Shown: positions 1-32,000 of the stretch, in pieces | Position numbering within the stretch: position 1 is the stretch's first letter | Layout: each line of letters begins with the position of its first letter | Source: an uncultured archaeon | GTDB taxonomy: Archaea; Asgardarchaeota; Thorarchaeia; Thorarchaeales; Thorarchaeaceae | Assembly: GCA_964354495.1 (NCBI GenBank) | Contig: CAYHAA010000002.1 | Location: 90,001 to 122,000, forward strand | Length of the DNA: 32,000 nucleotides | Direction of reading: 5' to 3' | The notes under the pieces: model-generated | Seen by the model: the letters and a program-made list of their open reading frames with translations, nothing else | What the model was told of the DNA's origin: nothing | The model's database searches: none | Position numbers and translations under genes: made by a program

Positions 1-1
1 G

Positions 2-547
2 AGAGATGAGCACTTCAGGCCGAATCTAACTATGGAAGGTCTGGCACAACTACGGCCCGCCTTCAAAAGCGACGGTACGGTCACTGCAGGCAACTCCAGT
101 GGAATCAATGATGGAGCAGCCGCGATGGTCATTATGTCAAAGAAAAAAGCAGGTGAGCTAGGACTCAAGCCATTGGCGAAGTTGACGGGATACGGGATGG
201 GTTGCAGTGAACCACATCTCATGGGAGAGTCACCAATTGCAGCCGTCCAGGATCTCATCAGGAGAACAGGACAGGGATTCTCTGATTGGGACCTCGTGGA
301 ACTGAACGAAGCTTTTGCAAGTCAGTTTCTTGCTGTCGAGAAGGGTCTCAAACCTCTGGGCTTTGACAGGGATAGGGTCAATGTGAATGGATCCGGAATT
401 GGATTGGGTCACCCAGTAGGATGCGCGGGAGCACGGATTGTCATTACGCTCATACATGCCCTGAGAAGAAGAGGGCTCACCAAGGGCATGGCTACTCTCT
501 GCGGCGGCGGAGGTGTCAGTATGGCAACTTCTTGGGAAATCGTTTAG
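2..547 (+). CDS. Acetyl-CoA acetyltransferase (thiolase), C-terminal part; 5' end outside window
   Basis: Frame open from position 2 (RDEHFRPNLTMEGLAQLRPAF). Thiolase motifs TAGNSSGINDGAAA, NEAFA, GHPVG and C-terminal catalytic Cys in LCGGGG. Confidence 0.95.
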   Translation, partial: RDEHFRPNLTMEGLAQLRPAFKSDGTVTAGNSSGINDGAAAMVIMSKKKAGELGLKPLAKLTGYGMGCSEPHLMGESPIAAVQDLIRRTGQGFSDWDLVELNEAFASQFLAVEKGLKPLGFDRDRVNVNGSGIGLGHPVGCAGARIVITLIHALRRRGLTKGMATLCGGGGVSMATSWEIV

Positions 548-605
548 CCAATACGTTTTGAGTCGCTACTTCGAAATACACAGCACGTGAAACTCCAGCA
601 GTACC

Positions 606-612
606 TTTATTA
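606..612 (+). promoter_or_regulatory. Possible archaeal TATA box (TTTATTA) for the disulfide reductase gene
   Basis: Lies 24-30 nt upstream of ATG 636 with no Shine-Dalgarno, which fits a leaderless transcript. Confidence 0.35.
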
Positions 613-635
613 CGTAGTTCACTATTGTTAATAAT

Positions 636-2057
636 ATGGAAAGATATGACCTGATCGTCATTGGCTCGGGAGCTGGAATGAACGTCGCCTCTGCGGCTTA
701 TGAAAAAGGCTTACGCGTTGCAATAGTTGAGAATGGGCCGATGGGAGGAACCTGTCTTAATCGAGGATGCATACCTACAAAGATCCTCACGTATGTTACA
801 GATGTCATTACGGAGGCGAAGCACCTCGAGTCACTTGGCGTCAAGCTTCAGGTTGAAAATATTGATTATTCCTGGATCATGAAACGGATGAGAGAAGAGG
901 TCGACACTTCCAGCCATCAGCAGGGACAATCTGTTGACGAAGCAGAGGGAATTGATTGGTACAAAGGCATAGGGCAATTCACAGACGACTACACGATGGA
1001 AATCAATGGTAAGAGAATAAGGTCCCCCAATATCGTCATTGCTGCCGGTGCGAGACCGGACATTCCTAAAATCAAAGGTCTCGACGAGGTGGAGTACCTC
1101 GTGGAAGATGATGCACTTCATCTCATGGAAAAGCCAAAGTCCATGATTATCATCGGTGGAGGGTACATAGCTGCTGAATTCGGGCACTTCTTTTCCGCCG
1201 TTGGAGTAGCTGTAACAATCATAGGCAGAAATTCCCACCTGGTCAGGAATGAAGATAATGATGTATCTGAGGTCCTGCGAGAAGAGCTCTCAAAGAGGAT
1301 GAACATCCTTGTGAATCACGAGGTCATAGAAGTCAAGCAAGATGGACAACAAAAGATGGCCTGGGCACGCGATTGTGACACCGGCGAGGTCAAAGAGTTT
1401 AGGGGAGGGGCACTCCTAATTGCTGCAGGCAGACGCTCCAATGCAGACGTGTTCAAACCGGAGAAAACAGGAGTGAAGGTGGACGAGCAGGAGTGGGTCA
1501 TTGTTGATGACTATTTCAGGACAAGCAAGAAGGGAATCTGGGCGTTTGGGGACGCCATCGGACGCTATCAGTTCCGACACGTCGCAAATGCCGAGTCAGA
1601 CATTGTATGGTCCAATCTGTCAGAAGTCATGAGCAATGGCAAAGACGCCGAACTTCTTACAATGGACTATCATGCTGTTCCGAGAGCTGTGTTCTCATAT
1701 CCTCCAATTGCGACCGTGGGCATGACACTAAGAGAGGCAAAAGAGTCGGGGCATCAATTATTGGTTGGACAGGGGGACTACTCTATAGCAGCAAAGGGAT
1801 TCGCCATGGGGAATCCACCAAGTCTGGTCAGGGTCATTGTGGATGCTGAGAGTAGGAGAATCCTTGGAGCAAGCATCGTCGGGCCTGATGCGCCAGTGTT
1901 GATCCAAGAGATTGCGAACCTCATGTACACTCAAGATGGCAGCTTCTACCCAATGCTTCAGGCAATGCATATTCACCCGTCACTCAGTGAGGTCGTTCAG
2001 AGAACCTTCGGAAGATTGGCGCCGCCGGACCATGTACACGGACATCATCATCAATAG
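636..2057 (+). CDS. Class I pyridine nucleotide-disulfide oxidoreductase (dihydrolipoamide dehydrogenase / mycothione reductase-like)
   Basis: FAD motif VIGSGAG, redox disulfide GGTCLNRGCIPTK, NAD(P) motif IIGGGYIAAEF, GD motif WAFGD, catalytic His-Glu HIHPSLSE, C-terminal tail HVHGHHHQ. Confidence 0.93.
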   Translation: MERYDLIVIGSGAGMNVASAAYEKGLRVAIVENGPMGGTCLNRGCIPTKILTYVTDVITEAKHLESLGVKLQVENIDYSWIMKRMREEVDTSSHQQGQSVDEAEGIDWYKGIGQFTDDYTMEINGKRIRSPNIVIAAGARPDIPKIKGLDEVEYLVEDDALHLMEKPKSMIIIGGGYIAAEFGHFFSAVGVAVTIIGRNSHLVRNEDNDVSEVLREELSKRMNILVNHEVIEVKQDGQQKMAWARDCDTGEVKEFRGGALLIAAGRRSNADVFKPEKTGVKVDEQEWVIVDDYFRTSKKGIWAFGDAIGRYQFRHVANAESDIVWSNLSEVMSNGKDAELLTMDYHAVPRAVFSYPPIATVGMTLREAKESGHQLLVGQGDYSIAAKGFAMGNPPSLVRVIVDAESRRILGASIVGPDAPVLIQEIANLMYTQDGSFYPMLQAMHIHPSLSEVVQRTFGRLAPPDHVHGHHHQ

Positions 2058-2227
2058 TCTCGATGGTATGGCGGGTCATTCTACATAGGAGAATGACACT
2101 CTCTGAAGAGATTCGTACTCACGAAGTGAATCCTGCATCATTTACTGTCTGATTTAGAGTCGAAAGACAATATAGTCTGTTTGCTTAACAAGAACGCTGT
2201 AGTAGCTACTCTGGACGGAATTAGAAA

Positions 2228-3091
2228 ATGTGCGAGTGGTGTTTCAAGCACGGAGCTGGAAAAAGATGGTACCTTAACTCCAAGAATTACCTGGAGCAGA
2301 CAGCACGGGAAACAAATGCTCACGAATATATTTTCGAGCTCTGGAAGCAATTCGAGAAGATCTATCTCCAGAAGATCTATGGCATCTCAATGAAAGGACC
2401 GGGATACAAGTTCAGCACGCCCATTGTTGGCAGAGCATTGAAAGGCTATGTGAATTCATGGTTCCGCAAGGAGAAGGGAATACGCAACCCCCGGCGTGGC
2501 GAAGGGCATCCCGGTCAAGTTGTGACTCTAGAAGATGCCAAGAAGATACTTGAAATTGCCAGTCCAGTCTTGAAGGTCAATTGTGCGTGTCGACAGATGA
2601 GCCGTGGAATCCAGGATCCATGCTGTCTCACATTTGGAGCCCTTGCCGAGGAGGTTCCGAAGCTGCCAAGATTCATTCCTGAACGGGGGGCGGAGTGGCT
2701 TCATGTGGATGAGGCTCAAGACTTCGTTGAAACTATGAACAGATCCGGTCGTGTAAACACGGTCTGGTTTGGACCTATTCCATACATCGCGGCTCTCTGC
2801 AGCTGCGAGAGACCGGAGTGCGCTGCAGCTAGGATCAGAATGGAGTATGGCCTCAAGTTCTTGTACAAGGGCGAATACGTCGCCCAAGTCAATTTCGAGA
2901 AATGCAACGGGTGCGCAGTCTGTAATTCTCGTTGTCAATTTGGTGCTCTGACATTTAACAGCTTGATGAATGCGCCATATATTGATGCTAGGCGGTGCTT
3001 CGGATGCAGTCTGTGTGCTACTGCGTGTCCTGAGAACGCCATTCAGATGGTGGACAGAAATGAGAATCCTGTCCTGAAGGATGTGTGGTAG
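2228..3091 (+). CDS. Cys-rich 4Fe-4S dicluster-domain protein
   Basis: Two ferredoxin motifs CNGCAVCNSRCQ and CFGCSLCATACP. Additional Cys groups MCEWC, CACR, CC and CSCERPEC. Confidence 0.88.
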   Translation: MCEWCFKHGAGKRWYLNSKNYLEQTARETNAHEYIFELWKQFEKIYLQKIYGISMKGPGYKFSTPIVGRALKGYVNSWFRKEKGIRNPRRGEGHPGQVVTLEDAKKILEIASPVLKVNCACRQMSRGIQDPCCLTFGALAEEVPKLPRFIPERGAEWLHVDEAQDFVETMNRSGRVNTVWFGPIPYIAALCSCERPECAAARIRMEYGLKFLYKGEYVAQVNFEKCNGCAVCNSRCQFGALTFNSLMNAPYIDARRCFGCSLCATACPENAIQMVDRNENPVLKDVW

Positions 3092-3313
3092 ATGAAGACG
3101 AAGATTGTAGTTGACTACGACAAATGCAAGGACCCCCGAGTGTGCAAGAAGTGCCTCCAAATCTGTCCTCCAGCCATCTTCATCCTGTACTCTCCAGACT
3201 ACATCAACAATGATCCTACTGATTGGAGGGTAGACGTGGCATTCACAGATCTCTGCACGAGATGCAATCAATGTGTTAATGTCTGCCCCTTAGATGCTAT
3301 CACAATCAAGTAA
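3092..3313 (+). CDS. Small 2x[4Fe-4S] ferredoxin
   Basis: Motifs CKDPRVCKKCLQICP and CTRCNQCVNVCP. ATG directly follows the TAG of the upstream gene. Confidence 0.9.
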   Translation: MKTKIVVDYDKCKDPRVCKKCLQICPPAIFILYSPDYINNDPTDWRVDVAFTDLCTRCNQCVNVCPLDAITIK

Positions 3314-3410
3314 TGCGCTGACGTTCAGCTAGACTGTTTTGGCAGAAAAAGCGAATCTATTTCAGTGAGTTTTACGTACAGATTTCCTGAATCTTAGGAT
3401 TCATATGAAC

Positions 3411-3416
3411 GGAGGT
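3411..3416 (+). promoter_or_regulatory. Shine-Dalgarno GGAGGT for the ABC substrate-binding gene
   Basis: Perfect GGAGGT 7 nt upstream of an in-frame CTG at 3424; 37 nt upstream of ATG 3454. Confidence 0.55.
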
Positions 3417-3423
3417 AAAAAAA

Positions 3424-4212
3424 CTGGCCGAATCAGGCGGAAAAACCGTAATAATGGCAGCAATGCTGATAGTTGGTATAATTGTCGGCTTTGGGATTGG
3501 ATACTTCGCACCGTCATTGGTTGCATCTGATGATTACGATGTGATCATGGCGCGAGGTTCAATCATTGTAGGAACTAACTCAGGATGGCCACCATTTGAG
3601 ATGGTCAATACAACTACTGACCAATTAGAAGGATTCGATATAGATCTAGGAGAAATGGTCGGTGACTATCTTGGAGTAAATGTAACATGGATTGATATGG
3701 ACTTTGACTCGCTCGTAGCTGCATGTCAAGGAGGAACAATCGATATGATTGCCTCTGCGACATTCATAACTCCAGAACGTTGTGCAGTCCTTCAACCAGT
3801 GACATGGTATATCAGAACAAATGAGGTCATCGTTGTCAAGAGCAGTTCGAACTTTACAATGGATAATCTCACGGACCTCGTCGGAATGGACGTTGGTGTT
3901 CAGACAGGAACAGTCGAAGATGAAGAGCTATCAGACATAGCTGGTATCGTTCTACACAGGTATCAATATGTCGAAACAATGTTTGCAGACATGGACGCAG
4001 GTGCTCTAGATGCTGTATACGTAGACGAGCCAATTGTCGGTATCTATGGAGGTCTCTATAGCATCAAGATAATCTTCACAGTGACTGCTCCACCGACTGC
4101 ATTCTACATCAGATATGGCAGTGACAGGCTTTCGGCTGCAATCAACAGTGCTATTGCTGAAGGATTTGCAGATGGCACTGTAGATGCACTCATTGCCAAG
4201 TGGTTCGGTTGA
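3424..4212 (+). CDS. Polar amino-acid ABC transporter substrate-binding protein (SBP family 3), N-terminally membrane-anchored; start CTG 3424 or ATG 3454
   Basis: Hydrophobic N-terminal anchor, GTNSGWPPFE, EGFDIDL, ITPER, GVQTGT and VYVDEP. Four N-x-S/T sequons (NTT, NVT, NFT, NLT). Confidence 0.92.
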   Translation: MAESGGKTVIMAAMLIVGIIVGFGIGYFAPSLVASDDYDVIMARGSIIVGTNSGWPPFEMVNTTTDQLEGFDIDLGEMVGDYLGVNVTWIDMDFDSLVAACQGGTIDMIASATFITPERCAVLQPVTWYIRTNEVIVVKSSSNFTMDNLTDLVGMDVGVQTGTVEDEELSDIAGIVLHRYQYVETMFADMDAGALDAVYVDEPIVGIYGGLYSIKIIFTVTAPPTAFYIRYGSDRLSAAINSAIAEGFADGTVDALIAKWFG

Positions 4213-4225
4213 AAGGTGGCAACGA

Positions 4226-4921
4226 ATGCAAGAGTCACAGGGTCTTTTTGACATACTTGTATTGATCATGATACGAGGGCTCCCGATGACTCTTGCTCTC
4301 ACTCTTTTTGCGCTGGCTATTGGTTTCGTGATTGGAATCGTACTAGCTGTAGTACGCGTATACGCCCCGAGAGAGTTACAATGGATCGCTCAAGGGTACG
4401 AAAAGACGCTTAGAGGGATTCCACTTTTGGTCCTTCTGATGATTTTTGGAATTGGATTGTCAAGGCTATTCATGTGGGCAGGACCCGGAGAAGGCGCATT
4501 GTTCGTTGGTGCAGTGGTTGCGCTTGCACTGAGAAGTGGTGCCTATCAATCAGAGATTTTCCGTGGAGCAATTATGTCTGTCGATCTCGGGCAGATGATG
4601 GCTGCCCAGTCATTAGGGATGACAAGCACTCAATCTACACTGCACATAGTTCTTCCACAAGCAATTCGATTGTCTTTGCCAGGATGGGCAAACGAATATG
4701 CCGTAATTATCAAAGACTCATCGCTAGCTGTAGCGATTGGTGTACAAGAGATAATCTATCAGAGTGATGCCTTTCGATGGGTATACCCGGAGCTATTCTT
4801 TGGAATCATTTTGGTGGTCGCGTTGATTTACTTTATGTTTACATATCCAGTCACGAAGTATATGGGAGAGGCTATGACAAAGAAACTTAGACGGCTTGGT
4901 CTTGGCGGAGGCAAACAATGA
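4226..4921 (+). CDS. Polar amino-acid ABC transporter permease
   Basis: [19 protein letters not shown] (EAA loop), PQAIRLSLP and KDSSLA. Start refined to ATG 4226, which has AAGGTGG upstream. Confidence 0.93.
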
Positions 4922-5688
4922 CAGTAGTTCTTAAAATTCGAGATGTCTGGAAAGCTTATGACAAACAGGAGGTGCTCAAGGGAATCTCATTCGAAGTTGC
5001 GGAAAGAGAGGTGAAGGTTGTCTTTGGCCCAAGTGGATCCGGAAAGAGCACTCTGCTCAGAGTCATCAATATGCTCACACCCCCTGATGAGGGAGAAGTG
5101 CTGCTCCGCGGAAAGAGTCTGATGGATCCAAAAGCTAATCTTTGCGAGATGCGCTCACACATTGGCTTTGTTTTCCAGAACTTCAACCTATTCGCTCATC
5201 TTCGAGCACTAGATAATGTCAGCATTGGGCCTCGTCTTGTTCTCGGAATGACGAAGGAGGAAGCTCAGGAAGTCGCGAACAAAGCATTGGCGAAGGTGAA
5301 GATGGAAGATTGTTGTAGCCATTACCCTGCAGAACTAAGTGGAGGTCAGCAACAGCGGGTTGGCATCGCACGCTCGCTGGCCATGAATCCTGATGTGATT
5401 CTATTTGATGAGCCAACTAGCGCACTGGACCCAGAGCTGATAGGCGAGGTATTGCAGGTCATGCTAGATCTCGCAAAGGAAGGCACAACAATGATTGTTG
5501 TGACTCATGAAATGGGCTTTGCGCGTGCTGTTTCAGATGAAATGCTCTTCATGGACGGAGGAGTCATTGCAGAAAGGGGAACCCCGCAACACTTCTTCAC
5601 GAACCCGGAAACAGACCGAGCAAAGCGGTTCCTGCATAGACTTGAGGTGCTTTATGGACAAGCCGAGTCTGGAAAGGACTCTGAATGA
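4918..5688 (+). CDS. Polar amino-acid ABC transporter ATPase (GlnQ-like)
   Basis: Walker [11 protein letters not shown]-loop VFQNFNLF, signature LSGGQQQR, Walker [13 protein letters not shown]-loop VVTHE. ATGA overlap with the upstream permease. Confidence 0.96.
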
Positions 5689-6467
5689 TTGGAGGAATCT
5701 TGCTGACGACAAGCATGTCATCTACATTCTTCATGGCTCTTCAACTAGAGCCGTATTATGATGACCTATTCGCTGGATTCCTCATGTCCATGGGTCTGTA
5801 TATTTTCGGCATTCTCCTAGGTCTCGGTCTCGGCATCTTCTTTGCTGTTGTTCGGCATTTTGGCGGTCCACTCACCTCTAGAATTGCTACGGTCTATATC
5901 GAGTTTTTTAGAGGCACCCCGCTAATCGCCCAGATATTGCTTGTTGTCTATATGCCACCAGCACTAAATGCATGGTTGGAAGCAATGGGCTGGCAGACAA
6001 TCGATTTCAACTGGCAAGTGGTCATTCCTGATTTAGGGGGCACATTGAGAATTGTCTTCTCTGCCAGAATTCTCTTATGTGCAATTGTATTGGGTTTGAA
6101 CAGCGCAGCATATCAAGCTGAGTTCATCCGTAGTTCGATGGCGTCCATATCAGCCGGACAGTCGCTGGCTGCCATCTCCATTGGGATGACAAGAAGACAA
6201 GAAATCAGATATATTATGCTCCCGCAGAGTCTCAGGCGCGCAATCCCAGCATGGTCGAATGAAGCAGTGTATCTCCCACAGTATACAACTGTTTGTTTCA
6301 TTGTCGGAGTGGAGGAATTCTTCGCAATGGCAAGATTAGTCTCTACACGTACTTACCTGGTTCTTCCTGTTTACGCGCTGACTGCTGTTATATTCCTCAT
6401 TCTAGTGAGTGCAATATCCTTCCTATTGAACCGCTTCTATGACCGAGTAAAGATTCCAGGAATCTAG
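5685..6467 (+). CDS. Polar amino-acid ABC transporter second permease
   Basis: [24 protein letters not shown] and [13 protein letters not shown] overlap with the ATPase. Confidence 0.93.
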
Positions 6468-6502
6468 TCAGTGAGGACCAATCGCTCGTTTATCCTTCAT
6501 AT

Positions 6503-7648
6503 TCATGTCAGTCTATCGACTAATTCACTAAGATCCAGAATCTCCAAGGAATCGTCAGACTGAGCATCACTAAGTCCTCGTTTACAGAATGGGCATCCGG
6601 ACACCAGAACACTAGCTCCAGTGCTTTTTGCATGGTTCATGCGAATCTTTGCAGTCTCGAGGCTCCAATCAGGGTATGCAGACTTGCAGCCACCTCCTGC
6701 TCCGCAACACCAAGCATTCTCGCGTATTCCATCTTCAGCACTGATTTCCCTGAATGTAATAGGGAGTTGTCCTAAGACATCTCTTGGAGCATCATACTCG
6801 TTCATATGCCTTCCAAGGTGACACGGATCATGATATGTCACTTGTAAGGGGTTAGGAATTGAGTGAGTTGCCAATCGACCACTCCGAAGAAGTTCCCTGA
6901 TATACTGCGAGATGTGCATGATTTCCGCATTCAATTTAATGCCCATCTTGGGATAATCCCGGGCAAGTGTTCTATAGCATCCCGAACAGGATGTGACAAC
7001 CCTTTGAGCGCCCGTCGCTTCGATTACTTCTTGGTTGTGTTCAGCCAGCGCACTGGTCAACGAGAGCTGCCCAGTCCGGAGTAAGGGCGACCCACAGCAA
7101 TACTCGTCTACGATCGTAAAATCGACTCCGGCCTTTTTGAGAAGAGAGATTGTTGAGTCACGTATTTCTTCTTCACGATAATTGGATGTGCAGCCAACGA
7201 AATAGACCACCGATGCGCTCAGAGGAAGATTGTGAGCCCTTGTCAATGCTCTTGAATGGTGAGGTGCACCGTAGGGATTGTGATTCTCACTAATTCGCTC
7301 GGCAAATTTCCTGTGCTCAGGAAGTGGACCCAGTTCCTTCACAGCAAGAGCTCTTAGTTCCTCAATGACATCTAAGATATTCTGTCGCTGGGGTGCCAAA
7401 CACTGTACTTCACAAGCGCCGCATGTCGTACAGGCAAAGATGGGATCCAGCAGCGATGCATCCCACTCTAGCTCGCCTTTCTGAATTCCATGTGCTATCC
7501 ACAACCTACCGGATGCAAAGTAGGTTTCAAAACTGAATGACTCGCCTGAGGGACATGAAGGACTGTATTCCTTGAAGGTATACTTGCAGTTTCCACAGCG
7601 GATGCAACTATGGAGCCACTCCTCAATTGCAGTTGGCAGAGTGGTCAT
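6503..7648 (-). CDS. (Fe-S)-binding oxidoreductase subunit with CCG domains (GlcF/GlpC/HdrD-like)
   Basis: N-terminal CIRCGNC..CP and CTTCGACEVQC. CCG-domain motifs FVGC/CCGSP/SCSGC and HDPC/CCGAGGG/GCPFC. Confidence 0.92.
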   Translation of the reverse strand: MTTLPTAIEEWLHSCIRCGNCKYTFKEYSPSCPSGESFSFETYFASGRLWIAHGIQKGELEWDASLLDPIFACTTCGACEVQCLAPQRQNILDVIEELRALAVKELGPLPEHRKFAERISENHNPYGAPHHSRALTRAHNLPLSASVVYFVGCTSNYREEEIRDSTISLLKKAGVDFTIVDEYCCGSPLLRTGQLSLTSALAEHNQEVIEATGAQRVVTSCSGCYRTLARDYPKMGIKLNAEIMHISQYIRELLRSGRLATHSIPNPLQVTYHDPCHLGRHMNEYDAPRDVLGQLPITFREISAEDGIRENAWCCGAGGGCKSAYPDWSLETAKIRMNHAKSTGASVLVSGCPFCKRGLSDAQSDDSLEILDLSELVDRLT

Positions 7649-9069
7649 AGGCCAAGCCTCCCGGGATTCATGATATTGTTCGGGTCTAATAGCTTCTTCA
7701 GGTCTCTCAGAAGTTTGAAGAAGGCGGGATCAGCGAACTGCCGTAGTCTTCTTGCTGACCATACGGGAGTCTTGTAGGGAATCGCCTTGAGCTCCAAGGC
7801 AAGGTCAAGAAGTTCCTCGTTACATCGACGTACACGTTCAAGAGTTGCAGGATCCTTTGGAAACCTGATGATGAATTTTAACTCTGCAAAATGAAGCATG
7901 TGCATGGGTTTGAGAAAGGACATCAACTCGAAACCATACTTCTCAACAATCTTTCTCCCGCCCTCCAGAGCAGCTCCCCAGTTTTTGGGATGGATATATG
8001 TTCCTACCCAGGTAAGCCCATCATGTTGGGCGAGCACTTTGAACGCATCGGAAGGAAAATCAATCCAGGCATTCGCCTGTTCACCCATCAGTTTTGTGAC
8101 CGTTCCCCAATCGATGAGGAGATTTCGTGGTTCGTCCTTCTTGGAGAGCTCAACAAGATGCTCTAGCTGTCTATACTTCTCATTCAATTCGATTTCCGAA
8201 TTCGCAGATAGAATGAGGACAGTACCGTAGTCTGGTTCTCCTCGGTGGGGTTTCACTGGTGGTGCGACGCCCATTAGCATCTTTACAATAGAGAGCGACT
8301 GGCAATCAGCATCTTCAATGATACCCTCCCGGACAATCCTCTTGAGCAGATCTGTTGTCTGATGTTCTCCAAAGGTGAATAGAGCTGCATAGGCAATTGC
8401 CTTCTTCTTCGGCCAGAGCTTGAGTGAAATCTTCGTTACAATGCCAGTCATTCCTTGCCAGCCAGAAAAGAGACCAACCAAATCTGGAAGAGGATATCTT
8501 CCAAACCAATTCCCTTCTCCCATGATTCCAGAACCAACACGGACTATGTCGCCATTTGGCAGTACTGCCTCAAGTCCATTGATGAAATCGGACATCGCGC
8601 CATGCGTTGTCGAGAGATCACAGAGTCCTTGGAGTAGCGCGTTCGCCATGACCGAAGTGAAGGGTGGTGCGAGTGGGTACGTGTATCGTAGTGTTGGATA
8701 GTGCTTGCTTAGATGTTTCTTGACATCGCCAAAGGTCACGCCTGGCTCCACGAGCATGTACATCGCTTCCTCATCCACTTCCAGAATTCTATCCATGCGC
8801 TTGAGATCTACAATGACTGCTCCTTCGACCTGTGGTATCGTCAGACCTCCAACACTCTGTCCTGTGACAAAGGGAACCAGAGGCGTTCGGGTCTCATTGG
8901 CGAGCCTGATTATTTTCTGAACTTCCTCAACAGTCGAAGGCATCACAACCATCAGGGGTTCTTTAGAGAGATTCTCTGTCATGTCAAATGAATAGACGTA
9001 CCGTTCCCCAGCTCCATCAGCAACGTGTTGTTCCCCAACGATCTGTTGAAACTGCGATTTCAGGTTCAT
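7645..9069 (-). CDS. FAD-binding oxidoreductase (GlcD / VAO-PCMH family)
   Basis: VVMPSTVEEV, GQSVGGLT, VDLKRMDRILEVD, VEPGVT, GLEAVLPNGDIV, GMTGIVTK, LKKLLDPNNIMNPG. 4-bp overlap with the Fe-S gene. Confidence 0.92.
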   Translation of the reverse strand: MNLKSQFQQIVGEQHVADGAGERYVYSFDMTENLSKEPLMVVMPSTVEEVQKIIRLANETRTPLVPFVTGQSVGGLTIPQVEGAVIVDLKRMDRILEVDEEAMYMLVEPGVTFGDVKKHLSKHYPTLRYTYPLAPPFTSVMANALLQGLCDLSTTHGAMSDFINGLEAVLPNGDIVRVGSGIMGEGNWFGRYPLPDLVGLFSGWQGMTGIVTKISLKLWPKKKAIAYAALFTFGEHQTTDLLKRIVREGIIEDADCQSLSIVKMLMGVAPPVKPHRGEPDYGTVLILSANSEIELNEKYRQLEHLVELSKKDEPRNLLIDWGTVTKLMGEQANAWIDFPSDAFKVLAQHDGLTWVGTYIHPKNWGAALEGGRKIVEKYGFELMSFLKPMHMLHFAELKFIIRFPKDPATLERVRRCNEELLDLALELKAIPYKTPVWSARRLRQFADPAFFKLLRDLKKLLDPNNIMNPGRLGL

Positions 9070-9073
9070 TGGA

Positions 9074-9433
9074 CTATTCTCCCAACATCGAAACCATCAA
9101 TCGGTAAAACCTGAGCATCGAGAGTGGGTGTCTTAGCAGACCACGAGTTTTGATTGTCCGCCCGAGAACAGCTCTTATCATTGAGGTTTCACCCCTAAAG
9201 AGACCAATGATTGTATTGAACTTCATAGAGAGTACGATAGTCGGGTCATCAATATAATCAGCCACAATCTCAATCTGGTCACTGAAGACTATTGAGATGG
9301 GGTAGTAGTCAGTGTCCAAAACAACCGACATCCTCCAGCTTCCCACCTTGCGTCGCACCGATTCATTTTCTAACTGGCGATTTAGGAGCTTTCCGAGAAG
9401 GTTGCCAATGAAATCACTTGGCTCATGGAGCAT
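9074..9433 (-). CDS. SCP2 sterol/lipid-binding domain-like protein
   Basis: About 119 aa with an SCP2-like pattern (beta strands, DPTIVLSM..TII.L..G..SM..AVL...IKTRG). Start refined to ATG 9433 with GAGGT upstream. First gene of the minus-strand operon. Confidence 0.6.
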   Translation of the reverse strand: MLHEPSDFIGNLLGKLLNRQLENESVRRKVGSWRMSVVLDTDYYPISIVFSDQIEIVADYIDDPTIVLSMKFNTIIGLFRGETSMIRAVLGRTIKTRGLLRHPLSMLRFYRLMVSMLGE

Positions 9434-9580
9434 TGGAATCGACCTCAACTCGGAGTGACCACAAACCACCTCTTGAAGTTGCTCATTCTCTAGAGTCCAG
9501 AATAGCAGCTACGAGAGTGTATCAGTGGTTCTAGAGCATTCTTGAAGAGAGCTCGTCAAAAGCACGATACCCGCAAGTGG

Positions 9581-9586
9581 TATAAA
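9581..9586 (+). promoter_or_regulatory. Possible TATA box (TATAAA) for the histidine kinase gene
   Basis: 30-35 nt upstream of in-frame ATG 9616. Confidence 0.35.
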
Positions 9587-9594
9587 GAGATACT

Positions 9595-11865
9595 ATGGGA
9601 TGTATCGTGAGAACAATGCTAGGGCGCAGTTCCAATTCGCCACTAAGGCTTTCAAGATTGTTGACAATCATAGTAGGCGCACTACTTGCCACATGCCTTG
9701 GATTCTTCCTGCTTCTCAATACCTGGAGCTCTTCACAGACAATCATTGCATATGATTCTATGCTCGCGTTTCTGGCTATCACTTGCTCAGCAGCTATCCT
9801 TGTTCAATATCGAGTACGAGAACATGCGGAACAGACAGTCTTCCATGCCGCCCTTTTTTTTGCCGCAATAATAAGCATGGGACGAGCAATCATGGCCATC
9901 TACGAAAACAACCCGCTATATGAATACAGCAGGATTCATCTCTTGATTGATCTAGTCTTCCTTGCGATTTTCTCGTCGCTTGTATTCATTGGAATGGTCA
10001 TGAAGAAGAGGGGCTGGTTGGAGAACAGAAGACAGAGTTCCGTGATACTCATAGTTTCAGCAGTTCTGACTCACATTTTTCTATCTTCTGTCATCATTCC
10101 AGAGCTTTCTGAAGACAGCTTCATCATTATGGGGACAATACTGGGGATTTATAGCGGAATTGTCTTGCCCATGTGTGGGTTCATGTGGTCCGCGACTCCC
10201 GGAGGCTCCACTACATACGAAGCCAACCTGCTCGTTGGGGGTTTTGCTATCTATGGCCTTTCGTTTATTCCTTTTATCGTGACATTATACTTTCCATCTA
10301 ATGCGTGGACTATATCGTACATACTCTGGTCCATGGGCCTGGTCATAATGGGGCTAGCACCCTCTGTTGCTTTTCAGGTCCGGATAGGTATGAAATCATC
10401 TCGCGCCTATCTGTTACCGTTAGCCCTTTCTCTTCTGGTCATCATACCAACAGGTACTACCTTAACCGTTGAAACGTACGTGCCAATTCCGCCAACGGCA
10501 AACGTTGCCCTGTTCATTGCGCTCCATCTTGGAGCATCACTAATTGCCCTCTCAATGGCATTCTTGCTGAACCTCTACAATACTCACCGACCAGCTCCGA
10601 GGAGACGTCCTGTAATTTTGCTCTTTATCATATGGGCGACAGTCGAATCATATCAGGTGATCAAGGCGGCCCTTATTCATCCCGATGCACTAGAACTCTC
10701 CATAATCCCATATCTTGTCGGTTCAATTCTTTTGCTCGTGCAGCTGCCAAATGCCATCAAATGGACAACCAGCACACCGGAAGTGCAACGAGCTATTTCA
10801 AGAAGGGATGTCCTTACCGTGCCGGGCGTTTTCGCAGCCATCCTGTTCTCAGAATACACTCAGATTCTCATGTATGGCTCTGGAAGTTACTGGGGATTTC
10901 AACCACTTTGTCGGACATTACTGTTAGCGACAACTCTGCTGAATATGTTCGCCTTTTTCTACTACACATCAGTTCAGATACAGGATGGAAAAGGAAGAAT
11001 CACTGTAGACTTGTTGGCCACAGGCTTCCTTGCACTGTGGATCGTCCCTTCGGTGATCAAAGCCAATTTCCAAGAATGGACACTAGGCTGGTGGTCATCG
11101 GAGCTCATTCTGCTATTAGCTATCTTGATGGGGCCATCCTTTCTTGGACTGATGTATCTCAAAGAGATGAGCCGCGCAGAGGCATCTCAGAAACGTGCAA
11201 CACTCTTCGCGGATCTCTTGGTTCATGACATATCCAATTATCATCAGGCACTCGCATTCAGCATTGGCCTGCTTGAAATGGAGGATGCGGGACCTGTAGT
11301 GAAAGAGCAGGCAATCAGAGACTCGAAGAACGAACTTCAGCGAGCGGATCATCTAATCAGGAATGTTCGTCAGTTGGGAATGGCAGATCAACTTACTCCA
11401 GACCGGCTATCCGCAGTGGATCTGATTCCAATCCTCCAAGAGGCGTTCCAACTTACATCCAGGAAGAGCCCCAGTCAGGAAGTCAGATTTAAGATCGATT
11501 ATGAGTATGAAACCTGTCCGGTCTTGGCAAACAGCCTCTTGATTGATGTCTTCCTGAACATCTTCGATAACGCAATAAAGTACTCCAAAGGTACACCTGA
11601 GATAGAGGTGGCAATTACAGAAACTGCTCTGAATCACGAGCCATGGTGGAGCATTCGTGTAAGCGACCATGGGGAGGGTATCGACCCCGAACGAAGAACT
11701 AGAATGTTCGAGCGATACATGAAGGATGCATCAGGAACAGGGTTGGGAATGAGCGTGGCAGGGACAATCATACATGCATTCGGAGGTTCAATCAAAGTGG
11801 AAGAACGGGTCCCCGGCAACTATCATGAGGGCACAGTCTTTACTATACTTGTAAGAAGAGCCTAG
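9595..11865 (+). CDS. Membrane-bound sensor histidine kinase with about 16 TM segments (start 9595 or 9616)
   Basis: H-box LLVHDISN, N-box FLNIFDNAIKYS, G1 DHGEGID, F-box MFERY, G2 GTGLGM. About 520-aa hydrophobic N-terminal region. Confidence 0.93.
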   Translation: MGCIVRTMLGRSSNSPLRLSRLLTIIVGALLATCLGFFLLLNTWSSSQTIIAYDSMLAFLAITCSAAILVQYRVREHAEQTVFHAALFFAAIISMGRAIMAIYENNPLYEYSRIHLLIDLVFLAIFSSLVFIGMVMKKRGWLENRRQSSVILIVSAVLTHIFLSSVIIPELSEDSFIIMGTILGIYSGIVLPMCGFMWSATPGGSTTYEANLLVGGFAIYGLSFIPFIVTLYFPSNAWTISYILWSMGLVIMGLAPSVAFQVRIGMKSSRAYLLPLALSLLVIIPTGTTLTVETYVPIPPTANVALFIALHLGASLIALSMAFLLNLYNTHRPAPRRRPVILLFIIWATVESYQVIKAALIHPDALELSIIPYLVGSILLLVQLPNAIKWTTSTPEVQRAISRRDVLTVPGVFAAILFSEYTQILMYGSGSYWGFQPLCRTLLLATTLLNMFAFFYYTSVQIQDGKGRITVDLLATGFLALWIVPSVIKANFQEWTLGWWSSELILLLAILMGPSFLGLMYLKEMSRAEASQKRATLFADLLVHDISNYHQALAFSIGLLEMEDAGPVVKEQAIRDSKNELQRADHLIRNVRQLGMADQLTPDRLSAVDLIPILQEAFQLTSRKSPSQEVRFKIDYEYETCPVLANSLLIDVFLNIFDNAIKYSKGTPEIEVAITETALNHEPWWSIRVSDHGEGIDPERRTRMFERYMKDASGTGLGMSVAGTIIHAFGGSIKVEERVPGNYHEGTVFTILVRRA

Positions 11866-11882
11866 CATCTACTTCTTGGTCA

Positions 11883-11888
11883 TTTTTT
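11883..11888 (+). terminator. Possible oligo-T archaeal terminator after the histidine kinase
   Basis: T6 run 17 nt after the stop codon, in a convergent intergenic gap. Confidence 0.3.
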
Positions 11889-11941
11889 GTCACACCCTTG
11901 CGGGATATTGTCTGATGCGTGTCTACGTTGATGGGTGGATA

Positions 11942-14900
11942 CTAGTCGCGTTTTGGAAGCAATGAACCTAGCAGCCTTCGTATGACTTCGAGAGTCGCCA
12001 TATCGGGTGGGTCGACAAATAAACAGGATGTCATAACGCGCTCCTTCCCAGGCATGATTGCTGAGAACTCATCGACTGCATTCAGAATCACCATATCGCC
12101 CAAGCAGACTGAGAGCATATTAACTTCAGTTCCATTGACCATGTAACAGAGACCTTTTGTCTTCTTTCTGTTCTTCTCGGGTGCTATCCATATGAGATTG
12201 TCAGAAGGCGATACAGCCATGGGAACGTGTCCTCCTCGAATATCATACATTCTTCCAGACCATTTTGCATGTACTCTTCCACCTGATAGCTCTTTGTCAA
12301 CTTTGGGGTCGATGAGAATCGATGGGAAGAAGCGAACAGGCGCAGTTGTGCGATTGAGAATCTGCCACTCGATTACGACAATGGGACAAGCAGGAGCTGT
12401 CAAGTACCTCAAGTTAAATTGAATCCCTCTTGTAATCTGTTGGATTTTTCCCTTCCAGCTAATCTCTACTCCTGACCAAATTCCGCGACTGTAGTTCTTT
12501 GCTGACATCTTCTCACTATTTGTACGGGCCTTTCCCAAAGACTCGCCCATTTCGTCATCAAAGACGACAGGTTGCACTCCGCCATGATAGTTGTCAAAGA
12601 ATGCCCCAGGGCGTGGAGTTGCCTTCGGGAAGGAACTTGTCAGAAACTCGACACCTCTCTTATTCTTCAATGAGAACAGACAGCCGCCGTAGTCTTTAGA
12701 AACTGCAAACTCAATGCATGCATTTCGCACTCGGTGAACAATGCATCCCTGTTCTTCTGTTTTTGACACTTCAACGGATTTGCCAGAGCTTCCAAGTTGG
12801 ACCATGGATATCGGGTCTGAAGTATCGTACTCCATTCTTAGATTGCATTGTCCATTATAAACCCCAAATTCATCCTTGATTCTAGGACCCGGAGTGAGGA
12901 CCAAATCGAGTGATGAATCCTCAGCGAAGTTGATTTCTGTCTTGAGTCCATCCAGTTCATGAGAATGGGACTTCAAGACAGCTCTCCATCCTCTTGGCGG
13001 CGTCACTTCGAGAACACCCCCATGGGGCGTGTGCAATGGGCTGTGGATGTGTACCTTTGTATGTGCTTCACCGACATGTGGAAGTATAACAGGATCAGTT
13101 GAGATTGTTAGTAGATGTTGGGCAGTTTGCTTCTTTGAAGCTGACAGTCTCTCTTCATAGTAGTGTGCGACTCGGGACCTCCAAAGTCGCTGAATATCTC
13201 TCCAGCTTCGCTTGCCAAAGACCAACCATGAATCAGTAATCTTGCGCTTTTCTTGAGGTTCAAGAGTCACGACAGGAAATCCGAGCGCACTCAACTGACC
13301 TAGAATGATGTGTATCTCTTCTACTTTATCCAGACACCACATCTGAGCCTGCACAGAGTCCTCGTTTTCTACGGCAATCCATCCTTCACTATATGCTTTG
13401 GGTTCACTGGGAATAGCTGGAAAGGAAAAGAGGGTGTTGCCTAGGGGTTCACTAACAACGCCAGACGAGAATGGCACATAAACTTGACCTGCCGCAAAAC
13501 TGACTCCTCCACCTCTGCCCACTAGACGACCTTGAAATGTCTGGCTCTCACTACTCGAATTCTCTACCCATTGCTCGTGTTTTATGACTCCTGTGCCGAA
13601 CTCGAATATTGCCCTATCTTCCACAATGAGGGGCTTGTCTAGGTGTCTGGCCTGCATAGAAACAACCATTGCAGAATCCGAAGGACTCACAGTCAATTTA
13701 CGTTCTGCAAATCGAAAAGGACTGAGACCAAATGGTGGACCTATCTGAGAACTCTGTGTTATGCTTTGAGATGTTTCTGAATTCACGTCTTGCACTGTGA
13801 GAATAGCTCCTTCTCTGGCAAATCGTGCAGTATAATGCGGTGAAACAATCACTGCCTCGAGTCTGCGATCATCCTCGCCCACTGCAACGTCCTTCTTTCC
13901 GAGGCAGAAGATCGGGATACGAAAATCTCGAGTTGCTACCTTGATGTCTTTCTCAATATCGAGGGTCAGAGTCAACCAGATATCGTGGGTTCCATCCGCA
14001 AGGTCTGCGGATGAGGATACTTCAAGCATAGTGCCTCCTTGTCCCTTTGCTTTCAGCATGACCTCATCAGGCATCACTTTGATTTGCACGGAACTGGAAC
14101 TGCTTCGTGCGTCAATATGAGCCAGTGACTCCTGGTTCAGATTGCTGATGACTGTAATAGGAATTGTACTACTGCCGCCTGCAGCTATACGGCACTCTCC
14201 CCAGCGCGTCATAATCTCAGCAGGAGATTGCACTTTCAATCCTGTATGCAACATTGAAACCTCGCCATTCATCTCGATTTCTGCGGAAATGGATGGAGCC
14301 TTAATGTTGTCCCTAAAGAGAGGCGCCGAGGAAGTCAAATGAAACGGCACATTCCATACTGATTTTTCGCCGGGTTCGATGACTGCTCTTCTACTTGCAT
14401 CTGCATCGAACTGCAAACCGGAAAACTCTCTCAGATTGATGCGCGTCGTCAACTGCTTACCGGAGATGTTGTCGATCTCAAGAGAATAGACATAGGGCAG
14501 ACCGCAGACAACCTCCTGGGAGTCTACGAGAGCTGCAATACTAATCTTCTCGCCATTCGATGTGCGTTCTATAGCACTGATGCCTCGAGCGTATCTGTCC
14601 ACTGTAACAGAAAGAGCCGAATCGCCCATTCGGAACTCATACGGGTAGATGGCCATTCCATGCTTTTTGAAATCATCCGGAGCCTGGGTTGGATTTCTAA
14701 TATGCACGTCGTACCATTCGTGAACTCCGTGAAGTAGATCGAAGAAGGGAGCGCAAAGCGGGTGCTTGAGAATTCCAGGAATATAGTCATACATGCTCAG
14801 GCCCTGACCTTCTGGATCCCACATCATACCAACTTTCTTGTACAGAGGAACTGCACGTATATTGCCTGGCCACGTGTTGAGATCCACACGCGTGTAGCCA

Positions 14901-15247
14901 CCTGCAGATGCTATTCGGATTGACTCTAGGAGGAGTTGTTTGCCGACCTTCTTGCTGAGGGCTTCGGGAGACACTCCAAGTGTACCAACATAGGCAGCTT
15001 CGTCATCTCTCCAATGACGATGGACGGTGCATGAGCCCACGGGCTTGTTGGTTTTCTTGTCAATTGCAACTAAGAGAGCAAGTGCACTGATCTTACCGTA
15101 TTGTTTCTTGACACGATCAGCAGTATAGGGAACTCCCTGAGTGAAACCTCCCGGCCATAGGTCGTCCCAGGTGTTCCACATGTGCGCTATGGCTTCGGCT
15201 AAAGACTCATCATACTTCCGTATTTCTATCTGCATCGTATCGGACAT
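11942..15247 (-). CDS. Large (1101 aa) protein with an N-terminal GNAT acetyltransferase domain and a beta-rich C-terminal region
   Basis: GNAT motifs YVGTLGVSPEALSKKVGKQLL and NIRAVPLYKKVG in the first ~150 aa. The remainder shows alternating beta-strand patterns. Confidence 0.85.
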   Translation of the reverse strand: MSDTMQIEIRKYDESLAEAIAHMWNTWDDLWPGGFTQGVPYTADRVKKQYGKISALALLVAIDKKTNKPVGSCTVHRHWRDDEAAYVGTLGVSPEALSKKVGKQLLLESIRIASAGGYTRVDLNTWPGNIRAVPLYKKVGMMWDPEGQGLSMYDYIPGILKHPLCAPFFDLLHGVHEWYDVHIRNPTQAPDDFKKHGMAIYPYEFRMGDSALSVTVDRYARGISAIERTSNGEKISIAALVDSQEVVCGLPYVYSLEIDNISGKQLTTRINLREFSGLQFDADASRRAVIEPGEKSVWNVPFHLTSSAPLFRDNIKAPSISAEIEMNGEVSMLHTGLKVQSPAEIMTRWGECRIAAGGSSTIPITVISNLNQESLAHIDARSSSSSVQIKVMPDEVMLKAKGQGGTMLEVSSSADLADGTHDIWLTLTLDIEKDIKVATRDFRIPIFCLGKKDVAVGEDDRRLEAVIVSPHYTARFAREGAILTVQDVNSETSQSITQSSQIGPPFGLSPFRFAERKLTVSPSDSAMVVSMQARHLDKPLIVEDRAIFEFGTGVIKHEQWVENSSSESQTFQGRLVGRGGGVSFAAGQVYVPFSSGVVSEPLGNTLFSFPAIPSEPKAYSEGWIAVENEDSVQAQMWCLDKVEEIHIILGQLSALGFPVVTLEPQEKRKITDSWLVFGKRSWRDIQRLWRSRVAHYYEERLSASKKQTAQHLLTISTDPVILPHVGEAHTKVHIHSPLHTPHGGVLEVTPPRGWRAVLKSHSHELDGLKTEINFAEDSSLDLVLTPGPRIKDEFGVYNGQCNLRMEYDTSDPISMVQLGSSGKSVEVSKTEEQGCIVHRVRNACIEFAVSKDYGGCLFSLKNKRGVEFLTSSFPKATPRPGAFFDNYHGGVQPVVFDDEMGESLGKARTNSEKMSAKNYSRGIWSGVEISWKGKIQQITRGIQFNLRYLTAPACPIVVIEWQILNRTTAPVRFFPSILIDPKVDKELSGGRVHAKWSGRMYDIRGGHVPMAVSPSDNLIWIAPEKNRKKTKGLCYMVNGTEVNMLSVCLGDMVILNAVDEFSAIMPGKERVMTSCLFVDPPDMATLEVIRRLLGSLLPKRD

Positions 15248-15396
15248 GTCACATCAACCCAAGAGATGCTTGTTAAGAAGGAATACGGATTGATTAGTAT
15301 ATTCCTCGGAGCATGGAACGCCAACATGCCTAGTGCGACTTGTTTCTGCGGCTGTCTGCAGCCAAGAAGGTAGAATCACTAAACTATTCAGAACGT

Positions 15397-15876
15397 CTAT
15401 TTGTACGCTGGAGGCGGCCAGAATCCTAGAGCCTGACGCGTGGCCACAATTTCACCAATGTGGTAGGTGTTGTGTTGAGCAATGGACATGATTGCAGCAA
15501 AACGCGGAACCTTTGGCCATGCAGGAAGATCTTCCATTGATTCTATTCTGCTAGCCTGCGTATCTGCTTCGATAAGACCTTGCTCAAACTTCTGAACAAG
15601 CTTCAACCAGTCATCGGCATTCTTTGAGATGGTGTCAGATAGCCAGCTCTTCTCGTTGTTATTAGGCCAGTCGACAGCCTCGCCCCTCAGTGCTTTTAGC
15701 ATCAATTCCTGCCAATACACGATGTGATGAAGGATACTCCAACATGAATGAGTTCCCGGTTTGGGAACCCTGCGGGCTGTGTCCGCAGTCAGACCTCCAA
15801 TCGCTTTCATTGGGTCGATATGGATGTATTTTCCTCTGAGTCCTCTCTTGAGAACACCTTCCAGTATCTCGAACAT
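15397..15876 (-). CDS. DinB family protein
   Basis: SCWSILHHIVYW and QHNTYHIGEI, matching the DinB His-triad pattern. Confidence 0.85.
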   Translation of the reverse strand: MFEILEGVLKRGLRGKYIHIDPMKAIGGLTADTARRVPKPGTHSCWSILHHIVYWQELMLKALRGEAVDWPNNNEKSWLSDTISKNADDWLKLVQKFEQGLIEADTQASRIESMEDLPAWPKVPRFAAIMSIAQHNTYHIGEIVATRQALGFWPPPAYK

Positions 15877-16024
15877 GCAAATACCATGGTATAGCTTCCT
15901 GATGAACCTTGCTGATTGAGTAGTTCAAGTAGAGCGCCTGATTTCGCAGGAGATAGTCCATCCGAGAGAAACCTATAACTCATCCCATGAAATAGAAGTT
16001 CCATCATAAAACGGTTGATGAATC

Positions 16025-16435
16025 ATGAAAGAAAGCTCTAGTGGAAAAAGAATAGCCACCATGGTAGTAGGCATGATTGTCATAGTCGGTGGTTTCTTTG
16101 GAGGATTCATGCAATTCTTTTGGACGGATACCCATGATGTGGGAACGATTTTGCTCTATGTTCTAGTTGTCCCAATGATCAGTGCCCTTGTCGGTACTGG
16201 CATCATCCTCTATGGGATCCGAGACTCTCTAGGGCATTTCGGATTGGCAGGGCTGGCTGCAACTCGTCAAGTGGGAAACGTTGCGACGGAGAAATCATAC
16301 GTTCATGAACCTCCTCGGTTCTGCAAAGACTGCGGCGCAACTCTTACTGCTAAGGATGTCGAATGGGTGGGGCCACTCACTGTAAAATGTCCATACTGCG
16401 GGGCTACTCATCCAACTGAGAAACGCGAAGTCTAG
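16025..16435 (+). CDS. Two-TM membrane protein with a C-terminal zinc ribbon
   Basis: Two hydrophobic segments followed by FCKDCG...KCPYCG. Confidence 0.8.
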   Translation: MKESSSGKRIATMVVGMIVIVGGFFGGFMQFFWTDTHDVGTILLYVLVVPMISALVGTGIILYGIRDSLGHFGLAGLAATRQVGNVATEKSYVHEPPRFCKDCGATLTAKDVEWVGPLTVKCPYCGATHPTEKREV

Positions 16436-16523
16436 GCTTCTCATAATGCGCAAGCAAGGTACTGCGAGCGCAATCCACAATCTATATGAAATGAATCACA
16501 TTTCCAGAATCAGAGGTATCGAT

Positions 16524-17597
16524 ATGGATCCCAGAATCGAAGAGCATGCAAGAATACTCGTTGAATGGAGTACTGAAGTGAAACCAGGAGACATGGTCGT
16601 CATCAATGCAACACCAGATGCCCATGAACTCGTTGTCGCGCTTCACAAGGAGATTGCCAAAGCTGGCGGGAGAGTCGTCACCCTGATGAGCAGTGAGGAG
16701 GCTCTTCGAGCGTACTTTGATGGTGCTTCAGAGGAAACACTGCGCCTAGTCCCGAAACATCTCAAGGCAATAACTGAGAACTGTGATGTCTACATTGCAC
16801 TACGCTCGCCGGTGAACACGAAAGCACTGGCAAGTGTCGACCCGAAACGAGTTCTGCTAGATAATAAATCACAGCAGGAAATTCAAGACATACGTCTCGG
16901 AAAACGATGGACTCTGTCAGTTCATCCATGTCAGACATTGGCACAGCAGGCGAATATGAGCCTCGAGGAGTATCGTAACTTTGTTTATGGAGCGACACTT
17001 GTCAACTGGGCAGAAGAGAGCAAGATGATGTATGTAATGAAAGAGCACCTTGAGAAGCACAATGATATCAGATACATCGGGCCGAAGACTGACCTCTTCG
17101 CCTCCACTGAAGGAAGAATCTGGGTAGCGAGCATCGGAAAGCACAACATGCCCAGCGGCGAGGTGTTTACTGCTCCGGTCGAGGATAGCGTCGAGGGAAA
17201 GATCTACTTTGATATTCCTTTCCTCCAACAGGGCAAGGTGATAGAGGGAGTCAAGCTTTCCTTTGTGGAGGGTCAGGTCACGGACTTCTCGGCCGAAAAA
17301 GAAGAAGCCACGCTCAAGCAAATCATAGAGACTGATGAAGGTTCCCGCAGACTGGGTGAGATGGCAATTGGTACAAACCGGGGAATCAAACAGTATACGC
17401 TTAACATGCTGTTTGATGAAAAGATCGGGGATACAGTTCATTGCGCTCTGGGAAGGGCTTACGAAGAATGCAAGGGCATAAACAAGTCCGCCGTTCATGT
17501 GGATATGATTAAGTCAATGCATAAAGGCGAGATTTATGCCGGCGATGAACTGATCTACAGCAAGGGCAAGTACTTCTACGAAAAAGCAAACAAGTGA
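16524..17597 (+). CDS. Aminopeptidase, M29 (thermophilic metalloprotease / AmpS-like) family
   Basis: NMPSGEVFTAP, LGEMAIG, LFDEKIGDTVHCALG..Y and SAVHVDM. Start refined to ATG 16524 (MDPRIEEHARILVEWS) with AGAGGT upstream. Confidence 0.93.
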   Translation: MDPRIEEHARILVEWSTEVKPGDMVVINATPDAHELVVALHKEIAKAGGRVVTLMSSEEALRAYFDGASEETLRLVPKHLKAITENCDVYIALRSPVNTKALASVDPKRVLLDNKSQQEIQDIRLGKRWTLSVHPCQTLAQQANMSLEEYRNFVYGATLVNWAEESKMMYVMKEHLEKHNDIRYIGPKTDLFASTEGRIWVASIGKHNMPSGEVFTAPVEDSVEGKIYFDIPFLQQGKVIEGVKLSFVEGQVTDFSAEKEEATLKQIIETDEGSRRLGEMAIGTNRGIKQYTLNMLFDEKIGDTVHCALGRAYEECKGINKSAVHVDMIKSMHKGEIYAGDELIYSKGKYFYEKANK

Positions 17598-17704
17598 ACT
17601 GAGAAACTCATGGCCCTGCCTTCGAAGTAGTTCACAGCGGCGTTGCCCGGTCAGCTCTAGTGTGGCTTGTCCACCATGGACCAAGGCGATGAAAGAATAC
17701 TCGA

Positions 17705-19210
17705 TCATTCCGCGATGGTTTCAACAATGTACTCAATCTCCTCGCTAGGGGCCTCAGAGCTCAATTCATTGGGAAGTTCTTGTTTGGGTAGCACGACAGT
17801 TTCTTCAACCCTCTCAGCAATAGGTTTCTCTAATGTCAGGGCATATCTGATTATCAGAACGCCACAGAGAGACACGGCTGCACATATGAGAAGTGTCACA
17901 GGAAAACCAAAGAGAGGAATCACCCACCCGAGAATGGCTATCTGAGGCGTTGACAGAAGCAGCAGAATGGTTGGCTGCAGCGAGTATATGGAGTTTCGAT
18001 TTCTGTTCGGGATGGCATCAAGTAAGACTCTCTGTGTCAGGATTTCTGCGAAGCCACCAAAAAACATAGTCACCGTAAATAGACAGAAGAGGACAATAAT
18101 AGGAATCACATGTTGAATAGGAATCTTGATTATTACTAGGCTCGTAAATGGCCACATGAGAGTGAGCATCTGATTAGTGTCAGTCACTGGAGGGAATACA
18201 AACATCATGATTGCCAGCAACAAGAAGAAGACGAAACCGCAAGTCTGCAGTAGTCTGAAACGTGGAATCCATTTCCTTGGCTCGAACTTCTGCGACCACA
18301 CTCCCGATCTCTCGTTTGCAGCAACGCCCGGAATGAATACGATAGTCCGATATGAAGCCACAGCTACATCAGTAATCAAGTAACTGAAGTAGAGAGGGAA
18401 GAGAATCAACTGGCCCCAGACTGAGATTGCACTTGCAGCCAGCATGGTGCCCAGAACGAGGTACTTCACAAAAGGCGTGTGCCACAGGTAGCTGACTCCT
18501 TCACGAAGTAGAGAAGTGTATTCGTGCATTGATGGGCGCTTCTCCCGCATTGCCTCTACTTCGGGGAAGTCTCTGATGTACCTCAGGACGAGCAAGGCAA
18601 AGAAGAAGGCTCCGACAGCCTCAATCTGGAAGACAAAGGTACGTTGGAAGACGACGGCAAGGATACTGCCTGGGATAAGAGCAGCAGTTGCAGCTATTTG
18701 TGATATCATACCCATCCTACCCCAAAATACGCCATACTGTTTCCTCTCTTTGTCTTGTGGCATAGCGACCCTGTAGTTGTTATCGAACCATGCGTTCCAA
18801 GCTCCACTGATCTGGGACTGCGCCAAGCCCTGAACCACAAAGATTACGACTAGATAGAGAAATGGGGTTGTTGAAGTCACGAACGAAACCAGCAAGAAAG
18901 CGACACCGTACAAGGAGTTCCCTATGGCGATTACCCACCTCTGCCCAATTGCGTCTCCGAGCGCGCCGCTTGGATAATCAAGAATGGTCTGAGTCACCAT
19001 TTCTACTGCAACGAGCACTCCCAAGAGACCCAAGCCTGCAATATATCCTCCAGATCCTCCTAGAGCCTCTGCAATATAGATGGTATAGAATGTGGTGCTC
19101 ATTGTGAAGATTATGCTGGCTGTCGGCAAGAGGATCATCAGGACCCGACCAAGGTGGATTGCTTTATCGTCAGCCTCTGAGAAACCCATGAAACTCGAAG
19201 TTCTACTCAT
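17705..19210 (-). CDS. Major facilitator superfamily transporter
   Basis: About 12 TM segments, MFS motif A-like DYPSGALGDAIGQRW, acidic C-terminal tail. Confidence 0.9.
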   Translation of the reverse strand: MSRTSSFMGFSEADDKAIHLGRVLMILLPTASIIFTMSTTFYTIYIAEALGGSGGYIAGLGLLGVLVAVEMVTQTILDYPSGALGDAIGQRWVIAIGNSLYGVAFLLVSFVTSTTPFLYLVVIFVVQGLAQSQISGAWNAWFDNNYRVAMPQDKERKQYGVFWGRMGMISQIAATAALIPGSILAVVFQRTFVFQIEAVGAFFFALLVLRYIRDFPEVEAMREKRPSMHEYTSLLREGVSYLWHTPFVKYLVLGTMLAASAISVWGQLILFPLYFSYLITDVAVASYRTIVFIPGVAANERSGVWSQKFEPRKWIPRFRLLQTCGFVFFLLLAIMMFVFPPVTDTNQMLTLMWPFTSLVIIKIPIQHVIPIIVLFCLFTVTMFFGGFAEILTQRVLLDAIPNRNRNSIYSLQPTILLLLSTPQIAILGWVIPLFGFPVTLLICAAVSLCGVLIIRYALTLEKPIAERVEETVVLPKQELPNELSSEAPSEEIEYIVETIAE

Positions 19211-19422
19211 CTCTTCTATCTCCCCAAGAAGACTTCACATTACTGGAAATCACGAGTATATAATGAAAAGGCACTACAGGGGGACACATCGTGGGGACAC
19301 GTGCTGTGACCCATACTCTATGCCCATGGTAGAGTCAAGAATGGAAGCAACTTGTCCTAGAGTCAATAGCAAACTTCATCTGCTTAATACGTACAATCTG
19401 CATCGGAAGGGGATAGTCACAA

Positions 19423-19752
19423 TTGAAGACAGAAGGAGAGAGTGCATGTTCATCAGGACTGCTCATTCTCGTAATGCTTGTCACAGTGACTGGAGCGATT
19501 GTCAATTGGCCAAATCCCAATCCCACTGTTGATATTGTCTATGGACCAGAGATTGAAACCTCTGCAGGCTCAGAGATTATCTCGACTCCCATTATTCCCA
19601 AGACACTGATTACTATTGCTAACATCACATCCTTCGATTACTGGCGCAAGTATGAGTTTTCTGCGGGCACTTATTCTATTCAGTCTGAGATCAATATCCC
19701 TCTATTGAAAGTGACTGAAATACGAATGGGATTTTTCTTTTTCTATCATTAA
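19423..19752 (+). CDS. N-terminal fragment (signal/anchor segment) of a frameshift-split exported membrane protein
   Basis: TTG start, hydrophobic LLILVMLVTVTGAIV, NIT sequon. Overlaps the open frame of the next ORF over 19715-19752. Confidence 0.6.
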   Translation: MKTEGESACSSGLLILVMLVTVTGAIVNWPNPNPTVDIVYGPEIETSAGSEIISTPIIPKTLITIANITSFDYWRKYEFSAGTYSIQSEINIPLLKVTEIRMGFFFFYH

Positions 19753-21157
19753 CGATACAGCTACGGTGACAGCGGCAGCTGAAGATTGGAATTATGGTGA
19801 AGCCCATTACATAACCAATTCATCAGCCTTAGGAATAGGTGCCCATTCGCTCACCCTTGCATTTCCATGGAGTGGTTCTGGCAGTACCTATCATGGATGG
19901 GCAGACCAAGTATTTGTCCGGCTTTCAGTGAAAGATTGTCAAGAGGATTCCGTACAGCTAATCAGATACTGGCTCCAAGTGGCTGTTTCAGAGAGCGTGT
20001 GTCCACTCGTAGTGGACATCAGGAGGACAAATGGCGAGAGCCTTTACTCGAGTCCTTTCATCTATCAAATCTACCAGAGCGAATATGCTCCAAAGGTGGT
20101 TCTAGTCTATAATAATTCCTACACAGTGTTCAGTCCAACTCGTGTCAACGATACTCTCTTAGTCCCTGCTGGAAATCTGTCTGCTAGATTCCAATGGCCC
20201 TATCGGGATCTATTGATCCACAACTTCACCACTCAGACGAATCAATCCATGTTCCTTCGTTTCAGTGCTCAATTCGTGCGTCTCGATGTCGAGTGTAGCC
20301 AGCGCATGCCTGAACTCGAAATCAGAGTTGCGTACTATTACGGCTCTTGTGAATACGAGCATATTCTCGCCTACTCCTCTCCCTTCTTCTACACTCCGTC
20401 TAATAGAACTCTCGTTATCGAAGTTGGATCATTTGATTCGTCTTTTGAGATTCTTGTTTCAACAGTTCGGGTTCGAACATTCTTGACTGCAGTCAACACG
20501 GGTTTCAATAGAAACATGACGCTAGTCATTCATCCTAATTGGATTCAGATTGGTAACCTATTGATTCCTCCGGGGAAACTCATGTCACTTCTTTCGTTTG
20601 CAATGATAGTTCTGATAGCACCAGTTTACTACAAGTCAAAGATAGTGAAAAGCAGAGCTTTCATACCCTGGGGTTTTCTGAATCTTAGCCTCATTATCCC
20701 CTGGCTAAGCTCGTTTGATGAGTCGCCCTATGTGGAATCAACTCCAATTATGAACTATATTACCTATCGGACTGGCAGTCCAATCTTTAGTACGATAGTT
20801 TACAACAGTGATTCGAATGCCGTCCTCATGGCACAATCAGAGAGAGATATTGGGATCGCCATTTTGCTGTGGATGATTATATTTTTGGTCTTCGTTGTGA
20901 CCACTGGTCAGCTTGAAGGATTTGAATCAAAGATGAAAGAAAAAGCTGCGGGATTAGGAATAGTCATTTGTTGTTGCATTGAGTTTCTCTATCTTGCATA
21001 TCTCTTTCAGACCTACGGCTATATTGGTCTGACGCTTGAGATGGGCCCCTTTTTCTCCATAGTGGCTGTCATCTTTTGGCTAATCCATCCTCTAATCATA
21101 CCGAAGGTATATAGCTCTAAGCCTCAAGTTGATTCAATTGAAACTGCCAATGCTTGA
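19715..21157 (+). CDS. C-terminal part of the same putative surface glycoprotein (extracellular beta-rich region plus about 4 C-terminal TMs)
   Basis: Frame open from 19715 (LKYEWDFSFSIINDTATVTAAAEDW), upstream of the track's GTG 19766. No signal peptide of its own. Many N-x-S/T sequons and a hydrophobic C-terminus. Confidence 0.7.
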   Translation: MKYEWDFSFSIINDTATVTAAAEDWNYGEAHYITNSSALGIGAHSLTLAFPWSGSGSTYHGWADQVFVRLSVKDCQEDSVQLIRYWLQVAVSESVCPLVVDIRRTNGESLYSSPFIYQIYQSEYAPKVVLVYNNSYTVFSPTRVNDTLLVPAGNLSARFQWPYRDLLIHNFTTQTNQSMFLRFSAQFVRLDVECSQRMPELEIRVAYYYGSCEYEHILAYSSPFFYTPSNRTLVIEVGSFDSSFEILVSTVRVRTFLTAVNTGFNRNMTLVIHPNWIQIGNLLIPPGKLMSLLSFAMIVLIAPVYYKSKIVKSRAFIPWGFLNLSLIIPWLSSFDESPYVESTPIMNYITYRTGSPIFSTIVYNSDSNAVLMAQSERDIGIAILLWMIIFLVFVVTTGQLEGFESKMKEKAAGLGIVICCCIEFLYLAYLFQTYGYIGLTLEMGPFFSIVAVIFWLIHPLIIPKVYSSKPQVDSIETANA

Positions 21158-21232
21158 ATTGCCTAGAATTCGCAGATTGTGCAATGGAATAGCTTCAATA
21201 GTACCTTCCGAAGTTCCATCGTTGGTTTCTCT

Positions 21233-22135
21233 ATGCAGCTAACGCCCGAACTCACGATTGGAATCCTGATTGGACTTTTCACATCGCTCCTCTGGGCGAT
21301 ATCCACGAATGTATACAAGTCTCAGAGCAAGGAAGCCAAGCCGCTAGCAATCTCAGCTCTCAAGATGTGGGCCGCCTTAGCTGTTATGTCAGTCATTGTC
21401 ATCCTGCCTTTTCGGACAACTCCATTCTACGTGCCTTTGGATTCACTCATCTTCCTTGTCCTATCTGTGACGATTGGACTGGTTATTGGAGATTCCATCT
21501 ATCTCATCAGCCAAGAGAGGATTGGCGTCTCATATGCATACCCCATCGCAAATACGTATCCAATATTGACATACATAATAGCCATTTTCCTTGTTAACGA
21601 AACTGTTCTACTCAGCCGATTCGTGGGAATCATCGTTGCAGTCATTGGCATCGCACTCATATCAAGAGCCCAGGCTGCGAATGGGGAGTCAAGCGGGGCC
21701 CGCAAGTTCGACGCTTTCGGAATCGGAGTTTCGTTCTCTGCTGCAATCTGTTGGGCGTCTGGAAGTGTACTGCTTCAAATGGGGGTCACCAACATTGATC
21801 CCATCGATGCCAATTTCGTGAGGATGTTCTTTGGCGGAGCGATATTCATCCCTGTCTTCCTCGGGTTGGTCAAGCGTGGAATGCCATTGCCAACTCGCAG
21901 AGCAACCAAGATTGTTCTAGCTGCCGGATTTCTCGGAATGACAATAGGCTCACTCTTGTACACTTTCACTGTAAAACTCATTGGCGCATCAATTGCCGCT
22001 CTTCTTGGTTCAATGTCGCCGCTATACGCAGTACCAATCTCTGTGTTCTTCCTAAAAGAGAAGTTCAGTCCGAAATCCCTAGTCGGGGCGGTGCTCACCG
22101 TTCTAGGCGTAGTGCTGGTTGTGCTCGCGGTCTAG
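21233..22135 (+). CDS. DMT superfamily / EamA-like transporter
   Basis: About 10 TM segments in two repeats, with IGVSYAYPIANTYP and IGASIAALLGSMSPLYAV. Start refined to ATG 21233. Confidence 0.9.
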   Translation: MQLTPELTIGILIGLFTSLLWAISTNVYKSQSKEAKPLAISALKMWAALAVMSVIVILPFRTTPFYVPLDSLIFLVLSVTIGLVIGDSIYLISQERIGVSYAYPIANTYPILTYIIAIFLVNETVLLSRFVGIIVAVIGIALISRAQAANGESSGARKFDAFGIGVSFSAAICWASGSVLLQMGVTNIDPIDANFVRMFFGGAIFIPVFLGLVKRGMPLPTRRATKIVLAAGFLGMTIGSLLYTFTVKLIGASIAALLGSMSPLYAVPISVFFLKEKFSPKSLVGAVLTVLGVVLVVLAV

Positions 22136-22264
22136 TTCGGGACTGAGTCATCAAACGATAGTTAGCTAATAGACTGTTGGCGGATATCGGTGCGACTCCG
22201 TTGGCGTTGAACGTGTGAGTATTAAGCACTCATTACTCTATGATATTGCATTAGGTGGCAGTCT

Positions 22265-23113
22265 GTGAAGGAACCTAGATCGGACTTAGTGAGAAGAATC
22301 CTCCTCACAATAGATCAGAATCCTTCTTCAGTCTATGACATCCAGTATTCATTACTTGAGGCTTCGGATCCGACAAGGAATAGGCTGCCCAAGTTACTCA
22401 AGGCGATGGAAGATGAGAATCTAGTTCGTAGTGCGCTGCAGCCGGGACCTCTTGGTCCATACAGACGGATGTATGAGCTTGGACCAAAAGCTCAGGATTA
22501 TTTGAACGCGAATCTGAGGGATGGAATTCAGACTCTACTCCATTTCTACAGAGTTTTCAGGCGTGAGAATCCCGGGAGGCTCTACAACCTCAATAAGAGA
22601 CCTGAGCAAATGCAAGCATCAGGAGTGATCCTTTTCGCTTCTTTTCCAAATCTGGCTATCGATGATTTGAGAACGATACGGGAGCTGCTGACTACATCGG
22701 AGGGAGTATCAGTGGCAATAGTGGGCTCAGATGATATCCTAACTAAGACAGGAATCCTCTATCAAAACATGGGAATGAGAATCACAAGTATCGACGCTCC
22801 GAATGAGTCTGTGTCTGAGATTCACCTACATGGCGTTCCTCCTCCGAACGAATTGTCGCCTGCCATAGAAGAGTGCAAGAGAGTCCTCACGCGAAATGGA
22901 TTGCTGCAAATTACTGCTCCTTTCGTGTTCTTTAAAGAATCAAATAGCCCTGAACTTGAGAACTTCATCAAGAGAACTGCAGCCTCGCTATTCCCAGAGT
23001 TGGGCGTCATAGATGGCAATAGTGTCCGAGACATTATAGAAACAGAATTCTCAACAAATGGAGCGTATGAAACGCAGCAGGGAGAAGTCGTATTTTGGGG
23101 TGTAAAACCCTAA
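22265..23113 (+). CDS. Winged-helix (PadR-like) regulator fused to a degenerate class I methyltransferase-like domain
   Basis: N-terminal ILLTI...VYDI...LPKLLKAMEDENLV...GPYRRMYELGP. C-terminal AIEECKRVLTRNGLLQI. GTG start with AGGTGG upstream. Confidence 0.7.
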   Translation: MKEPRSDLVRRILLTIDQNPSSVYDIQYSLLEASDPTRNRLPKLLKAMEDENLVRSALQPGPLGPYRRMYELGPKAQDYLNANLRDGIQTLLHFYRVFRRENPGRLYNLNKRPEQMQASGVILFASFPNLAIDDLRTIRELLTTSEGVSVAIVGSDDILTKTGILYQNMGMRITSIDAPNESVSEIHLHGVPPPNELSPAIEECKRVLTRNGLLQITAPFVFFKESNSPELENFIKRTAASLFPELGVIDGNSVRDIIETEFSTNGAYETQQGEVVFWGVKP

Positions 23114-23123
23114 CTATGACTTC

Positions 23124-23783
23124 TTATGTTGGCTTTCTGGCGACTGCCCAGACATAGCCTCTAAGGTCATTGGGTTTGATGATTCGCTCTTCAGTACCAA
23201 ATGCATGTAGTGTCCATCCTTTCAGTTCTTTCCGAAGTTCATTCGCCGTCACAAATCGGATTGGTGGATCGGTGTTGTAGTGAGGTAGGATATTGCCACT
23301 ATAGACGAAGAATCCGCCAGATTTGACTGCCGCCATTGCCTCTCTCATTCGAGGAATCGTGCGGTCGAAGAGGTACTGGAGACACTGTATTGCTATAACG
23401 ACATCATATGATTCGCGTTCTATTGGCCACCCATCAATATCATCCAAACGGAACTCAACACGCTCACTTAAGTTGAGTATCCTGGCTTTCCTCTGAGCAA
23501 CAGCTATCGCACTAGCAAGAGCGTCAACTGCAACAATGCGGCATCCAAGCCTGGCTAGATAACATGCGACATTTCCATCTCCACTACCAAGTTCAAGAAT
23601 CCTGAGACCATTGGTGTTTGTTCCGGTTATTGCAAGTGCATGTTCCAATTGCTGGGTTCGATGCCCAACGTCGATGCGGGCCAGTTCTTCATCGGTTGCA
23701 GAGAGCATTTGACTGTAGGTCTTATCCCATGCATCCATCCACTTCTTTGGAGCTGCCACTTCGATATTGTCACACAATGTCAT
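23124..23783 (-). CDS. Class I SAM-dependent methyltransferase
   Basis: Motif I ILELGSGDG, post-I VAVD, motif II YDVVIAIQCL, AVKSGGFFV. Confidence 0.92.
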   Translation of the reverse strand: MTLCDNIEVAAPKKWMDAWDKTYSQMLSATDEELARIDVGHRTQQLEHALAITGTNTNGLRILELGSGDGNVACYLARLGCRIVAVDALASAIAVAQRKARILNLSERVEFRLDDIDGWPIERESYDVVIAIQCLQYLFDRTIPRMREAMAAVKSGGFFVYSGNILPHYNTDPPIRFVTANELRKELKGWTLHAFGTEERIIKPNDLRGYVWAVARKPT

Positions 23784-23944
23784 TTCGAGTCGATGGCGAG
23801 GCCAACAAGGCGATGTATAAAGTGTGTGGTTTCAGCGTACCAAGACCTACTCATAGAGAAAGATAGATATTGACTTGCAAAAGGGATTATTCCCAGAGAG
23901 GAGAACGGTTCAGCGCTGCATTGAGTTCAGCATCCAACTGGGGA

Positions 23945-24382
23945 ATGATAATGAAAGACAAAAGCGAACTGCTTGCAAAGCTCATTCTGGAGGAGAGCAT
24001 CAGCGCGATTGCGGTCCTAAGTGAGAGGACCGGCCTGAAAACAGACGAAGTTGTTGAAATGATAGCCGAACTCAAGAGTAAGGGCAGACTGAACGGTTCA
24101 TTGACAGAAGATGGCTCGCGTTTCTTCAAGAGTACTGTAAAGGTCTCTGATGCACGAGTAATTCCCAGGGAAGAGAAGCTTCCAGAGTTTCTATCCTATA
24201 ATACGAAACCTGGAAAAGTGACAGCCATTGTCGGTCTTCTGATCCTTGTTTCCGGAGCGGTAATCACTGTTCTCGCCTCGGATATAGAGGAACAGAACTT
24301 CGCAGCAGTCCTCATACTCATCGGACTGCTTGTGTTCTTACTCGGCCTCTATCTCATCGCTCGAAGGGGCTCGCCGAGCTGA
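23945..24382 (+). CDS. PCI-like winged-helix domain protein with two C-terminal TM helices (start 23945 or 23951)
   Basis: LSERTGLKTDEVVEMIAELKSKGRLNGSLTEDG fits the PCI/DDRGK winged-helix pattern. Two hydrophobic C-terminal segments. Confidence 0.65.
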   Translation: MIMKDKSELLAKLILEESISAIAVLSERTGLKTDEVVEMIAELKSKGRLNGSLTEDGSRFFKSTVKVSDARVIPREEKLPEFLSYNTKPGKVTAIVGLLILVSGAVITVLASDIEEQNFAAVLILIGLLVFLLGLYLIARRGSPS

Positions 24383-24461
24383 ACAAAGCGGAATTCAGCA
24401 ACCGCAACTAACTCCTTAAGTAGGGGACAACGCCGGTCCTTAGTTGAAAGAAGGTGCTTTT

Positions 24462-25436
24462 TTGCAGGAAATTCTTCTGCTTGACATTGTGTTCGTAGCC
24501 ATATTCGCTGTAGGCGTGGGAACACTGTCATCTATGATTGGCATGGGCGGAGGAGTCCTAAATACACCTTTGCTTCTCATTGTCTTCTATAGCGTATTCG
24601 ATGAGCAATCAGCACCAGCAACAGCACTTGTTGGAGCACTCTTTGTGTCTCTGGCTGCAACAATCATATATTGGCGGCAGAGCCCACGACCAACGCTTGT
24701 CAAGGCTGGACTGATTATGGCCATGTTTTCGGTCCCAGGTTCTCTCGGTGGAGTCATACTTAGGACATTGATAACAGCACCATATGCACTGAGACTCATC
24801 TTCGGACTTTCACTTATGCCACTGGCGCTCAAGATGCTCTTCGCCAAGAAAAAAGGAAAAGGAGACTTAGCCTCCGAATTGTCGAGCTGGAGCATCTCCC
24901 AGATAACGACCAAACGATGGATTATCTCATTGTTTGGAGCATTCATCGGAGGCGTTGCCGCAGGCCTGCTTGGGCTAGGTGGAGGGGCTGTTTTAGTGCC
25001 TGTGCTCTGCATGTTCATGGGCGTGCCCATGCACGCAGCAGTCGCCACTTCAATGTTCATTATGATATTCACAACAACAGCAGGCACTGTGCTCAACTTC
25101 TACGTCGGGGATGTAAACATATACTTCGCGATTGCATTAGGTATTGGAATGCTTATCGGGGGTCAAATCGGATCTAGACTTTCTTGTCGGGTCAATGCTG
25201 TTCAATTGAAGCAAATCTTTGGCGTGCTCTTGGTCCTTCCTCTCATTACAATGATGAAGCTGGGACTAATATGGCTCGATCCCACGGGCACTAGAGGTTT
25301 CCTATCAACTCTTGGGGATGTGATCATCTGGCTAGCAATAGTTGTTCCAGTCGGTCTTCTAAGGCTCTACCAACTGCGCAGGGCGCGTGGCACTTCGGAA
25401 GCCTTAGAGCCATGCGATTTGCCTGCCCCTGAATGA
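24462..25436 (+). CDS. Sulfite exporter TauE/SafE family protein
   Basis: Duplicated motifs GTLSSMIGMGGGVLNTP and GVAAGLLGLGGGAVLVP, AVATS, GGQIGSRLS. TTG 24462 has AAGGTG upstream (alternative start 24444). Confidence 0.9.
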   Translation: MQEILLLDIVFVAIFAVGVGTLSSMIGMGGGVLNTPLLLIVFYSVFDEQSAPATALVGALFVSLAATIIYWRQSPRPTLVKAGLIMAMFSVPGSLGGVILRTLITAPYALRLIFGLSLMPLALKMLFAKKKGKGDLASELSSWSISQITTKRWIISLFGAFIGGVAAGLLGLGGGAVLVPVLCMFMGVPMHAAVATSMFIMIFTTTAGTVLNFYVGDVNIYFAIALGIGMLIGGQIGSRLSCRVNAVQLKQIFGVLLVLPLITMMKLGLIWLDPTGTRGFLSTLGDVIIWLAIVVPVGLLRLYQLRRARGTSEALEPCDLPAPE

Positions 25437-25502
25437 CATATCTATGCTGATTTCAGAACAGACAAATCCTCGACACGATGTGTGTCACTAGAGTGAAATA
25501 AC

Positions 25503-25961
25503 GTGGTCATGATTAGAAGAGCCGGTTCAGGTGACATTCAGGTGATTCTTCATCATCGCGTTGAGATGCTCAAGTCCATGGGATATTCAGAGGAACAGCT
25601 GTCAGCAACGGGAAACGCGATGGAGAGGTTTCTTTCGGAACCTTGGGATCCAAGCATTGAGTTCTATCTGGCAATCGAAGATGAAAGGATCATCGGTGGG
25701 TGCGCAGTGAGCTTCTGCATTGCATTTCCATCTACAAGAAATCCAAGCGGCAAGTTTGCATATCTCTACAATATGTTTGTTGAACCTGATTATCGTGGAA
25801 GAGGTGTCGCTACTTCTCTCGTCAGGCATATTGCTCTAGTCTGCAAAAAGAAGGGAGTCGAAAAAATGACACTTCATGACACAAAGATGAGTAGAGGCAT
25901 CTATGAAAAAGAAGGCTTTGTACGTTCTGAGAACTACTATACGAAAATCATCGAAAGCTGA
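25503..25961 (+). CDS. GNAT family N-acetyltransferase
   Basis: AYLYNMFVEPDYRGRGVATSL and IYEKEGF. Confidence 0.92.
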   Translation: MVMIRRAGSGDIQVILHHRVEMLKSMGYSEEQLSATGNAMERFLSEPWDPSIEFYLAIEDERIIGGCAVSFCIAFPSTRNPSGKFAYLYNMFVEPDYRGRGVATSLVRHIALVCKKKGVEKMTLHDTKMSRGIYEKEGFVRSENYYTKIIES

Positions 25962-25989
25962 GAAGATATGATTGATTCCAGATGCCTGC

Positions 25990-25997
25990 TTTTATTA
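25990..25997 (+). promoter_or_regulatory. Possible TATA box (TTTTATTA) for the SDR gene
   Basis: 27-34 nt upstream of TTG 26024. Confidence 0.35.
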
Positions 25998-26023
25998 GGG
26001 GGTCTTTCTACTAGAGCCACATT

Positions 26024-26812
26024 TTGGTCAATCTGGAGAGAATTTCAATGAAATACAATCTTGATGGAAAAGTGGCAATTATCACTGGCGCTTCGGCTGG
26101 CCTTGGAGAGCAGTTCGCTAACGGATTCGCGGAATCAGGTGCTCACGTGGTTCTTGCTGCAAGACGTATGGATCTTCTGACGAAAATCGCTGACGAGGTC
26201 TCTCACAAGCACGGAGTTACAGCGCTCCCACTCAAGATAGATGTAACAAAAGAGGCAGACATCATACGGCTAGTTGAGAAGACTGTCAAGGAACTCGGTA
26301 CTGTAGATATACTGGTGAACAACGCAGGAATGTATATCGTTAAGCCGCTCGTTGAACAGACCCTTGCTGACTGGAACTTGGTGATGAATGTCAATCTCAC
26401 GTCAGCGTTTCTCGCAAGCAGAGAGGCTGCAAAAGTGATGATTCCCAAGAAGTCCGGTTCAATCATCAACATCTCATCGACTTTCGCATATGGAGGCACC
26501 GAGTTCACCGAATTAAGCTACTACACATCCAAGGGTGGGCTGGTGTCCATGACGAAGGCACTAGCGGTCGAGCTTGGAAAGAAGAACATTCGAGTGAACG
26601 CAATCGCGCCAGGTTTCTTCCCTACTGCGATGTCAAAGGGTGCAATTGAGGATGATGCAATAAGAAAGAGGCTAATCGAGCCAAGAACAGCACTTCCAAT
26701 GCTTGCAAAGAATGAATGGATACGTGGTGCGGCGTGTTTCCTGGCTAGCGAAGACGCGAAATACATCACCGGTCACATCCTAGCAGTCGATGGCGGCTGG
26801 CTGGCATTCTAG
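26024..26812 (+). CDS. Classical short-chain dehydrogenase/reductase (start TTG 26024 or ATG 26048)
   Basis: TGASAGLG, NNAG, catalytic YYTSK, IRVNAIAPG, VDGG. Confidence 0.95.
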   Translation: MVNLERISMKYNLDGKVAIITGASAGLGEQFANGFAESGAHVVLAARRMDLLTKIADEVSHKHGVTALPLKIDVTKEADIIRLVEKTVKELGTVDILVNNAGMYIVKPLVEQTLADWNLVMNVNLTSAFLASREAAKVMIPKKSGSIINISSTFAYGGTEFTELSYYTSKGGLVSMTKALAVELGKKNIRVNAIAPGFFPTAMSKGAIEDDAIRKRLIEPRTALPMLAKNEWIRGAACFLASEDAKYITGHILAVDGGWLAF

Positions 26813-26814
26813 AG

Positions 26815-26855
26815 AAAAAAGAGAGATGATGGTAGTTCCATAGCTACCATCACTC
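26815..26855 (-). terminator. Hairpin plus oligo-T intrinsic terminator-like structure
   Basis: Perfect 9-bp stem TGATGGTAG (26827-26835) / CTACCATCA (26844-26852), followed on the minus strand by T6 (A6 at 26815-26820). Lies between convergent genes. Confidence 0.55.
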
Positions 26856-26862
26856 CTTGAAC

Positions 26863-27936
26863 CTAGTCTTTCCAATCCAGAGTTTCAAAATCCCGCAACT
26901 TCTTCCACTGAGCAGCCCCGGCAATGGCAGCAATAATCAAGAGAGAAACCAGGAACACTGCGAAATTCTGATAGGCATTGAAGCTGTCAGCGAAGAACCA
27001 GAACCAGAGCGTCAGGACCACTAACCATGCGAAACCTATGCCAATTGAGAACCAGCTCTCTGGGCCTTCGCCTCTCACTCGTGCCCATGGAAGCCACAGA
27101 CCTAGAGCGAGCAATCCGAAGATCACGAAAGAGAGAAGGACTGTTCCAACATTCTGGTTTCCTGAGAACATCCCAGCAAAGAACCACATCCAGATGATGA
27201 TGAACACAACCCATAGAATGAATCCAATGGCTGAGAGCTTCACTCTCTTTTCAGCACCCTCTCCTGCCTCAACTTCAATTCTCATTTCTTTGCGCCATGG
27301 CAAAGCAACTATTCCTACCATCACAAGAAAGGATGTTAAGATCACTGCAACAGCGTGGTATGCGTCAAGTCCGAGGTCGTTCGCAAAAGGCAGGAACAGA
27401 ACCATGAACATAAGCCACCCAATGCCTCCAATCGCACTCACACGTGCCCCCCAGGCGTCGCCATGGCTTGGGACCCACAGCAGCACATTGAAAGCTCCTA
27501 CTGTCAGCAGCGATGCAAGAGCTATGCCAATGTTCTCATAGATGCCGAAGCCGCCAGAGAAGAAGATGATCCAAATGGCGAGAAACACTAACCAGATCAG
27601 TGCTCCAATTGCACTGGTCCTGGCTTTGATGCCTTCTCGATCTGATGGAATCCAGAGGATTGAGTTCAAAGCAACAACAACAAGTAGCGCCACAAATACA
27701 ACTGCAATATTCTCAAAGATGCCATATGCGCCTGCGAAAAAGAACAGCCACAGAATGAGAAATGCCATCCACACAATGAAGCTGCCCAGAGAGGCGTATG
27801 CCTTAAGCGTAGGCATTCTATGGCCATGCTTCTTCTCTGCTTTCTTTCTTATTTCATCTTCGAGGTCGAATGGCTCCTTCTCAGCATCATCAGATGGCTT
27901 TTCAGAAGGAGCATCATCTTCATTATTGGACTTCAT
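26863..27936 (-). CDS. Polytopic membrane protein built from five ~50-aa helical-hairpin repeats
   Basis: Repeating unit S.G...W..F...W..FF(A/S)..(F/Y)...(E/Q)N....L.S. Start refined to ATG 27936 (MKSNNEDD) with GGAG upstream. Confidence 0.85.
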   Translation of the reverse strand: MKSNNEDDAPSEKPSDDAEKEPFDLEDEIRKKAEKKHGHRMPTLKAYASLGSFIVWMAFLILWLFFFAGAYGIFENIAVVFVALLVVVALNSILWIPSDREGIKARTSAIGALIWLVFLAIWIIFFSGGFGIYENIGIALASLLTVGAFNVLLWVPSHGDAWGARVSAIGGIGWLMFMVLFLPFANDLGLDAYHAVAVILTSFLVMVGIVALPWRKEMRIEVEAGEGAEKRVKLSAIGFILWVVFIIIWMWFFAGMFSGNQNVGTVLLSFVIFGLLALGLWLPWARVRGEGPESWFSIGIGFAWLVVLTLWFWFFADSFNAYQNFAVFLVSLLIIAAIAGAAQWKKLRDFETLDWKD

Positions 27937-28067
27937 AAGTTCAACTCTCCAACCAATCTGGAACCTCTGTACGCGCAAGCCCCTTAAATCGCTTTGGAAT
28001 AGCACGGAGATTCCATTATCATGGCATATCCTACATAACAATAGTTAAATGAAGTTCTCTTGGGATT

Positions 28068-28556
28068 ATGGGGATGATGGAGGAGCGAAACGTGTCAGAA
28101 GAAAAAATGACGATTGAAGAATTCCACAAGAGAATGGCTATCAATACGAATAACGGCATCTGGCCTATCCTAGATAAATCAGCGCCCACGAAAGATGAGC
28201 TCGAAGAGGCACTTCATATGGCACACACGTCTCTCTATCATTGGAGTGAGGTGGGTCAGCCGATCAATATTGCGCGAGCAGAATACATGGTTTCACGAGT
28301 CTACTGTGCCTTCTCATGGGCAGAGCCTGCGCTCTATCACGCTCAGAGATGTCTCAAACTTACTGAGGAGATAGGAACTGGCGACTTCGACCTAGCTTTC
28401 GCATACGAAGTAATGACCCGGGCATATTCGGTGGCAGGAGAGAAAGCAAGGTGCAAGAAGTATCGAGCCCTCACGCAGAAGGCCACAGATGCAGTAAAGA
28501 ATGAAGAGGACCGTAAGATCTGCCAAGCGGAGCTTGATAAGATCAAATGCAGCTAG
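28068..28556 (+). CDS. Conserved hypothetical all-alpha (TPR-like) protein
   Basis: Helical pattern ARAEYMVSRVY...ALYHAQRCL...AFAYEVMTRAYSVAG. Function not recognised. Confidence 0.75.
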   Translation: MGMMEERNVSEEKMTIEEFHKRMAINTNNGIWPILDKSAPTKDELEEALHMAHTSLYHWSEVGQPINIARAEYMVSRVYCAFSWAEPALYHAQRCLKLTEEIGTGDFDLAFAYEVMTRAYSVAGEKARCKKYRALTQKATDAVKNEEDRKICQAELDKIKCS

Positions 28557-28611
28557 TCGCGCAACTTTCGCTTGCGGAGTTTTCATAAGGGCGCCTTGTA
28601 CCAAATCCACC

Positions 28612-29541
28612 ATGCGAAATATCCCGTATGTTCAGACAAGTGTATTTGTGGACGACAAGTATCCCTTTGGTGGGAATCAACTTGCCACCTTCTGGGATGC
28701 TACTCTCAACAAGCGACTAACTCTTGAGATGATGCAGGGGATTGCGCTTGAGCTCAATTTCTCGGAAACCACATTCCTAGAAGAACCGACAATCAAGGGG
28801 TGCGCTTCAAAGATTCGGATCTTCACTCCAGGCAGCGAACTTGAATTCGCAGGGCATCCAACTTTAGGCTCTTCTTTTGTAATGATGCACAAAGGAATCG
28901 TAGCAGCCTCGCAGAAGAGTGCAGTCGTGCAGCTTGGGATTGGCCCTATTCGTGTTGACTTTCAACCAGATAGTCATGTTAGGATGACACAACCGTCACC
29001 CACTTTCTTGGAGGAAGTAGAAGAAGCATCACCCATTACAAGCGCTCTTGGACTCGACCCCCTGGATGTTTCGGATGCTTTCCCCATACAGGTGGTTTCA
29101 ACCGGATTTCCATTTCTCATCGTTCCGCTGAAGAAGCTCTCTGCTGTGCAGAAGGCAGCGCCGAATGCCCAAATGATAATGAATAATCTTAAGGGCTTGC
29201 CAAGCTCAGAGGTCCTCATCTTCTCGACTGAAACTGTACATCCCAACAATGACGTGCACGCAAGAATGTTCGCGCCCGATGTTGGAGTTCTTGAGGACCC
29301 AGCAACAGGAAGTGCTGCAGGACCCTTGGGAGCATACCTCGAGAAGTATAATGTTCTAGACAAACATACCTTTGGTGAGTCCATACAGATAGAGCAGGGT
29401 TACGAGGTCAGAAGACCCAGCAAATTGACAGTGAAGGTACCTAGTGAAAAAATGGAAGAGGTATTCGTCTCGGGAAAAGTCAGGCTAGTTGCAGAAGGGA
29501 CATTGTTCCTTCCGCAAAAGATGTTGCCTCCCTCCGAATAA
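28612..29541 (+). CDS. PhzF family (diaminopimelate epimerase-like) isomerase
   Basis: FGGNQLA, ELNFSETTF, RIFTPGSELEFAGHPTLG, ARMFAP..GV.EDPATGSA. Start refined to ATG 28612. Confidence 0.93.
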   Translation: MRNIPYVQTSVFVDDKYPFGGNQLATFWDATLNKRLTLEMMQGIALELNFSETTFLEEPTIKGCASKIRIFTPGSELEFAGHPTLGSSFVMMHKGIVAASQKSAVVQLGIGPIRVDFQPDSHVRMTQPSPTFLEEVEEASPITSALGLDPLDVSDAFPIQVVSTGFPFLIVPLKKLSAVQKAAPNAQMIMNNLKGLPSSEVLIFSTETVHPNNDVHARMFAPDVGVLEDPATGSAAGPLGAYLEKYNVLDKHTFGESIQIEQGYEVRRPSKLTVKVPSEKMEEVFVSGKVRLVAEGTLFLPQKMLPPSE

Positions 29542-29570
29542 CCTTCATATGCTGGTTCACGCTTTTCAAC

Positions 29571-30131
29571 TTGGAGCTGCAAGACTTGACTACACGCAAT
29601 CCAATCTTTAAGGTAGCATTGATTGGAGAAGGTGGCGTCGGAAAGACAAGCCTAGCTGTACGTTACACTGAAGACCGATTCGACCAGCAGATGAAAATGA
29701 CGATTGGTGTGAACTTCGCTACCAAGAGAGTCAATGTCGCTGGTACTGACCTGACCCTCCTCATTTGGGACTTGGGCGGACAACCTAGATTCCAAGATGT
29801 GGTCATGGACTACTTCAAGGGTTCAAAACTAGGAATTGCGGTCTACGAGGTTAGCAGGTCTTTCACCATGTACAGGCTCGATAATTGGATTGCAAAGCTT
29901 CACAACAGTGTCCCCAACTGCGATATCTTTCTTGTAGGCAACAAGATCGATGAGCGTCTTCCGGGGATGGGAGTGACAAAAGAAGAGGCTCAGCAATTCG
30001 CGGATCAGTACCATGCTCAAGTCTTCGAAGTATCAGCAAAGACAGGGGAGGGTGTAAGCCAGATGTTCGAGGCAGCAGGCAAAGTTCTCTCAGAGCGAAG
30101 CACTAAAACTAGTTCCGGAGTTGAACACTGA
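29571..30131 (+). CDS. Rab/Ras-superfamily small GTPase
   Basis: G1 GEGGVGKT, G2 TIGVNF, G3 WDLGGQ, G4 GNKID, G5 VSAK. Confidence 0.95.
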   Translation: MELQDLTTRNPIFKVALIGEGGVGKTSLAVRYTEDRFDQQMKMTIGVNFATKRVNVAGTDLTLLIWDLGGQPRFQDVVMDYFKGSKLGIAVYEVSRSFTMYRLDNWIAKLHNSVPNCDIFLVGNKIDERLPGMGVTKEEAQQFADQYHAQVFEVSAKTGEGVSQMFEAAGKVLSERSTKTSSGVEH

Positions 30132-30162
30132 GTCAATCCTGAATCGATTTGTACGCAGTATC

Positions 30163-30170
30163 ATTAAATA
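30163..30170 (+). promoter_or_regulatory. Possible TATA box (ATTAAATA) upstream of the Zn-finger/longin genes
   Basis: AT-rich box in the 96-bp gap after the GTPase, 58 nt upstream of TTG 30228. Confidence 0.25.
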
Positions 30171-30227
30171 TCGCCTAGTATTCCTTAATCAAGGACCACT
30201 AGCAGATCGCAAGACGGAGACCTAGGC

Positions 30228-30488
30228 TTGGCAAAAGTGAAACTCAGACCGTTTGCTTGTCCCTCCTGTGGGCAAGGCAAACTGGTCTATGTGGAAGTCG
30301 ATGAATTGACTATCACAAGAGCGAAACGGTTTCCAACCATCGTGCAAGCCAAGTGTGGAAAGGGCCATCCTTTGGTTGTCTTTGTCGATGCGAACTTTCA
30401 AGTTCGAGATGTCGAAGCTTCAGCTGTGGCGACGGAAGAGGAAAAAGACGCAGTCGAGAAGACAAAGGGCTGGTTCGAGTCATTCTAG
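30228..30488 (+). CDS. Small Zn-finger-like protein (CxxC...CxxxH)
   Basis: FACPSCG and KCGKGH, followed by VVFVDANFQVRDVE. TTG start with GGAG upstream. Confidence 0.8.
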   Translation: MAKVKLRPFACPSCGQGKLVYVEVDELTITRAKRFPTIVQAKCGKGHPLVVFVDANFQVRDVEASAVATEEEKDAVEKTKGWFESF

Positions 30489-30653
30489 TCGTGAGATGCT
30501 ACGAGGTTCAAGAGGCAGTGGAAAACGAATGGCATGTGCCACTACGTGGGCATTTCGTTGCTTACGAATGGAAGTCTAGTGTTACGCTCGGACTCGAACA
30601 CGAAGCTCCATGGTGCAGACGTGGATAGCACATGGTAACGGGGACTAAACACG

Positions 30654-31088
30654 ATGTATGGAATCTTCGTCATCAATGATGCGGGTGAAACAATCGCTTC
30701 CGTAGGATGGGAGAACCTCGAAGGCGACACGGCACTTATTGGTGGATTTGTCTCGGCACTACAGATGTTCATCAAGAAGATTTCCGGAAACGAGATGAAC
30801 GAACTCCTTTTTGGCGAACTCAAGTTGCTTATCGGAAAAGCTGGAGACAACTATATTGTGACACTGCACTCGGTTGATGACAAAGAAGCCAAAGCCCACA
30901 ATCGAGAGGTCATCAAATTCGTCACTGAACGGGGTGACGAGATCGATGACGGTGTTCTCATCTTGGTCAACGAGATGATATCCGGTGAAACTACTCCTGA
31001 GGAAGAAGAGAAGGTGCGTCGCGGCGTACGCGAATGGACAAGCGGAGCAGGTACGGCTGCAAAAGAGTGGGGAAAGAAGGTGTTTTAG
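30654..31088 (+). CDS. Longin-like domain protein
   Basis: Pattern beta-beta (MYGIFVINDAGETIAS), alpha (LIGGFVSALQMFIKKI), beta-beta-beta (NELLF/KLLIG/YIVTL), alpha-alpha. This fits the longin fold of AP sigma/SRX/TRAPP-type proteins. Confidence 0.7.
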   Translation: MYGIFVINDAGETIASVGWENLEGDTALIGGFVSALQMFIKKISGNEMNELLFGELKLLIGKAGDNYIVTLHSVDDKEAKAHNREVIKFVTERGDEIDDGVLILVNEMISGETTPEEEEKVRRGVREWTSGAGTAAKEWGKKVF

Positions 31089-31100
31089 GAGGACAAGTTC

Positions 31101-32000
31101 ATGGAAGTATACGAGATAGCATATGTGTTTCTTGGACTGGCAACATTAGTGGCCGCTGGAACCATTATTAACTATAGTCACAAGAGATCCGTAGCATCTC
31201 CGGACCCTGAGATTAAGAAAGCCTTCAGACCGCTCTATATCTTCGCCATCGGTCTAATCGTTTTTGGAATTGGAGCTCTGCTTACATTCCTCGTGCGCAA
31301 CAATCAGATTTTCCCATGGGATGATACTTCTTTCGTCAGATTGCATAATCCGTACCTGAGATATTACACGATATTCTATGTATTCACTCTTGTTGAGTTG
31401 TTCTTCCTGACTATCGCAGCTGCGATGATTCTGAAACAATGGTTGATTTCTGTATTCATGGCCATTATGATTCTTATTGCGTTTCTTCTAATCTTCAATG
31501 CTGTTCTAATCGTCGAAGACATGAGAACAAGCAATGTGGCGGAATTCTATATCAATTTTGGTAACGTATTGAGTATAATTCTGCTATCTGCAAATGCTGC
31601 CCTTTTTTCATGGATAGCAAATGATACAAGAAGGAGCACTAGCATGGCATTGGGCTACGCTATGATTGTGCAAGTCCTAGCAGTTCCACGTTTCTATGCA
31701 ATACTGCCAACAGAACTGATATTCGCAATTACTGTCTTCGCACTTATGGGTCCAGCAATGATTGCTTTTGCGTTTCTGCGGCCGGACCAGAAGATATCAG
31801 TTGAACTCCTTGGTTATGGCGCCAGCTTTGCTGGGCCGGTTGTCATCTTCGCCAGTCTCATTTCGGCAGAACTTATCTCTAATCCCTTTATTGTTATTAT
31901 AGCAGTATTTGGAGCAATAGCTATTGCCTTGGCGACTGGAACAGCTTCATACGCCTATGGCAGGTGGAGAGAGACTCGTCAGCTGCCTACAGCATTACTG
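31101..32000 (+). CDS. Polytopic membrane protein, 3'-truncated by the window end (absent from the ORF track)
   Basis: ATG 31101 with GGAGGA upstream. 300 codons without a stop (MEVYEIAYVFLGLATLVAAGTII...YAYGRWRETRQLPTALL). About 8-9 hydrophobic segments. Confidence 0.9.
   Translation, partial: MEVYEIAYVFLGLATLVAAGTIINYSHKRSVASPDPEIKKAFRPLYIFAIGLIVFGIGALLTFLVRNNQIFPWDDTSFVRLHNPYLRYYTIFYVFTLVELFFLTIAAAMILKQWLISVFMAIMILIAFLLIFNAVLIVEDMRTSNVAEFYINFGNVLSIILLSANAALFSWIANDTRRSTSMALGYAMIVQVLAVPRFYAILPTELIFAITVFALMGPAMIAFAFLRPDQKISVELLGYGASFAGPVVIFASLISAELISNPFIVIIAVFGAIAIALATGTASYAYGRWRETRQLPTALL

Follow-up and report, generated by a model that had tools for sequence, protein, structure and literature searches.

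A conserved four-gene module encoding a Rab-like GTPase, a Zn-ribbon protein, a longin-fold protein and a tandem-7TM-modelled membrane protein in Thorarchaeota

Gene layout of the locus

The window, the whole stretch of 32,000 nt that was analysed, ends in four co-oriented, consecutive ORFs on the plus strand (29571-32000) of a Thorarchaeota (Asgard archaeon) genome, as an earlier sequence-only reading had described them. The genome (G000) comprises 3.3 Mb and is 97.7% complete. The first ORF (29571-30131, +) encodes a Rab-like small GTPase of 186 aa and is followed by those for a Zn-ribbon protein of 86 aa (30228-30488, +), a longin-fold protein of 144 aa (30654-31088, +) and a membrane protein modelled as a tandem 7TM, of which the window contains the first 300 of 471 codons (31101-32000, +). 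Extension of the contig beyond position 32000, as had been proposed, completed the membrane gene at window coordinate 32516, 516 nt past the window, yielding a product of 471 aa (full ORF at L002:2101-3516).

The longin stop codon (TAG, 31086-31088) and the ATG of the membrane gene (31101) are separated by 12 nt. A Shine-Dalgarno-like GGAGGA (31087-31092, +) overlaps the stop codon and lies 8 nt upstream of the ATG. Both this gap and the GGAGGA, reported previously, were read directly in the sequence, and the gap of 12 nt was also present in most modules that share the gene order of the window (type A). No Rfam match was obtained for positions 29400-32000. A metal P-type ATPase gene lies near the module, a neighbour that is retained in close relatives only.

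The Zn-ribbon and longin genes are separated by a spacer of 165 nt (30489-30653, +), a distance that measures 139-196 nt in most close relatives with the gene order of the window. The spacer exhibited 88% identity to that of genome G012, the flanking genes having a dS of 0.29-0.42. A TAATATAT-like motif was located approximately 95 nt upstream of the longin start in the spacers of five of seven congeners (alignment A6) and is degenerate in this genome, while a GGGGA-type ribosome-binding site was found in the spacers of all seven. The spacer may hold an internal promoter, in which case the four genes would be expressed as two transcription units.

Properties of the encoded proteins

The GTPase matched Pfam Ras with an E-value of 1.3e-39 and retains all of the expected motifs: GEGGVGKTS (G1), T44 (G2), WDLGGQ (G3), NKID (G4) and SAK (G5). 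G1 to G5 were invariant in 10 orthologs (alignment A5) and the catalytic Gln is present. The closest solved structures were Rab18 (2.7e-33), Rab14, Rab21 and the Thorarchaeota Rab 7ezb (9.8e-30); with Rabs as the best solved relatives in addition to the Ras match, the Rab-like assignment made at the outset is upheld. Eukaryotic Rabs carry a C-terminal Cys for prenylation, a motif that is absent here, the C-terminus containing no Cys; the C-termini of the orthologs are variable.

Besides the ligands CPxC...Cx3H (alignment A3), the Zn-ribbon protein contains KRxP and FVDxxFxxRDxE motifs and an acidic linker, and it terminates in a tail of the form [DE]KAxxW[FM]xx[FL]. No Pfam family was assigned to it, and comparison of the family profile with solved structures yielded nothing meaningful. 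Its match to OapC (DUF2072, PF09845) reached 16.4 bits (E 0.011) against a gathering cut-off of 23. A genome-wide search with the OapC model returned sub-threshold matches only, and weak matches were also obtained in 7 of 14 control genomes. ArvB/DUF2073/OapB (PF09846) gave no match at E ≤ 0.1 in the 97.7%-complete genome. Kinship with OapC/ArvC, sub-threshold and unspecific and with no OapB/ArvB in the genome, was consequently dropped.

These searches bear on an alternative that we consider unlikely, namely that the module represents membrane-remodelling or vesicle machinery in which recruitment to the membrane protein would let the GTPase drive budding or the formation of vesicles, as is reported for ArvA together with ArvB and ArvC, the latter a Zn-ribbon protein. 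ArvABC (OapABC, Euryarchaeota) resembles the module in pairing a small GTPase with a Zn-ribbon protein in an archaeal operon that acts at the membrane, and it is required for the formation of extracellular vesicles (PMC10927574). The weak OapC/ArvC match would be in keeping with such a role, as would the frequency of longin domains in eukaryotic coat and tether complexes. However, that match lies below the Pfam cut-off, with a model that weakly matches half of the controls; the genome contains no match to OapB/ArvB, the GTPase is Rab-like and not ArvA-like, and no coat-like or membrane-bending component is kept beside the module. ArvABC also lacks a longin and a polytopic membrane protein, both of which are present here.

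The Zn-ribbon domain (residues 6-72) was matched in 257 of 400 Asgard genomes. Outside the module it directly adjoined a Ras-like GTPase gene at 5 of 13 sampled loci, and in one case a relative carried a C-terminal fusion to a DUF742/wHTH-like domain (26.5 bits against a cut-off of 27). In the conservon, DUF742 characterises CvnC/MfpC, a protein that is reported to act as a GEF (PMC13343842). These neighbouring genes and the single DUF742-like fusion suggest a connection between the Zn-ribbon domain and GTPases. The module's Zn-ribbon protein itself gave no DUF742 match, nor was any above the cut-off found in the genome. A word-index search, which constitutes weak evidence, revealed no fused longer forms of the protein; profile search of genomes located the domain within longer ORFs.

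The AF2 model of the 144-aa protein (pLDDT 73, pTM 0.71) exhibited the topology b-b-a-b-b-b-a-a, with strands at residues 3-7, 13-17, 49-53, 56-63 and 66-73 and helices at 26-42, 79-93 and 99-109, followed by a linker and the C-terminal tail [KR]AxxW[AG]xK[VM][FL]. A longin fold is defined by this topology, by the lack of a helix at the N-terminus and by two C-terminal helices that pack against the sheet (PMC10933270), and the model conforms to that definition. VIA-align gave Z-scores of 10.6 to Sec22 (110 aligned), 10.5 and 10.0 to VAMP7, 9.0 to synbindin and 8.9 to AP2 sigma, and Foldseek matched COPZ1, AP2 sigma and VAMP7 at E 2e-4. Roadblock proteins scored Z 8.3 for MglB (93 aligned) and Z 7-8 for LAMTOR and Asgard roadblocks over shorter alignments of ~83-93 residues. 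Assignment to the Roadblock/LC7 (MglB type) class was rejected, since the N-terminal helix is missing and the model begins with strand 3-7. The longin fold of this protein had been set beforehand as a point on which the sequence-only reading depended, and model topology, VIA-align and Foldseek agree on it.

At the level of sequence, no Pfam longin, roadblock or adaptor-sigma match to the 144-aa protein was obtained at E ≤ 0.1, and the family profile returned nothing meaningful against solved structures. The family is narrow, comprising 44 clusters among 1.84 billion. P0115, a distantly related protein (profile E 7e-5), has an Arf/Ras-type GTPase as its fusion partner and gave only sub-threshold Fuz_longin_1 and Clat_adaptor_s matches. 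Because small-GTPase binding is seen in solved longin and roadblock platforms (PMC10933270, PMC3747258), the fold and the P0115 fusion together suggest that the longin-fold protein is likely a GTPase partner.

The AF2 model of the membrane protein (pLDDT 91.9) comprised 15 helices arranged as 7+1+7, that is, two 7TM bundles and one joining helix. In the modelled orientation the N-terminus is outside and the C-terminus inside, and the loops contain 12 K/R residues inside against 3 outside, which fits the positive-inside rule. Residues 1-230 aligned to the GABA-B 7TM with a Z-score of 10.7 and residues 255-470 to ADGRL3 with a Z-score of 14.3 (206 aligned within residues 258-470, rmsd 4.1), values which all-helical models may reach through a common helix arrangement. 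The best 50 structural rows were all GPCR-like, and ESM Atlas rows include HisKA_7TM, 7TMR-DISM and PAQR. Both modelled halves resemble 7TM receptors at the fold level, a likeness that may stem from helix arrangement alone. At the sequence level the protein could not be connected to a receptor family, none of 40 family members having a Pfam family, and no HATPase or HisKA match was obtained among those members. The halves aligned to each other in register with hhalign (E 7e-4, probability 26%), and the protein probably arose by internal duplication.

The best whole-chain Foldseek rows were LYCHOS/GPR155 (E 0.02, TM-score 0.29), a weak match, and kinship with LYCHOS was kept as a lead only. As LYCHOS/GPR155 possesses transporter-like and GPCR-like domains and signals to Rag GTPases, these rows, together with the metal P-type ATPase gene nearby, would accord with a transporter or transceptor gated by or reporting to the GTPase, in the manner of SLC38A9 or LYCHOS-Rag or of FeoB-type coupling. 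Such a function appears quite improbable: besides the weakness of the whole-chain match and the retention of the ATPase neighbour only in close relatives, the best alignments of both halves are with 7TM receptor bundles rather than transporter folds, and the conserved residues lie at cytoplasmic helix ends and not mid-membrane, where a substrate path would be expected. Twelve of the 14 residues conserved at ≥90% fall in the cytoplasmic third of the protein, against a background of 35%. Where "a receptor or transporter" had been proposed previously, the model and the half-by-half structural matches bear out a polytopic protein and favour a receptor-like over a transporter-like one.

Conservation of the module across genomes

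Among 50 loci scanned with all four profiles, 45 complete modules were identified, in each of which the four genes are contiguous and co-oriented. Carriers amounted to 49 of the 400 genomes searched and belong to three families of the phylum, and the module is therefore not a general Asgard feature. With only 26 Ras-family matches in the 3.3 Mb of this genome, the contiguity of 45 complete modules argues that the arrangement did not arise by chance. Two gene orders were observed, that of the window (type A) in 19 modules and ZnF-longin-TM-GTPase in 26, the latter with tiny or overlapping intergenic gaps. Synteny across Asgard genomes, another point fixed in advance, was therefore borne out by 45 complete modules in three families and two gene orders.

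In trees of the Zn-ribbon, longin and TM proteins, the two gene orders formed a single split in each. The GTPase tree requires three gene-order changes, and co-divergence of this component is less clean. Patristic distances between components correlated with r 0.63-0.92, the longin-TM pair being the highest. Estimates of dN/dS ranged between 0.05 and 0.12 (Zn-ribbon protein 0.054, longin-fold protein 0.062, GTPase 0.073) and were taken from the closest ortholog, more distant orthologs being saturated at synonymous sites; they indicate that all four genes are under purifying selection. Within the genus, 15 of 27 genomes were found to carry the module, and in one congener the longin and TM genes have been deleted from a syntenic locus. 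The distribution among these genomes indicates that the module is dispensable.

The Trp-containing C-terminal tails of the longin-fold and Zn-ribbon proteins are conserved and near-identical to each other. Both were found in all 45 modules and are missing from paralogs and non-module homologs without a TM neighbour. An amphipathic-helix reading of the two tails was not borne out, as their hydrophobic moments, reached by 135 and 269 of 2000 shuffles, do not clearly exceed those of shuffled sequences. The tails are equally likely to be docking motifs and membrane anchors. Their occurrence only where the TM gene is present, together with the conservation of the cytoplasmic face of the TM protein, points to the membrane protein as a putative docking platform.

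It is very improbable that the four genes are neighbours by descent only, with no joint function. Carriers all belong to one phylum and mostly to one family, so that shared ancestry inflates the counts, and many congeners are without the module. Nevertheless, the set has outlasted both the rearrangement of its genes and divergence to ~20-25% longin and TM identity between families, the flanking genes vary while the set stays, the gaps of the second order are tiny or overlapping, and the tail motifs follow the presence of the TM gene. Strict co-occurrence, the parallel divergence of three components (Zn-ribbon, longin and TM) and purifying selection suggest instead that the four genes probably work as a unit, namely a small-GTPase switch associated with the membrane.

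Known architectures and a proposed mechanism

No paper describing this four-gene module was found, in line with the earlier remark that the combination was not known to have been characterised. By comparison of components, the closest known architecture is the actinobacterial conservon (CvnA-D; mycobacterial Mfp), of which the module is not a member. The two four-gene sets share a membrane protein (a sensor in the conservon, a putative one here), a member of the Roadblock/longin superfamily, a small accessory protein and a GTPase of the Ras superfamily, and the likeness extends to the Zn-ribbon relative fused to a DUF742/wHTH-like (CvnC) domain outside the module. In the conservon the roadblock protein is thought to be a GAP and the accessory protein a GEF within a membrane-associated complex (PMC13343842, PMC4316618). 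The module differs in three components and probably in the fourth: CvnA is a histidine-kinase-like sensor, whereas the membrane protein here is modelled as a tandem 7TM and has no kinase domain; CvnB is an MglB-type roadblock, whereas its counterpart belongs to the same superfamily with longin topology; CvnC is a DUF742 protein, whereas a Zn ribbon lacking DUF742 takes the accessory place here; and CvnD is of the MglA group, whereas the best sequence relatives of the GTPase here are Rabs. The host is also an Asgard archaeon. Of the earlier proposal of a circuit resembling eukaryotic trafficking or nutrient signalling, the conserved four-gene set is borne out, and a link to trafficking or nutrient signalling would be speculative; the nearest architecture is bacterial and not a eukaryotic trafficking complex.

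MglA-MglB is likewise a small GTPase encoded with a roadblock/longin-superfamily protein for which direct GTPase binding is expected, and MglB is among the structural matches of the longin-fold protein (Z 8.3). Unlike that protein, MglB has an N-terminal helix, and MglAB lacks the dedicated membrane protein and the Zn-ribbon partner that the module possesses. An Asgard operon comprising a LAMTOR1-like roadblock, a Rab-like GTPase and a DENN-domain protein has been described (Liu et al., bioRxiv 10.1101/2020.10.19.343400) and shares a Rab-like GTPase beside a roadblock-superfamily protein, with proposed GTPase regulation. It occurs in most Asgard lineages, in contrast to the three families of the module, which has no DENN protein and encodes tandem-7TM and Zn-ribbon proteins. 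GPCR-G protein and Ragulator-Rag (SLC38A9, LYCHOS) couplings also combine a 7TM-type protein, a GTPase and a longin/roadblock platform. This likeness is at the fold level only, with scores within the all-helical chance range and no sequence homology found, and the module's GTPase is neither Rag-like nor G-alpha-like.

In the proposed switch, the tandem-7TM protein would serve as a membrane platform and probably as a sensor, with its conserved cytoplasmic face holding the longin-fold and Zn-ribbon proteins, whose Trp tails may act as docking elements upon it. These two proteins would set the nucleotide state of the GTPase, as GEF and/or GAP or as a platform for them, and the GTPase would relay that state to effectors encoded elsewhere. 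We infer the physical contacts, the regulator roles, ligand sensing by the 7TM protein and the output of the switch. Prediction of the four-chain complex, in which the longin protein was scored, gave 0.01 against a mark of 0.32, a result that speaks neither for nor against binding.

A stronger version, in which the tandem-7TM protein acts as a genuine receptor for a ligand and governs the Rab-like G protein via a cytoplasmic longin/Zn-ribbon exchange platform, is speculative and we regard it as doubtful. If true, archaea closely related to eukaryotes would possess a pathway from a receptor to a small G protein, either invented independently of GPCR-G protein and Ragulator/LYCHOS-Rag signalling or surviving from the precursor of these. 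Gating of the GTPase by the 7TM protein would mean that archaea can couple a receptor to a small G protein by way of a longin platform, with a bearing on the origin of eukaryotic membrane-linked GTPase signalling.

Small GTPases number in the dozens in Asgard genomes, which also encode many proteins of the longin and roadblock types. Published work places most of these genes outside operons, so that the GTPases cannot be matched to regulators from the genome (PMC10933270; bioRxiv 10.1101/2020.10.19.343400). The module is an exception, in that a Rab-like GTPase, a longin, a Zn ribbon and a membrane partner stay together and largely co-diverge. It thereby appears to offer a rare case in which an Asgard small GTPase may be matched from the genome to its likely regulators and membrane partner. 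The components are small or well modelled, which makes direct recombinant tests feasible.

Gene layout and conservation of the module

The four genes are consecutive and co-oriented on the plus strand, as the sequence-only reading had described, and comprise ORFs for a Rab-like GTPase (186 aa, 29571-30131), a Zn-ribbon protein (86 aa, 30228-30488), a longin-fold protein (144 aa, 30654-31088) and a membrane protein whose ORF, once the contig was extended beyond 32000, terminated at window coordinate 32516 (471 aa, 31101-32516). The close spacing of the last two genes and the associated GGAGGA were likewise confirmed: the longin stop codon precedes the ATG of the membrane gene by 12 nt and GGAGGA lies 8 nt upstream of that ATG. 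The remaining intergenic gaps are 96 nt (GTPase/Zn-ribbon) and 165 nt (Zn-ribbon/longin). The Zn-ribbon/longin spacer (30489-30653) is conserved above synonymous sites and in five of seven congeners exhibits a TAATATAT-like motif approximately 95 nt upstream of the longin start, which is degenerate in the source genome; the motif is a possible candidate for an internal archaeal promoter. The source genome is 3.3 Mb and 97.7% complete, and homologs carry Thorarchaeota labels.

The order GTPase, Zn-ribbon, longin, membrane protein was retained in eight congeners, and all four genes were found in a different order in one genome from another family. Of 400 genomes from the phylum, 49 were matched by a profile of the membrane protein (42 of 85 in family f1, 3 of 3 in f13 and 3 of 19 in f12); the other families searched, including f9 (0 of 135), gave no match. 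After the flanks of 40 further matches were fetched, 50 loci, some of them clipped by contig ends, were scanned with the four protein profiles and yielded 45 complete modules in three families; the four-gene synteny, whose test across Asgard genomes had been proposed as a check, is conserved within these families. These modules are either type A, with the gene order of the window (n = 19), or type B, in the order Zn-ribbon, longin, membrane protein, GTPase (n = 26). In type B modules most neighbouring genes abut or overlap; the 12-nt longin-membrane gap is kept in type A modules, together with a longer Zn-ribbon/longin spacer. One change accounts for the split between the types on the Zn-ribbon, longin and membrane-protein trees, and three are needed on the less resolved GTPase tree. 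Since type A forms a single clade confined to f1 and type B occurs in all three families, the type A order looks derived. Several genomes possess both types, the source genome type A only. Patristic distances between components were correlated (r 0.63-0.92, highest for longin and membrane protein), a range to which shared ancestry contributes. Relative to the closest orthologs, dN/dS was 0.073 for the GTPase, 0.054 for the Zn-ribbon, 0.062 for the longin and 0.118 for the membrane gene.

No fifth gene conserved across the modules was found. A TPR-like protein of 162 aa (28068-28556, plus strand) and a PhzF-family protein (28609-29541, plus strand; E 2.5e-57) are encoded directly upstream of the GTPase, the PhzF gene ending 29 nt before the GTPase start. 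Close relatives retain both genes or the TPR gene alone, indicating genus-level synteny outside the module. Further upstream, a gene conserved in congeners (26863-28041, minus strand) encodes a 392-aa membrane protein built from two-helix hairpin repeats, two stretches of which weakly match the Pfam family PEN-2, a gamma-secretase subunit (E 2.9e-6). At 17 loci from four genera of one family (L086:7171-7965, plus strand, and 16 others), a 264-aa protein without a Pfam family is encoded in divergent orientation, approximately 0.5-1 kb upstream of the type B module; it is absent near type A modules, including that of the window. Approximately 6 kb downstream of the window end, beyond a gene for a copper-type P-type ATPase, lies another gene for a Rab-like GTPase (7225-7830, minus strand, of L002, the locus running past the window end), whose 201-aa product is 34% identical to the GTPase of the module; it is kept in several congeners and is outside the module.

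Properties of the four proteins

The GTPase matched Pfam Ras (E 1.3e-39), and its closest solved relatives are Rab18, Rab14, Rab21 and the Thorarchaeota Rab 7ezb. G1 (GEGGVGKTS), the switch I Thr, G3 (WDLGGQ, with the catalytic Gln), G4 (NKID) and G5 (SAK) were invariant among ten orthologs. No Cys is present at its C-terminus.

The 144-aa protein yielded no Pfam matches. Its AF2 model, built with 26 homologs (pLDDT 73, pTM 0.71), has the topology b-b-a-b-b-b-a-a without an N-terminal helix, which is the longin arrangement as Tran et al. (PMC10933270) set it against roadblock. In VIA-align comparisons it scored higher against longin-type folds (Sec22 Z 10.6, VAMP7 10.5 and 10.0, synbindin 9.0, AP2 sigma 8.9) than against the roadblocks MglB, LAMTOR and those of Asgard archaea (Z 7-8.3, with shorter alignments). 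Foldseek concurs, and the longin fold first proposed from the sequence thus stands. The family is narrow, a profile search of 1.84 billion representatives yielding only 44 clusters. One of these, P0115, is a fusion of a longin to an Arf/Ras-type GTPase, and its Pfam longin matches are sub-threshold. In two other distant relatives a longin-like N-terminal domain is joined to a TackOD1 output domain (P0111) and to a winged helix (HTH_47; P0109).

Ligands of the form CPxC...Cx3H are present in the 86-aa protein, in which the motifs KRxP and FVDxxFxxRDxE are also conserved. Its sole Pfam match was OapC (16.4 bits, cut-off 23), an identity rejected as unspecific because 7 of 14 control genomes likewise gave weak matches and the model found nothing above cut-off in the source genome. 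Matches to the domain, without the tail described below, are widespread (257 of 400 Asgard genomes). In 5 of 13 sampled non-module loci the Zn-ribbon gene is the immediate neighbour of a Ras-like GTPase gene; in a further four, three of them orthologous loci, such a gene lies within approximately 3 kb. In family f9 (G187, G202 and G248; e.g. G202:C6:836478-840575) the domain is N-terminal in proteins of approximately 285-297 aa without a Pfam family, in up to 13 copies per genome, with three in tandem in G202.

No Pfam families were detected in 40 members of the membrane-protein family examined. The AF2 model (pLDDT 91.9) has 15 long helices in a 7+1+7 arrangement. Residues 255-470 resembled 7TM receptors (ADGRL3 Z 14.3, a designed GPCR-like fold 13.8; the best 50 rows all GPCR-like) and residues 1-230 the GABA-B 7TM (Z 10.7), values that can come from a common helix arrangement alone, so that "receptor-like" is a fold-level description only. 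HisKA_7TM, 7TMR-DISM and PAQR modules are among the ESM Atlas matches; the best whole-chain Foldseek rows were LYCHOS/GPR155 and weak (E 0.02, TM-score 0.29). The two halves were aligned in register by hhalign (E 7e-4, probability 26%), which suggests internal duplication. Loops carry 12 Lys/Arg inside and 3 outside, predicting an external N-terminus and a cytoplasmic C-terminus, and of the 14 positions with 90% identity or more among the 45 modules, 12 fall in the cytoplasmic third (background 35%).

C-terminal tails and proposed switch

Every one of the 45 modules encodes a longin protein terminating in [KR]AxxW[AG]xK[VM][FL] and a Zn-ribbon protein terminating in [DE]KAxxW[FM]xx[FL]; a variable linker precedes each of these extreme C-terminal motifs. 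Longin paralogs not adjoining a membrane gene, and Zn-ribbon homologs outside the module, lack the tail. A syntenic congener locus (L148:3101-3921, on G013:C7) shows deletion of the longin and membrane genes, and its Zn-ribbon gene is shortened to approximately 70 residues; this is a naturally degraded type A module. Taken together, these absences indicate that the tails track the membrane protein. The degraded locus keeps the TPR, PhzF and GTPase genes, and its genome has a type B module elsewhere. Hydrophobic moments of the tails were not clearly above those of shuffles, so that a docking motif and a membrane anchor are equally likely. That there are two tails of similar kind, and likewise two similar 7TM halves, raises the hypothesis of a pair of equivalent docking sites.

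Linkage, folds, topology and conservation make it fairly probable that the four genes encode a membrane-anchored small-GTPase switch. In the arrangement we infer, the tandem-7TM protein would serve as platform and possible sensor, its conserved cytoplasmic face holding the longin and Zn-ribbon proteins; these would set the nucleotide state of the GTPase, the putative output. The module is open to direct testing.

Relation to described systems

The sequence-only reading had envisaged a membrane-localised GTPase circuit resembling eukaryotic trafficking or nutrient signalling. This reading is supported in part: linkage, folds, topology and the conservation pattern favour a membrane-localised GTPase circuit. 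The closest architecture found is bacterial, the actinobacterial conservon, and not that of a eukaryotic trafficking complex; the GTPase is Rab-like. In conservons the membrane sensor is histidine-kinase-like, an MglB-type roadblock protein is reported to act as GAP and a DUF742 protein as a likely GEF, and the fourth component is a small GTPase (PMC13343842, PMC4316618). These four roles are paralleled by those proposed for the Thorarchaeota module, but the parts differ and the module is not a member: the putative sensor is modelled as 7TM and has no kinase domain, the platform is longin rather than roadblock, the accessory protein a Zn ribbon rather than DUF742, and the GTPase, with Rabs as its best solved relatives, appears Rab-like rather than MglA-like. 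ArvABC (PMC10927574) resembles the module solely in its combination of GTPase and Zn ribbon, and no match above threshold to the families that define it was found in the source genome.

According to Liu et al. (bioRxiv 10.1101/2020.10.19.343400), genes for a roadblock protein, a Rab-like GTPase and a DENN protein form an operon in Asgard archaea, and most such genes lie outside operons; Tran et al. (PMC10933270) report the latter for MK-D1 too, and list longin homologs for Loki and Odin, not Thor. The four-gene set was not known to have been characterised, and no description of it was found in the literature searched. The joining of a small GTPase to a roadblock/longin regulator and a membrane sensor is itself a known kind of system.

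A thin link between the accessory proteins of conservon and module is provided by a single fusion, at L147 (on G362:C6), in which the Zn-ribbon domain is followed by a C-terminus that resembles DUF742/HTH_47 (26.5 bits, cut-off 27). The fusion gene belongs to a different GTPase cluster (L147:2654-5721), where it sits between those for a Ras-like GTPase and a V4R-domain (TRAPPC3-superfamily) protein, on one strand with these and with a gene for an LRR protein.
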